Positions 1 through 64,000 of a DNA stretch of 64,000 nucleotides are shown piece after piece. The stretch spans positions 626 to 64,625 of the forward strand of contig JABDAZ010000011.1 in assembly GCA_013288945.1 (NCBI GenBank). Direction: 5' to 3'. Within the stretch, counting starts at the first letter, position 1, and each line of letters opens with the position of its first letter. The position numbers and the translations under genes were made by a program. The stretch is from Bacteroidota bacterium (GTDB taxonomy: Bacteria; Bacteroidota; Bacteroidia; Chitinophagales; Chitinophagaceae). The notes beneath the pieces are model-generated. The model did no database searches. It was not told where the DNA came from and worked only from the letters and a program-made list of their open reading frames with translations.

Positions 1-93
1 ATATACGAAAAATTCCATAAGGATTTGAAAGCTGGCGACAGTATTACTGTAGAAAAAATTGGTGGAACTGAATGCCAGAAATGTCATTATTAA
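1..93 (+). CDS. actA: 3' end of multiheme cytochrome c ActA of alternative complex III (partial)
   Basis: Frame 1 reads IYEKFHKDLKAGDSITVEKIGGTECQKCHY*, with a terminal CxxCH, directly upstream of actB. Confidence 0.9.
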   Translation: MYEKFHKDLKAGDSITVEKIGGTECQKCHY

Positions 94-212
94 TAATTAG
101 CTAATTAGCTGATTTGGTTGTATGCCATTAATAATAATAAAATTTTGATAAGAAATTTTACAGTTGTAAAAGCATATTACCAGATTAACAAACCAGCACA
201 TATTTTGAATTT

Positions 213-3200
213 ATGAGCGAAAAAAAACATTGGCAAACTTTCGGCGAGCATAGTAACAGCGAGGCTTTTAAGCAATCTTCTGAAAATGAATTTCATGAAG
301 ATTTGCAAACGGAAGGTTTGTTTGATGCCAAAACCCCGCGCAGGGATTTCCTGAAATATTTAGGTTTCAGCACAGCCGCAGCAGCGTTGGCAGCAAGTTG
401 CGAAATACCTGTAAAAAAAGTAATTCCTTATGTAAATAAACCGGAAAATACAATTCCCGGTGTGGCAGATTATTATGCTACAACCTATGTTTCCGGCGGC
501 GATGTGGTTTCAGTAGTTGCAAAAGTGAGAGACGGAAGGCCAATTAAATTAGAAGGAAACGAATTATCATCAATAACAAAAGGCGGAACATCTGCGCGCG
601 TGCAGGCTTCTGTGTTGGATTTATATGATACAGCGCGCCTACGCCATCCAAAACAATTTGACGGAAATAATTTTCAGGAAGTAACTTCATTTGATGCATT
701 CGATAAGTTAGTTGCTGGCGCAATGGCTGGTTTAACCGGCGCAGTTGTATTATTAACAAACACCATTACTTCGCCAACTACAAAGCAAGTTATTACTGAA
801 TTTTTAGCAAAATATCCGGGCAGTAAACATGTTCAATATGACGCTGATTCTTACAGCGGATTATTATTGGCGAATGAAGCTACTTACGGAAAAAAATCAA
901 TTCCTTCTTATCATTTTGATCAGGCAAAAGTAATTGTAAGTTTAGGCGCAGATTTTTTAGGTACATGGTTATCTCCAATTGAATTTGCGCGCCAATATGC
1001 AACAGGAAGAAAAATTGATGAAAAAAATCCTGACATCAGCAAGCATTATCAGTTTGAAAGTTTATTATCAGTAACAGGAGGAAACGCAGATAAAAGGTAC
1101 ACACACAGGCCAACAGAAACTGGTGCAGTTGCATTGGCTTTATTAGCAGAATTGGGAGGCAGCGTAACTGCGCCAGCACTCGATCCAAAATTAAAAGCGG
1201 GTATACAAAAAGCTGCTAAAGATTTGCTTGCAAATAAAGGCAAAGCTTTGGTAGTAAGCGGAAGCAACAATACGAATGTTCAGATAATTGTTAATGCGAT
1301 TAATGAGGCAATCGGTGCAAATGGTACAACAATAAACTGGGCAATACCTATTCAATGGCGCCAGGGAATTGACAGTGATTTCAATTCGCTGGTTGCAGAT
1401 TTAGATGGCGGAAAAGTTGGGGCTTTATTGGTTTACGGAGCAAATCCGGCATATGATTATTATGATGCAGAAAAATTTAAATCTGCATTAAAGAAAACAA
1501 AAACAACGATTTCATTTAACGACAGGTTAGATGAAACAACAGAGTTGTGTAAATATGTAATTCCCGCACCGCATTTTTTAGAAAGTTGGGGAGATGCAGA
1601 ACCGAAAACGGGTTATTTCAGTTTGCTTCAGCCAACTATTGCGCCTTTATTTAAAACACGCGCTTTCGAAGATTCATTATTAAAATGGAGCGGCAGCAAT
1701 ACTACTTACGAAGATTTATTCAAAAAATACTGGTCTGATAAATTAGGTGGTGTTAATGGTTATGAAAAAGCTTTGCAGGACGGAGTTGTAGAACCAGCTT
1801 CATCTTCAATGAGCGGCGCATCTTTTAACAGCGCAAAAGTTGCAGAAGCATCTTCGGCAATTGTTTCCATGAAAAAAGGTAGTTCTTTTGAATTGGCATT
1901 ATATCAGAAAGTGCCGATTGGTATTGGCGCTCAGGCGAATAATCCTTGGCTGCTGGAATTGCCAGATCCAATTACAAAAGCAACCTGGGATAACTACTTT
2001 ATCGTTTCTCCAAAATTTGCAAAAGATACCTGGAAAATTGATTTAGCAGATCGCCGCCAGGCAGATAAATTTGAAGTGCATCCCGACAGAGATGTTATTA
2101 AAATAAAAGTTGGTGGTAAAGAATTGTCTTTGCCCGTATTAATAATTCCCGGAACAAATGACAATACAATTGGTGTTGCTGTTGGTTATGGCCGCCAAAG
2201 TACAAAAGCTGAAAACACACCAGACTTTATTGGAAAAGCTGTAGTTGGTGTAGGAAAAAATGCATTTCCGTTTGTAACCTTCAATGGATCAACAATTGAA
2301 TGGAGTGCATTAATAGACGGAACTCCAGAAAAATTAAGCGAAACTTATAAAGTTGCACAAACACAAACGCACAGCAATTACGAAGGGAGAACAGAAGTGG
2401 TGCAGGAACTGACGCTGGAAGATTTTAAAAAAGAACCCGACGCAATTTTAAAAGACAGGAATGAAGAATTAAAAAATTACGGCGGCGTAAAAAGTTATAA
2501 AGAACAAGGAACATTATATAGTCAATATGAACAGCCGGGCATCCATTGGGGAATGTCGGTTGATATGAATTCATGTGTTGGTTGCGGCGCTTGCGTTGTG
2601 GCCTGTCATGCGGAAAATAATGTTTCTGTTGTTGGTAAAGCAGAAGTATTGCGCTACCACGATATGCACTGGTTGCGTATTGATCGCTATTTTAGTGGTG
2701 ATTTGGCAGATGCAGACAGCATCCAGACTGTGTTTCAGCCGATGCTGTGCCAGCATTGTGATAATGCGCCTTGCGAAAACGTTTGCCCGGTTTCTGCAAC
2801 CAATCATAGCAGCGAAGGTTTAAACCAGATGGCTTACAACCGTTGTATTGGTACAAGATATTGTGCAAATAACTGTCCGTTTAAAGTGCGCCGTTTTAAC
2901 TGGGCAGATTATACCGGGGCTGATAGTTTCCCTGATAACCAGCGTGGCGTTGTTTCTGATGTAACAATGATGATGAATGATGATTTGTCGAGAATGGTTT
3001 TGAACCCGGATGTTACAGTTCGTTCAAGAGGCGTTATGGAAAAATGTTCTTTCTGCGTTCAACGTTTGCAGGAAGGAAAATTGAAAGCTAAAAAAGAAGA
3101 CAGGCCATTAAAAGATATGGAAGATGTGCGCACGGCTTGTCAGCAAGCTTGCCCAACCAATGCAATTGTATTTGGCGATGCAAATAATAAACAAAGCCTG

Positions 3201-3353
3201 ATTACAAAAACAAGGCAAACTAACGAAGGCCGCCTGTTTTACGCATTGGAAGAATTACACGTTCTGCCAAACGTAAATTACCTGGCAAAAGTTAGAAACA
3301 CAGATGAAATAGAAGGAACAAAAGGGTATAAAAAAGAAGAAGCGCACGCGTAA
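213..3353 (+). CDS. actB: ACIII subunit ActB (TAT-exported molybdopterin-oxidoreductase-like + Fe-S domain)
   Basis: RRDFLK Tat motif, lipobox-like ALAASC, C-terminal Fe-S Cys clusters CVGCGACVVAC / CQHCDNAPCENVCP / CIGTRYCANNCP. Confidence 0.95.
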   Translation: MSEKKHWQTFGEHSNSEAFKQSSENEFHEDLQTEGLFDAKTPRRDFLKYLGFSTAAAALAASCEIPVKKVIPYVNKPENTIPGVADYYATTYVSGGDVVSVVAKVRDGRPIKLEGNELSSITKGGTSARVQASVLDLYDTARLRHPKQFDGNNFQEVTSFDAFDKLVAGAMAGLTGAVVLLTNTITSPTTKQVITEFLAKYPGSKHVQYDADSYSGLLLANEATYGKKSIPSYHFDQAKVIVSLGADFLGTWLSPIEFARQYATGRKIDEKNPDISKHYQFESLLSVTGGNADKRYTHRPTETGAVALALLAELGGSVTAPALDPKLKAGIQKAAKDLLANKGKALVVSGSNNTNVQIIVNAINEAIGANGTTINWAIPIQWRQGIDSDFNSLVADLDGGKVGALLVYGANPAYDYYDAEKFKSALKKTKTTISFNDRLDETTELCKYVIPAPHFLESWGDAEPKTGYFSLLQPTIAPLFKTRAFEDSLLKWSGSNTTYEDLFKKYWSDKLGGVNGYEKALQDGVVEPASSSMSGASFNSAKVAEASSAIVSMKKGSSFELALYQKVPIGIGAQANNPWLLELPDPITKATWDNYFIVSPKFAKDTWKIDLADRRQADKFEVHPDRDVIKIKVGGKELSLPVLIIPGTNDNTIGVAVGYGRQSTKAENTPDFIGKAVVGVGKNAFPFVTFNGSTIEWSALIDGTPEKLSETYKVAQTQTHSNYEGRTEVVQELTLEDFKKEPDAILKDRNEELKNYGGVKSYKEQGTLYSQYEQPGIHWGMSVDMNSCVGCGACVVACHAENNVSVVGKAEVLRYHDMHWLRIDRYFSGDLADADSIQTVFQPMLCQHCDNAPCENVCPVSATNHSSEGLNQMAYNRCIGTRYCANNCPFKVRRFNWADYTGADSFPDNQRGVVSDVTMMMNDDLSRMVLNPDVTVRSRGVMEKCSFCVQRLQEGKLKAKKEDRPLKDMEDVRTACQQACPTNAIVFGDANNKQSLITKTRQTNEGRLFYALEELHVLPNVNYLAKVRNTDEIEGTKGYKKEEAHA

Positions 3354-3405
3354 GATTTATTAATAAGAAAATGTATGTTTAATACTTTTGGTTTATTAAT
3401 AAAGC

Positions 3406-3483
3406 TTTGCTGAATAAAGAACTAAAAGTACAAGAGTGCGACGCAACAAATGCTGAACATAGAATTTAAGTTGATTCAATAAA
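3406..3483 (+). repeat. Dispersed ~75-nt element, copy 1
   Basis: TTTGCTGAATAAAGAACTAAAAGTACAAGAGTGCGACGCAAC..., core shared with five other copies. Confidence 0.9.
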
Positions 3484-3532
3484 TTTTTAAAAGCTCACAG
3501 CCACAAGCTGATAGCTAAAAGCTCAAAGAATT

Positions 3533-4981
3533 ATGGCATTATTAAAGTACGAATCACAAGTAAGGCCGCCATTGGTTGATGGCACAAAAGATTACCACCA
3601 GGTAACCGAAGATATTGTGCGCCCGATTGAAATGAAGGCTGGAAGATTATGGTGGATTGGATTTTTGATTGCTGTTGGGCTGCTTTGTTTTGGTATTTAT
3701 TCCATTTACCGCGACGTTACTTACGGTATCGGCCAGTGGAATTTGAATAAAACAATTGGCTGGGGTTGGGATATTACCAATTTCGTGTGGTGGGTTGGTA
3801 TCGGGCATGCGGGAACATTAATATCTGCGATATTATTATTGTTCCGCCAGGGCTGGAGAACAGGTGTGAACCGCGCTGCGGAAGCGATGACAATTTTTGC
3901 GGTAATGTGCGCGGGGCAATTTCCAATCTGGCACATGGGCCGTGTTTGGATGGCGTTTTTTGTAATGCCTTATCCGAATACACGTGGCCCTTTATGGTCA
4001 AATTTCAACTCGCCCTTGTTGTGGGATGTGTTTGCGATATCAACTTATTTTACCGTTTCATTATTATTCTGGTATTCTGGATTATTGCCGGATTTGGCAA
4101 CTGTGAGAGATCGTGCAAAATTAAAATGGAGAAAATTATTTTACGGAGTGGCATCATTTGGATGGTCAGGTTCTACAAAACACTGGCAGCGCCATGAAGC
4201 ATTATCATTGGTGTTGGCTGGATTAAGTACGCCACTAGTATTATCCGTTCACACGATTGTATCGTTTGACTTTGCAACTTCAGTAGTTCCCGGTTGGCAT
4301 ACAACTATATTTCCGCCGTATTTTGTTGCGGGTGCGGTTTTTTCAGGTTTTGCGATGGTGCAAAGTTTATTAATCATCACGCGTAAAGTTTTGCATCTTG
4401 AAGAATATATTACTTTGGAACATATTGATGTGATGAATAAAATCATCGTATTAACAGGTTCTATAGTGGGTGTTGCTTATCTAACTGAGTTATTCATTGC
4501 ATGGTATGGCCAAAACAAATTTGAAGGATGGGCATTTATGCAAAACCGTGTTAATCTTTTCAGCCCGTTGGGTTGGAGCTATTATATCATGATGGGTTGC
4601 AACGTTATTTCCCCTCAAATTTTCTGGTTTAGAAAAATGAGAAGAAATTTAACTGTTACTTTTTTCATGTCAGTAATCGTAAATATTGGAATGTGGTTTG
4701 AACGTTTTGTAATTATCGTTACTTCTATTTACCGCGATTATTTGCCAAGTAGCTGGAGCACTTATTATACACCAACAATTTGGGAAATTGGTTTTTATCT
4801 CGGAACGTTTGGGCTGTTCTTTACATGTTATTTCTTGTTCTCTAAATTTTTCCCGGTAATTGCGCTGGCAGAAATTAAACATATCCTGAAAAAATCAGGA
4901 GAAAATTATAAAGAAACAATGGGCGAAGCTGAGCATGAAACGGTGGAAGAATTTGCGCATGAAATGGAACACGCACATTAA
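3533..4981 (+). CDS. actC: ACIII subunit ActC (NrfD/PsrC family quinol-binding membrane subunit)
   Basis: WGWDITNFVWWVGIGHAGTLISA motif, polytopic membrane protein, gene order. Confidence 0.95.
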   Translation: MALLKYESQVRPPLVDGTKDYHQVTEDIVRPIEMKAGRLWWIGFLIAVGLLCFGIYSIYRDVTYGIGQWNLNKTIGWGWDITNFVWWVGIGHAGTLISAILLLFRQGWRTGVNRAAEAMTIFAVMCAGQFPIWHMGRVWMAFFVMPYPNTRGPLWSNFNSPLLWDVFAISTYFTVSLLFWYSGLLPDLATVRDRAKLKWRKLFYGVASFGWSGSTKHWQRHEALSLVLAGLSTPLVLSVHTIVSFDFATSVVPGWHTTIFPPYFVAGAVFSGFAMVQSLLIITRKVLHLEEYITLEHIDVMNKIIVLTGSIVGVAYLTELFIAWYGQNKFEGWAFMQNRVNLFSPLGWSYYIMMGCNVISPQIFWFRKMRRNLTVTFFMSVIVNIGMWFERFVIIVTSIYRDYLPSSWSTYYTPTIWEIGFYLGTFGLFFTCYFLFSKFFPVIALAEIKHILKKSGENYKETMGEAEHETVEEFAHEMEHAH

Positions 4982-5073
4982 TAAGTTGGCGATTAACAGA
5001 ATACAGTTGACAGTTATTAATAGAAATTGAGGTGTTGGAATTTGGATTTTATTAATAGGAATTTGATAAGCTT

Positions 5074-5664
5074 ATGTCTATAAAAAAGTTTGTTGTTGGC
5101 GGTTTTAAAGAGGAAGGAGCATTGTTTACTGCGGTAAAAAATGTTCGTAAATCTGGCTATAAAATTCATGATGTGTATACACCAATGCCTATCCATGGAT
5201 TGGATAAAGCAATGGGGTTGCGTGATACCAGTTTGCACACTGCAGGATTTATTTACGGAATCACCGGAACAACAACTGCACTCAGTTGCATCGGATGGAT
5301 TTTTACCAGCGACTGGCCAATAAATTTTGGTGGCAAACCACATTTTTCTTTACCAGCATGGATACCGATTACGTTTGAATTAACGGTTTTATTTGCAGCC
5401 GTTGGTATGGTGCTTACTTTTTGTTATTTGTGCCAGATAGCGCCATTTGTAAAAAAACATCATTTTAGTTTGCGCGCAACTGATGACTTATTTATAATGG
5501 TTATAGAATGCACGGAAAAAACAAATGAAACAGATTTAATGGCATTTTTAGAAAACAGCGGCGCAATTGATATTAATATTCAAAATGCAGAAACAGGATG
5601 GTGGCTCGGCCGTTACGATAAAGACACAAAACCATTTGAGAACAAAGGAACCGTTATTGCATAA
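5074..5664 (+). CDS. actD: ACIII subunit ActD (DUF3341)
   Basis: DVYTPMPIHGLD and GGKP..SLPAWIPITFELTVL motifs, gene order. Confidence 0.92.
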   Translation: MSIKKFVVGGFKEEGALFTAVKNVRKSGYKIHDVYTPMPIHGLDKAMGLRDTSLHTAGFIYGITGTTTALSCIGWIFTSDWPINFGGKPHFSLPAWIPITFELTVLFAAVGMVLTFCYLCQIAPFVKKHHFSLRATDDLFIMVIECTEKTNETDLMAFLENSGAIDINIQNAETGWWLGRYDKDTKPFENKGTVIA

Positions 5665-5688
5665 ACTGAAACGAATACTGGAATACAG

Positions 5689-6339
5689 ATGAAAAAATTA
5701 TCTATCATATCATTAATCGCAGTGGCAATATTGGTTGTTATCAGTTGCAGCGATATTAAGCGTAAACCCGGCCGTGTCTATATGCCAGATATGGCTTACA
5801 GCCGCGCTTACGAAACTTATTCTGTTACAGAAGAAGAAAAAGCAGAACTCGAAAAAAAGGGAATTCATTACAGCAATACGCCGGTATCGGGAACAATGAA
5901 AAGGGGCGAATTATTTCCTTTTCCTTTGGCGAAAGATAATGATGGCGATTCAACAAACTATGTTGCTTCCAAACAAATTACAAACCCATTGCCTGCGCTG
6001 GATACTTTGCAATCTGTAGAAGCAGAACGTTTGTTTTTAGTAAACTGTGCCATTTGTCACGGACCAAAATTAGATGGAAACGGCCCATTATACAGAGGCG
6101 GCGATGGCCCTTATCCTGCAAAACCGGCACAATTGGTTGGCGATGCAAAATATCATGCGATGCCGGAAGGCCAGATGTTTTATTCTGTTACTTATGGCAA
6201 AAATAAAATGGGAAGCTATGCTTCTCAGTTAAATTCTAAACAGCGCTGGATGGTTATCAATTATATAAAATCAAAACAAGCGGCTGCAAAAAGCGAAAGT
6301 GCTGCAGCGCCGGCAACAGATTCAACAGCGAAAAAATAA
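5689..6339 (+). CDS. actE: ACIII subunit ActE, monoheme cytochrome c lipoprotein
   Basis: Lipobox VISC, YMPDM motif, single CAICH. Confidence 0.92.
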   Translation: MKKLSIISLIAVAILVVISCSDIKRKPGRVYMPDMAYSRAYETYSVTEEEKAELEKKGIHYSNTPVSGTMKRGELFPFPLAKDNDGDSTNYVASKQITNPLPALDTLQSVEAERLFLVNCAICHGPKLDGNGPLYRGGDGPYPAKPAQLVGDAKYHAMPEGQMFYSVTYGKNKMGSYASQLNSKQRWMVINYIKSKQAAAKSESAAAPATDSTAKK

Positions 6340-6380
6340 TTATTAATAAAATAGATTCAGAATACATTAAATTATTGCGG

Positions 6381-7601
6381 ATGTCACTTAAACAGCATTT
6401 TGAAATTCCGGGGCGGTACAAAACATGGTCCTTTGCATTAATGGCCGTTGGAGTTATTTCCTTAATTGTTGGCTATATTATGTACGGCGGAAATCCTGAT
6501 AATGGAAAACGCTTTTGGTCAACCATGCTGCATAACAGCGTTTATTTTTTGTTGATTGTTAATGCTGCGATGTTTTTTTTCTGCGCAACAACTTTGGCGC
6601 TCGGTGGTTTTCAAATTTCTTTTCGCCGCGTTACAGAAGCTGTTTCTGCGTCTGTAATCCCGATTGGTATTATTACTTTCATCATTTTGCTTTGCCTTGT
6701 CTTTGGAAATAAATATGCTATTTACGAGTGGTTGAATAAAGATGTTGTGGCGCACGATCCGATTCTTAATGGAAAAAAAGGATTTTTAAACCCAACTTTT
6801 TTTATCATCTGGACAACCTTAACAATCGGCTTATGGATTGTTCTTGGAATAAAAATGCGCCAGATTTCCCGCGAAATTGATGACACGCCTTTAACTGTTG
6901 AAGAAGGTAAAAAATATATTTTTAAGAATACAGTTTGGTCTTCTGTTTATATTTTCTGGTTTGCATTAACGGTTGCTTCAACTGTTCCATGGTTGTGGCT
7001 GATGAGTATTAATGCACACTGGTTTTCTACCATGTATAGCTGGTATACTTTTGCAAGCACATTTGTTGCAGGCATCGCATTAATGACTTTGTTTGTTATC
7101 TATTTGAAAAACCAGGGATATTTAGAATATACCAACGAAGAACACTTGCATGATTTGGGAAAATTTCAGTTTGCGTTTTCAATTTTCTGGACTTACTTGT
7201 GGTTCTCACAATTCATGTTGATCTGGTATGCAAATATTTCTGAAGAAACGATTTATTTTAAAAACAGGTTTGAAGGCGCATACACAGGGATTTTTTATTT
7301 AAACCTTGTAATCAATTTTCTTGCGCCATTATTAATATACATGACAAGAACTTCCAAACGAAATTATGCCACAGTTACATTTATGTCTGTAGCTTTGATA
7401 CTTGGCCACTGGCTTGATGTTTATCAGATGGTTTTCGGAAGCACATTTAAAGATTATGTGCCTTTAAACCTTTTCGATTTTGGAATCGCGGCAGGTTTTG
7501 TAGGTTTAATAATGTGGCAAACAGCAAGGGTTTTAAGCAAATTTCCGCTTATTCCTATTAATCATCCGTTTTTAAAAGAAAGCATAATTCATCATACTTA
7601 G
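6381..7601 (+). CDS. actF: ACIII subunit ActF (membrane subunit)
   Basis: WLMSINAHWFST and HLHDLGKF..FWTYLWFSQFMLIWYAN motifs; ATG at 6381 preferred to TTG at 6375. Confidence 0.92.
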   Translation: MSLKQHFEIPGRYKTWSFALMAVGVISLIVGYIMYGGNPDNGKRFWSTMLHNSVYFLLIVNAAMFFFCATTLALGGFQISFRRVTEAVSASVIPIGIITFIILLCLVFGNKYAIYEWLNKDVVAHDPILNGKKGFLNPTFFIIWTTLTIGLWIVLGIKMRQISREIDDTPLTVEEGKKYIFKNTVWSSVYIFWFALTVASTVPWLWLMSINAHWFSTMYSWYTFASTFVAGIALMTLFVIYLKNQGYLEYTNEEHLHDLGKFQFAFSIFWTYLWFSQFMLIWYANISEETIYFKNRFEGAYTGIFYLNLVINFLAPLLIYMTRTSKRNYATVTFMSVALILGHWLDVYQMVFGSTFKDYVPLNLFDFGIAAGFVGLIMWQTARVLSKFPLIPINHPFLKESIIHHT

Positions 7602-7659
7602 AAAGGTTTATTGACGTAACAGAACAGTATTAATCAGAATTAAAATCTCATAACGTATC

Positions 7660-8736
7660 ATGTCAACCATCTTTATTATAATAATCCTGTTGCTTGGTTT
7701 TGTAATTACTTTTCAAATTGCAAAAGCGAGTGAATACGTATCCGTATTAAAAGGAGAGAAAAAAGCGTTCGAAAATAACAACCGCATTAATGGTTTTTTA
7801 ATGATGGTATTTTTAGTTGCCGGATTAATTGGCGTGTATTGGTGCAATGAATTGTTTAAAGGAAAAGTGTTGGGCGAAGCTGCTTCGCAACATGGCAAGC
7901 AAATTGACAGCATGTTGCACATCACTTTTATTATTACAGGAATCATTTTTATAATCACGCAGGTTTTATTATTCTGGTTTGCTTATAAATATCAATATTC
8001 AGAAAAAAGAAAAGGATATTATTTTCCGCACGATAACAGATTAGAAATGGTTTGGACAGTTATTCCAGCCATTGCATTAACGATATTGGTAGGTTTTGGA
8101 TTATTTTATTGGTTCAGAATTACTGGCGATGCGCCGAAAGATGCATTGCAAATAGAAGTAACGGGTAAACAATTTGGATGGATATTCCGTTATCCGGGAA
8201 AAGATGAAATTTTTGGTAAAAAATATTACCAGAATATCAGTGATGCAAAACAAAATTCATTGGGGTTAATCTGGGACGATCCTGCAACACATGACGATAT
8301 TGTTGTGAACACAACAATGTACCTTATTGTAAACAGGCCGGTAAAATTGATTATTAATTCAAGAGACGTAATACATGACGTTGGTTTGGCTGAATTCAGA
8401 ATGAAAATGGATGCCGTGCCGGGAACACCAACAACAATGTGGTTTACGCCATTGTACACTACAGAAGAAAAGAAAAAAATGACGCACAACCCGGATTTTG
8501 AATATGAAATTTCATGCGACCAAATGTGCGGCAGCAGCCATTTTACAATGAGAGGCGTTATTAAAGTGGTAACGAATGAGGAATTTATTTTGTGGAGAGC
8601 GAAACAAAAATCAAATTATGCAAGTGTGTTTGAAAATACGCCGGCTGCGCCTGGAAAAACAGACAGCAGCAATATGAAAGCGGCGGCGGTTATTAATACA
8701 AATGCAGCATCAAAATCTGTAGCACAAAAAAATTAA
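7660..8736 (+). CDS. coxB: Cytochrome c oxidase subunit II
   Basis: DVIH and CDQMCGSSHFTM CuA motif, no fused cytochrome c domain. Confidence 0.95.
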   Translation: MSTIFIIIILLLGFVITFQIAKASEYVSVLKGEKKAFENNNRINGFLMMVFLVAGLIGVYWCNELFKGKVLGEAASQHGKQIDSMLHITFIITGIIFIITQVLLFWFAYKYQYSEKRKGYYFPHDNRLEMVWTVIPAIALTILVGFGLFYWFRITGDAPKDALQIEVTGKQFGWIFRYPGKDEIFGKKYYQNISDAKQNSLGLIWDDPATHDDIVVNTTMYLIVNRPVKLIINSRDVIHDVGLAEFRMKMDAVPGTPTTMWFTPLYTTEEKKKMTHNPDFEYEISCDQMCGSSHFTMRGVIKVVTNEEFILWRAKQKSNYASVFENTPAAPGKTDSSNMKAAAVINTNAASKSVAQKN

Positions 8737-8782
8737 AATCGTTTTTTTTATAACGATTAAGTTATAGTTTAAAATTTTTCTC

Positions 8783-10606
8783 ATGAGCAACGAAGCAACA
8801 TTGCACGGACATTCGGAAGTAGGAACCTCTCATGATGTGCACCATGGTGAACATGAAATTCATCATCACAAAGAGACTTTTATTACCAAGTATGTTTTCA
8901 GCCAGGATCATAAAATGATATCCAAACAGTTTATCATTACAGGTATCATTTGGGCCATTTTAGGCGGATTAATGTCGGTATTATTCCGTTTGCAATTGGG
9001 TTATCCTGATTCTTCTTTTCCTATTTTAGAAGATTTATTGGGGAAATGGGCAAAAGGCGGAAAAATTCAGCCGGAGTTTTATTACGCATTAACAACAATG
9101 CACGGAACTGTGCTTGTATTTTTCGTATTAACAGGCGGATTAAGCGGAACGTTTGCAAACTTTTTAATTCCATTGCAGATTGGTGCAAGAGATATGGCTT
9201 CACCGTTTTTAAATATGCTTTCCTATTGGTTTTTCTTTTTGGCAAGTATAATAATGGTTTGTTCTTTATTTCTGGAAACTGGCCCTGCGAGCGGGGGATG
9301 GACGGTTTACCCGCCATTAAGCGCTTTGGGAGATGCGAACAATGGTTCAAAAGCCGGGATGGATTTCTGGATAGTTTCTATGGCGATGTTTGTGGTTTCA
9401 TCTTTACTTGGTGGCCTTAATTATATTTCGACAATACTCAATATGCGCACCAAAGGAATGAGCATGACGAGGTTGCCATTAACAATCTGGGCAATTTTAT
9501 TTACTGCTATTTTGGGTGTATTGTCTTTCCCTGTATTGTTTTCGGGATTAATTTTATTAATGTTCGACAGGCACGGTGGTACGAGCTTTTATTTATCGGA
9601 TATCTTTATAAGTGCTACCCAAAAAGCTTTGCCAAATGAAGGCGGAAGTGCAATTTTATACCAGCATTTATTTTGGTTCCTTGGGCACCCGGAAGTGTAT
9701 ATAATCATTTTACCAGCGATGGGATTGGTTTCTGAGGTGATGGCTGTCAACTCCCGCAAACCTATTTTTGGTTATATGGCGATGGTTGGATCTTTATTCG
9801 CTATTACTATTCTCGCGTTTTTAGTTTGGGCGCACCATATGTTTGTTACGGGATTAAATCCTTTGCTCGGATCGGTTTTCGTTTTATTAACATTATTAAT
9901 TGCCATTCCATCAGCTATCAAAGTGTTTAACTGGATCACGACTTTGTGGCGTGGAAATATCCGATTTACACCGGCAATGTTGTTTGCAATTGGTTTTGTA
10001 AGCCTATTTATTTCCGGCGGATTAACAGGTATTTTTCTTGGAAATTCGACACTTGATATTCACTTGCACGATACTTATTTTGTAATTGCGCATTTTCATA
10101 TTGTAATGGGTGTTTCGGCATTCTTTGGTATGTTTTGCGGATTGTATCATTGGTTCCCAAAAATGTACGGGCGTTATATGAATAACACGATGGCATATAT
10201 CCATTTCTGGATTACACTTATCGGCGCATATCTTATTTTCTGGCCAATGCATTACGAAGGATTGGCCGGCATGCCACGCCGTTATTTGGATTACAGCGGA
10301 TGGTCATCTTTTAACCAGTTTGGAGACTTGAACAGGTTTATATCAACAGTAGCAATGGTTGTGTTTGCAGTTCAGTTGATGTTTGTATTTAATTTCTTCT
10401 ATTCTATTTTTAAAGGAAGAAAAGTTACTTCAGAAAACCCGTGGGGTGCTACAACGTTGGAATGGACGACACCAATTCGCCCGGGACATGGAAACTGGCC
10501 TGGTGAAATTCCTGAAGTGCACCGTTGGGCATATGATTATGGTAAAGACGGAAGAGATTTTATTTCTCAAACAGAACCAATTGGCGCGAATGAAAGCAGC
10601 CATTAA
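8783..10606 (+). CDS. coxA: Cytochrome c oxidase subunit I, A1 type
   Basis: YQHLFWFLGHPEVY, WAHHM and HFH heme-copper ligands. Confidence 0.97.
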   Translation: MSNEATLHGHSEVGTSHDVHHGEHEIHHHKETFITKYVFSQDHKMISKQFIITGIIWAILGGLMSVLFRLQLGYPDSSFPILEDLLGKWAKGGKIQPEFYYALTTMHGTVLVFFVLTGGLSGTFANFLIPLQIGARDMASPFLNMLSYWFFFLASIIMVCSLFLETGPASGGWTVYPPLSALGDANNGSKAGMDFWIVSMAMFVVSSLLGGLNYISTILNMRTKGMSMTRLPLTIWAILFTAILGVLSFPVLFSGLILLMFDRHGGTSFYLSDIFISATQKALPNEGGSAILYQHLFWFLGHPEVYIIILPAMGLVSEVMAVNSRKPIFGYMAMVGSLFAITILAFLVWAHHMFVTGLNPLLGSVFVLLTLLIAIPSAIKVFNWITTLWRGNIRFTPAMLFAIGFVSLFISGGLTGIFLGNSTLDIHLHDTYFVIAHFHIVMGVSAFFGMFCGLYHWFPKMYGRYMNNTMAYIHFWITLIGAYLIFWPMHYEGLAGMPRRYLDYSGWSSFNQFGDLNRFISTVAMVVFAVQLMFVFNFFYSIFKGRKVTSENPWGATTLEWTTPIRPGHGNWPGEIPEVHRWAYDYGKDGRDFISQTEPIGANESSH

Positions 10607-10768
10607 TAATGGAAAGAAAATATTTATTTGAAATAACAGCGGCTACCAATCATTAATAAAAAAGTTATGCCCTGATGCAAATCGGGGCATTTGTTTAGAA
10701 AGAAATAAGTAAAATTGAAAGTAAAAAGATTGGTGCTTGTTTTTATTAATAAAATGGTGTAGAAAGAA

Positions 10769-10846
10769 TTTGCTGAATAAAGAACAAAATGTACAAGAGT
10801 GCGACGCCAATGAAGTTCAATTGAAATTCAATCGCCGGGTACAAAA
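10769..10846 (+). repeat. Dispersed ~75-nt element, copy 2
   Basis: TTTGCTGAATAAAGAACAAAATGTACAAGAGTGCGACGCCAATGAAG...GCCGGGTACAAAA. Confidence 0.9.
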
Positions 10847-10861
10847 AATATTTAATTTTTG

Positions 10862-11764
10862 ATGCAGATGGAAACTGTGGAGCAATCAAGTTCTTTTAAA
10901 ATAGCCGGCAAGTTGCAGGACTATAAACTGCTGATTAAATTCAACCTGAGTTTTATGGTTGTTTTTTCTGCAGTGATAAGTTATTTGCTGGCTCCGAAAG
11001 TGACGGAATTCAACTGGAAATCCATCATACTTTTTTTTGTTGGCGGAATGTTGGTTACAGGAAGTGCCAATGCCATTAACCAGGTTGTTGAAAAAGATAC
11101 AGATGCGATAATGAAACGCACGGCAAACAGGCCGGTGGCATCTGGCAGAATGAGTGTGACGGAAGGCTGGGCATTTGCAATTATTTCGGGCATTGCGGGC
11201 GTATTAATATTGTGGCATTTTAATTTTTTAACCGCGGCTTTGGCGGCGTTCAGTTTGTTTTTATATTCATTTATTTATACGCCTTTAAAAAAGGTAAGTT
11301 CTATTTCAGTATTGGTGGGCGCAATTCCCGGAGCATTGCCTTGTTTAATAGGATGGGCAGCGGGAAATGATGATTTAAGTGCAGGTGGATGGGCTTTGTT
11401 TGCGATACAATTTTTTTGGCAGTTCCCACATTTTTGGGCCATTGCATGGATTGCACATAAAGATTATTCTGCGGCAGGTTTTAAATTGTTGCCATCGGAA
11501 TCGGGGCCGACAAAATACTCGGCGATACAGGCAATAATTTATTCATTATTATTATTACCTGTTGGCGTGTTTCCTTATTTTTTGGGAATAAGTGGCGTGG
11601 TAAGTTTAATAATAGTTTCGGTAGCAAATGTTTTAATGATAACGCAATGCGTTCGTTTATATAAAGACATGACGGTTCAGGCAGCGCGGCGCGTAATGTT
11701 CAGCAGTTATATTTATTTACCAATAGTATTGCTGGCTTTACTAATTGATAAAATAAAAGTTTAG
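10862..11764 (+). CDS. cyoE: Protoheme IX farnesyltransferase (heme o synthase)
   Basis: NQVVEKDTDAIMKRTANRP and FFWQFPHFWAI motifs; start at 10862 or 10868. Confidence 0.95.
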   Translation: MQMETVEQSSSFKIAGKLQDYKLLIKFNLSFMVVFSAVISYLLAPKVTEFNWKSIILFFVGGMLVTGSANAINQVVEKDTDAIMKRTANRPVASGRMSVTEGWAFAIISGIAGVLILWHFNFLTAALAAFSLFLYSFIYTPLKKVSSISVLVGAIPGALPCLIGWAAGNDDLSAGGWALFAIQFFWQFPHFWAIAWIAHKDYSAAGFKLLPSESGPTKYSAIQAIIYSLLLLPVGVFPYFLGISGVVSLIIVSVANVLMITQCVRLYKDMTVQAARRVMFSSYIYLPIVLLALLIDKIKV

Positions 11765-11772
11765 GTAGAATA

Positions 11773-12357
11773 ATGATACAATCAATTGAAGTAAAAGATA
11801 CCGTGAGCGACCAAAGAAAAAAAATACATCCGCATAAATTTACCCTTTGGGTTGGTTTAGGAAGCATTATTATGATGTTTGCTGCCTTTACAAGCGCATA
11901 CATTGTAAAACGCCAGCAACCGGGATGGACAAGTTTTGATTTGCCAGTTGTATTCTGGTATTCGTCGGCGGTGATATTAATAAGCAGCGTAACAATGCAG
12001 TTTGCGGTAAAATCTTTTAAGCAAAGAGAAATGCGGCGTTACCGGCAATTTATTTCTATCACAGCAGTTTGTGGTTTACTTTTTATCGGATTGCAATTAA
12101 TAGGTTTTGATCAAATCTGGAAATCAGGAATTACATTTCGCGGAGCAGGTGGCGGGCAATTTTTATATATAATTGCCGGGTTGCACGCAGTGCATGTGTT
12201 GGGTGGGGTAATAACTTTATTAGTTCTTTTTTTCCAGGCTTTCAATTCTAAAATCAGGAATTATAATAGTGTGCCGATTGAAGTTGCAAGCACATACTGG
12301 CATTTTGTAGATGCACTCTGGATATATTTATTTATTTTCTTTTTGTGGATACATTGA
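11773..12357 (+). CDS. Cytochrome c oxidase subunit III-like protein (first of two)
   Basis: GLHAVHV and YWHFVD motifs. Confidence 0.9.
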   Translation: MIQSIEVKDTVSDQRKKIHPHKFTLWVGLGSIIMMFAAFTSAYIVKRQQPGWTSFDLPVVFWYSSAVILISSVTMQFAVKSFKQREMRRYRQFISITAVCGLLFIGLQLIGFDQIWKSGITFRGAGGGQFLYIIAGLHAVHVLGGVITLLVLFFQAFNSKIRNYNSVPIEVASTYWHFVDALWIYLFIFFLWIH

Positions 12358-12403
12358 TTTTCATTTTTGTTTAAATAAATTTGTGAACTTATAAACCAAC
12401 AAC

Positions 12404-13078
12404 ATGTCACAAGCAGTACCAGCCGGAACAAAATGGTGGAGCGGAGGGAAAAGCCCTTATAATGTGGAATACGGAAAACTAATGATGTGGTTTTTCCTGA
12501 TGAGTGATGCGTTTACTTTTGGCGCCTTTCTTATTGCTTATGGAACCATTCGTTTTTCAAGCAATAGCTGGCCTGATCCGAACCATGTGTTCAGAACATT
12601 TCCGGTAATTGGTGAAATGGCAATTCCGCTCGCGTTTGTGAGTTTGATGACTTTTATATTAATCATGAGTTCTGTTACCATGGTTTTGGCTGTTGCAAAC
12701 GGACATGCAAATAATAAACATGAAGTTGCCAAATGGCTTGGCTGGACGATTGTTGGCGGTTTTGCATTTTTAGGTTGCCAGGCTTGGGAATGGACACATT
12801 TACATGCAGAAGGCGCATGGTGGGGCCACAATCCTTTTATGAATATTGATGGAACACAATCATCAACAAACTTTACAAATTTCTTTTTTACAATAACAGG
12901 CTTTCATGGCTTCCATGTATTTTCCGGCGTGGTTATTAATATTATTATGCTTATAATGACTTTAAATGGTACTTTCGAAAGAAGAGGCCATTATTTAATG
13001 ATTGAAAAAGCAGGTTTATACTGGCATTTTGTTGATTTGGTTTGGGTATTTGTATTTACTTGTTTTTATTTATTTTAA
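12404..13078 (+). CDS. Cytochrome c oxidase subunit III (second of two)
   Basis: TGFHGFHV and GLYWHFVDLVW motifs. Confidence 0.92.
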   Translation: MSQAVPAGTKWWSGGKSPYNVEYGKLMMWFFLMSDAFTFGAFLIAYGTIRFSSNSWPDPNHVFRTFPVIGEMAIPLAFVSLMTFILIMSSVTMVLAVANGHANNKHEVAKWLGWTIVGGFAFLGCQAWEWTHLHAEGAWWGHNPFMNIDGTQSSTNFTNFFFTITGFHGFHVFSGVVINIIMLIMTLNGTFERRGHYLMIEKAGLYWHFVDLVWVFVFTCFYLF

Positions 13079-13107
13079 TAAGATAGAAATTTTTTAAAAG
13101 ATATTTT

Positions 13108-13548
13108 ATGGATAACGTACATACCGTAATAGCGCATGGTGAAGAACCTGCTTTCGATAAAAAAGCAATCTGGAGAACGTTCAGGGTTTTGTTATTAATA
13201 ACCATTATTGAATTGATTTTAGCAATCGGTTATTATGAAATTGATTTTCAAAACAAGCATTTTGTAAAACATGTATTGAACGGAATTTTTGTAATTCTGA
13301 CATTAACAAAGGCGTTTTATATTATTGCAGAATTTATGCACCTTGGCCATGAAATAAAAAATCTTATTCTTACACTTGGCATTCCTGTGTTTTTATTTGT
13401 GTGGTTTATTATTGCTTTTTTATGGGATGGAACTTCTTATAAAAATTTACGCAACACGTACGATCCTTACCAGGTTGAACAAAGCAAAAAGAAAGTAGAA
13501 CAAAAGGAAAAAGAACCTGAAGCGAAAAAGCCGGGAATGGCGGAGTAA
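13108..13548 (+). CDS. Cytochrome c oxidase subunit IV family protein
   Basis: KAFYIIAEFMHLGHE motif, three TM segments, gene order. Confidence 0.85.
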   Translation: MDNVHTVIAHGEEPAFDKKAIWRTFRVLLLITIIELILAIGYYEIDFQNKHFVKHVLNGIFVILTLTKAFYIIAEFMHLGHEIKNLILTLGIPVFLFVWFIIAFLWDGTSYKNLRNTYDPYQVEQSKKKVEQKEKEPEAKKPGMAE

Positions 13549-13582
13549 TGAAAAATATTTTTGTAAACAGAATATAATTTAT

Positions 13583-13612
13583 AAACCATCCGCTTTGCAG
13601 GATGGTTTTTTT
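13583..13612 (+). terminator. Intrinsic terminator after cox IV
   Basis: AAACCATCC-N8-GGATGGTTT followed by T-run. Confidence 0.7.
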
Positions 13613-13637
13613 ATCAGCTAAAATAAATTTAAGGATT

Positions 13638-14438
13638 GTGAGTAAGAAAGCTTTGCTGGCGTTGGGTATCGCGATATTTATCCCGTTAATAAGTTATTTC
13701 ATCGTAAAAGGCGCAAGCGATGATGCCATTGATATGCCCAAAAGATTTTTTTATGATTCTGTAGAAAGCAAAATGCAGGATGGAAAAAAAGTAGACGATA
13801 CACTCTGGCATTCCGTTAATAATATTACATTAACCAATCAGCTTGGCGCGCAGGTTTCCTTAAATCAGTTAGATGGGAAAGTAATTGTTGCAGATTTTTT
13901 CTTTACGCATTGCCCAACTATTTGCCCGAAGCTCACGCACAATATGGAACAATTGCAAGCGTCGCTGAAGCTGAATGATAACATGAAAAGGCTAGATACA
14001 ACCTTCGTTCAATTTCTTTCTTTTAGTGTAGATCCGGAAAGAGATTCATCTGTTGCATTAAAAAAATATGGCGACCGGTTTGGCGTAAACCCGGATGTAT
14101 GGTGGTTATTAACGGGCCCGAAAAAAACGATTTACGATTTCGCATTGAACGAATTAAAATTGGGTTTGCAGGATGGCGAAGGCGTTGATTCGAATTTTAT
14201 ACATACACAAAAAATTGCGCTGCTTGATAAACAACATGTGGTAAGAGGTTATTATAATGGATTAGACAGCGCGAGCCTTTCCAAACTGGCGCAGGATATT
14301 GTTTTTATAATGCTTGAAAAAGACAGGCATAAAAAACCCGAAGTGTTTGCAGAAATGCATGCCATCTGGCCGATTTTTATCGTTGTGATTTTTGCTGTAA
14401 TAATATTTATGCTGTTCAACAGGAAGCCGAAATTCTAA
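13638..14438 (+). CDS. SCO/SenC copper chaperone
   Basis: FFFTHCPTICP (CxxxC), SVDPERD and conserved His; GTG start at 13638 preferred because ATG 13602 lies in the terminator. Confidence 0.9.
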   Translation: MSKKALLALGIAIFIPLISYFIVKGASDDAIDMPKRFFYDSVESKMQDGKKVDDTLWHSVNNITLTNQLGAQVSLNQLDGKVIVADFFFTHCPTICPKLTHNMEQLQASLKLNDNMKRLDTTFVQFLSFSVDPERDSSVALKKYGDRFGVNPDVWWLLTGPKKTIYDFALNELKLGLQDGEGVDSNFIHTQKIALLDKQHVVRGYYNGLDSASLSKLAQDIVFIMLEKDRHKKPEVFAEMHAIWPIFIVVIFAVIIFMLFNRKPKF

Positions 14439-14465
14439 AACTCTTTCATTTTTATAAAATAAATT

Positions 14466-15008
14466 ATGTTAGTTCCCGCTCTTAAAAAAAATGATAGCCA
14501 GGCAAAATGGTTAATTGGTATTTTCAGTTTTGTTGTGTTTGCTGCAGTAACAACACTTGGAGCAATCAAATTAAAATTTAATCTTTCATTTAACGTACAC
14601 ATTTTTGCAACAATAAATGCAGTTATAAATTCAATAGTAACGGTGTTGCTTCTTGCTGCATTAATAGCAGTTAAACAGCAAAAATTTATTTTGCACAAAG
14701 GGTTGATGTTATCCGCAATGGTATTATCAATTTTGTTTTTGGTTTCTTATATCTGCCATCATTTATTGGCGGGCGATACAAAATATGGAGGCAGCGGCGC
14801 GATACGTTATTTTTATTTTGTTATATTAATCACGCATATTTTTTTAGCTGTTGTTGTTTTGCCTTTTATTTTATTTACCGCATACCGCGCATTAATCGGC
14901 GAATATGAAGCGCATAAAAAACTCGCGCGCATTACCTGGCCAATTTGGTTCTATGTTTCAATAACGGGCGTGCTGGTGTATTTTTTAATAAGCCCGTATT
15001 ATCATTAA
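14466..15008 (+). CDS. DUF420 membrane protein (CtaM-like oxidase assembly factor)
   Basis: HKKLARITWPIWFYVSITGVLVY motif, position after SCO. Confidence 0.85.
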   Translation: MLVPALKKNDSQAKWLIGIFSFVVFAAVTTLGAIKLKFNLSFNVHIFATINAVINSIVTVLLLAALIAVKQQKFILHKGLMLSAMVLSILFLVSYICHHLLAGDTKYGGSGAIRYFYFVILITHIFLAVVVLPFILFTAYRALIGEYEAHKKLARITWPIWFYVSITGVLVYFLISPYYH

Positions 15009-15092
15009 TAAGTTTTTACAAGATTTTAATGATTGAGATTTTATTAATAATAAAATCATTAATCTTTATTCTTTTATAAAAATGAAATTTAA

Positions 15093-17294
<2,202 letters not shown>

Positions 17295-17336
17295 TAATTT
17301 ATTCTTCATTAATAATTTTTTTAAAAATATATGTTG

Positions 17337-17368
17337 AAAAAGGAATTGGTTAAACCAGTTCCTTTTTT
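17337..17368 (+). terminator. Intrinsic terminator after ligA
   Basis: AAAAAGGAATTGGT-TAA-ACCAGTTCCTTTTTT. Confidence 0.7.
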
Positions 17369-17403
17369 ATTTGTTATAATTGTTATTAATAAATAATAAA
17401 ATC

Positions 17404-18075
17404 ATGCTTCAAAATAATACTGTAAAATTTTTAAAAGATCTTAAAAAGAATAATAACAAACCATGGTTTGATGCAAACAGAATGCGCTACGATGAAGCAA
17501 GAAAAGATTTCGAAATTTTTATTCAATTATTAATAGATAAGCACGGAAAAAAAGATAAAAGTATTGCTGAATTGAAAGCAAAGGAATGTATGTTTCGTAT
17601 TAATCGAGACATACGTTTTGCAAAAGATAAAACGCCGTATAAAATAAATATGTCTGCATCAATAGGGCGCGGCGGAAAAAAATCTTTGTTCGCAAGTTAT
17701 TATTTTCAATTGGAGCCGTCTGGCGAATCCCTTATCTGTGGCGGGTTGTGGGCGCCAATGCCACCTGAATTAAAAAAAGTACGGCAGGAAATTGATTACA
17801 ATTTTGATGATTTACAAAAGATTATCAGCAACAAAAAATTTAAAACTGTTTTTAAAGATTTATACAAAGGAGAAGATGCGACGTTAATAAAAGTGCCGCA
17901 AGGTTTTGAAAAAGATAACCCCGCTGCAGATTATTTAAAGTTGAAAAGTTTTATCGCCATCAAGCCATTAAAAGATATCGATCTCACATCAAAAGATCTT
18001 GAAAAAAATATTTTAGAAGCCATGGAAGCGGCTCAACCATTTGTGGAGTTTATTAATAGAAGCATTGAAGATTGA
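17404..18075 (+). CDS. DUF2461 family protein
   Basis: FLKDLKKNNNKPWF and FRINRDIRFAKDKTPYK motifs. Confidence 0.9.
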   Translation: MLQNNTVKFLKDLKKNNNKPWFDANRMRYDEARKDFEIFIQLLIDKHGKKDKSIAELKAKECMFRINRDIRFAKDKTPYKINMSASIGRGGKKSLFASYYFQLEPSGESLICGGLWAPMPPELKKVRQEIDYNFDDLQKIISNKKFKTVFKDLYKGEDATLIKVPQGFEKDNPAADYLKLKSFIAIKPLKDIDLTSKDLEKNILEAMEAAQPFVEFINRSIED

Positions 18076-18144
18076 TGAACGATGAACGTGGGCCGATGAT
18101 CGAATTTTTGTATCTTGATCATCGGCCAACGCCCATCCGCCATC
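18074..18144. repeat. Heptamer-periodic inverted repeat between convergent DUF2461 and asd
   Basis: GATGAAC-GATGAAC-GTGGGCC-GATGATC; perfect 11-bp IR GGCCGATGATC (18091-18101) / GATCATCGGCC (18117-18127). Confidence 0.75.
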
Positions 18145-18148
18145 TATA

Positions 18149-19138
18149 CTAAAGCAATCCTTTCTCCAACAAATACTCCGCAATTTGCACTGCGTTTGTT
18201 GCGGCGCCTTTGCGTAAATTATCACTCACGATCCACATGTTTAATGTGTTTGGTTGCGTTTCATCTCTTCTTAATCGTCCAACAAACACATCATCTTTTT
18301 CATGCGCATCTTTTGGCATCGGATATTTTTGTGTAAGCGGATCATCAACAACAACAACGCCCGGCGCTTCACTTAATATTTTTTTTATGTCAGCCAAATC
18401 AAAATCTTTTTCAAACTCAACATTAACAGATTCACTATGCCCGCCCATTACAGGAATGCGCACCGCTGTTGCCGTAACACGAATAGAATCATCGCGCATA
18501 ATTTTGCGCGTTTCATTCACCATTTTCATTTCTTCTTTCGTGTAACCATTATCTAAAAAAACATCAATCTGCGGAATCGCATTCATATCAATCTGGTATT
18601 TATAAGCCATCTCGCCATCAATTCCTTTGCGTTCATTCATCAATTGTGCAACCGCTTTCACGCCAGTGCCAGTAACGCTTTGGTAAGTTGAAACCACAAT
18701 TCTTTTTATAATAAATTTTTTATGCAACGGGTTTAATGCAACAACCATTTGTATCGTTGAGCAATTCGGGTTCGCAATAATTTTATCATCACTCGTTAAT
18801 GCATCTGCATTTATTTCCGGCACAATTAATTTTTTTGTTGCATCCATTCGCCAAGCAGATGAATTGTCAATTACAGTAATTCCAGCGGCAGCAAACTTTG
18901 GCGCCAGTTCAAGCGAAGTACTTCCGCCTGCTGAAAATATTGCTACATCTGGCTTTACGGCAATTGCATCTTCTGCGCTTATCACTTTATATTTTTTTCC
19001 CTTGTAGTCAACTTCCTTACCGATGGATTTTTCTGAGGCAACCGGAAACAATTCTGTAACCGGAAAATTTCTTTCTGCAAGTACTTGTAACATTTTTGTA
19101 CCAACCAATCCTGTGGCGCCTACAACTGCAACTTTCAT
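18149..19138 (-). CDS. asd: Aspartate-semialdehyde dehydrogenase
   Basis: VVGATGLVG, IDNSSAWRM, NPNCST catalytic Cys, DNLRKGAA. Confidence 0.97.
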   Translation of the reverse strand: MKVAVVGATGLVGTKMLQVLAERNFPVTELFPVASEKSIGKEVDYKGKKYKVISAEDAIAVKPDVAIFSAGGSTSLELAPKFAAAGITVIDNSSAWRMDATKKLIVPEINADALTSDDKIIANPNCSTIQMVVALNPLHKKFIIKRIVVSTYQSVTGTGVKAVAQLMNERKGIDGEMAYKYQIDMNAIPQIDVFLDNGYTKEEMKMVNETRKIMRDDSIRVTATAVRIPVMGGHSESVNVEFEKDFDLADIKKILSEAPGVVVVDDPLTQKYPMPKDAHEKDDVFVGRLRRDETQPNTLNMWIVSDNLRKGAATNAVQIAEYLLEKGLL

Positions 19139-19242
19139 TTTGTTTTTTTTAATTAATAATAAAAAATTTATTGTTTACTTATTTATAAATAATACAACCA
19201 TTAATAAATTTTATCGTCGTATAATTTTTATATTTTTCTTTT

Positions 19243-19316
19243 TTTTGTACTTAGCATTTGATTAATAATTAAGCATCGTTGCGTCGCACACTTGTACGTT
19301 CGGTTCATTATTCATC
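19243..19316 (-). repeat. Dispersed ~75-nt element, copy 3
   Basis: Minus strand GATGAATAATGAACCGAACGTACAAGTGTGCGACGCAACG...CTAAGTACAAAA. Confidence 0.85.
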
Positions 19317-19347
19317 TCATCAATTCCGGTTAAGAAAAAATCAAGTC

Positions 19348-19380
19348 AAAAAAAAACCTTCCCTGATTCGGGAAGGCTTT
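19348..19380 (-). terminator. Attenuator terminator upstream of asd
   Basis: Minus strand GCCTTCCC-GAATCA-GGGAAGG followed by 9 T, ~210 nt before the asd start. Confidence 0.8.
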
Positions 19381-19403
19381 TATTATTTTGAAACACAAAA
19401 CAA

Positions 19404-19469
19404 TCAGGCAGCTTCCCCTTGCAGGAACTGTTTCTTAATTTGCTTTGTATCGGTTATAATCATTTTCAT
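19404..19469 (-). CDS. Putative asd leader peptide MKMIITDTKQIKKQFLQGEAA
   Basis: Hand-translated 21-codon ORF ending ~25 nt before the terminator; first 13 codons nearly all aspartate-family residues. Confidence 0.7.
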   Translation of the reverse strand: MKMIITDTKQIKKQFLQGEAA

Positions 19470-19543
19470 AACAGTTTGTAAAAATAGCAATGAAATATTT
19501 TCTTCCCAAATATTTTTACCTTTATTATTAATAATTAAACCTT

Positions 19544-21262
19544 ATGCCTTTTCGATTGCTGATAAGTTACCTTATCGTAAGCTGCGCCTGCATGCATGCT
19601 TACGCGCAAACACCCAAGCGATACGATGTTGTTATTGATGAAATACTTGCAGACCCAACGCCCGTTGTTGGATTGCCAAATGCAGAATTTATAGAATTGA
19701 AAAATGTTTCCGACAGCGCTTTTAATTTAAAAAATTGGAAAATTATTAATGGAACAACAACTGCAACAATCAAATCAAATTTTATTTTGCAGCCAGATAG
19801 TTTTGTAATAATCTGTGCAACATCATCTGCAAATGCGTATTCAAATTTTGGTGCAGCGATTGGTGTTTCTAATTTTCCATCGTTAAATAATAATGCCGAT
19901 ATTATTAGTTTGCAATCTCCCAACGCATTAATAATTCATACAATTGCGTATGATAAAAGTTGGTACCAGAATGACATTAAAAGCGCTGGTGGCTGGTCTT
20001 TAGAAATGATTGATACAAAAAATCCATGCACCGGTTTTGAAAACTGGAAAGCAAGTACAAACATAATAGGCGGCACACCCGGACAAAAAAATTCCATTGA
20101 TGGCATTAATAAAGATGAACAACCGCCAATATTATTGCGCACTTATACAATTGATAGTGTAACAATTGTTGCGGTGTTTAATGAACCGCTTGATAGTAAC
20201 AGCGCATCAACTCTTTCAAATTATTTTATTGATAATGGTATTAATAATCCAACATCAGCAATTGCACAATCGCCATTGTTTACACAAGTGATTTTAAAAT
20301 TTTCAACAAAACTTTCTGCAAATATTATATATCATCTTACATCAAATAATATTTCTGATTGCGTTGGAAATGTTAGTGCATCAAATAATGTAAAAGCTGG
20401 TTTGCCGGTTTTATCAGACACGAATGATATTGTTATTAATGAAATTTTATTCAACCCCAAAACCGGTGGCTATGATTATGCGGAATTTTATAACAGAAGC
20501 AATAAAATAATCGACATGCAACAATTATATGTTGCCACAAGAGACGCAACTGGATTATTGAAATCAATCACGCAATTAAGTGCAACGCCATTATTATTTT
20601 TTCCTGGAGATTATTATGTGATTACTGAAAATACATTGTGGGTTGAACAAAATTACCTCGTAAAAAATCCTGATAACATGATTGAGCTTTCATCATTACC
20701 ATCATTTGCTGATGATGATGGAATAATTGTTTTACTAAATCAAAATGAAAAGTTGATTGATGAATTGCATTATAATAGCAACTGGCAACTTGCAATCATT
20801 ACAGATGCATCGGGAATTGCATTGGAAAGAATTGATTATAATAAGCCAACGCAAAATGCAGGCAATTGGGCGTCTGCCGCATCCACAGCGGGTTATGGAA
20901 CACCGACATATCAAAATTCAGAATTTCAATCTAATCAATTTGCCAAAGGCGAAATAAATATTACACCAAAAATATTTTCTCCTGATAATGATGGTTTTGA
21001 AGACTATTGTTTTATTAACTACACAATTCCAAACGCTGGTTATGTTGCAAACATTAATATCTATAATGCATCCGGAAGAGTTGTAAGAAATATAGCAGCC
21101 AATGCAACACTTGCATTAACCGGAACATTCAGATGGGATGGATTAGATGACAAACAACAAAAATTACCAGTCGGCATTTATATAATCGTCACACAAATTT
21201 TTGATCTCACCGGAAAAACAAAACAATTTAAAAATGTTGTAACGCTTGCGAGAAGAATGTAA
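19544..21262 (+). CDS. Secreted lamin-tail-domain protein with T9SS type-B C-terminal domain
   Basis: Signal peptide, two (V)INE/IDEIL..EFIEL.N LTD-like repeats, FSPDNDG...WDG...GIY C-terminus. Confidence 0.8.
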   Translation: MPFRLLISYLIVSCACMHAYAQTPKRYDVVIDEILADPTPVVGLPNAEFIELKNVSDSAFNLKNWKIINGTTTATIKSNFILQPDSFVIICATSSANAYSNFGAAIGVSNFPSLNNNADIISLQSPNALIIHTIAYDKSWYQNDIKSAGGWSLEMIDTKNPCTGFENWKASTNIIGGTPGQKNSIDGINKDEQPPILLRTYTIDSVTIVAVFNEPLDSNSASTLSNYFIDNGINNPTSAIAQSPLFTQVILKFSTKLSANIIYHLTSNNISDCVGNVSASNNVKAGLPVLSDTNDIVINEILFNPKTGGYDYAEFYNRSNKIIDMQQLYVATRDATGLLKSITQLSATPLLFFPGDYYVITENTLWVEQNYLVKNPDNMIELSSLPSFADDDGIIVLLNQNEKLIDELHYNSNWQLAIITDASGIALERIDYNKPTQNAGNWASAASTAGYGTPTYQNSEFQSNQFAKGEINITPKIFSPDNDGFEDYCFINYTIPNAGYVANINIYNASGRVVRNIAANATLALTGTFRWDGLDDKQQKLPVGIYIIVTQIFDLTGKTKQFKNVVTLARRM

Positions 21263-21327
21263 AATAATTTTCGGTTGAAAAATTTCAATTTATAAATGCA
21301 ACTACCGAACTATAAAAATGAGATAAA

Positions 21328-21588
21328 ATGAGTAAATTTGAGAAGCTAAAACAAAAAATTTTATCAGGCGAATTTGATAGAAATATTGAATTTGATGAAC
21401 TTAGAAAACTAATATTGTCATTGAATTTTCAGGAAAGAATAAGAGGCAGCCATCACATTTATTATAAAGACGAGGTTAAAGAAATTATTAATATTCAACC
21501 TAATCAGCAGAAAGCAAAACCTTATCAGGTAAAACAAGTAAGAGAGCTTATTATAAAATACAAATTAATTTCTTTTAATAATGAATAG
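21328..21588 (+). CDS. hicA: HicA family toxin
   Basis: RIRGSHHIY and KAKPYQVKQV motifs; 8-nt overlap with hicB. Confidence 0.9.
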   Translation: MSKFEKLKQKILSGEFDRNIEFDELRKLILSLNFQERIRGSHHIYYKDEVKEIINIQPNQQKAKPYQVKQVRELIIKYKLISFNNE

Positions 21589-21793
21589 CAAATACGAAAT
21601 AATAATTTATTGGAGTAAGGAAGATGACGCATTTATTGCTGAAGTGCCTGAATTAGCAGGCTGCATGGCAGACGGCGCATCTTATATAGAAGCTTTGCAA
21701 AACGTGGAAATAATCATTGCAGAATGGCTTGAAACAGCAAAATCAATTGGCAAAATTATTCCAGAACCAAAGGGCAAATTAATTTATGCATAA
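21581..21793 (+). CDS. hicB: Short HicB family antitoxin
   Basis: YWSKEDDAFIAEVPELAGCMADG..IPEPKG motif. Confidence 0.9.
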   Translation: MNSKYEIIIYWSKEDDAFIAEVPELAGCMADGASYIEALQNVEIIIAEWLETAKSIGKIIPEPKGKLIYA

Positions 21794-21829
21794 AAAAAGA
21801 AGTCAGGTTTTAAACCCAACTTCTTTTTT
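21792..21829. terminator. Bidirectional terminator between hicB and the M13 peptidase gene
   Basis: A7-GAAGT..GG / CC..ACTTC-T6 hairpin between convergent genes. Confidence 0.65.
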
Positions 21830-21841
21830 ATTAATAAATTT

Positions 21842-23875
21842 TTACCAGATTTTTATTCTTGTACTATCTGGCTTAAACATTTTATCGCCTTCTTTAATAT
21901 TATAAGCATTATAAAACGGGCCGAAATTTTCCAGCGGGCCAAGCACGCGGAACATATCCGGCGAATGCGGATCGAGGTTTATTAATTGCTTTGCCATTTC
22001 ATCCTTATACTTGCTTCTCCACATTTCTGCAAATGATAAAAAGAATCGCTGGTCGGGCGTTAAGCCGTCAATTTTTGTAGTATCCTTTCCTTCTTTGGTT
22101 AATTTAAAAGCATCGTATGCAATGGTAATGCCGCCAAGATCTGCAATGTTTTCGCCATTAGTTAATGCACCATTTATATGAAATGTATCTATCGCAACAA
22201 AGCTGTTGTATTGATTAATAACCAATTTTGTTTTGGCAACAAACTTCAAGCTGTCTTCTTTGCTCCACCAATTTTTAAGGTTACCATCTTTATCATATTG
22301 CGCACCCTGATCATCAAAACCATGCGTCATTTCATGGCCGATAACCATTCCGATTGCGCCGTAATTAACAGCATCATCTGCATCAATATTAAAAAATGGC
22401 GGTTGCAAAATTCCTGCAGGAAAAACAATTTCATTATTGGTTGGATTGTAATAGGCATTAATAGTTGGCGGCGTCATTCCCCATTCGCTTCTGTCAACAG
22501 GTTTGCCAGCTTTTTTAATATTAATCTGGTATTCATTTTGATCGCATGCAATCCTGTTTTCGAAGTATGTATTTTTATTAATAATTACTTTGCTGTAATC
22601 TTTCCACTTGTCTGTGTACCCGATTTTTTTCAAAAACACATGCAGCTTTTCTTTCGATTTTGTTTTGGTGCTGTCACTCATCCAATCCAGTTTATTAATG
22701 CGCGCATCAAAAGCAGTTTGCAAATTATTTACAAGTTCAAGCATTCTTTTTTTAGCAGAATCCGTAAAGTATTCTTTTACATAAACCTGTCCCAATGCAT
22801 CGCCCAAACGCCCGTCTGTTGCGGCTACAATGCGGTTCCACCTTGGTTTCATCACTTGCTGTCCGCTTAATGCTTTTTCGTAATTGAATGATGCATTAAC
22901 AAAATCATTACTTAACCCACCAACATTAGTATTAATAGTATAAAATTGTAAATAAGTTTTCCAGGTATCAACTGGTGTACTTTTTAAAAGTTCATTTATT
23001 TTTTTGTAGAATTTTGGTTGCTGAACATTTACAGAATCCGGATGCAAGTCCATTGCAGCCAAAGTTGTTTTCCAAGCAAAAACCGGCATTTGTTTTTCTA
23101 ACTCTGCAACTGCTATTTTATGATAATTGCTTTGTGGATCACGCAGCTCAACATTTGTGCTGTGGCTTGTGGCAATATCTTTTTCAAGGTTATAAATTAC
23201 CATCATTTTTTTTGATGCATTAATAGAATCATCGCCCGTTAATGTAAACAGTTTTTGAATATAGGTTTGATAAGCACTGATAATTTTTAATGCAGCCGTA
23301 TCTTTTTTAAAATAATAATCCCTGTCTGGCAAACCCAAACCGCCTTGCGAAAAAGCAACGATATTCATCGCGCTGTTTTTATCATCTGCATTAACGCCTG
23401 CGTTAAATAAAATTGCTTTATTTTCTTTTTGTAAATCGGTAATATAATTCAACACTTCAGCTGTGTTTTTAATTGCAGCAATTTTTTGAAAGTAAGGTTT
23501 CAATGGTTCGTAGCCGCATTTATCAATGGTTGTTGAATCCATTCCCGATGCATAAAAATCAGCTACTTTTTGCTCAATGCTTCCGGCAGCATTATTTGTT
23601 TTTGAAATGCTGTCGAGCAACGCATGCAATTTATCCTGCGTGCTATAATATAAATCAGTAAAGCCACCAATGCTCGATTGTGAAGATGGGATTTGTGAGT
23701 TTTTAATCCAGGTTCCGTTTACATATAAATAAAAATTATCGCCTGGTTTTACAGACGAATCCATTGCAGAAACATCCAAAAATTTTTCGTTAGCATTTTT
23801 TGCGTGCGTGTTGCAGGCCGTTGTAAATATTAAGGCAACAGATACCGCAAAAAAATAAAAGGTATTTTTTTTCAT
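21842..23875 (-). CDS. M13 family metallopeptidase (PepO/neprilysin-like) lipoprotein
   Basis: NAYY, HEMTH, GENIAD and HSP motifs; lipobox TTAC after MKKNTF start. Confidence 0.93.
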   Translation of the reverse strand: MKKNTFYFFAVSVALIFTTACNTHAKNANEKFLDVSAMDSSVKPGDNFYLYVNGTWIKNSQIPSSQSSIGGFTDLYYSTQDKLHALLDSISKTNNAAGSIEQKVADFYASGMDSTTIDKCGYEPLKPYFQKIAAIKNTAEVLNYITDLQKENKAILFNAGVNADDKNSAMNIVAFSQGGLGLPDRDYYFKKDTAALKIISAYQTYIQKLFTLTGDDSINASKKMMVIYNLEKDIATSHSTNVELRDPQSNYHKIAVAELEKQMPVFAWKTTLAAMDLHPDSVNVQQPKFYKKINELLKSTPVDTWKTYLQFYTINTNVGGLSNDFVNASFNYEKALSGQQVMKPRWNRIVAATDGRLGDALGQVYVKEYFTDSAKKRMLELVNNLQTAFDARINKLDWMSDSTKTKSKEKLHVFLKKIGYTDKWKDYSKVIINKNTYFENRIACDQNEYQINIKKAGKPVDRSEWGMTPPTINAYYNPTNNEIVFPAGILQPPFFNIDADDAVNYGAIGMVIGHEMTHGFDDQGAQYDKDGNLKNWWSKEDSLKFVAKTKLVINQYNSFVAIDTFHINGALTNGENIADLGGITIAYDAFKLTKEGKDTTKIDGLTPDQRFFLSFAEMWRSKYKDEMAKQLINLDPHSPDMFRVLGPLENFGPFYNAYNIKEGDKMFKPDSTRIKIW

Positions 23876-23908
23876 AATAGCAGTTTTAGTTTTTTGAGGA
23901 ATGAATAT

Positions 23909-23941
23909 AAAAAAACTTCCCATGGTTGCGGGAAGTTTTTT
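23909..23941 (-). terminator. Intrinsic terminator after the pfkB-family kinase gene
   Basis: AAAAACTTCCC..GGGAAGTTTTT hairpin with A/T runs on both sides. Confidence 0.7.
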
Positions 23942-24001
23942 ATAAAAGGTAATGATTGATTATTAATAAATGATAAGAATAAAATTATTAATCGGCGTCA
24001 G

Positions 24002-24922
24002 TTATGCCAGTGCGATATCAAAATTTACAAGGTCAACAAACTCTTTTATTCTTATATCAATATCCTGTTTTTTTATTTCTCTTAATCGTTGCGTTCCGAA
24101 TTTTTCAACACAAAAACTTGCCATGGCAGAACCAACAATAATGGCTGTTTTCATATTATTAAAAGAGATGTCTTTTGTTTTTGCAAGATGCCCAATAAAG
24201 CCACCAGCAAAAGTATCGCCCGCGCCGGTTGGATCAAAAACTTCTTCCAACGGCAATGCTGGCGCAAAGAAAACTTCTTTATCATGAAACAATAATGCGC
24301 CGTGTTCGCCCTTCTTTATTATTAAATATTTCGGGCCCATTTTTGAGATGGCAGCAGCAGCTTTTACCAACGAATATTCGCCGCTTAATTGCCTTGCTTC
24401 GCTATCGTTTACCAACAACACATCAACTTTTGCAATTACTTTTTTCAAATCATCCAATGCAATATCCATCCAAAAATTCATCGTATCCATTGCAATTAGT
24501 TTTGGTTTTTTCTTTAACTGATCAATTACACTCAGCTGAACTGATGGCGCTAAATTTCCCAACATTAAAAACTCACAATCCTGGTAACTTTCCGGAACAA
24601 CTGGTTCAAATGTTCCCAACACATTTAATTCTGTTATTAATGTATCGCGCGTATTCATATCCATATGATAACGGCCGCTCCAATAAAAAGATTTTTCATC
24701 TTTCTTTATCTGCACGCCTTCCAAAGCCACGCCACGCGCGGATAATGCATTTAGTTCTTCCTGCGGAAAATCTCCGCCAACTACTGAAATTTGTTTTACC
24801 GGGGTAAAATTACTTGCGCACCAGGCAATGTACGTCGCTGCGCCGCCAACTATTTTATCGCTTTTTCCAAAAGGCGTTTCAATATCATCAAACGCCATTG
24901 AGCCAACTACAATTAAAGACAT
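24002..24922 (-). CDS. PfkB family carbohydrate/nucleoside kinase
   Basis: GGAATY and DPTGAGDTFAGGF PfkB signature. Confidence 0.92.
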   Translation of the reverse strand: MSLIVVGSMAFDDIETPFGKSDKIVGGAATYIAWCASNFTPVKQISVVGGDFPQEELNALSARGVALEGVQIKKDEKSFYWSGRYHMDMNTRDTLITELNVLGTFEPVVPESYQDCEFLMLGNLAPSVQLSVIDQLKKKPKLIAMDTMNFWMDIALDDLKKVIAKVDVLLVNDSEARQLSGEYSLVKAAAAISKMGPKYLIIKKGEHGALLFHDKEVFFAPALPLEEVFDPTGAGDTFAGGFIGHLAKTKDISFNNMKTAIIVGSAMASFCVEKFGTQRLREIKKQDIDIRIKEFVDLVNFDIALA

Positions 24923-24950
24923 AGTGTAAATATTTTTTTATAAAACCGCA

Positions 24951-24958
24951 CAAACGTA
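24951..24958 (-). promoter_or_regulatory. Bacteroidota -7 promoter box for the pfkB-family gene
   Basis: TACGTTTG matches TAnnTTTG, 28 nt before the ATG. Confidence 0.55.
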
Positions 24959-25155
24959 CATGAATTTTAACGGATGCAAAACTCTTATTCAATTTGAAAA
25001 ATATCAAGATTATGAAAGATTTGAATTAATGTATAACTGCCTTGTCCTTCGGCTAAAAAATAATAAAATTAAGACCGATAAAAATTCAAGTTTAATTGAT
25101 AAAAAATTTAGCACTTTTTTTTGTAAAATTCGTAGCTATTTTACTCAAATAGATA

Positions 25156-25163
25156 TATATTTG
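25156..25163 (+). promoter_or_regulatory. -7 promoter box for the putative small RNA
   Basis: TATATTTG matches TAnnTTTG; no plus-strand CDS follows. Confidence 0.6.
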
Positions 25164-25169
25164 CACCGA

Positions 25170-25254
25170 ACCAGTAAACATCCGAATGGATTGTAGCTGG
25201 TGGTTAACCAAGTATATAATATTATGACCGCTATATTTATATAGCGGTTTTTTT
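25170..25254 (+). ncRNA. Putative DUF3800-associated small RNA (~85 nt)
   Basis: Hairpin ACCAGT..ACATCC-GAAT-GGATTGT.GCTGGT (25170-25201); terminator ACCGCTATAT/ATATAGCGGT (25227-25248) with U-run only on the plus strand. Confidence 0.6.
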
Positions 25255-26041
25255 ATGGGTAACAAACAATACCGTATGCGTTTTTTCTGCTTGCTTTAAG
25301 ATTTAAAATTGGTTTCAATTTATCCAACAACTTAATTTCATCCCCATAATTCAAAACGTTTAATATTCGTTTATTCCATGTATCATTGGGACTACAAAGA
25401 TTGCGTTTAGCATATAAGCTGATTATAAAACATAACATATCTGCTAATTGTATAAAATAAGATTCTGATGATTTTTTTGGCATAGGATCTTCAATTAAGT
25501 TTTTTATTTCTTTTCGATAGCTATCATTAGAAAATTGTGATGGTATATAATTTATTTTTTGAATCATCCGAGTTGTTTGTCGCATTTTTGAGATTCGGCC
25601 TTCGTCTGTAATTATCATAAATTTAGCATCTGCTCTTAGATAGTTTAAATCATTCTCAATCCTCTGCACATTATAAGTAAGTGCATTTTTTAAAACATCA
25701 TAAGAATCTCTGTTGATATTTTTTTTATTAATAACGACATTAATTGCTTTTAGATCTAAACTGCTCAACAAGACACAAAATGAATAAATAATTTGCCTTC
25801 TTTGGTAAGGTGTAAACATACCGTGAAAAGGATTTTTATCTGAAACAAATTCTTTTGAATGCATTTCAAATTTAATTGGAAAGTTATATTTTTCTTTAAT
25901 GTATTTTCTGTGATTAACTATTTTCGTATAGTTCTCTTTCCAAACTGATTCATGAAAATATAAACTTGTTAATACAAAAAAATTAGAAGATGTCAGAGGA
26001 TAGCCATCATCACCACTTTCATCAAAATAAGATAAATACAT
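25253..26041 (-). CDS. DUF3800 family protein (RNase H-like fold putative nuclease)
   Basis: N-terminal YFDESG, central DEG and QR, C-terminal IQLAD motifs; visibly AT-richer than neighbours. Confidence 0.85.
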   Translation of the reverse strand: MYLSYFDESGDDGYPLTSSNFFVLTSLYFHESVWKENYTKIVNHRKYIKEKYNFPIKFEMHSKEFVSDKNPFHGMFTPYQRRQIIYSFCVLLSSLDLKAINVVINKKNINRDSYDVLKNALTYNVQRIENDLNYLRADAKFMIITDEGRISKMRQTTRMIQKINYIPSQFSNDSYRKEIKNLIEDPMPKKSSESYFIQLADMLCFIISLYAKRNLCSPNDTWNKRILNVLNYGDEIKLLDKLKPILNLKASRKNAYGIVCYP

Positions 26042-26121
26042 AATTTGGATAATTTAGGAAACATAAAAATATGTATTTGTACTTTTTGTCCCTAATACTT
26101 TATAATTGCAAACATCGCTAT

Positions 26122-26135
26122 CTAACAGTTGTTAG
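26122..26135. promoter_or_regulatory. Putative TetR operator
   Basis: Perfect IR CTAACA-GT-TGTTAG just upstream of a TATTTTTG -7 box (26143-26150) and the TetR ATG. Confidence 0.6.
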
Positions 26136-26159
26136 TTTTGATTATTTTTGTTGCCCGTT

Positions 26160-26750
26160 ATGGCAAAAATCCGCATTAAAAAAAATACTACAAAAAAAGA
26201 AGTTATTATAGAAAAAGCCGCAAAGCTGTTTCGGGAGAAAGGCTTTGGTGCCGCTTCTATGCGGGATTTGGCGGAAGTGGTTGGCGTGGAAGCTGCGAGT
26301 TTATATAACCACATCCAATCCAAATCAGAAATTTTACAGGCGATATGTTTTAAGGTTGCCAATGAATTTATTTCTCACCTGGAAGCTGTAGAAAGAAGCA
26401 ATGATTCTACTTTAAAAAAAATGGAAATCATTATCCGTTTTCACATTAAGATGATGCTGGAACAATATGAATATGTTTATATTTCTGATCACGAATGGCG
26501 CCATTTGCCAGAACCTTATTTATCAAATTTTTTAAACCAGCGTAGAAGTTACCGCAAACGTTTAAGCGATATTATTGAACAAGGAATTGCCAAAAATGAA
26601 ATGAAAAACATTGAACCATACGTTGCGGTATTAACCATTCTTTCTGCAATCAGCGGAATAGAATCCTGGCAACGCTCCCGCAAAACAACCAGCGCCGAAA
26701 CGCTGGAAGCCAGCATGGTTAAGTATTTGATTGAAGGATTGAAAAAATGA
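26160..26750 (+). CDS. TetR/AcrR family regulator (PaaR/KstR2-like)
   Basis: AAKLFREKGF..SMRDLAEVVGVEAASLYNH HTH. Confidence 0.92.
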   Translation: MAKIRIKKNTTKKEVIIEKAAKLFREKGFGAASMRDLAEVVGVEAASLYNHIQSKSEILQAICFKVANEFISHLEAVERSNDSTLKKMEIIIRFHIKMMLEQYEYVYISDHEWRHLPEPYLSNFLNQRRSYRKRLSDIIEQGIAKNEMKNIEPYVAVLTILSAISGIESWQRSRKTTSAETLEASMVKYLIEGLKK

Positions 26751-26773
26751 TTTTAAAATATTAATAAAAAAAA

Positions 26774-26831
26774 GTTGATGGTTCATTATTCAACAAAAAA
26801 ATTTATGAGCCGTTAACTAAGAACCATCAAC
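26774..26831. repeat. Inverted repeat between convergent TetR and porin genes
   Basis: Perfect 11-bp IR GTTGATGGTTC / GAACCATCAAC. Confidence 0.6.
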
Positions 26832-26859
26832 CATTAAATCATTAATAACTAGCAAAATA

Positions 26860-27462
26860 TTATTTCATTTGAAATGCATAAAACAAACCAACAGTAAACA
26901 CCCTGTTTTTTAATGTTCCGCCGGAAATATCTTTATTATTAATAGCTCCTAATCCCAATGCGTAACGTGCATTAATGCCGAGTCCCGGCACATATTTTTC
27001 CAGTTTATAACCGAGGCCAAAATCCCAGCTAAAATCTACAGATTTATAATATTGCTTAATACTTTCAGAAGGATAACCTTGTGCAGCTTCTGTAATAGAC
27101 AGCAAAAAGCCAACCTGAGGGCCGGTTTCTGCATAAATTTTAACCGGGCTTATGTATTGAAATAATACAGGAACATTTAAAAAATCTGTTTTAATATTAT
27201 CGTAAGAATCAGAACTCAAAATTTTTCCTTTTTCGCCTTCGGCAGAATATAAAACTTCAATTTGAGCAGCAAACTGATCGGATATTTTATAGTTTGCAAA
27301 AGCACCCGCATTAAAGCGAACCACTGAACCATATGAGTAATCAGCAGTGTTGGAAATTTTAAGTTTGGCAATATTCAAACCAGCTTTTGGTCCGAAAGAA
27401 AATTGCGCATTTGCGCCGCAAAAAATAATTGATAATGCAGAAAGGATGATTAACTTTTTCAT
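26860..27462 (-). CDS. PorT/OMP beta-barrel family outer-membrane protein
   Basis: Signal peptide, FGPKAGLN, LNVPVL and GPQVGFL motifs, aromatic C-terminal strand. Confidence 0.85.
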   Translation of the reverse strand: MKKLIILSALSIIFCGANAQFSFGPKAGLNIAKLKISNTADYSYGSVVRFNAGAFANYKISDQFAAQIEVLYSAEGEKGKILSSDSYDNIKTDFLNVPVLFQYISPVKIYAETGPQVGFLLSITEAAQGYPSESIKQYYKSVDFSWDFGLGYKLEKYVPGLGINARYALGLGAINNKDISGGTLKNRVFTVGLFYAFQMK

Positions 27463-27617
27463 AAATCTTTTTATTGAGTTGAATAGAATTGAAGGCATAA
27501 AGTTTTAATTATTATGCCTTGCAAACAATACCCAATGCACGGTATTTTTCTTCTCAAAAAAATAGCATGCACATTAATAAAATATGCATGCTATAAAAAA
27601 TATTAATAAAAAAATTA

Positions 27618-29087
27618 TTACAAAACGAACGTTGCTATCGAATGTGGCAGCGCAGTTACATCTGCTGCTTTGCCTGCAATCCATAATTTATATGCAATCT
27701 TTTTTTCTGTCTGGTTCATTACAACCACAACCAATTTTCCATCTTCATTAATAAATGCTGTTGTTAAAAAAGGGCTACGGCTTGCAGCGCTGATAACACG
27801 CTTTGCACCCGGGCGAATAAATTTTGAAAAATGCCCGATATAATAATATGAATTTGTATAAATCAACTGTCCTGTTTTGGTATCAGTATGTATTGGCGCA
27901 TAGCAAAAATTGCCAACATGGTTTGGCCCGCCGGTTTCATCAAGTAACACATTCCAATCCGTCCAGCCAACAGTTCCATTATTAAAATCATTAATCATAG
28001 AGCGGCCATATCTTTCGCCAAGGCGCCAGTTTTTTATGCTGTCAAATTTGAAATGATCATTACAACCTTCTGTAAAAATTAAATTTTTATCAGGAAAACT
28101 TTCATGCACTTTTCCAACATTTTCAAACACCTGCGTGCCGCCGCTCCAATCTTCATACCAATGAAAACCCACGCCCCATGCATATTTCGCAGCATCAGGA
28201 TCATTCAAAATAGTGCTCGCCTGCTGAAATATTAAATCGCGGTTATGATCCCACACAATTATTTTTTTATCACCCAAACCTTCTTTTTGTAATGTCGGCC
28301 CCAAATTATTTTTCAAAAAATTTCTTTCATCATCTGCACTGTACACACACGATTCCCATTTTTGCGTAGCCATAGGTTCGTTCTGAATTGTTGTTCCCCA
28401 AATCGGCATTCCTTCTGCTTCATAAGCTTTAATAAATTTCACATAATAATTTGCCCATGTTTGATAATAATCTGGTTTCAATTTGCCACCATGCAAAATA
28501 TCATTGTTGGTTTTCATCCACGCTGGCGGGCTCCACGGACTGCAAAACATCGTGAGCTTGCCACCAGCTGCAGCAATAGCTTGCTTAATAAATGGAATGC
28601 GGAATTTCCTATCATGATCAATATTAAAACTGTTTAATGACGAATCATTATCCTTCACATAAGTGTATGTATCGCTGCTAAAATCGCAACTATGAATTTG
28701 TGTTCTTGCAAGCGTATAGCCAATTCCTTTTTGCGTATCGTAGTAAGCGCTCAAAAATTCCTGCTGTTTTTCTTTTGATAATTTGGCAAAAGTTTCTGCC
28801 GATGCATCCGTTAATGCGCCACCAATTCCAAGTATGGTTTGAAATGTTTTTGTCGGGTCAACAAACACACAAACATCTGTTTCCAAAGGTTGCGGCAAAT
28901 CTTTAAACGATAAACTATCAGTAACAGTTAAGCGAAGATTGCTGCTGTCGGCCGTTGTATAAACAATGCCTTTTTTTCCATCGACAGAAAATGAATTGGC
29001 GTTTTTACTTGTTGACGGAGTTTTATCTGCCGGCTGGTTGCATGCAAATGCAGCAATGGTTATTAATGCGAGAATTGTTTTTTTCAT
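27618..29087 (-). CDS. GH30 glycoside hydrolase lipoprotein (glucosylceramidase-like)
   Basis: SPWSPPAWMK, QNEP acid/base, FTEGC nucleophile, lipobox AFAC. Confidence 0.92.
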   Translation of the reverse strand: MKKTILALITIAAFACNQPADKTPSTSKNANSFSVDGKKGIVYTTADSSNLRLTVTDSLSFKDLPQPLETDVCVFVDPTKTFQTILGIGGALTDASAETFAKLSKEKQQEFLSAYYDTQKGIGYTLARTQIHSCDFSSDTYTYVKDNDSSLNSFNIDHDRKFRIPFIKQAIAAAGGKLTMFCSPWSPPAWMKTNNDILHGGKLKPDYYQTWANYYVKFIKAYEAEGMPIWGTTIQNEPMATQKWESCVYSADDERNFLKNNLGPTLQKEGLGDKKIIVWDHNRDLIFQQASTILNDPDAAKYAWGVGFHWYEDWSGGTQVFENVGKVHESFPDKNLIFTEGCNDHFKFDSIKNWRLGERYGRSMINDFNNGTVGWTDWNVLLDETGGPNHVGNFCYAPIHTDTKTGQLIYTNSYYYIGHFSKFIRPGAKRVISAASRSPFLTTAFINEDGKLVVVVMNQTEKKIAYKLWIAGKAADVTALPHSIATFVL

Positions 29088-29117
29088 ATAGCAGTTTTTT
29101 TTAAAAAATTTTTTTAT

Positions 29118-29192
29118 TATTAACCCAACTATAAATCTTTATTCATCTTCATTGGCGTCGCACTCTTGTACAGTTGATTCTTTATTGAGCGA
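29118..29192 (-). repeat. Dispersed ~75-nt element, copy 4
   Basis: Minus strand GCTCAATAAAGAATCAACTGTACAAGAGTGCGACGCCAATGAAGATG...GTTGGGTTAA. Confidence 0.9.
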
Positions 29193-29283
29193 TTAATGTT
29201 TATAATTTTTACTTTTATTTTTTTACTTTTTAATGTTATTAATGTGCGCCAAAATTTTAAAAAGTAGCGCACATTAATAAAAA

Positions 29284-30741
29284 TTAATTCCAGATAAACG
29301 TACCAACGGCACCTGCATTTAACGATGGAGAAACCCATTTGCCATTAATGCGTATATTAAACGAAGCTGTTGTTATTCCATCATTTTCTACAATCAAAAC
29401 TTTTTGTCCCGTTGGTGTTTTGAATGCAACATTATTTAAACTTCCGGAAATATTACTTGCAATGCGCACCGAACCGGCAGGCACAAATTTAGAAGCATGC
29501 GCAACAATATAGTAAGAAACATTTCTTGTAACAGAAGATCCATTAACCGTTATTGCGCCTTTACAAGTTGTGCAGCCGCCGGGCGTATTTGGACCAAAAG
29601 ATGTGTTGGTTGCCATATTCCATTCCAGCGCATTGCGGCTCCAATTGCGGGTTGAGCCGATAATTACATTTTTTAAATGCCAGTCTAAATCGCCACCAAA
29701 ATTTCCTGTTGTTGCAGTGTATTGTTCTGTAAAATACAATTGCTTATCAGGAAAAGCAGTGTGCACCTGCGACAATGCGCTGATATCGCCAGCATATAAA
29801 TGAAACGCAGAACCGTTTACAAAAGCATTTGCGGCTGCATCGCTCAAAACAGAATCAGGATATGAAGGTTGATCGCAATTGTGATCATACACTATAATTT
29901 TTGTTGTTAATCCCGCAGTTTGAAACGCAGGCCCAAGGCTGTTCTTAATAAAATTTGTTTCTTCCGACGCACTCATAGAAAGGCTTGGGTTATTGGCGGG
30001 GTTTAATGGTTCATTTTGCGGCGTTACGGCATCAATAGTAATACCATTTGCCTTCATCTGCTGAATATATTTTACAAAATAATTTGCGTAAATACTGTAG
30101 TAGTTCGTTAATAATTTTCCGCCAACAGAACTGTTGTTGCTCTTCATCCATAATGGCGGGCTCCATGGTGTTGCAATAATTTTTATTGATGGATTAATAG
30201 CAACAATTTGTTTAAGCAACGGAATTAAATCAATACTGTCGACACCAAAATTAAATTGAGACAATGTCGTATCGCCGGCAACATCATCATAACTGAAAAC
30301 GGTTGCATCCATATCCGAAGCGCCAATGCTTAAACGCAAATAACTTACGCCGATGGAAGTGCTGTCGCTGCCAAATAATTCTTTAAGCAAACTTGCTTTT
30401 GCAGTTGTATTCATTTGATCAATTACATAAGCGCCGCCGCCGGTAAATGTGTATCCAAAGCCATCAATGGTTTGTAAAATTTGCGTGGTATCAACATCAA
30501 TAAATGCGTTTGAATTACTTGTGGTGCCAAATGAAAGTACGGTTGATTGTTTTTTTAATAATGATAATTGATCGCTTGTGGTTAGCCAGAAAGCAACATC
30601 GTTTGTTCCCGTGGTTGCGGGCGGCGTGATTGGTGGCACCGTTCCGCTGGTTGATTTTTTTGAGCAGGAAAAAAGAAATAATGAGAATAGTATTAATGAA
30701 CTCAAAAAGAATTTGCCGGTGATTGTGTTGTATGTTTTCAT
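29284..30741 (-). CDS. GH30 glycoside hydrolase lipoprotein (endo-beta-1,6-glucanase-like)
   Basis: TPWSPPLWMK, QNEP, YFTEQ, GPNTPGGCTTC; lipobox LFSC. Confidence 0.9.
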   Translation of the reverse strand: MKTYNTITGKFFLSSLILFSLFLFSCSKKSTSGTVPPITPPATTGTNDVAFWLTTSDQLSLLKKQSTVLSFGTTSNSNAFIDVDTTQILQTIDGFGYTFTGGGAYVIDQMNTTAKASLLKELFGSDSTSIGVSYLRLSIGASDMDATVFSYDDVAGDTTLSQFNFGVDSIDLIPLLKQIVAINPSIKIIATPWSPPLWMKSNNSSVGGKLLTNYYSIYANYFVKYIQQMKANGITIDAVTPQNEPLNPANNPSLSMSASEETNFIKNSLGPAFQTAGLTTKIIVYDHNCDQPSYPDSVLSDAAANAFVNGSAFHLYAGDISALSQVHTAFPDKQLYFTEQYTATTGNFGGDLDWHLKNVIIGSTRNWSRNALEWNMATNTSFGPNTPGGCTTCKGAITVNGSSVTRNVSYYIVAHASKFVPAGSVRIASNISGSLNNVAFKTPTGQKVLIVENDGITTASFNIRINGKWVSPSLNAGAVGTFIWN

Positions 30742-30914
30742 ATTTCAATAATCGTTTAAAATAAATGCGTTTATTTTCGGACAGTAAAACTATTCAATAC
30801 TTTTCAAAACAACGAATATGGAATTTGTTATTAATGACTGGTAAAGAAGCGGGTTTTGATTTTATATTATTTCATTAATGTTACCTTGTAATTGGCGATT
30901 AATAATTTTTTGCA

Positions 30915-30992
30915 TTTGCTGAATAAAGAACAAAAAGTACAAGAGTGCGACGCCAATGAAGATGAGTAGTAATTCAAATGCCGGGTTCAAAA
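30915..30992 (+). repeat. Dispersed ~75-nt element, copy 5
   Basis: TTTGCTGAATAAAGAACAAAAAGTACAAGAGTGCGACGCCAATGAAG...GCCGGGTTCAAAA. Confidence 0.9.
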
Positions 30993-31113
30993 AAAAATAA
31001 AATTATAGATTAATGGCTGCGCAATTTTTGTAAGCGATAATTGCCAAGCTGATGAATTGTTTGATAAATAAAATCATGATTGTTTATTAATAAAGGAAAA
31101 TAAAAATCAGTTT

Positions 31114-31536
31114 ATGAATGATGCCGATTTACTGGCCAATAAAGTGGTTAATAAGATAATGGAGCTTGATAATTTCAGCAAATGGATGGGCGTGGAAGTG
31201 ATTGAAATAAAAGACGGTTACAGCAAAATTAAAATGCCTGTGCGTGCGGAAATGCTGAATGGGTTTGGGATTGCGCATGGCGGCGTTACTTTTTCTTTTG
31301 CAGATACTGCGTTTGCTTTTGCCTGCAACAGCGATGGAAAAGTGGCGCTGGCGCTGGATATTTCTATTTCTTTTCCGAAAGCTGTGATGGAAAATGATGT
31401 ATTATTTGCCGAAGCAAAATTGATTAATAAAACAAAACGCACGGGCTTGTATTTAATAGAAGTAAAAAACCAGGATAATGAGTTGGTCGCGCTGCTTAAA
31501 GGCACTTGCTATAAAACAAAAAAGGATTTATTATAA
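31114..31536 (+). CDS. paaI: PaaI family hotdog-fold thioesterase
   Basis: MLNGFGIAHGGVTFSFADTAFAFACNS motif. Confidence 0.85.
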   Translation: MNDADLLANKVVNKIMELDNFSKWMGVEVIEIKDGYSKIKMPVRAEMLNGFGIAHGGVTFSFADTAFAFACNSDGKVALALDISISFPKAVMENDVLFAEAKLINKTKRTGLYLIEVKNQDNELVALLKGTCYKTKKDLL

Positions 31537-31577
31537 TTGATCGCGCGCACTATCTTTACAAATTATTAATAAAGCAA

Positions 31578-31609
31578 TTGCTATATACGGATTTAAATGA
31601 GTATCTTTG
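31578..31609 (+). promoter_or_regulatory. Bacteroidota primary-sigma promoter for the RRM gene
   Basis: TTG (31578-80), 21-nt spacer, TATCTTTG (31602-09). Confidence 0.65.
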
Positions 31610-31743
31610 TATCTCATTAAGCTGAGACAGCATTTAGTAAGTGAACGAACATTTCTGCTACATATTCCCCCGTAATAGTCAGTCTTCTTTACATTGCGCT
31701 TTATCCGGCTTGTTATTTATAATTTTTAACCAGTTATTTAAGT

Positions 31744-32070
31744 ATGAACATTTACGTTTCAAATTTGAGTTTTAACGTCAAAGACGAAGACTTACAAGAG
31801 TATTTTGCAGAATACGGAGAAGTTTCTTCTGCAAAAGTAATTACAGACAAATTCACCAACAAATCACGTGGGTTTGCCTTTGTAGAAATGCCTGATGATG
31901 AGGCTGCAAAAAAAGCAATCCAGGAATTGGATGGCGCATCTGTTGACGGACGTACTATTGGTGTAGCTGTTGCAAGGCCAAAAGAAGAAAGAACAGGTGG
32001 CGGCGGAAACCGTGGCGGTTCTGGTGGTTCTTTTCAAAAGAAAGGCAACTATAGCAATAGCAGGTACTAA
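31744..32070 (+). CDS. RRM RNA-binding protein with Gly-rich tail
   Basis: RNP2 IYVSNL and RNP1 RGFAFVEM. Confidence 0.95.
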   Translation: MNIYVSNLSFNVKDEDLQEYFAEYGEVSSAKVITDKFTNKSRGFAFVEMPDDEAAKKAIQELDGASVDGRTIGVAVARPKEERTGGGGNRGGSGGSFQKKGNYSNSRY

Positions 32071-32099
32071 GCAAATTTTGCAAAACCGACATTCTATTA

Positions 32100-32132
32100 T
32101 AAGAGAGTTCTGAAAAGTGGCTCTCTTTTTTT
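32100..32132 (+). terminator. Intrinsic terminator after the RRM gene
   Basis: AAGAGAG...CTCTCTT followed by T-run. Confidence 0.7.
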
Positions 32133-32288
32133 GTGCGCTAAAGTGCGGGATGATAAGCGATGATTGTTTTTAGATTGCCGTTGGCCGAATGAATATTCAA
32201 GATTTCTTTTTATTAATGCGGAATCGCCTAACGATCATCGGCCATCATTTCTCAATCATCGTTTCGGCAAAATCATTATTTTCGATTA

Positions 32289-32657
32289 ATGAATTTCATC
32301 GGCAATATTATCTGGTTAATATTTGGTGGTTTTTTGGCAGCGATGGGTTATGTGTTTGGTGGGTTTATTTTGTGTATCACTATTGTTGGTATTCCGTGGG
32401 GAATGCAGTGTTTTAAAATTGCCGGCCTGGTGCTTTGGCCTTTTGGAAAACGTGTGGTGCCGTCAAATTCAGGGATGGGTTGTGTGTCTGTATTGTTTAA
32501 TATTATCTGGCTGCTTTGCGGTGGATTTTATACTGCATGTATTCATCTTGTTTTTGCAGCTATTTTATTTATTACTATCATCGGAATTCCATTTGCGAGG
32601 CAGCATCTCAAACTGATGGAACTTTCATTAATGCCATTTGGAAAACAAGTGATTTAG
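32289..32657 (+). CDS. YccF domain inner-membrane protein
   Basis: Duplicated NIIWL..GG / ITI(V/I)GIP..PFG repeats. Confidence 0.9.
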   Translation: MNFIGNIIWLIFGGFLAAMGYVFGGFILCITIVGIPWGMQCFKIAGLVLWPFGKRVVPSNSGMGCVSVLFNIIWLLCGGFYTACIHLVFAAILFITIIGIPFARQHLKLMELSLMPFGKQVI

Positions 32658-32836
32658 GTTGATAATATCTTTCACATTAATCATCATAATCAGATATAGT
32701 TTTTTACTTTTGTTCAAGTGGGTTTTAATTATATTAATAAAATAATTTAATTAAAACTAAGGCAACCCCATTAACAAAAAATTACGTAATCAATTTAGCA
32801 AACAATAAACATTATTAATTTAAAACTAAAAAAATT

Positions 32837-33394
32837 ATGAAAAATCTGAAACTGTTTTCGATACTGTGCGTATTTGCAGCTTTTGCAATAGTGGGTTGCA
32901 GTAAAAAAGGCGATACTGGCCCTGCAGGCCCTGCTGGTGCAACGGGCGCGGCTGGCGCTTCAGGTTCCGACAGTGTATTGCATTCTGCATGGATAACCCT
33001 TGCAATGACACCGCAGGTTGATAACAACAATGACACTTTTTATTTTCAACAAATTACTGCGTCAGGTTTGAGTTCTGACATTTTAAATTCAGGTGTTGTT
33101 TTATCGTATATCGCATTTTTGCCTTCATCAGGAAGCAGCGATACAACAGTGGTAAATCTTTCTGATGCTACAACTTATACAGGCGCATATTTAACCCAGG
33201 ATTTATCTCCGCAACTAATAGAATTATACGGCGGCGCAGACTATTCAGGAGAATTATTTCGCTATGTATTGATTCCAAGTTCAACGTTAACTACTGGCTT
33301 CAACGGAACTGTTTATACAAAAGCACAATTAAAAGCAATGACGTATGCGCAGGTTAAAAAAACCTTCGGCATAACCGGATCAAAAACGAATTAA
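32837..33394 (+). CDS. Lipoprotein with short collagen-like G-X-Y stretch
   Basis: Lipobox IVGC, GDTGPAGPAGATGAAGASG, FRYVLIP motif. Confidence 0.8.
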   Translation: MKNLKLFSILCVFAAFAIVGCSKKGDTGPAGPAGATGAAGASGSDSVLHSAWITLAMTPQVDNNNDTFYFQQITASGLSSDILNSGVVLSYIAFLPSSGSSDTTVVNLSDATTYTGAYLTQDLSPQLIELYGGADYSGELFRYVLIPSSTLTTGFNGTVYTKAQLKAMTYAQVKKTFGITGSKTN

Positions 33395-33421
33395 TTGTTT
33401 ATTAGTAAAATCTTTATCAAT

Positions 33422-33455
33422 AAAAAACCCGGCATTATTAATGCCGGGTTTTTTT
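33422..33455. terminator. Bidirectional terminator
   Basis: A6-CCCGGCATT-ATT-AATGCCGGG-T7 between convergent genes. Confidence 0.85.
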
Positions 33456-33476
33456 GTTTTATTAATGGAAAAAAAA

Positions 33477-34481
33477 TTAATCTTTTGCTTGTTCATTTAA
33501 AATATTCCAGAGCAAATCTTTCAGCTCAGTTATTCCTTGGTTGGTGATGGATGAAATAAAAAGATGCGGAATGTTTTTTGGCAATTCTTTGCTGATATCT
33601 TTTTTCAATTCATCATCAAGCATATCGCTTTTGCTGATGGCGATAATAAATTGTTTGTGCAAAGATTCCGGGTTGTGCTGTTCCAGTTCATTTACCAATA
33701 TATCAAATTCTTTTTTGTGATCAGCACTATCGGCAGGAATTAAAAAAAGCAAAACAGGGTTGCGTTCGATATGCCGCAAAAAACGATCGCCCAAACCTTT
33801 GCCTTCTGCAGCGCCTCCAATAATGCCGGGCAAATCTGCAATGCAAAAAGATTTTCCATCGCGGTATTCAACCATGCCGAGTTGCGGCGTTAATGTGGTG
33901 AAAGCATAATCGGCAATTTTTGGTTTTGCCGCCGTCATTACAGATAATAATGTTGATTTGCCCGCATTCGGAAAACCCACCAAACCCACGTCGGCAAGCA
34001 CTTTCAGCTCAAGTACTTTCCAGCCTTCAATGCCATCTTCGCCCGGTTGAGAATGTTCCGGCGCCTGGTTGGTTGGCGTTGCAAAATTTGCATTTCCCAA
34101 TCCGCCGCGGCCACCTTTTATCCAAATAAATTCCTGGTTATCTTCTAAAATTTCTACTTCCTTTTCTCCCGTTTCTTCATCGCGCGCAATTGTTCCCAAC
34201 GGAACATCAATAATAATATCTTTTCCAAAACGGCCGGTGCTGTTGTTGCCACTTCCGTTTTCTCCATCTTCAGCCAATACATTTTTATAATAACGAAGGT
34301 GTAATAACGTCCACAAATTTTTATTGCCGCGCAAAATAATGTGCCCGCCGCGGCCACCATTGCCGCCATCCGGCCCGGCAAGCGCATTAAATTTTGTGCG
34401 CATAAAATGTTTGATGCCCGCGCCGCCATGCCCGCTCCTGCAAAATATACGAATCTGATCTACAAAGTTTGATTTCTCCAA
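33477..34481 (-). CDS. obgE: GTPase ObgE
   Basis: Gly-rich Obg domain, [17 protein letters not shown]; TTG start at 34481 preferred because 34500-34507 is a TATCTTTG promoter box. Confidence 0.95.
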
Positions 34482-34515
34482 TGTGTGTTTATTAATCGGC
34501 AAAGATAACGAACGG

Positions 34516-34601
34516 GAATGGTCAATGGTGAATGGTGAATCGTGAATAAAATTTGCGATAATGAAAATGATACGCTGAATTATTGAACATTCACCATTGA
34601 C
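34516..34601. repeat. Heptamer-periodic inverted repeat
   Basis: GAATGGT-CAATGGT-GAATGGT-GAATCGT; perfect 13-bp IR GTCAATGGTGAAT / ATTCACCATTGAC. Confidence 0.75.
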
Positions 34602-34613
34602 AATTTGCGAACT

Positions 34614-35606
34614 TCAATCTACATCATAATGAATGCCTGCAACTGCGCGGATTTTATCAAGCGTTTCCATTAATAATAACGTGTCGTTGTGTGTCATCAC
34701 CGGGCTTTCTGTTAATCCTTTTTGTAAACATTCCACAACATGGCGCGCTTCATATTGATAACCAAAACCACCTTCTTTATCGAAAGGAATTATTTGTTTG
34801 CTGTCGATTTTTTCGGGATAATATTCAATCGTTGCTGATGGTTCATAAAAACGCGATGTTAATCTTATTCTTCCTTTATCGCCATTAATGTCTGCTTCTG
34901 TTGCGAGATTTGAAGAGAATGTAAAAAGCAATTGTGCCAACGCGCCATTGTTATATTTAAATAAAACAGCGCATTGTTCATCAACGCCTGTGCTTGCTGG
35001 TGTCATCGTTGCTTCAATACTATCTGGTTTTCCAAGAACTGATAATGTAATAAAAACATTATAAATACCAATGTCAAGCAATGCACCGCCGCCAAGTTTT
35101 GGATCAAACAAACGCTGTGGAATTGGCGCTTGCGGAATAAAACCAAAATTACTTTGCATGCTTTTTATAGTTCCCAATTTTTGTTCGCGAAGCATTTTTT
35201 GAACGACGTTATAATGCGGCAAAAATTTTGTCCATAATGCTTCCATTAAAAAAACATTTTGTGTTTTTGCAAAAGCAATCATTTCATTTGCCTGCTTGCT
35301 ATTAATCGCAAATGCTTTTTCGCAAAGGATCGCTTTTTTATGTTTCAAACAAAGCATTACATGTTCATAATGCAAAGCATGTGGCGAGGCGATGTAAATA
35401 ACATCTACTTCATTATTTATTGCTAAATCTTCATAATTATTATGACGGAATTTTGCCGGAAATTCTTTGGCAAATTCATCTGCTGAATTCTGGCTTCGCG
35501 AAGCAACAGCAATTAATTCTGCATCATTAACCAATTTTAAATCTGCCGCAAACTTGCGCGCAATGCGGCCGCAGCCCAATATTCCCCAACGGATTTTTTG
35601 ATTCAT
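34614..35606 (-). CDS. Gfo/Idh/MocA family oxidoreductase
   Basis: WGILGCGRIA, LCEKA and GGGALLDIG motifs. Confidence 0.92.
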   Translation of the reverse strand: MNQKIRWGILGCGRIARKFAADLKLVNDAELIAVASRSQNSADEFAKEFPAKFRHNNYEDLAINNEVDVIYIASPHALHYEHVMLCLKHKKAILCEKAFAINSKQANEMIAFAKTQNVFLMEALWTKFLPHYNVVQKMLREQKLGTIKSMQSNFGFIPQAPIPQRLFDPKLGGGALLDIGIYNVFITLSVLGKPDSIEATMTPASTGVDEQCAVLFKYNNGALAQLLFTFSSNLATEADINGDKGRIRLTSRFYEPSATIEYYPEKIDSKQIIPFDKEGGFGYQYEARHVVECLQKGLTESPVMTHNDTLLLMETLDKIRAVAGIHYDVD

Positions 35607-35639
35607 TAATAAATAATTTTATTGCAAGTTACCAGAATA

Positions 35640-35776
35640 AAATACGAAATGAGAAGTACTAAATGAGAAATGAAATAAGAAATCAGGAACAATAAATATT
35701 AATAAACAGAAGCCAATATAATTTATTATAAACATGTATTTACTACTTCTTATTTCGTATTTAGAATTTCTCATTT
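35640..35776. repeat. Heptamer-periodic inverted repeat
   Basis: AAATACGAAATGAGAAGTA pairs with TACTTCTTATTTCGTATTT; AAATGAGAAAT pairs with ATTTCTCATTT. Confidence 0.65.
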
Positions 35777-35817
35777 AAAAAGATTTATCTACATTCAATT
35801 ATCAAATTGATATTAAT

Positions 35818-36243
35818 ATGAAAATTCATTTTAAAAAACTATCTGTCGCAGCCGCATTTATTATTTTTATTACTGCAGGAATTGCTGCAACAAACCCGCC
35901 TGAGGAACATGCGAAAAATTTAAAAGTACTTCCAAAAGATATCAGCCACGAAGATTTGGATAAAATTATGGATGAATATAAAGCCGCGCTGGGCGTGCAT
36001 TGCGACTTTTGCCATGCACATTCAAAAGACAGCACAAGCCATCATTTGGATTTTGCAAGTGATGAAAAACCGGAGAAAGATATTGCACGCAACATGATGC
36101 GCATGACAGCGAAAATCAATAAAAAATATTTTCATTTTGATAAAAGTGATAAAGATAAAGGCGACAAGTCACTTGCTGTAACTTGTATCACTTGCCATCA
36201 TGGAAACCCGCAACCGGAAAACGCGGGCGAAATGAAAAAGTAA
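35818..36243 (+). CDS. Small exported diheme c-type cytochrome
   Basis: Signal peptide, KNLKVL, CDFCH and CITCHH heme motifs. Confidence 0.85.
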   Translation: MKIHFKKLSVAAAFIIFITAGIAATNPPEEHAKNLKVLPKDISHEDLDKIMDEYKAALGVHCDFCHAHSKDSTSHHLDFASDEKPEKDIARNMMRMTAKINKKYFHFDKSDKDKGDKSLAVTCITCHHGNPQPENAGEMKK

Positions 36244-36278
36244 AACATACATTAATAACTTATTTAACATCATCCATA

Positions 36279-36314
36279 ATTAAACCTCAGTGATTCGCTT
36301 CACTGAGGTTTAAT
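36279..36314 (+). terminator. Hairpin/terminator after the diheme cytochrome gene
   Basis: TTAAACCTCAGTGA / TCACTGAGGTTTAA perfect stem. Confidence 0.7.
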
Positions 36315-36316
36315 AT

Positions 36317-36345
36317 TTTGCTACAATGTAAAACACCTAAATTTG
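36317..36345 (+). promoter_or_regulatory. Promoter of gnd-zwf-pgl
   Basis: TTTG (36317-20), 17-nt spacer, TAAATTTG (36338-45). Confidence 0.6.
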
Positions 36346-36370
36346 CTGCCTAATTATTCAATTAAAAAAT

Positions 36371-37792
36371 ATGGCAAATCAAATATTCGATTTTGGAATG
36401 ATAGGTTTGGGTGTAATGGGGCGCAACCTTTTATTAAACATGGCTGATCACGGTTTTTCCGCAATTGGCTTTGATAAAGACACGCAAAAAGGCGCTGCAC
36501 TTGAGTCTTCTGCAACTGCCGGCACAACTGTAAAAGGCGTTGGCACATTAAAGGAGATGATTGATCAACTCAAAAGCCCGCGTAAATTAATGATGCTTGT
36601 TCCCGCAGGCAAACCGGTTGATGATGTAATTGCAGATTTAATTCCTTTGCTAGAAAAAGGAGACATTGTTATTGATGGTGGCAACTCACATTATACGGAT
36701 ACGCTTCGCCGCGTAAATTATTTGCACGAGAAAGAAATTCATTTTATGGGCGTTGGTATTTCCGGCGGTGAGCATGGTGCGCGAACTGGTCCAAGTATTA
36801 TGCCTGGCGGCGATCCTGAAGCATATGAATTTGTGAAACCAATTTTGGAAGCTGTTGCTGCAAAAGTAAATGGCAGTGCATGTGTTGCGCATCTTGGAAA
36901 GGGTGCGGCCGGACATTATGTAAAAATGGTGCACAATGGAATTGAGTATGCGATTATGCAATTGATAAGTGAAACGTATGAATTATTGCATCATGGTTTG
37001 GGATTGAATAATGATGAATTAAGTAAAGTATATAAAAGTTGGAACGATGGTGATTTGAAATCTTTTTTAGTAGAGATTACAAAAGATATTTTTCTGCAAC
37101 AGGATGATAAAACCAGCAACCGTTTGGTTGATATGATTTCAGATAAAGCAGGCTCTAAAGGCACTGGCAAATGGACTTCGCAGGATGCAATGGATTTACC
37201 AGTTCCAATTCCTGTAATTGATATGGCGGTTGCGTCAAGGGAATTATCAACGTATAAAGAAGAACGTGCGCAAGCTGCAGCTTTATATAAAAGCACTGCG
37301 ATGAAAATTGAAGTTCCGCGTGAAGTGTTTATACAACAATTGGAAGATGCATTATACTTCGCAACTATTATTTGTTATGCGCAAGGTTTAGCCATGTTGC
37401 ATGTTGCTTCTAAAGAACTGGATATGGAAATTCCTGTTCCAGAAGTAGTGCGCGTTTGGCGCGGTGGTTGCATCATCCGTTCTGTGTCGCTGGAAGATTT
37501 TTACAAAGCATTTCAAACAAATCCGCAGTTGCCGAATTTATTATTAGATAATTCTGTTGCACATTTATTGCAAGGCAAAGTGAAACATCTGCGCAACGTA
37601 ATTATTCATGCAACGCAAACGGGTTATCCGGTTGCAGGTTTGGCGGCGGCATTAAGTTATTTTGATGCATACAGAACTGAACGCCTGCCAACAAATTTAA
37701 TACAGGCGCAGCGTGATAATTTTGGTGCGCACACTTACCAGCGCATTGATATGCCGGGAGCTTTCCATACAGAATGGAAAACCGTTGATTAA
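36371..37792 (+). CDS. gnd: 6-phosphogluconate dehydrogenase (decarboxylating, NADP)
   Basis: GLGVMG, VKMVHNGIEY, SKGTGKW, QAQRD motifs. Confidence 0.97.
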   Translation: MANQIFDFGMIGLGVMGRNLLLNMADHGFSAIGFDKDTQKGAALESSATAGTTVKGVGTLKEMIDQLKSPRKLMMLVPAGKPVDDVIADLIPLLEKGDIVIDGGNSHYTDTLRRVNYLHEKEIHFMGVGISGGEHGARTGPSIMPGGDPEAYEFVKPILEAVAAKVNGSACVAHLGKGAAGHYVKMVHNGIEYAIMQLISETYELLHHGLGLNNDELSKVYKSWNDGDLKSFLVEITKDIFLQQDDKTSNRLVDMISDKAGSKGTGKWTSQDAMDLPVPIPVIDMAVASRELSTYKEERAQAAALYKSTAMKIEVPREVFIQQLEDALYFATIICYAQGLAMLHVASKELDMEIPVPEVVRVWRGGCIIRSVSLEDFYKAFQTNPQLPNLLLDNSVAHLLQGKVKHLRNVIIHATQTGYPVAGLAAALSYFDAYRTERLPTNLIQAQRDNFGAHTYQRIDMPGAFHTEWKTVD

Positions 37793-37877
37793 CTTATTAA
37801 TGTATTTTTCTGAAAATATTTATTAATAAAAAAGAAAAACAAAATCATTAATAAAAATGTTTGACTGATTTATTAAC

Positions 37878-37951
37878 CGCTCAATAAAGACCAACAGTAC
37901 AAGAGTGCGACGCCTGTGAAGATCGTTAATGAACAAATGTTCAGTACAAAA
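37878..37951 (+). repeat. Dispersed ~75-nt element, copy 6
   Basis: GCTCAATAAAGACCAACAGTACAAGAGTGCGACGCCTGTGAAG...TCAGTACAAAA. Confidence 0.85.
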
Positions 37952-37979
37952 GATTTTTAAAAACTTATTAATAAAGCGT

Positions 37980-39485
37980 ATGCAAAATCATAAACGTCCG
38001 CCGGCTTCTTTGATATTTATTTTTGGTGGAAGCGGCGATTTGAATTTCAGGAAATTATCGCCCGCATTATATAATTTATTTATTGATGAATGGATGCCGG
38101 AGAAATTCAGCATCGTTGGAATTGGCCGCAGCAAATATTCTGACGACGACTACCGCAAACATTTGCTGGATGGCATTAAACAATTTTCGCGCAGAAAAGA
38201 TGAGCAGAATGGCAAGTGGAAAGAATTTTCGAAAGGAATTTCTTACCTGCAAATGGATGCGGAAAAAGATGCAGAGTATAAAAAAATTGCATCGATTGTA
38301 AAAAAGAAAGAACAGGAATTTGGCGAGCATCCGAATGTAATTTTTTACATGGCCGTTGCGCCGCAATTGGTTCCTGATATTGCAAAAAAATTGGGGCCGT
38401 TAAATATTTGTTCGGATACAAAATGCACGCGCATTGTTGTTGAAAAACCTTTTGGCCACGATTTGCAAAGTGCGCACGATTTAAATGCATTGCTTGCATC
38501 TATGTTTGATGAAAAACAGATTTACAGGATTGATCATTATCTCGGAAAAGAAACGGTTCAGAATTTATTGGCGCTGCGTTTTGCCAATGCATTGTTTGAA
38601 CCGATTTGGAACAGAAATTATATTGATCATGTTCAAATTACAGCCGCTGAAACTGTTGGTGTAGAAGGCCGCGGCGGTTATTATGAAACGTCTGGCGCGT
38701 TGCGCGATATGGTTCAAAATCATATTTTGCAACTGATGTGCATGATTGCGATGGAAGCCCCGGTAAGTTTTGATGCAGATGAAATACGAAATAAAAAAGT
38801 GGATGTATTAAATGCGATCAGAAAAATTACGCATGAAGAAGTGCACCAGTTTGCAGTGCGCGGGCAATATGGTGAAGGCTGGATGAAAGGTGAAAAAGTT
38901 CCGGGTTATAGACAGGAAAAAAGTGTTTCGCCAGATTCAAATATTGACACGTTTGCTGCGGTGAAATTTTATATTGATAACTGGCGCTGGCAAAATGTTC
39001 CGTTTTATGTGCGCACAGGAAAAAGGCTGCATGATAAAACAACAACGATTACTATTCAGTTTCGCCCGGCGCCGCATTATGCATTTCCACCGGAAGCTGC
39101 AGAAACATGGAGGCCAAATAAATTAACGATCAGCATTCAACCGGAAATGGATATCCGTTTACGCTTCCAGGCAAAACGGCCTGGACAATCGATGACATTG
39201 AATCCGGTTGATATGAAATTTAGTTATAAAGAAGCTTACAATGGTGATGAACCCGAAGCATACGAAACTTTATTATTAGATGTGATGGAAGGCAACGCAA
39301 CATTATTTATGCGCAGCGATCAAGTAGAAGCTGCATGGAAAATTATTATGCCAATATTGGAAGCATGGCAAACAAGATTGCCAATTGATTTTCCAAATTA
39401 TGCGCCTGACAGTTGGGGGCCGGAAGATGCAGAAGCATTGATAGCAAGAGATGGAAATAATTGGGCGACGTTTGCTACACAATAA
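37980..39485 (+). CDS. zwf: Glucose-6-phosphate 1-dehydrogenase
   Basis: GGSGDL, VEKPFG, RIDHYLGKE; ATG at 37980 preferred because ATG 37929 lies inside the repeat. Confidence 0.97.
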   Translation: MQNHKRPPASLIFIFGGSGDLNFRKLSPALYNLFIDEWMPEKFSIVGIGRSKYSDDDYRKHLLDGIKQFSRRKDEQNGKWKEFSKGISYLQMDAEKDAEYKKIASIVKKKEQEFGEHPNVIFYMAVAPQLVPDIAKKLGPLNICSDTKCTRIVVEKPFGHDLQSAHDLNALLASMFDEKQIYRIDHYLGKETVQNLLALRFANALFEPIWNRNYIDHVQITAAETVGVEGRGGYYETSGALRDMVQNHILQLMCMIAMEAPVSFDADEIRNKKVDVLNAIRKITHEEVHQFAVRGQYGEGWMKGEKVPGYRQEKSVSPDSNIDTFAAVKFYIDNWRWQNVPFYVRTGKRLHDKTTTITIQFRPAPHYAFPPEAAETWRPNKLTISIQPEMDIRLRFQAKRPGQSMTLNPVDMKFSYKEAYNGDEPEAYETLLLDVMEGNATLFMRSDQVEAAWKIIMPILEAWQTRLPIDFPNYAPDSWGPEDAEALIARDGNNWATFATQ

Positions 39486-39486
39486 A

Positions 39487-39562
39487 AAGAAACAAGGTTC
39501 AAGAAGCAAGGCACAAGAAATTAAAATATAACTTGTGCCTTGTTTCTTGAACCTTGTTTCTT
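39487..39562. repeat. 31-bp heptamer-periodic inverted repeat between zwf and pgl
   Basis: AAGAAAC-AAGGTTC-AAGAAGC-AAGGCAC-AAG and its reverse complement, one G.U mismatch, 14-nt loop. Confidence 0.9.
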
Positions 39563-39605
39563 GCTTTAGGATTTAGTTTTTTTAAACAATTAATGATTAA
39601 CAAAA

Positions 39606-40343
39606 ATGGAGCTTCATATTCTTAAGGACAGCAAGGAATTCAACCATACAATTGCTGAATGGATTATTAAACAGATTAATGATACTTTAAAAAAGCAGGA
39701 TCGTTTTACCTGGGTTTTATCCGGCGGAAACACGCCGAAGGCTTTGTATGAATTGCTGGCTTCTGCGGCTTATAAAAATAAAATTGACTGGAGCAAATTG
39801 CATATTTTTTGGGGCGATGAAAGAGCCGTTCCGTTTGAAGATGAACGCAACAATGCAAAGATGGTTTATGAAACATTATTAAATCATGTTTCAGTTCCTG
39901 CTTCGCAAATTCATGTAATGCGCACAGATATTTTGCCTAAAAAATCTGCTGCTGAATACGAAAAAATCTTGCTTGATTATTTTCCGCACACAACTTATGA
40001 TTCCCCACACCCCACATTTGATCTGGTATTATTAGGAATGGGCGATGACGGGCATACATTATCATTATTTCCAGGAACAGATGTGATTCACGAAGAAAGT
40101 GCGTGGGTAAAATCTTACTTTTTAAAAGCGCAGGAAATGTCACGCATCACACTAACAAAACACATCGTCAACCAATCTTCACGCATTGCTTTTTTAACAA
40201 CAGGCGCAAATAAAGCGCATGCGTTAAAAGAAGTTTTGGAAGGAGAATTTAATCCTGATTTATATCCGTCGCAAGTTATAGCGCCTTTACACGGCGAGCT
40301 GCATTGGTTTACAGACAAAGCAGCAACTTCATTATTAAAATGA
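39606..40343 (+). CDS. pgl: 6-phosphogluconolactonase
   Basis: LSGGNTP, WGDERAVP and LLGMGDDGHTLSLFP motifs. Confidence 0.95.
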   Translation: MELHILKDSKEFNHTIAEWIIKQINDTLKKQDRFTWVLSGGNTPKALYELLASAAYKNKIDWSKLHIFWGDERAVPFEDERNNAKMVYETLLNHVSVPASQIHVMRTDILPKKSAAEYEKILLDYFPHTTYDSPHPTFDLVLLGMGDDGHTLSLFPGTDVIHEESAWVKSYFLKAQEMSRITLTKHIVNQSSRIAFLTTGANKAHALKEVLEGEFNPDLYPSQVIAPLHGELHWFTDKAATSLLK

Positions 40344-40661
40344 TTAAACGTCAACAGAATCGTACACGATCACTTTTGTCCAGAGATGCGAACACTCTTC
40401 TACAAATTTTAAATGAATTGGATCAACCTGGTAACTCGCCTGGTCATCGGCATTTTCAAAAATAAGCATCCATGATGCGCTGTATGAATTATCAATCACG
40501 CCGCGGTTTGTATCAGCAGCTTTGCCGATATGAAATTGTTTGATTGTTTTAACGGATGATAACTTTTTCAGTCCTTCAATAAGCGAATTATAATCTTCTT
40601 TGCTATCCGGATTTTTTAACCAGAAATAAACGTGATGTATAAAAATGTTTTGCAGTTGCAT
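40344..40661 (-). CDS. Dabb family (stress-responsive A/B barrel) protein
   Basis: HHVYFWLK..YQVDPIHLKF motif. Confidence 0.85.
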   Translation of the reverse strand: MQLQNIFIHHVYFWLKNPDSKEDYNSLIEGLKKLSSVKTIKQFHIGKAADTNRGVIDNSYSASWMLIFENADDQASYQVDPIHLKFVEECSHLWTKVIVYDSVDV

Positions 40662-40671
40662 AATTATTATA

Positions 40672-41070
40672 TTAAAAAAGTTGATTAATAATTTCGTTGG
40701 TTAATTTTCTATCCTGTTTTGTCCAGAAATCATTTGGTGGCGGAAATTCATTAATGTTATATCCGCCTTGTTTTTCAAAATCAAAAATTGCGTTGCAAAA
40801 ATTATCAATTACCAGCGCGCACTTCATCCAATCCTTCGACCAAATGATTAATAATGTTGATTGCTTTTTTTCTTCATCATTATTAATATTTTCTTTTTCA
40901 TAAATATGCAAAGCATCTAAAATTTTTTGTTCTTTGGTTGAAGGATTTTTTTCAACCGCATAAAAATAAGCGGTATCGCCATCATCTTCAAACACAACGC
41001 CATAGCTGTTTTCAGGCGAAAAGCTTTCTATAAAAAAGTCTTCGCCTGCAATAAAATTTTGCTTTTGCAT
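40672..41070 (-). CDS. DUF2251 family protein
   Basis: VVFEDDGDTAYFYA..ILDALHIY motif. Confidence 0.8.
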   Translation of the reverse strand: MQKQNFIAGEDFFIESFSPENSYGVVFEDDGDTAYFYAVEKNPSTKEQKILDALHIYEKENINNDEEKKQSTLLIIWSKDWMKCALVIDNFCNAIFDFEKQGGYNINEFPPPNDFWTKQDRKLTNEIINQLF

Positions 41071-41084
41071 TAAGAAGCCATTCA

Positions 41085-42266
41085 TTACTTCGATTGTTTT
41101 AACCAATCCAAAATTCCTAAATATATTTTTTGGGCAACAGCTTTATGAAACTTCGGATTTAATATTTTTTTCTCATCTTCTTTATTACTTAAAAAAGCAA
41201 CTTCCACCAACGCATTCGGATAATCAGTTGGGCCATTTAATCCGAAATTAAAATTTCCAACATTGCCATATTCTTTTAAACCAAGTGTAAGCATTTGGTT
41301 TAATATCGCAACACTTAATGGACGAAAACCGATGTAACGATAATAGGTACTCGTTCCCTGCACCGTATCAAGGCTTGCAGAATTTAAATGAATACTTATT
41401 AATAAATCAGGATTGAATTCTTTAAGCATCAACACGCGTTCCGGAATACTTAATGAAGTATCTTTTTCGCGCGTCATAAAAATTTGTTTTACACCAGCTT
41501 TTTTTAATGTTGCCTGCAATTGTTTTGCGATTAATAAAGTATAATTTTTTTCAAGCACTTTACTTGTAATGCCTTCTGCGCCGCTGTTGTCTCCGCCGTG
41601 TCCGGGATCAATTGCAATTTTTAATTTGCGGATGTCCAGCACCGCAGGCTGGCGTTTGATGCGCACGATTAATTTGTTTCCAATGCTATCATAATTAATG
41701 CGGCTTCCCCAATGTTGCGCATGTTTTAATTCTATAAACACGCGCATCACATCATCTTCTGTTTGTTCGTACCATGCGTTTTTCACTTCTTTTGCAGTAC
41801 GCAATTGTGTGATCCAGTTGGTGTTTGAAGTGACGCCAAAAATATCAATCGCAAGCCGCGAAGGATTAATCATTTGCATGCTGTGATAAGGAAGGTGTTC
41901 ATCAAGATTAATCGTTACATAATCAAACTCATTATCACCAAACACGCGCCAGTTGCCGCTCAGGTGTGTGTTATGAATAATTGGTTTATTGAATTGTTTA
42001 TTAATAAGCACAACACTTTCTTTCGCAATATATCCTGAATGAAATTTTGAAAGCTGAACTTTATAATCTGTTTTAAAACTATCAACAATCTTCAATAAAA
42101 CGTTTGAATCGATATACAACATTTTTGCGCCGCCAAGCCTGTCGTCACCAATTCCATATTCAATAAAAGGAAGTTTACCGGTTGTTCTTGCATTCCAAAC
42201 ACTGTCTTGCGAAAATGAAAAACTGCCATTCAATAAAAGAAGAATAAAAAAAATTATTCGCTGCAT
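41085..42266 (-). CDS. N-acetylmuramoyl-L-alanine amidase (Amidase_3)
   Basis: IAIDPGHGG, ISIHLN, LVEVAFLSN; signal peptide. Confidence 0.92.
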   Translation of the reverse strand: MQRIIFFILLLLNGSFSFSQDSVWNARTTGKLPFIEYGIGDDRLGGAKMLYIDSNVLLKIVDSFKTDYKVQLSKFHSGYIAKESVVLINKQFNKPIIHNTHLSGNWRVFGDNEFDYVTINLDEHLPYHSMQMINPSRLAIDIFGVTSNTNWITQLRTAKEVKNAWYEQTEDDVMRVFIELKHAQHWGSRINYDSIGNKLIVRIKRQPAVLDIRKLKIAIDPGHGGDNSGAEGITSKVLEKNYTLLIAKQLQATLKKAGVKQIFMTREKDTSLSIPERVLMLKEFNPDLLISIHLNSASLDTVQGTSTYYRYIGFRPLSVAILNQMLTLGLKEYGNVGNFNFGLNGPTDYPNALVEVAFLSNKEDEKKILNPKFHKAVAQKIYLGILDWLKQSK

Positions 42267-42483
42267 TAATAAATTTTTATAAAGATAGCAGGAATAAGGA
42301 AACAATGTTCAGGACTCAAGAAGTGAGAAAATCCAATGTCCAAAATACAAAAAAACAAGGCACAAGAAACAAGAAAAAAAACAAGGTACAGGAACGGAGT
42401 AACAAGATTTAATAAAAAAGAAGTATGAATTTATATCAGTGAATAATTACTCAATAAAATTCATACTTCATAGTTCATACTTA

Positions 42484-44277
42484 TTAAAGCGGATATTTAT
42501 TATCACTAATCAGCCTCGCCGCAATTCTTCGTTTCGCTTCTTTGCTGTTGAAAGAATCTGCTTTGGTAAAACGTTTTAAACCCAGCAACATCATGCGTTG
42601 TTCATCCCCATCGGCAAATGCATTAATGGCATCTTTGCCAGCTTTATTAATACTGTCGGCAACATCATAAATATACGTGCGCGTTATATCCAATTCAAAT
42701 TGGCAAGCAGTTTCTCCATGCTGATCAGTCATTTTCATAACTCTTAATAAAGCGCTTTCTGCATTAAAAGTTTCAATCGCCATATCAGCAATGTTCATTA
42801 ATATTTCCTGTTCGCTTTCAACCTTCATCATTAATTTTTGCACGGCTGCGCCTGCTGTCATTAATATCGCTTTTTTAAAATTGGCAATCACCTTTTTTTC
42901 TTTTGCAAATGGTGCATCATCACTGCTGCCAAAATCAGGGATGCTCATTAATTCTTTTGAAACATTCATCGCCGCATTCATAATATCAAGCCTTCCTTTC
43001 ATGGTGCGTTTTAAAACCATATCAACAGTTAATAGCCGATTGATTTCATTTGTGCCTTCATAAATCCTGTTAATGCGGCTATCGCGATAACCTTTTGAAA
43101 TTATATACTCATCGCTGAAACCGTTGCCACCATGGACTTGTACACCTTCATCAACAACGTAATCTAAAATTTCACTGCCAAAAACTTTCAGCATTGCACA
43201 CTCAATTGCATATTCTTCTGCAGCGCCAAGCAAGGCTTCATTAAAAGGTTTGCCTGCGGCGATGAGTTCCATTTCTTTATCATCAATCCATTTTGCAGTT
43301 CTGTATAATGCGCTTTCGCAAACCCAAATTTTAATCGCCATCTGCGCCAGCTTATTTTTTATAGCGCCAAAATTTGCAATCGCAGTTTTAAATTGTTCGC
43401 GCGTATTTGCATATTGAATAGAAATTGTTGCCGCTCTTTTTGCACCGCCCATTGCAGCGGCACATAATTTCAACCTTCCAATATTTAAAATATTAAATGC
43501 AATGATGTGGCCCTTACCAATTTCTCCCAATAAATTTTCAACAGGCACTTTACAATCCTGAAAATATAATTGCACAGTTGATGATCCTTTAATGCCCATC
43601 TTATGTTCTTCCGGGCCTTGCGTAAAACCTTCATAACCTCTTTCAACTATAAATGCAGAAAATTTATCGCCATCAATTTTTGCGAAGACTGTATACACGT
43701 CTGCAAAGCCGCCGTTTGTTATCCAGCATTTTTGCCCGTTTAATAAATAATATTTTCCATCGGCAGAAAGTTTCGCAGTTGTTTTTGCGCCGAGCGCATC
43801 ACTGCCACTATTTGGTTCTGTTAATCCGTACGAACCTTTCCACTCGCCGCTTGTAAGCTTTGGAATATATTTTTGTTTCTGCGCTTCTGTTCCAAAATAT
43901 AAAATTGGAAGTGTGCCAATGCCAGTGTGGGCGGCCACTGCAACGGAAAAAGAAAACCCACCACCCAATCCTTCATTCACTAAAGTTGATGTTATAAAAT
44001 CTTTTCCAAGCCCGCCAAATTCTTCAGGAATGGAAACGCCAAGCAAACCTTGTTCGCCGGCTTTTACCATTAATGAAGGCATTAATCCTGGTTCCATTTT
44101 ATCAATGCGTTCAATAACCGGCAACACTTCTGTATCTAAAAAAGAAGCGCACATATCTTTCACCATTTGCTGCTCTTCATTATAATCGGAAGGAATAAAA
44201 GTATCGAACGGAGAACTTTCTTTAATCAGCCATTCGCCACCTTTTAAACTATTTTTTGTTTCTGTAGAAGCACTCAT
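42484..44277 (-). CDS. Acyl-CoA dehydrogenase (long, FadE/VLCAD-like)
   Basis: LTEPNSGSD, NGQKCWITNG, VQVHGGNGF, RIYEGTNEI. Confidence 0.95.
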   Translation of the reverse strand: MSASTETKNSLKGGEWLIKESSPFDTFIPSDYNEEQQMVKDMCASFLDTEVLPVIERIDKMEPGLMPSLMVKAGEQGLLGVSIPEEFGGLGKDFITSTLVNEGLGGGFSFSVAVAAHTGIGTLPILYFGTEAQKQKYIPKLTSGEWKGSYGLTEPNSGSDALGAKTTAKLSADGKYYLLNGQKCWITNGGFADVYTVFAKIDGDKFSAFIVERGYEGFTQGPEEHKMGIKGSSTVQLYFQDCKVPVENLLGEIGKGHIIAFNILNIGRLKLCAAAMGGAKRAATISIQYANTREQFKTAIANFGAIKNKLAQMAIKIWVCESALYRTAKWIDDKEMELIAAGKPFNEALLGAAEEYAIECAMLKVFGSEILDYVVDEGVQVHGGNGFSDEYIISKGYRDSRINRIYEGTNEINRLLTVDMVLKRTMKGRLDIMNAAMNVSKELMSIPDFGSSDDAPFAKEKKVIANFKKAILMTAGAAVQKLMMKVESEQEILMNIADMAIETFNAESALLRVMKMTDQHGETACQFELDITRTYIYDVADSINKAGKDAINAFADGDEQRMMLLGLKRFTKADSFNSKEAKRRIAARLISDNKYPL

Positions 44278-44302
44278 AAAAAATATTTTATAGTGATAAA
44301 AA

Positions 44303-44743
44303 TTATTTTAAGTTGTCGTACACTCTTTGCAAAACCTCTTTACATAAATTTATTTGATCCGCCGGAACGCCCGCCAGCGCATCGTTTAAGGTTTCTTCTG
44401 CCAAACCCATTGATTGCTCCTGTAATTTTAAAGCTTGCTTTGTTAAGTAAATTTTATTAATCCTGCGATCATTTTCTGAAGCAACGCGTTTTACCAATTG
44501 CAGTTTTTCAAGGTTGTCTACCAATCTTGTTATACTTGGTTTATCGCGAAAAGTTGCGTTGCATAATTCCTGCTGGCTTTTCCCGTCTTCTTTCCACAAA
44601 TGATAGAGTACGCTCCATTGTTCGATGGTTAAATTTAACCCGGCATTATTAAATTTTTTTTGCAACCGGCGCGCAATGGCGATAGACGCTTTGCCTGTAA
44701 TAAAACTGTATAATTCGCCTTTTTTAAATTGGTTGTTTGGCAT
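44303..44743 (-). CDS. MarR family regulator
   Basis: EQWSVL..DKPSITRLVDNLE..DRR wHTH motif. Confidence 0.92.
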   Translation of the reverse strand: MPNNQFKKGELYSFITGKASIAIARRLQKKFNNAGLNLTIEQWSVLYHLWKEDGKSQQELCNATFRDKPSITRLVDNLEKLQLVKRVASENDRRINKIYLTKQALKLQEQSMGLAEETLNDALAGVPADQINLCKEVLQRVYDNLK

Positions 44744-44747
44744 ATAG

Positions 44748-44763
44748 TTAGTTAAACAACTAA
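44748..44763. promoter_or_regulatory. Putative MarR operator
   Basis: Perfect IR TTAGTT-AAAC-AACTAA, 4 nt before the MarR ATG. Confidence 0.6.
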
Positions 44764-44897
44764 TCAAACTTAGTTATTATTTTTTAATACTGCAAAATTT
44801 TATACTGTAATTTTTATTAATAAAAATGCATTGTTTTTTTTCTGTTGAACAATAACAAAAAACGATTCAGTAGTTTTAATGCCTATTAATAAAATGC

Positions 44898-45722
44898 ATG
44901 GAATCTTTTTTTGAAAAATATAAATCATCACAAATTCATTATTATAAATCTGTTTCTAACAATAATAAAAAACCTTTGCTCCTTTGTTTCCAGGGTTATG
45001 CAGAAGCTGCGGGATCATTCAGCTTTTTGGAAAAATATATTGCAGATGATTTTATAATAATAGCTGTTGATTTGCCTTTTCACGGGCAAACAGAATGGAA
45101 TGAAAAATTAAATTTTACGCCGCAGGATTTTACAGGAATTATTCAATCAATTCTTAATAAATTTTCTTTAGTTGAGAACGAAATTTATTTGCTTGGTTTT
45201 AGTATGGGCGGAAGAACTGCGCTTGCCGTTTTTCCTTTATTAATAAATCAAACAAAAAAAATAATATTGCTTGCGCCCGATGGTTTAAGTATGACGGCTG
45301 CTTACTGGTTTGCGACGCAAACTTTTGCGGGCAATAAAATTTTTAGCATTGCAATGAACAAGCCGGAATATTTTTCAATAGTTATGAACGTTGCAAAAAA
45401 AATAAAATTGATGAACCAAAGCGTTTATAAATTCATTCATCATTTTATTAATAATAAAGAAGTGCGCATTCAATTGTATAAACGCTGGACGGTTTTAAGA
45501 AAATTTACACCTGATTTAAAAAAAATAAAAGCATTAATTGCTGCAAATAAAATTCATGTAAAATTGGTTTACGGAGAATATGATCAAATTATTTTTATTG
45601 ATGGCGGAAAAAAATTTGTAAAAGGAATAGAGCAATATTGCAGTTTGCAAATGTTGCCAACCGGCCACCAGATTTTGCAGGAAAAACATATTGAACTCAT
45701 CATTAGTTTATTAAAAGATTAG
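44898..45722 (+). CDS. Alpha/beta hydrolase
   Basis: DLPFHG, GFSMGG nucleophile elbow, D and GH triad positions. Confidence 0.85.
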   Translation: MESFFEKYKSSQIHYYKSVSNNNKKPLLLCFQGYAEAAGSFSFLEKYIADDFIIIAVDLPFHGQTEWNEKLNFTPQDFTGIIQSILNKFSLVENEIYLLGFSMGGRTALAVFPLLINQTKKIILLAPDGLSMTAAYWFATQTFAGNKIFSIAMNKPEYFSIVMNVAKKIKLMNQSVYKFIHHFINNKEVRIQLYKRWTVLRKFTPDLKKIKALIAANKIHVKLVYGEYDQIIFIDGGKKFVKGIEQYCSLQMLPTGHQILQEKHIELIISLLKD

Positions 45723-45740
45723 TTCATAATATTTGCGCAG

Positions 45741-46886
45741 ATGTATTTAATTATTGCAATTACATGTTTACTTTTTTTAGTTTATGCATTATTAATAATG
45801 TATTATCACCGCGCATGGAAATCAATTCCTGATTTTAATAATAATATTTCACAAACTCCAACTGTAAAAATTTCTATTATTATTCCTGTAAGAAATGAAG
45901 AGAAAAATATTTTGAATTGTATTCGTTCTTTAGCAAAACAAAATTATCCATCATCACTTTTTGAAGTAATTATTGTTGATGATCATTCAACAGATGAAAC
46001 ATGGAATTTATTAACCACTTCTATTAATGATGCAATAAAAATTGTTCCATTAAAACTTTCTGATTATACAAACGAAAATATAAAAGCGTATAAAAAATTT
46101 GCAATTGAAACCGGTATTAATAAGTCAACCGGAACGCTGATAATTACTACCGACGCGGATTGCAGCTTTAATAAAAACTGGTTGCAAACAATTGCAGATT
46201 TTTATATTTCCACCAATGCAAAATTTATTGCCTCGCCTGTAAAGATTGATGCAAACAATTCTTTATTATCAATTTTTCAAACGCTTGATTTTATAACGTT
46301 GCAGGGAATAACCGGCGCTTCTGTTTTTAAAAAAATACATTCCATGTGCAATGGCGCAAACCTTGCTTATGAAAAAAAAGTTTTTTATCAAGTTGATGGC
46401 TTTCGTGATATAGATAATATTCCTTCCGGCGATGATATGTTGCTGATGCATAAAATGTATAAAAAATATCCTGCAGCGGTTTTCTTTTTAAAAAATAAAA
46501 ACGCCGTCGTTTCTACAAAACCAGAAACAAATTTTAAAGGATTTATTAATCAACGCATACGCTGGGCGAGCAAGGCAGACAAGTATGATGATAAAAGAAT
46601 TTTTCGCGTTTTGTTATTGGTATATTTTATTAATGTGCTGTTTTTTGTGTTATTTATTCTGTCTTTTTTTAACCGCATTTATTTTTTTTCACTAATCATT
46701 CTATTGATGTTAAAAACATTAATAGAATTTCCATTTGTAAAATCTGTTGCTGGTTTTTTTGATCAAAAAAAGTTATTAATATACTTTCCGTTTTTTCAGC
46801 CATTGCATATTTTATATACAATTTCCATTGGCTGGCTTGGCAAGTTTGGAAGTTATAAATGGAAAGAAAGAAAAATAGAAAAATAA
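45741..46886 (+). CDS. GT2 glycosyltransferase
   Basis: IIPVRNEE, VDD, TDAD, GDD, QRIRW motifs; TM segments. Confidence 0.92.
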   Translation: MYLIIAITCLLFLVYALLIMYYHRAWKSIPDFNNNISQTPTVKISIIIPVRNEEKNILNCIRSLAKQNYPSSLFEVIIVDDHSTDETWNLLTTSINDAIKIVPLKLSDYTNENIKAYKKFAIETGINKSTGTLIITTDADCSFNKNWLQTIADFYISTNAKFIASPVKIDANNSLLSIFQTLDFITLQGITGASVFKKIHSMCNGANLAYEKKVFYQVDGFRDIDNIPSGDDMLLMHKMYKKYPAAVFFLKNKNAVVSTKPETNFKGFINQRIRWASKADKYDDKRIFRVLLLVYFINVLFFVLFILSFFNRIYFFSLIILLMLKTLIEFPFVKSVAGFFDQKKLLIYFPFFQPLHILYTISIGWLGKFGSYKWKERKIEK

Positions 46887-46899
46887 TTTTCAGCGATTA

Positions 46900-47370
46900 T
46901 TATTCTTTAAAAATTTGCACGTTCCTGTCAAAACTTTCTTCGAGAGATATAAAAGTTTCTGTGCGTTCGATGCCTTTTATTTTTTGCAACTCATCATGTA
47001 AAACAAAACGAAGCTGGTTAATATCTTTACAAACAATTTCTGCAAACATGCTGTAGTTGCCGGTTGTATAATTTAAGCGAACAATTTCAGGAATTCTACG
47101 GAGCTCTTTTGCAACGGAATCATACAAAGAACTTTTTTCCAAATAAATTCCGATAAAAGCAATTACATCATAACCCAACTGTTTTAAATCAACATGTAAT
47201 TTTGTGCCTTTAACAACGCCAGATTCCTGCAATTTTTTTATGCGCACATGAATTGTCCCGCCGGATACAAATAATTTTTTACCGAGTTCTGCGTAGGATA
47301 TTTCAGCAGTTTCAATCATTTCCTGAATAATTTGCAAATCCAATTTGTCAAGATTTAATTTACTGCTCAT
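46900..47370 (-). CDS. Lrp/AsnC family regulator (AsnC-like)
   Basis: LDKLDLQII..ELGKKLFVSGGTIHVRIKKL..YTTGNY..TETFISL. Confidence 0.92.
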   Translation of the reverse strand: MSSKLNLDKLDLQIIQEMIETAEISYAELGKKLFVSGGTIHVRIKKLQESGVVKGTKLHVDLKQLGYDVIAFIGIYLEKSSLYDSVAKELRRIPEIVRLNYTTGNYSMFAEIVCKDINQLRFVLHDELQKIKGIERTETFISLEESFDRNVQIFKE

Positions 47371-47519
47371 AATAATAATTATTTTTAGCTTTTATTCATG
47401 ATTGTATGCAAATATTTGAATTATCTCTAAATATTCAAAATTTTTGTTGAAAATATTTTAATAAATTGAGATTATTATTTAATATTGCATCATCAAGTTC
47501 TTTAAAACAATTCAAACAC

Positions 47520-47686
47520 TGTGGAGTGATGGAATTTTGGCAGACATGCCCTCTTGTCTCGGGGGTGGAGATAACAGGATAAACGTAGTGTAGTGCCGGA
47601 TCAAGCAATTGGTTCGACTGGGGTTGACCACCACACATTGCGCTACAGCTAACTGCTCCGTGGAGGTTCGATCCCTCCCTCTACAG
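47520..47686 (+). ncRNA. tRNA-Asp(GUC)-like RNA with ~96-nt structured variable arm (167 nt)
   Basis: Acceptor TGTGGAG/CTCTACA, D-arm ATG-GAATTTTGGCAGA-CAT, anticodon arm CCCTC-TTGTCTC-GGGGG, T-arm GGAGG-TTCGATC-CCTCC, discriminator G. Confidence 0.85.
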
Positions 47687-47697
47687 CAATTTTTTTC

Positions 47698-47728
47698 AAG
47701 CCCTTTCATTTTTTGAAAGGGCTTTTTT
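47698..47728 (+). terminator. Intrinsic terminator after the tRNA-like RNA
   Basis: AAGCCCTTTCA / TGAAAGGGCTT followed by T-run. Confidence 0.85.
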
Positions 47729-47789
47729 ATTATTAATATTCTCTCGTTTCATCATTTCATTTTACAAACAAACTTTACTTTTGCGCGCA

Positions 47790-48500
47790 ATGGCGCAAAA
47801 AAAATTATTAAGGTTTGAAGCGATTAAATCGTTCAGCAACGTGCTGCAATATCCCGAAGGCATTGCCGGAAAATGGAATAATTTTTTTAAAAATAATAAT
47901 CCAATCACGATAGAACTTGCTTGCGGGCGTGGCGAATATACTGTTGGCCTTGCAAAAATGTTTGCTGAAAAAAATTTTATTGGAATTGATTTAAAAGGCA
48001 ACCGCATTTATACCGGCGCAAAAAAATGTATTGAAGAAAAACTTATTAATGCTGCTTTTTTGCGCATACAAATTGATAAGATAGATTATTATTTTATTAA
48101 GAATGAAGTGAAAGAAATCTGGATCACATTTCCTGATCCGCAATTGCGAACTTCAAAAGCAAAGAAGCGATTAACGCATCCAAAATTTCTTCGTTTATAC
48201 CAGCAAATATTAATTGATGGCGGATTAATACATTTAAAAACAGACTCGCCGGACTTATATGCGTTTACACTTTTAGTAATTGAAATGTATAATTTACAAA
48301 TGCACGAAAACTCATCTGATGTTTATGCACAAACAGAAATAAAAGAAGCATTAAAAATTAAAACACATTACGAAAAACTCGACATTGCACAAAGCAAACG
48401 CATACATTATCTTTGTTTTTCTTTACCTGCAAAACCGTTAACTGACATCGATGAAGTTTTACAACAAAGATTAAAATTAAATGAAAGCGCAGTTGATTGA
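47790..48500 (+). CDS. trmB: tRNA (guanine-N7)-methyltransferase
   Basis: ELACGRGEY, ITFPDP, KRL and HLKTD motifs. Confidence 0.93.
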   Translation: MAQKKLLRFEAIKSFSNVLQYPEGIAGKWNNFFKNNNPITIELACGRGEYTVGLAKMFAEKNFIGIDLKGNRIYTGAKKCIEEKLINAAFLRIQIDKIDYYFIKNEVKEIWITFPDPQLRTSKAKKRLTHPKFLRLYQQILIDGGLIHLKTDSPDLYAFTLLVIEMYNLQMHENSSDVYAQTEIKEALKIKTHYEKLDIAQSKRIHYLCFSLPAKPLTDIDEVLQQRLKLNESAVD

Positions 48501-48663
48501 AGGAATTGATTTTTATTATAACGAAGAAGGTTATATTGTATTAACAGAAAAATATCATCTTGAAAAAGGGTTTTGTTGTGGTAATGGTTGCAAACATTGT
48601 CCGTATAATTATGAAAATGTTCCTGAGCCAAAACGGTCTGCATTAATGATGAATAAAAAATAA
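48481..48663 (+). CDS. DUF5522 small Cys-rich protein
   Basis: LTEKYHLEKGFCCGNGCKHCPY motif. Confidence 0.85.
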   Translation: MKAQLIEGIDFYYNEEGYIVLTEKYHLEKGFCCGNGCKHCPYNYENVPEPKRSALMMNKK

Positions 48664-48664
48664 T

Positions 48665-49060
48665 ATGCCTGCGCAAAAAAAGATAAAATCAACCAAACAG
48701 AAATTAGCAACGGTTAATCCATCTGGCAAAAAAGAAGAATCTTTTTTTGAACTGGTGTTTGAAGTTGCAAGGCAAATCCCGAAAGGGCGCGTTACTTCTT
48801 ATGGCGCAATTGCTGCATGTTTGGGAACAAAACTTTCTGCGCGCATGGTTGGCTGGGCAATGAATGGCGCAGGAAAAGTAAAACCAAAAGTTCCGGCACA
48901 TCGCGTTGTAAATAGAAACGGAATGCTGACTGGCAAACATCATTTTGCGACTGAAGAATTGATGCAACAACTGTTAGAAAAAGAAGGAATAAAAGTAAAA
49001 GATGATACTGTTGTTGATTTCGAAAAATTATTTTGGGATCCTGCTGAAGAATTTATGTAG
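48665..49060 (+). CDS. MGMT-family alkyltransferase-like (ATL) protein
   Basis: IPKGRVTSYGAIA and ARMVGWAM; PAHRVV where active methyltransferases have PCHR. Confidence 0.88.
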   Translation: MPAQKKIKSTKQKLATVNPSGKKEESFFELVFEVARQIPKGRVTSYGAIAACLGTKLSARMVGWAMNGAGKVKPKVPAHRVVNRNGMLTGKHHFATEELMQQLLEKEGIKVKDDTVVDFEKLFWDPAEEFM

Positions 49061-49150
49061 TGTTTATTAATAAACGGTTTCAATTCTTTGTAAAAAATTT
49101 TTATAATTTATTAATAAGAAAATCGCTAATAAAATTTCTGTAAAATTTTA

Positions 49151-50050
49151 TTAAAAATGTGCCATCGTAAGTATTTCTTTTGAAGATGGAAAAAAGTCAG
49201 CTTTCATTTTTTCTTTTTTAAATTCAGATGGTGTTTTTTTTGTGATGGCTTTAAATACTTTATTAAAGTAAGGCACATTATTAAAGCCGCATTCAAAACA
49301 GGTTTCTGAAATCGTTTTTTCCTGCTGAAGCATTAAACAAGCCTGTTGAATCCGGTAATGATTTAAAAAATCGGTAAAGTTTGTATTCATTATTTTTTTA
49401 AAATAAGTACAAAAAGAAGAAATGGAAAGGTTGGCAATTGAAGCAACTTTTTTAATATCAATTTCTTCCTGGAAATGTTGTTCAACATAATTGAAAATAT
49501 TTTGGAGGCGGATATTATTTTTTACAATCGCAGATGAAAAAATGGTTTGCGGATTTAGCAATTTATAATCAGCAGTCGTTGCCATTATTTGTAAGATGGA
49601 CAGAAATTCGATAAACTTTTCGAATGGTTCAAGCTTTAATAATTTCATCAATTTTTTGGTGATTTTTTCTTTCGCTTCGCCGCTAAAACAAATCCCATAT
49701 TTTGATTTTTCAAGCAAGGCGTGAATTGCAGTCATTTCCGGGCTTAATAAAATCGATTGTTTAAAAACGCTTTCTTTAACTTGGATAACAATTTCTTCAT
49801 GCGGCCCGTGCCCTTTGAGACCAAAACCGGCATGCGGCAAATTCGGGCCCATAAAAACCAGGTCGCCATTTTGATAATAATCTAAATGGTTTCCAACATG
49901 TCGGGTGCCGTTTCCAAAAAGCACGCAAACAATTTCGTATTCCGGGTGATAATGATAAAACCAGGGATGGTCTTCTGCATTTGTTTTATTATGTAAAATC
50001 CGGAATGAGCTGCCCTCATCAGGATGGATAACTTCGAACTCAATTTTCAT
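49151..50050 (-). CDS. AraC family regulator with cupin sensor domain
   Basis: HYHPEYEI, GPNLPH, C-terminal GFNNVPYFNKVFK HTH. Confidence 0.92.
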   Translation of the reverse strand: MKIEFEVIHPDEGSSFRILHNKTNAEDHPWFYHYHPEYEIVCVLFGNGTRHVGNHLDYYQNGDLVFMGPNLPHAGFGLKGHGPHEEIVIQVKESVFKQSILLSPEMTAIHALLEKSKYGICFSGEAKEKITKKLMKLLKLEPFEKFIEFLSILQIMATTADYKLLNPQTIFSSAIVKNNIRLQNIFNYVEQHFQEEIDIKKVASIANLSISSFCTYFKKIMNTNFTDFLNHYRIQQACLMLQQEKTISETCFECGFNNVPYFNKVFKAITKKTPSEFKKEKMKADFFPSSKEILTMAHF

Positions 50051-50384
50051 TGTATAATGCTTTTAGCCTAAAATTAATGTTAAAAATGCGAATACAGTAT
50101 AAGAAAAAGCAAACTGAGATGATAGAATTGTATTTTTTTAAATTCAATTTTACCGCCGCATATTTAAATACTCCCATTTAAACAGGGAATAAAAATTTTT
50201 TTTGCGTATTATCAGGTTATATTTACCATTAAAAAAAATTATTTTTAATTTAATAAGCTAAGCAGCATTACTTAAAAAATTGCTGTCTAAATATAAAATA
50301 ATAACAAAACATTAAACTTTTTTTTGAGATTAGTTTTTTTTTCATAGTTTCGATTAGTTAATAATTGCTTAAACCATTTGATTT

Positions 50385-53372
50385 ATGACCATCACCCGAT
50401 TGCTTGCAAAATTTGCATTGCTTTTACTTTGTGTACTCTTCACACAAATCGCATTCTCCCAAACAAAAGTAATTACCGGAAAAGTTTTAGATGACAAAGG
50501 AAGTCCTGTACAAGGCGCAACCGTAACTGCTAAAGGTTCTAAATCAGGAACTTCTACAGATGCAAGCGGATCTTTTTCGCTAAATGTTGCTGCTACTGCA
50601 AGAACTATTGTTGTCAGTTCCGTTGGTTTTGGGCAACAGGAAATTAGTATTACGGATAAAACATCTGTAAATGTTTCATTAGTGCCATCATCGCAATCTT
50701 TAAACGATGTAGTAGTAATTGGTTATGGAACTTCGCAAAGAAGAGATGTAACTGGTGCCATTGCATCTGTAAGATCTAAAGATTTTGATAAAGGGGTTGT
50801 GTCTCCTGAAGAATTATTAATAGGTAAAGTTGCAGGCGTTCAGATTGCTAATAATAGCGGCCAACCTGGTGGCACGACCATAACAAAAATTAGAGGTAAT
50901 AATTCCATTGTAAGTGGAAATAATCCATTATACGTTATTGATGGTGTGCCTATTGATGCTACTTCTCCATTGCCACCAAATTTAATTTCGGCCATAGGTA
51001 CGTCGCCGTCTAATAATCCATTGCTATTTCTTAATCCCGGTGATATATCAGAAATCACCGTATTAAAAGATGCATCTTCGTCTGCTATTTATGGTGCAAG
51101 AGGCGAAAATGGTGTTGTTTTAATTACTCTTAATAAAGGAAATGGTAAAATGAATGTTGATGCTGGTGTAAACTATAGCACATATGCAGGTCTAATGAGG
51201 CAGCCAGATATATTATCTGCAAGTCAATATAGGTCTGAATTAGCAGTTTATGGTCAAAAATCTGATTCAGGTTTAAGTTTAAATCCATTTAAACAAATTT
51301 TACAAAATAAACCTTCAACTGTTTACAGTGTTGCATTAAGTGGTGGTAGTGAAAATGGTAAATTTCGTGCATCTTTTTCAGCAAGTGATAAGCAAGGCAT
51401 TATTTTAAAAAGCGGATTAACTCAATATAACGCTTCTTTTAGTGGTGAACATTCTTTTCTTGATAAAAGGCTTAAAGTTAATTTTCAATTTATTGGCTCG
51501 AATTATACTTTGCAATCTGCGCCAATAAGCAACGATGCAGGAAGTAACGGTAATTTAATAAGTGCTGCTATGAACTGGAACCCAACACTTGCTCTGGTGG
51601 AAAATGGAGTTTATAATCAAGCAAATCCTTCAGGTCAAATTAATCCTCTCGCATTATCAGCTTATTCTGATGATTACTCTAATGTTACCCAATTATTAGG
51701 TATTGGCGGCGTTAGTTTTAAAATATTTAAAGATCTTACATATAATTTCTTGTTTGGTATTTCTACCGCCGCCGCATCACGAGATGCACAATTACAGGGA
51801 TATGTTCTTGGTACAGGTGCCCCGGTTGGTGGCGGAGGGCAAACGAGTGAAGCAAGGCTTTCAACCCAAACAATTACACATACCCTTACTTATGACAAGC
51901 ATTTAGACAATGGGCTTAGTTTTAGGATTTTGGCAGGTTATGAATTTTATCAAACGTCTAATTTAAAATATAACACTACAACTATTACAGGTTTTAAATT
52001 TAATACTACTGGCGGAGCTTCTTATCCAAATATTGCTTATTATAATGACATGGGAGCTGGTAATCAGGCCACTTTAGCCACAAATTCTGTAGCACCGCCA
52101 AAAAGCCAACTACAATCTTATTTTGCCAGAGGCGAAGTTAATTACAAAGATCGCTATCACTTGACTGCTACTATAAGGGCAGATGGATCAACAAAATTTG
52201 GAACTGATAACAGGTATGGTTATTTTCCTTCCTTCGGCGCCGGATGGAGCGTTCTTAATGAAAGCTTCATGAAGAAAAATACACTTTTCAGTACCTTGGA
52301 TTTACGCGTTGGATGGGGACAAGTTGGTGGCCAGGATGGTTTAGCAGCAGGATATTCACAAATCCTCGCAACACCTACCACTGCAGGTGGTGTTAGTCGT
52401 GCACATGTGGCTAATTCTGATTTAAAATGGGAAACTCTAACTTCTGCAAATGCCGGAATTGATTATGGGTTTTTAAATAATAGAGTATTTGGTTATTTAG
52501 ATGTCTTTTCGAAGAAAACCACTAATCCTTTATTTCCTGGAACATTATCAGAACCTCAGTCAGGAGCGGGAGCAACTATTTGGAAAAACTTACCCGGATA
52601 TGTAACAAACAAAGGGTTTGAATTTTCAATAGGAGTTGCAATAATCAGAAATAAAGATGTTACATGGAATGTAAATCTTAATGTTGAGTATGTGAAAAAT
52701 AAATTTGTTTTTCCAGCTTTAGGAGGTTCTCCATTGCAATTAACTGGTGGTGTTGATGGACAAGGTGTTTCTTCTGCATATGCACAAGCCATTGCAAATA
52801 ACCAGCCTATTGATGTATTTTATTTAAGAGAATTTCAAAAATTTGATCAAAATGGGATTGCTGTAACTAACGGTCAGGCATCTCATTATGTAGGAGATCC
52901 AAATCCACATGTTATTCTTGGTTTTAATACAGATGTGAATTATAAAAAATTAAGTTTACAAATTAATACCCATGGAACCTTTGGAAACAAAATTTTCAAT
53001 AATACTCTAGTAAGTGTTACTAATCTTGGAAACATTGCTAATGGAAAAAATATATCTAAAACATTAATTGGTACTCAAGAAAGTCTTGCTAATCCTGTTT
53101 CTGCATCTACACGCTTTTTACAAAGCGGTAACTATATGAAGTTAGGAAACGCAACATTATCATATAATTTGGGAAGCTTTGGTAATATAATAAAAGGTTC
53201 TAGAATATTTATAACTGGTTCAAATTTGTTTGAAATTACTAAATACACTGGATTTGATGCAGAAGTAAACCAAGATCATAATAATGCCGGAATACCTTCG
53301 TTAGGCATGGATTATATTGGTTATCCGACTGCGAGACAAATTACATTTGGGGTAAACTTCTCATTATATTAA
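50385..53372 (+). CDS. susC: SusC/RagA TonB-dependent transporter
   Basis: VVVIGYG, IRG..NPLYVIDG, LKDASSSAIYGARG, LKWET, C-terminal GVNFSL. Confidence 0.95.
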   Translation: MTITRLLAKFALLLLCVLFTQIAFSQTKVITGKVLDDKGSPVQGATVTAKGSKSGTSTDASGSFSLNVAATARTIVVSSVGFGQQEISITDKTSVNVSLVPSSQSLNDVVVIGYGTSQRRDVTGAIASVRSKDFDKGVVSPEELLIGKVAGVQIANNSGQPGGTTITKIRGNNSIVSGNNPLYVIDGVPIDATSPLPPNLISAIGTSPSNNPLLFLNPGDISEITVLKDASSSAIYGARGENGVVLITLNKGNGKMNVDAGVNYSTYAGLMRQPDILSASQYRSELAVYGQKSDSGLSLNPFKQILQNKPSTVYSVALSGGSENGKFRASFSASDKQGIILKSGLTQYNASFSGEHSFLDKRLKVNFQFIGSNYTLQSAPISNDAGSNGNLISAAMNWNPTLALVENGVYNQANPSGQINPLALSAYSDDYSNVTQLLGIGGVSFKIFKDLTYNFLFGISTAAASRDAQLQGYVLGTGAPVGGGGQTSEARLSTQTITHTLTYDKHLDNGLSFRILAGYEFYQTSNLKYNTTTITGFKFNTTGGASYPNIAYYNDMGAGNQATLATNSVAPPKSQLQSYFARGEVNYKDRYHLTATIRADGSTKFGTDNRYGYFPSFGAGWSVLNESFMKKNTLFSTLDLRVGWGQVGGQDGLAAGYSQILATPTTAGGVSRAHVANSDLKWETLTSANAGIDYGFLNNRVFGYLDVFSKKTTNPLFPGTLSEPQSGAGATIWKNLPGYVTNKGFEFSIGVAIIRNKDVTWNVNLNVEYVKNKFVFPALGGSPLQLTGGVDGQGVSSAYAQAIANNQPIDVFYLREFQKFDQNGIAVTNGQASHYVGDPNPHVILGFNTDVNYKKLSLQINTHGTFGNKIFNNTLVSVTNLGNIANGKNISKTLIGTQESLANPVSASTRFLQSGNYMKLGNATLSYNLGSFGNIIKGSRIFITGSNLFEITKYTGFDAEVNQDHNNAGIPSLGMDYIGYPTARQITFGVNFSLY

Positions 53373-53395
53373 TCATCATTACAACAATTATTGAT

Positions 53396-55036
53396 ATGAA
53401 ACTTTATAAAAATAAATTAAGTGTTTTAATGTTGGTAATCGCAGTTTCTGCCGGTTGTACCAAATTAAATGAAGGATTAGGAAATAGTAATTCGTTTGTG
53501 TATAACGCCACAGGCGGATCATCAAATGCAGCAGGTGTCTTGATATCTGCTTATGGTGATTTAAATGGTGTTTTTCACGGGCAGGATCAATTGTTCTCTT
53601 TAGAAGAAAATACAACAGATGAATGCCTAGTTCCGACCCGCGGTGGTGACTGGGATGACAATGGTGTTTGGCGTGTACTACACGCACACTCATGGGATGC
53701 AACACATGGTCAATCTGCAAGTGTATTCAATAATTTAGGAGCTTTAGAAGCAGATGCAACAACAGTTCTGGCATCAAGTCCGACTCCTGAGCAAGCTGCA
53801 GAAGCTACTTTTTTGAGATCTTTAGCACAATTTTATTATTTGGATTTATATGGTCAAGTTCCATATAGAACAATTGCAGGATTTAACGGTATAGATGCGG
53901 CACCGGTAATGACTGCTGCGCAAGCTGTTGATACCTTAATTGCAAATCTGACAGGAATTATTCCGACACTTTCTTCGTCAAATCAAAATTATCAAGCTTC
54001 ACCAAATGCTGCAAGGTTTTTATTAATGAAAGTTTTATTAAATAAACAAGCATTTTTAAACAGGGCTACTCCTGCGGCTGCGGACCCTTCTGATATGGCA
54101 CAAGTTTATGCTTTGGGCGCTGCAATTACAGGATACACTTTGACTACTAATTATTTTGACAATTTTGGCCCTAATAATGGTAGTTTTGGAGGTCCAAATA
54201 CTGGAGGTGTATCTACAGAATTAATCTTCGCTTATCCAAATAATGGCACTGCAACAAATGCAAACGGTACTTCAAATGGTGGTATTGATGCGCGTTGGAT
54301 GATGGGCCTTCACTATAATTCATGGGATCAGAATAATACTTATGGTAGTGCCGGTTGGAATGGTTTTAGCACAATCGCCGACCTTTATAATGCATTTGAT
54401 GCTACGGATACTAGAAAAGGAAATGTTCCTTATCCTGCACCAAACGCAGTAGGGGTGTCACCTGTTTCAGGATTAAACGTTGGTTTAGCTGAAGGCCAGC
54501 AGTTTAACGAGAGAGATACTATAATAAAGGACAGAAAAGGAAATCCTTTGGTTTTTGCACCAACTGTTGCTCTTACAGAAACAAATGTTGCAACACTTGA
54601 AGGAGACGGAATTAGGGTTATGAAATATTATCCTGATTATGCGCATTATACAAGTACAGCTTCTAACCAGCTAGCCTTTTTCCGTTATGCAGATGTAATT
54701 TTAATGATGGCAGAAGCAGATTTGAGAGGTGCAAGCGGAGGAAGCGGCGATGCGTTGACTTTAGTAAATCAAGTGCATTTGGCACGAGGTGCAGCACCTT
54801 TGGCAACAATAACTTTGGTTAATACATCTAACCTTTATGATCCTACAACCTTAATTGCAGAAAGACAAAAAGAATTATATTTTGAAAGCTGGAGGAGACA
54901 GGATTTGATCCGTTTCGGCGCTTTCTTGTTGCCTTGGGCATTAAAAACAGCAGATGATCCTAAATATTTGTTGTTCCCTATTCCAGCAACACAGTTAATC
55001 GCCAATCCAAATTTAAAACAGAATCCTGGTTATTAA
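53396..55036 (+). CDS. susD: SusD/RagB surface lipoprotein
   Basis: Lipobox SAGC, FRYADVILM.AEA, ERQKELYFESWRRQDLIRFG, QNPGY. Confidence 0.95.
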   Translation: MKLYKNKLSVLMLVIAVSAGCTKLNEGLGNSNSFVYNATGGSSNAAGVLISAYGDLNGVFHGQDQLFSLEENTTDECLVPTRGGDWDDNGVWRVLHAHSWDATHGQSASVFNNLGALEADATTVLASSPTPEQAAEATFLRSLAQFYYLDLYGQVPYRTIAGFNGIDAAPVMTAAQAVDTLIANLTGIIPTLSSSNQNYQASPNAARFLLMKVLLNKQAFLNRATPAAADPSDMAQVYALGAAITGYTLTTNYFDNFGPNNGSFGGPNTGGVSTELIFAYPNNGTATNANGTSNGGIDARWMMGLHYNSWDQNNTYGSAGWNGFSTIADLYNAFDATDTRKGNVPYPAPNAVGVSPVSGLNVGLAEGQQFNERDTIIKDRKGNPLVFAPTVALTETNVATLEGDGIRVMKYYPDYAHYTSTASNQLAFFRYADVILMMAEADLRGASGGSGDALTLVNQVHLARGAAPLATITLVNTSNLYDPTTLIAERQKELYFESWRRQDLIRFGAFLLPWALKTADDPKYLLFPIPATQLIANPNLKQNPGY

Positions 55037-55073
55037 TAAAAGCAATATTTCATTTTATATTTAATTTATATTC

Positions 55074-55108
55074 GCTAAAGGTCATTGAAAAATGACCTTT
55101 AGCTTTTT
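55074..55108 (+). terminator. Hairpin/terminator after susD
   Basis: GCTAAAGGTCATT / AATGACCTTTAGC followed by T5. Confidence 0.8.
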
Positions 55109-55144
55109 GCTTAACTCTCGTCATATCAAATTAGCTAGCCATTA

Positions 55145-58100
55145 ATGAATTCTCTTTTCAAATATTTGATAATAACTATTCTGGTATTTGTTATTTCCTG
55201 CAAAAATAAAAATGAAAAAAAATTATTTGAGCTGCAGGAAAACACAGGGATTAATTTTAATAATAACGTAGTTGACGGCAGGCTTGATAATAGTTTTCTA
55301 TTCCGTAATTTTTACAACGGCGGCGGCGTAGCAATTGGCGATATTAATAATGATGGCCTCACAGATGTTTTCTTAACGTCAAACATGGGCAGCAATAAAT
55401 TATACCTTAATAAAGGCAATTTTAAGTTTGATGATATTACAGACAAGGCCGGTTTTAAACAAGACAGCATGTGGAGCACCGGCGTTGTACTTGTTGATAT
55501 TAATAACGATGGCTGGCTAGATATTTACGTTTGCAATTCCGGGAACATGAGTAATGGAAACCGGAAAAATAAATTATACATTAATAACCACGATCTCACT
55601 TTTACTGAATCTGCAGCAAAATATGGCCTCGATATTTCTGCCTACACTACTCAAGTTTCTTTTTTTGATTATGATAATGATGGCGATTTAGATTGCTTCA
55701 TGATTAATAACAGCCCCATTCCTGTTAATACATTAAATAACTCTAACAGGCGCGATTTGCCTGATGCAGAGTGGCCTGTTGCAAATTTTTTAAAAGGCGG
55801 CGGCGATCATTTATTTAGAAATGATAACGGGCATTTTACTGAAGTAACCAAGCAGGCTGGCATTCACGGCAGCTTGATAAGTTTTGGTTTAGGTGTTTCT
55901 GTTGGCGATATTAATGGCGATGGCTATCCTGATATTTTTGTTTCCAATGATTCTTACGAACGTGATTATTTATACATCAATCAAAAAGACGGAACGTTTA
56001 AAGATCAAATGGAAGATTGGTTTGGGCATACAAGCTTTTCTTCAATGGGTGCAGATCTTGCAGACATTAATAACGATGGTTATCCGGAAATTTTTACGAC
56101 AGATATGTTGCCGGAAGATGATTATCGTTTGAAAACATTGGGCGCTTTTGATAATATAGATTTATACAATGCAAAACTGAAAGCAGGTTTTTACCACCAA
56201 TACATGAAAAATTGTTTGCAGTTTAATAATCAAAATGGAAAATTTTGCGACGTTGCAAATTACAGCGGCGTATCTGCAACCGACTGGAGTTGGGGCGCTT
56301 TAATGTTTGATATGGACAACGATGGATTGAATGATATTTTTGTTTGCAACGGTGTAAATAAAGATGTTACCAATTTAGATTTCATGGATTTTTTCGCCAA
56401 TGATGTTATTCAAAAAATGGTATTAACGGGCAGAAAAGATAAGACAGAAGAAATTTTAAAAAAGGTTCCCATCCATCCGATGTTGCATAAAGCATATAAA
56501 AACAATGGCAACTTACAATTTGCAGATGAAGGAAAAATTTGGGGTTTTACTGATGCATCTTTTTCTAACGGCGCGGCTTATGGAGATTTAGACAACGATG
56601 GTGATTTGGATTTAATTATTAATAATGAAAACGGCCCGGCATTTATTTATAAAAATAATGCTCGCGAAATAAATAAAAATAATTTCATCGGCATATTATT
56701 AAAAGGAAAAAATAAAAACACATTTGCCATCGGCAGCAAAATAAAAATTTATAAAGACAATCAAATATTTTATCGTGAAGTTGTGCCCAGCCGCGGCTTT
56801 CAATCTTCTGTAGATTATAAACAAATAATCGGTTTAGGAAAAATTACGCAAGTTGATTCCATGATTATTACATGGCCAGACAGATCATCCACAAAAATAA
56901 ATTATCCTGCAATTAATAAAGTACACATCATTCAACAAACAGATAGCACAGAAAAAATTAATAGTAATCCATTAGTAAAAATTGATTCATCATCCATGTT
57001 ATTAAATATTGTAAAAAGCAATTTTGAAAAACATATAGAAGATGAAAATGTAGATTTTTATTATGAAAGAAATTTACCAAAAATGCTTTCGCGCGAAGGC
57101 CCGAAAGCTGCTGTTGGCGATGTAAATGGTGATGGTTTAGATGATGTTTATATTGGTGGAACAGTTAATCATCCCGGACAGTTGTATATACAAACATCAT
57201 CCGGAACATTTGTAAAAAAACCCGAGCCTGCATTTGATCAGTTTATGGATTTTGAAGATGAAGCCGTTTTATTTTTTGATGCAGATGACGATGGCAATTT
57301 GGATTTATATGTTGGCCCCGGTGGAAATAATCATCCGCCAAACAGCAGGCAAATGCAAAACCGTTTATTTAAAAATGATGGTAAAGGAAATTTTACTTTA
57401 TTTGGCGAAGCATTTCAACCAACAAACAATGGAGTGAATACAGCAGTTGCGATTGCTTACGATTTTAATCATGATGGTTCATTGGATCTTTTTGTTGGTG
57501 GAAGAAGCGAACCGCGCGAATATGGATCATCGCCGCGCAGTTATTTATTTATTAATGATGGAAAAGGGCATTTTACTGATATTGCCAAAACAAAAAATCT
57601 TGACATTGCAAATATTGGAATGGTTACAAACGCAGTATGGGCCGACGTTACAGGCGATAAAGAAAAAGAGTTAATTATAGTTGGAGAATGGATGAGCCCG
57701 AGGATTTTTTCTTTTAATAAAGATCATTTTGAAGAAGTGAAAACCAATCTTACCAATAAATTTGGCTGGTGGCAAAGCGTTGCTGTTGCAGATGTAAATG
57801 GTGATGGAAAAATGGATTTAATATTGGGAAATATTGGCGATAATTTTTATCTGCATCCAGATTCTTTAAATCCTGTAAAATTATGGGTTAATGATTTTGA
57901 TCAGAATGGAACGAAGGATAATATTATGACAAGAACGGTTGATGGAAAAGACATGCCTGTTTTTTTAAAACATGAAATGGAAGAACAAATTCCATCATTA
58001 AAAAAACAAAATTTAAAACATGGCGAGTTTGCAAAAAAATCTATTGAAGATTTGTTTCCAGAGCAGGTTATTAAAAATACTTTGGTAAAACAATTTAATT

Positions 58101-58483
58101 ATACCAGTTCTGTCATTGCGATTAATAATGGCAATGGAAATTTTACTATTCAAAAATTGCCTGTTATGGTACAACTGTCTTCTGTAAATGCAATTAAATG
58201 TGCTGATATTAATGGAGATGGTTCTCCCGATTTAATTTTGGGTGGAAATGAATTTGGTTTTTTACCACAATTCGGCAGGCTTGATGGAAGTTTTGGGCAT
58301 GTATTATTAAACGACGGAAAAGGAAATTTTACATGGGTTAATCCAAAACATTCGGGCCTGCAATTGCCTGAGCAAATAAGGGATATTGCTGAAATAAAAA
58401 GTAAAGACAAATTCTATTTATTATTTCTGCGCAACGATGAATATCCTGTGTTGTACAACATTAATAAGCACACAAAAAATTAA
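55145..58483 (+). CDS. VCBS/FG-GAP repeat, ASPIC/UnbV (CRTAC1-like) lipoprotein
   Basis: Many D.N.DG..D repeats, NGGGVA, RGFQSS UnbV segment, lipobox VISC. Confidence 0.9.
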   Translation: MNSLFKYLIITILVFVISCKNKNEKKLFELQENTGINFNNNVVDGRLDNSFLFRNFYNGGGVAIGDINNDGLTDVFLTSNMGSNKLYLNKGNFKFDDITDKAGFKQDSMWSTGVVLVDINNDGWLDIYVCNSGNMSNGNRKNKLYINNHDLTFTESAAKYGLDISAYTTQVSFFDYDNDGDLDCFMINNSPIPVNTLNNSNRRDLPDAEWPVANFLKGGGDHLFRNDNGHFTEVTKQAGIHGSLISFGLGVSVGDINGDGYPDIFVSNDSYERDYLYINQKDGTFKDQMEDWFGHTSFSSMGADLADINNDGYPEIFTTDMLPEDDYRLKTLGAFDNIDLYNAKLKAGFYHQYMKNCLQFNNQNGKFCDVANYSGVSATDWSWGALMFDMDNDGLNDIFVCNGVNKDVTNLDFMDFFANDVIQKMVLTGRKDKTEEILKKVPIHPMLHKAYKNNGNLQFADEGKIWGFTDASFSNGAAYGDLDNDGDLDLIINNENGPAFIYKNNAREINKNNFIGILLKGKNKNTFAIGSKIKIYKDNQIFYREVVPSRGFQSSVDYKQIIGLGKITQVDSMIITWPDRSSTKINYPAINKVHIIQQTDSTEKINSNPLVKIDSSSMLLNIVKSNFEKHIEDENVDFYYERNLPKMLSREGPKAAVGDVNGDGLDDVYIGGTVNHPGQLYIQTSSGTFVKKPEPAFDQFMDFEDEAVLFFDADDDGNLDLYVGPGGNNHPPNSRQMQNRLFKNDGKGNFTLFGEAFQPTNNGVNTAVAIAYDFNHDGSLDLFVGGRSEPREYGSSPRSYLFINDGKGHFTDIAKTKNLDIANIGMVTNAVWADVTGDKEKELIIVGEWMSPRIFSFNKDHFEEVKTNLTNKFGWWQSVAVADVNGDGKMDLILGNIGDNFYLHPDSLNPVKLWVNDFDQNGTKDNIMTRTVDGKDMPVFLKHEMEEQIPSLKKQNLKHGEFAKKSIEDLFPEQVIKNTLVKQFNYTSSVIAINNGNGNFTIQKLPVMVQLSSVNAIKCADINGDGSPDLILGGNEFGFLPQFGRLDGSFGHVLLNDGKGNFTWVNPKHSGLQLPEQIRDIAEIKSKDKFYLLFLRNDEYPVLYNINKHTKN

Positions 58484-58566
58484 TTCATTTTTGCGTATTT
58501 TAAAATATCGTATTTTTCATTTTCATCTTTTCAATTGAAAAGCAACATCATATTAATGGCTTGTTT

Positions 58567-61500
58567 ATGATTCGGTTTTTGAGGAAAATTTTTACTTGTG
58601 TTGCTGTAATTGCCTGCATCATTTATTTAACGGGATGTCTTTCTTCAACAAAAAAAGAACCATCGGTTTTTGAATTATTAGACAGTACAAAAACCGGGAT
58701 AAATTTTATTAATAAACTAACTCCAACACAGGAATTTAATGTTTTTAAATACATGTATTATTATAATGGCGGCGGCGTTGGCGCTGGCGATTTTAATAAT
58801 GATGGAAAGATTGATTTATTTTTTGCAGCCAACCAGGGCAATAATAAATTATTCCTGAACAATGGTTCATTACAATTTAAAGATGTAACTGCAGAAGCAA
58901 AAATTCCTGAAGATGGTGGATGGTCAACCGGCGTTTCTGTTGTTGATATTAATAATGATGGCTTGCTTGATATTTATATTTGCCGCGTTGGAAATTTTGA
59001 AGTTTTACAAAGCCATAATCAATTATTAATATGCCAGGGCATTGATAAAAACGGTGTTCCGTTTTATAAAGATGAAGCAAAAGAATATGGTTTAGATTTT
59101 TCCGGTTTCAGTACGCAAGCTGTTTTTTTTGATTACGATATGGATGGTGATTTGGATATGTATTTACTAAATCACTCCACGCATCAAAACAGAAATTATG
59201 GGCCACGCAAAGAAAAATTAAAAGTCTTTAATCCACTCACTGGCGATCGTTTATACAGAAACGATGGTGGTAAAAAATTTACTGACGTAACAAAACAATC
59301 AGGTATTAATAGCTCTATAATTGGCTATGGGCTTGGTATTGCAGCTGCTGATATTAATTTTGACGGTTATCCTGATTTGTATGTTGGTAATGATTTTCAT
59401 GAAAATGATTACATGTATATTAACCAGCACGATGGAACATTTAAAGATGAATTGACAGATCGCATAATGCACACGAGCCAGTTTTCAATGGGTGTTGATG
59501 TGGCCGATGCAACCAACGATGGCTATCCGGAAATTATGACAATGGATATGTTGCCATCTGATCCATATATTTTAAAACGATCAGAAGGTGATGATGAGCT
59601 GGATATTTTTAATCTTAAAATTGGCTTCGGATATAATTACCAGTACACGAGAAATAATTTACAATACAACCGCCGCAATGGAATGTTTAGTGAAGTTGGT
59701 TTGTATGCAGGCGTGTATGCAACCGATTGGTCGTGGTCGCCATTGTGGTTTGATTTTGATAATGATGGTTTGAAAGATTTATTTATATCAAACGGAATTC
59801 CTAAAAGATTAAATGATATTGATTACATCAACTTTGTGGAGAATGCGGAGATACAACAAAAAATGAAGTCTGAAAGCCTTGGCCAGCGCGACCTTGACCT
59901 GATTGATAAATTTCCGCAGATAAAATTGCCGAGTAAATTTTTTAAAAATAATGGCAACTTACAATTTACTGATTTAGAAAACCAGGTTGGCAATGCAAAA
60001 CATACCTATTCAAACGGTGCTGTATATGCCGACTTTGATAATGACGGAGATTTAGATGTGCTTGTAAATAACATTGATGATCCTGCGATGTTGTATGAAA
60101 ATAAAAGCAACGATAAAAAAGACAAAGCTTTTGTTGAAATAAAATTAAAAGGGCCTTCGCAAAATATTAATGCGCTCGGCGCAAAAATAATTATGTATGC
60201 AAATGGCGGCATACGCACATATGAAAAATATCCTGTGCGCGGTTTTTTATCAAGTGCAGAAATTCCCATTCATGTTGGTTTGAATAAAACAACAATTGAT
60301 TCTGCATTTTTAATATGGCCAGATAATACTTTTCAACCCATAAAATTAGCAGCCAATAATCCGTGGGTGACGATCAGTTATCAAAAAAATCTTCCAAAAT
60401 TTAATTATAAAAATATCACAGAGCATTGGAAAAATCCAACAAAGCCAATGAAGGATATTACTGCGCAAACAAACTTGTTGCACAAGCATGAAGAAAATGA
60501 TTTTCATGAGTTTGATCGCGAACCATTAATACCACATATGCTTTCAACAGAAGGCCCGGCGCTTGTTGTTGGCGATTTCAATAAAGATGGTTTGGATGAT
60601 GTTTTTATTGGTTCATCAAAATGGAAAAAAAGTGTAATCTTTTTGCAGGATAAAGATGGAAAATTTATAAAAACAAATCAGCCAGATATTGAGAACGACA
60701 GTACAAAAGAAGATGTTGATGCATGCATTGCAGATGTTAACCATGATGGAAATAATGATTTGATAATTGCAAGTGGAGGTAATGAATTTTATGGGCCTGA
60801 TCAAAACCTTACTCCACGTGTTTATCTAAATGATGGCAAAGGAAATTTTAAAAAACGCGAGCATGCTTTTGATAGTTTGTTTATTAATGCATCATGTGTT
60901 GTTCCTTTTGATTTTAATAATGATGGTTATCCTGATTTATTTATTGGTGGAAGATCTGTTCCATTTAATTACGGGCAAATTCCTAAATCATATCTCTTAC
61001 AAAATGATGGCACCGGCCATTTTTCGGATGTAACAGAAAAGTATAATAAAGAGTTATCGAATATTGGTTTTGTTACAAAAGCTTTGTGGTTTGATATTAA
61101 TAAAGATGGAAAAAAAGATTTAATAATTTCATTGGAATGGGGCGGCATTGTTGCGTTTATTAATAACAATGGATCGTTTACAAAAAAAATATTAACAGAT
61201 AAAAAAGGCTGGTGGAATTTTATATTGCCTGTTGATTTAAACCACGATGGAAATATAGATTTGATTGCGGGAAACCTCGGGTTGAACAGCCGTTTAAAAG
61301 CTTCTGATAAAGAACCGGTGAAATTATATTATTATGATTTTGATGGAAACGGAACCAAAGAACAAGTACTTACTTATTATTTAAAAGGCCGCGAATTGCC
61401 ATTTGCAAATAAAGATGAATTGGAAAAACAAATGCCTGCAATGAAAAAGAAATTTTTATATGCAGAAGATTTTGCCAAAGCAACATTGCAGGATCTTTTC

Positions 61501-61908
61501 TCTTCATCAAAACTGGATAAGGCAGATGTATTAACAGCAAATTATTTCAGCAATGCAGTATTAATAAATGATGGCAATTTAAATTTTACAGTAAAAGCTT
61601 TGCCGTGGGAAGCGCAATTATCTCCATATAAAGATGCGGTTATTGTAAATGCAAATGATGATAGTTTGCCTGATATTTTATTGGTAGGAAATTATTATGA
61701 AAACAACATCCAGATGGGAAGATATGATGCAGATTTTGGAACCATGCTGGTTAATAAAGGACAAGGAAATTTTACCGTAGAAAGTATTAATGGCTTACAA
61801 ATAAAAGGACAGGTTCGGCACATCAGCAAAATAAATATCGCAAAAAAAGAAGCATTTATATTGGCAAGAAATAATGATAGTACAATGATTATTCAATTTA
61901 AAAAGTAA
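58567..61908 (+). CDS. Second VCBS/FG-GAP repeat, ASPIC/UnbV lipoprotein (paralog)
   Basis: Same architecture: NGGGVG, ATDWSW, RGFLSS; lipobox LTGC. Confidence 0.9.
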   Translation: MIRFLRKIFTCVAVIACIIYLTGCLSSTKKEPSVFELLDSTKTGINFINKLTPTQEFNVFKYMYYYNGGGVGAGDFNNDGKIDLFFAANQGNNKLFLNNGSLQFKDVTAEAKIPEDGGWSTGVSVVDINNDGLLDIYICRVGNFEVLQSHNQLLICQGIDKNGVPFYKDEAKEYGLDFSGFSTQAVFFDYDMDGDLDMYLLNHSTHQNRNYGPRKEKLKVFNPLTGDRLYRNDGGKKFTDVTKQSGINSSIIGYGLGIAAADINFDGYPDLYVGNDFHENDYMYINQHDGTFKDELTDRIMHTSQFSMGVDVADATNDGYPEIMTMDMLPSDPYILKRSEGDDELDIFNLKIGFGYNYQYTRNNLQYNRRNGMFSEVGLYAGVYATDWSWSPLWFDFDNDGLKDLFISNGIPKRLNDIDYINFVENAEIQQKMKSESLGQRDLDLIDKFPQIKLPSKFFKNNGNLQFTDLENQVGNAKHTYSNGAVYADFDNDGDLDVLVNNIDDPAMLYENKSNDKKDKAFVEIKLKGPSQNINALGAKIIMYANGGIRTYEKYPVRGFLSSAEIPIHVGLNKTTIDSAFLIWPDNTFQPIKLAANNPWVTISYQKNLPKFNYKNITEHWKNPTKPMKDITAQTNLLHKHEENDFHEFDREPLIPHMLSTEGPALVVGDFNKDGLDDVFIGSSKWKKSVIFLQDKDGKFIKTNQPDIENDSTKEDVDACIADVNHDGNNDLIIASGGNEFYGPDQNLTPRVYLNDGKGNFKKREHAFDSLFINASCVVPFDFNNDGYPDLFIGGRSVPFNYGQIPKSYLLQNDGTGHFSDVTEKYNKELSNIGFVTKALWFDINKDGKKDLIISLEWGGIVAFINNNGSFTKKILTDKKGWWNFILPVDLNHDGNIDLIAGNLGLNSRLKASDKEPVKLYYYDFDGNGTKEQVLTYYLKGRELPFANKDELEKQMPAMKKKFLYAEDFAKATLQDLFSSSKLDKADVLTANYFSNAVLINDGNLNFTVKALPWEAQLSPYKDAVIVNANDDSLPDILLVGNYYENNIQMGRYDADFGTMLVNKGQGNFTVESINGLQIKGQVRHISKINIAKKEAFILARNNDSTMIIQFKK

Positions 61909-61943
61909 GATGAAGAAAAAATTGTATTAATAAATAATAAAGA

Positions 61944-64000
61944 TCATCTTATTAATACTATTGTTCCTTTATAAACTGCCTGTTCTCCACTTAAAGATTT
62001 TATGGTAACAACATAAACATAAGAGCCAGTTGGCGCAGCAGCGCCTTTTATATTTCCATCCCAACCATAGTTTGTATAATTCGGTATTCCATTTTGATTT
62101 TGAAAAACTTTATAACCCCAACGATCATAAATGGTGAAGTCTTTTATAATATCGCCAGGCAATCCGCCCATAATATAAAACACATCATTTTTGCCATCGC
62201 CATTCGGGCTAAATGCATTTGGAATATGAATTTTTGATATCACATTTACAGTTACAGAATCGGTTGCGGGGCAACCATCAGTTGAAGAAACAACCGTTAA
62301 ATAATAAACTGTACTTCTGTGCGGCGATGCAATTACAGATGGAATATTGTCAGCAGATAAATAATAATCTGGCGTCCAGGTATAAGAAGATACATCGCCT
62401 TGCACAGGAATTGTAAGCGGTGTGCTCGCTCCAAATTGTATTGTAATAATTGAATCTGCCGGGCCCAATATCGGAATTGGTTTTACTATTAATGAAATGA
62501 TATTAGATGTATCCGAAGCCGATATACATCCACTAATGGTTGAAATAATACATAGCACGGAATCTCCTGTTACCAATGATTTGGTAATGTATTTATTACT
62601 ATTGGTTCCAACAGAATCATTATTTACTTTCCATAAAAAATTAAGCGGGCTTGTAGAGTCTGCAACAATTGCAGAAAATATAACCGGCGTTCCTGCGCAA
62701 ACGGTATCAGCCGGCGTTGTAATTTTTACTTTTGAAACAAATGGATTTGAAATAGTAATTGTATCCGTATTAAAAGTACATCCCGAAGTATCCGTAAGCA
62801 CTGCATAATAAATTCCTGCTGTTTTTGGATAAAACACGGTATCAATGACAGTAATAAAGTGCTTATATTTTTCAACCCTGTTATTTGCAAAATCGGCAAT
62901 AAATAAATTGCTACTGTCGTCAACACAAATTGAATAAGGTTCATTCAATTGGTTGTTTGCGTTTCCTTTTCCATTTGCTCCTGCTACAACAGTGCCTTTT
63001 GTTGATCCGCCAATAAACTCAAGTACCTGATCATTTCTTCCATCAGCAATAAAAATATTATTATGATTATCAACAAACACGCCGTAAGGAACAAACGGTG
63101 GCGAAGTTTGGCTTCCGTCAAGAACAGTTGTGTTTCCGGGTAAAAGTATTATTTTATCATTTTGAAAATCCGATACATAAACACTTCCGCTCGAAGTTAC
63201 ATACATTGAAAACGCATTCGTCACTGTGCCTATTAATGAACCAAAATTTTGATTGGTAGAATTTGGTGGAAATTCCACCACGCGATTGTTTAAGGCATCG
63301 CAAACAAAAATATTTCCTGCGCCATCAACTCCAACTGACACAGGATCTGAAATTTGATTTAAAGCTGTGCCGATACTATTGCCGCCAGCAACAGTAATAC
63401 CATTAGTAGAACTGTTTGATCCTGGCGGAAATTTTTGTATGCGGTAGTTCTCTGCATCCGCAACATATAAATTTCCCTGGGCATCTACACACACACTCGT
63501 TGGCGATGATAATTGATTTGCATTAAAACCATTTCCATTTCCGCCTGCAACTACAATTCCGTTTGTAAAATTGTTTGAGCCTTTTGGAAAAAACAATATC
63601 CTGTTATTATGAGTATCTGCAACATATATATTGCCATTTGCATCAACGCAAACAGCCGAAGGTTCATTTAATTGATTGTTTGAATTGCCCGCACCATTTC
63701 CACCTGCAACAGTTATTCCAACGCTTCTTATTCCGGTATCTAAAACCTGGTAAGATGTAAATATGGTATCTATGTTTCCATCTTTTATCCAATTAACAGT
63801 GCTTATGCTATTAATATCCGGATTAATAATTAAACTATCATTTGCAGGGCAATTGCCAGCTTGCAAACTAAGCGATGCAGATGGTGGTGTATGAAAATGA
63901 ATAATAAAATCTGATGATACAATTGTTGGGACAACTACACAGCTTACATTACTTGTAAGTTCACAATTCACAACATCACCATTTGAAAAAACGCCAGAAT
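61944..64000 (-). CDS. NHL-repeat/Ig-like T9SS type-B cargo protein (5' end beyond window)
   Basis: TVAGGNG.G..NQL..P..VD..GN.YVAD..N.R repeats, IPNAFSPNGDGKND..WDG..KGTIVLIR; frame stays open to the window edge. Confidence 0.88.
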   Translation of the reverse strand, partial: SGVFSNGDVVNCELTSNVSCVVVPTIVSSDFIIHFHTPPSASLSLQAGNCPANDSLIINPDINSISTVNWIKDGNIDTIFTSYQVLDTGIRSVGITVAGGNGAGNSNNQLNEPSAVCVDANGNIYVADTHNNRILFFPKGSNNFTNGIVVAGGNGNGFNANQLSSPTSVCVDAQGNLYVADAENYRIQKFPPGSNSSTNGITVAGGNSIGTALNQISDPVSVGVDGAGNIFVCDALNNRVVEFPPNSTNQNFGSLIGTVTNAFSMYVTSSGSVYVSDFQNDKIILLPGNTTVLDGSQTSPPFVPYGVFVDNHNNIFIADGRNDQVLEFIGGSTKGTVVAGANGKGNANNQLNEPYSICVDDSSNLFIADFANNRVEKYKHFITVIDTVFYPKTAGIYYAVLTDTSGCTFNTDTITISNPFVSKVKITTPADTVCAGTPVIFSAIVADSTSPLNFLWKVNNDSVGTNSNKYITKSLVTGDSVLCIISTISGCISASDTSNIISLIVKPIPILGPADSIITIQFGASTPLTIPVQGDVSSYTWTPDYYLSADNIPSVIASPHRSTVYYLTVVSSTDGCPATDSVTVNVISKIHIPNAFSPNGDGKNDVFYIMGGLPGDIIKDFTIYDRWGYKVFQNQNGIPNYTNYGWDGNIKGAAAPTGSYVYVVTIKSLSGEQAVYKGTIVLIR

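Follow-up and report, generated by a model that had tools for sequence, protein, structure and literature searches.

A stand-alone tRNA-like RNA with a giant variable arm beside asnC in Bacteroidota, a likely non-decoding carrier for asparagine synthesis

In the indirect pathway to asparaginyl-tRNA, as set out in passages of PMC1635274 and PMC4206432, a non-discriminating AspRS and GatCAB act on tRNA-Asn, and aspartate is converted into asparagine on the RNA. According to part of PMC1635274, amidation by GatCAB is promoted by U1-A72, is not hindered by an anticodon with C36, and is lowered by the extra base U20a in N. meningitidis and T. thermophilus tRNAs; the GatB tail lies on the D-loop and near the variable loop (PMC2811023, in part). 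Excerpts of PMC1904265 report that G49-C65 and A51-U63 block EF-Tu binding of Asp-tRNA-Asn, that the same T-stem does not prevent Asn-tRNA from binding it, and that free Asn-tRNA has a half-life of 7 min. Strong Asp determinants are G73, G34, U35, C36 and C38, with G2-C71 as a minor one and G1-C72 also listed (PMC9976931, in part). Bacteroidetes are named in a section of PMC4206432 among genera with AsnRS, GlnRS and GatCAB and no Asn synthetase, for which a relaxed AspRS was assumed.

Here we describe a tRNA-like RNA gene from a 64,000-nucleotide stretch of Bacteroidota DNA (the window) that combines features of several of these molecules. It resembles the tRNA-Asn of the indirect pathway in U1-A72, G73, G49-C65/A51-U63 and an association with GatCAB, and the same Asp-to-Asn chemistry on RNA is predicted for it. 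Unlike tRNA-Asn, it has the anticodon GUC rather than GUU, U37, a Leu-type D-arm and a variable arm of 25-135 nt; it coexists with the genuine tRNA-Asn as a separate gene, stands beside an asnC-like gene, and would yield a product unusable in decoding. Because the anticodon is that of Asp, a discriminating AspRS could load it. With tRNA-Asp(GUC) it shares G34 U35 C36, C38, G73 and G2-C71, but it has U1-A72 in place of G1-C72, G49-C65/A51-U63 in place of G49.U65/G51-C63, U37, a type II core and the giant arm. Staphylococcal non-proteogenic tRNA-Gly (PMC7826273, in part) is likewise a tRNA relative with a non-ribosomal job, A51-U63 and predicted weak EF-Tu binding; those RNAs, however, are normal-sized donors to Fem transferases; for the present RNA we predict a chemical conversion of the bound amino acid, and it has no linked transferase. 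As far as the sections of PMC5389517 covered go, the 3-bp D-stem, the A15:U48-type core and a stem-closed variable arm are common to this RNA, to type II tRNAs (Leu, Ser) and to allo-tRNAs, of which some also carry GUC; the 8/4 or 9/3 acceptor/T geometry of allo-tRNAs differs from the 7/5 found here, further differences are the conserved internal loop of the arm and an arm length that reaches 135 nt, and "Bacteroid" is absent from the main text of that paper. Judged by its sequence, the RNA falls outside tRNA-Asp, tRNA-Asn, the allo-tRNAs and all Rfam families.

Structure and conservation of the RNA gene

The features of the locus are collected in Table 1. An earlier note on this DNA had described a cloverleaf with the Asp anticodon GUC, U37, a 96-nt variable region, the AspRS identity elements G34-U35-C36, C38 and G73, and a terminator of its own, all of which can be read directly in the sequence. 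Its remark that a purine is normal at position 37 holds for 17 of 17 ARAGORN tRNAs of the source genome. The eighth acceptor pair that it proposed (C-1:G73) is not conserved, base -1 being C in 63, T in 49, A in 17 and G in 1 of 130 copies. CCA is indeed not encoded, only C74 following G73 (at 47687), so that CCA must be added; this has no special weight, as CCA is encoded in just 2 of 17 tRNAs of the source genome.

Table 1. Features of the tRNA-like RNA locus, in window coordinates
Feature	Position	Strand	Remarks
tRNA-like RNA gene, U1 to discriminator G73	47520..47686	+	167 nt; covariance model 104 bits
Acceptor stem, 5' strand	47520..47526	+	pairs with 47679-47685; U1-A72 (A72 = 47685), G2-C71
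Anticodon loop UUGUCUC	47554..47560	+	G34 U35 C36 U37 C38; Asp anticodon GUC
Giant variable arm, 96 nt	47566..47661	+	read from sequence, MFE fold and covariation
T-arm with G49-C65 and A51-U63	47662..47678	+	G73 at 47686
Intrinsic terminator	47698..47731	+	47698-47724 plus T run
Candidate promoter box TAATATTG	47480..47487	+	1 mismatch vs TAnnTTTG
asnC-like Lrp/AsnC regulator	46900..47370	-	divergent; 149 bp between start codon and U1

The acceptor stem consists of U1-A72, G2-C71, U3-A70, G4.U69, G5-C68, A6-U67 and G7-C66, and is followed by a type II D-arm (3-bp D-stem, Leu-like D-loop) in which position 20a is filled (A), the host tRNA-Asn likewise having an extra D-loop base, and by the anticodon stem CCCUC/GGGGG. 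From the base outwards, the variable arm comprises a 4-bp base helix, a 3-bp helix, a conserved internal loop GAUAAA (47578-47583)/CUAA (47650-47653), a long helix, a variable hairpin and a GG-UUGA-CC-A hairpin. The MFE fold puts the anticodon arm in the wrong place and reproduces the three-way junction of the variable arm; with z -1.9 and 8 of 200 shuffles equally stable, folding energy alone is weak support.

Comparison of homologues is more informative on the pairing. Among 36 same-genus genomes, 29 matched the element (28 in full, one ended by a contig edge), and a 30th match was to the terminator only. In an alignment of 30 homologues, 96% of cells were paired and 21 of 51 pairs had changed on both sides, with at least one such change in every helix of the variable arm; shuffles gave 8 two-sided pairs (none of 500 reached 21) and slid controls gave 2-5. 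The covariation called for in the earlier note is thus present, and the three-way junction that it drew is upheld by both fold and covariation, albeit as one lineage's version of an arm that spans 25-135 nt in bacteria. A further 23 shorter and more distant copies had two-sided changes in 17 of 31 pairs.

The family was collected by searching 3 of the 64 parts of a genome collection with a pattern that spans the D-loop and the anticodon arm. This returned 122 stretches, from which about 2,600 are estimated for the whole, and all 122 titles name Bacteroidota; 137 matches could be parsed and 7 could not, giving 130 distinct copies. Positions outside the search pattern are nearly constant among these: U1-A72 in 129, G2-C71 and G49-C65 in all 130, and A51-U63 in 120, while G73 and C74 each occur in all 137 parsed matches, and every parsed copy has the 7/5 acceptor/T-stem geometry. 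U37 is found in most copies, exceptions being G37 in five genomes and C37 in two, and G33 occurs in 9 of 137. Three parts of the arm are general: the base helix of 4 bp, the helix of 3 bp and a 6x4 internal loop, RAYAAA/CUAA. The loop occurs in 121 of 130 copies, and the pair that closes it distally is complementary in 115 of these (shuffles: mean 76, maximum 90); the GG-UNGA-CC-A hairpin is optional (80 of 130). An exact TAnnTTTG, which we take to be the Bacteroidota -7 box consensus, lies 90-10 nt upstream in 66 of 112 distinct loci, compared with 7 (at most 18) in shuffles.

The element is a single copy in the source genome (73% complete), which also has an ordinary tRNA-Asp. Existing tools do not see it: in two of the checks named in the earlier note, ARAGORN called no tRNA in the 64-kb window, the element included, and Rfam returned no family at E-value or gathering thresholds, its sub-threshold matches falling mostly on the terminator. 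No paper describing the RNA was found (a mention in supplements of tRNA-database or motif screens, which lay outside the scope of the search, is possible), and the portion of PMC8007984 covered has none at the terms searched. The same note's remark that no such family was known to it therefore stands within these searches, and we regard the RNA as a conserved, uncatalogued RNA gene of Bacteroidota and viral contigs.

Several variants were encountered. Two tandem copies with a UUC (Glu) anticodon lie beside asnC and are otherwise intact (L524, G190:C1:3852069-3852400). A 77-nt form (L227, G286:C23:55337-55413) occurs in a genome with asnA; its anticodon is AUC, its variable loop has 7 nt, and both U1-A72 and U37 are present. 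Arrays of 2-5 tandem RNA genes were seen at L140, L162, L099 and L014, some combining short-arm and long-arm versions. Near a contig end of G116 (L198, G116:C10) there is a 3' tail only, which lacks the D-arm and the 5' strand of the acceptor and has duplicated terminators on its flanks; the copy of G100 is ended by a contig edge, and G209 and G282 have second, weaker copies that could not be parsed.

Viral members number about 200 stretches. G73 is present in all 112 parsed viral copies, with U1-A72 in 105 and A1-U72 in 6; their variable arms measure 21-102 nt (one longer parse appears wrong), and the forms of 90-95 nt are called tRNA-Asp by ARAGORN. No asnC was found beside the viral copies in 120 loci, and 22 viral loci have at least two other tRNA calls. 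In many copies (among L380-L499) the GG-UNGA-CC-A hairpin is followed by a short inserted palindrome. One viral copy, compared with the GenBank phage collection, gave no match.

The asnC neighbour and the genome profile

The best NCBIfam match of the divergent regulator is AsnC PRK11179 (160 bits, under the 227 cut-off), and its best PDB match is E. coli AsnC 2CG4 (E 4e-32). The layout is like that of E. coli asnC-asnA, in which asnC is also divergent and separated from its partner by a similar distance (151 bp, versus 149 bp here), except that the partner is an RNA gene rather than asparagine synthetase A. E. coli AsnC switches asnA on at low asparagine. The arrangement recurs, in answer to the earlier note's suggestion to collect homologues beside asnC. 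Of 69 loci that offer 700 nt of upstream DNA, 44 have asnC in divergent orientation to the RNA, all 47 asnC matches are divergent (at 124-365 bp), and asnC is present at 25 of 34 RNA loci drawn by taxon, the window included. It is often absent from copies of Saprospiraceae and Cyclobacteriaceae. In one of 20 asnA/asnB regions examined, from a genome without the RNA (G162), asnC faces asnB. Clustering of neighbours within about 1.5-3 kb yielded no recurrent partner enzyme or aminoacyl transferase; asnC is the sole neighbour found across the sampled families, other clusters being lineage-limited. Immediately downstream in the window lies trmB (tRNA m7G46 methyltransferase, 47781-48500), a neighbour repeated among close relatives only.

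The source genome has GatA, GatB, GatC, AspRS, AsnRS and GlnRS, and no AsnA was found in it; since GlnRS is there, GatCAB is not needed for Gln. Two AsnB-like genes score above the generic TIGR01536 cut-off and below that of PRK09431, one of them lying among glycosyltransferases and the other not. To place this profile among relatives, 150 genomes of the class were searched with a covariance model, which found the long RNA in 26. True copies scored 95-127 bits and were separated from ordinary type II tRNAs; a long 59-bit match (G096), confirmed by the pattern, was counted as a true copy, and matches scoring 50-63 bits over 81-87 nt were taken, on these two measures, to be ordinary type II tRNAs and left out. 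The independent pattern recovered 24 of the 26; it also matched the 77-nt form of G286 and, in G316, two sites that are not the element. Class tallies include an unpublished genome (G281) as GatB-positive and RNA-negative; it contributed no sequence, and no conclusion depends on it.

The RNA is present in 26 of 111 GatB-positive and in none of 39 GatB-negative genomes; Fisher values on this profile overstate the association because kin are not independent. In the five families with both RNA-bearing and GatB-lacking members (f1, f25, f27, f66 and f97) the RNA was seen in GatB-positive members only. GlnRS and GatB occur together in 19 genomes: the RNA is present in 14 of them, a GatB-AspRS fusion in four, and neither in one (G314, 210 contigs); among the 92 with GatB and no GlnRS, only 12 have the long RNA. 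The long RNA is absent from all 19 genomes with E. coli-type AsnB and all five with AsnA. Other classes of the phylum have it in 1 of 113 genomes (G179). It is important to note that 76 GatB-positive, GlnRS-negative and 21 GatB-negative genomes have no RNA, AsnA or E. coli-type AsnB, so that either the RNA is not the sole solution or these organisms are auxotrophs.

The four fusions (G238:C19, G272:C47, G301:C8 and G328:C57) join GatB and a second AspRS of bacterial type in one frame of 1,110-1,120 aa, in genomes without the RNA. Discrimination by AspRS follows a His31/Gly83 rule. Three of the four fused AspRSs were read and have RDHG at the motif site, as do the non-discriminating structures 4RMF and 4O2D; the site reads RDLG in E. 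coli and RKFG in the source genome. In the main AspRS, a motif of the His31/Gly83 type is absent from all examined genomes with or without the RNA (77 N-termini, a few of them unmatched by the motif expression, alike in both groups), and it is thus uninformative on discrimination within the class. No archaeal-type non-discriminating AspRS scored over the cut-off in the 150 genomes. One archaeal-type AspRS-like gene (L312, G131:C7:9485-10822) was seen in a genome with no match to bacterial-type AspRS or GatB. An apparent absence of AsnRS from three RNA-bearing genomes proved to be an artefact of the search cut, a second-type AsnRS being present in five of five genomes checked. These enzymes (L323-L327, in G225, G248, G213, G293 and G320) have 507-524 aa with a long helical-looking insertion, and replace the usual AsnRS in some families.

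A proposed carrier for aspartate-to-asparagine conversion and its rivals

The source genome's ordinary tRNA-Asp carries the opposite set of marks (G1-C72, G49.U65, G51-C63 and A37). By combining the AspRS elements with U1-A72 and an Asn-type T-stem, the RNA unites the code for Asp charging with those for Asn amidation and EF-Tu exclusion. Taken together, the observed structure, conserved identity marks, gene linkage and genome profile lead us to regard it as a stand-alone RNA with a type II (tRNA-Leu-like) core that is likely to be a non-decoding carrier for asparagine synthesis.

We infer its transcription, charging, amidation, release and regulation as follows. Transcription would depend on AsnC and start under asparagine shortage, in the way that AsnC acts on asnA in E. 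coli. RNase P, 3' trimming and CCA addition would yield the mature RNA, which AspRS would load with aspartate via GUC, C38, G73 and G2-C71. Once aspartylated, the RNA would be withheld from EF-Tu by its G49-C65/A51-U63 T-stem and amidated by GatCAB via U1-A72. The asparagine might next be set free, or handed to tRNA-Asn, for use by the ordinary AsnRS, leaving the RNA to be recharged; U37 and the giant arm would likely keep it off the ribosome. Lying near the position of the GatB tail, the arm could either clash or dock. Release is the demanding step: if spontaneous, roughly 4-8 x 10^5 copies would be needed at a 4-h doubling (cell protein content being assumed), and at 0.6 per second about 1,000-2,000 would suffice for the same assumed demand. 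As hydrolysis without a catalyst appears too slow, we predict the involvement of a protein or of the conserved arm loop; no release factor for the Asn-RNA was found.

Some observations sit less easily with a carrier. The host AspRS could be relaxed, and the source genome has its two AsnB-like genes; given that relaxed AspRSs occur (PMC4206432, in part) and that tRNA-Asn keeps U1-A72 (in five of five genomes checked, with the extra D-loop base), an indirect route free of the RNA is possible. Position 20a is occupied, and U20a lowers amidation elsewhere (PMC1635274, in part); the listed Asp element G1-C72 (PMC9976931, in part) is missing from the RNA. Variants also count against it, namely UUC in both copies of G190, AUC together with asnA in G286, and G37 in five genomes.

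The earlier note's view of an intact tRNA mimic, as opposed to a decayed tRNA or integration scar, is borne out by conservation, covariation and linkage to asnC; duplicated 3' tails in some genomes (G116) are what a functionless scar might leave, but given the invariant acceptor and T-stem positions, the enrichment of promoter-like boxes and the conserved synteny we give that reading practically no credence. It is also very improbable that the RNA decodes, whether as an odd tRNA-Asp, as a tRNA with a spliced insert, or as an Asn-carrying reader of GAC/GAU causing regulated Asp-to-Asn substitution. The viral forms that ARAGORN calls tRNA-Asp, the many viral copies within tRNA clusters and the EF-Tu binding of Asn-tRNA with such a T-stem (PMC1904265, in part) fit decoding; U37 in most copies, G33 in some and the ordinary tRNA-Asp of the source genome speak against it, as does an arm that, as the earlier note also held, is no intron, since its length is continuous from 21 to 135 nt, its base helix is closed and Rfam gives no intron or ribozyme match.

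Two non-decoding alternatives carry more weight, though both seem unlikely. The charged, perhaps amidated RNA might give Asn or Asp to a transferase acting on lipid, cell wall or protein, much as staphylococcal non-proteogenic tRNA-Gly does; a T-stem that by its sequence predicts weak EF-Tu binding, a non-decoding loop and a conserved arm loop that could bind a transferase would suit such a donor, and the release problem would be avoided, but no transferase recurs in the neighbourhood, and both the exclusion with E. coli-type AsnB and the asnC layout favour asparagine supply. A regulatory mimic, acting as an AsnC-controlled decoy or sensor of AspRS or GatCAB (or a charging reporter) with no net asparagine production, appears similarly improbable. 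Binding would require the synthetase and GatCAB marks just as charging and amidation do, and the divergent regulator, the viral copies without asnC and the demanding flux for a carrier are all compatible with a mimic; it would leave unexplained the tandem copies and the finding that GlnRS-positive genomes retain GatB almost exclusively alongside the RNA or a second AspRS fused to it (18 of 19). The non-decoding role that the earlier note suspected thus remains likely, while the decoy, donor and sensor options it listed overlook U1-A72, the Asn-type T-stem and the dependence on GatB.

Returning to the carrier, a fuller proposal towards which we lean only slightly is that many Bacteroidota have replaced asparagine synthetase by a dedicated tRNA chimera that does not decode, is under the control of AsnC and shuttles between GatCAB and a discriminating AspRS, the giant arm recruiting or providing release, with phages carrying it as an auxiliary metabolic gene and the UUC variant perhaps serving glutamine. 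Conditional on the carrier function, the RNA would be a new RNA class: a tRNA-like RNA that serves to make an amino acid instead of to decode, that escapes ARAGORN and Rfam, and through which an RNA gene stands in for an asparagine-synthetase gene, in a large part of a major phylum and in viral contigs. It would explain the retention of GatCAB in AsnRS- and GlnRS-positive Bacteroidetes via a route requiring no non-discriminating AspRS, a point left open in the part of PMC4206432 covered; it would change the asparagine auxotrophies predicted by genome-based metabolic models; and it would add an RNA to the auxiliary metabolic genes of phages.
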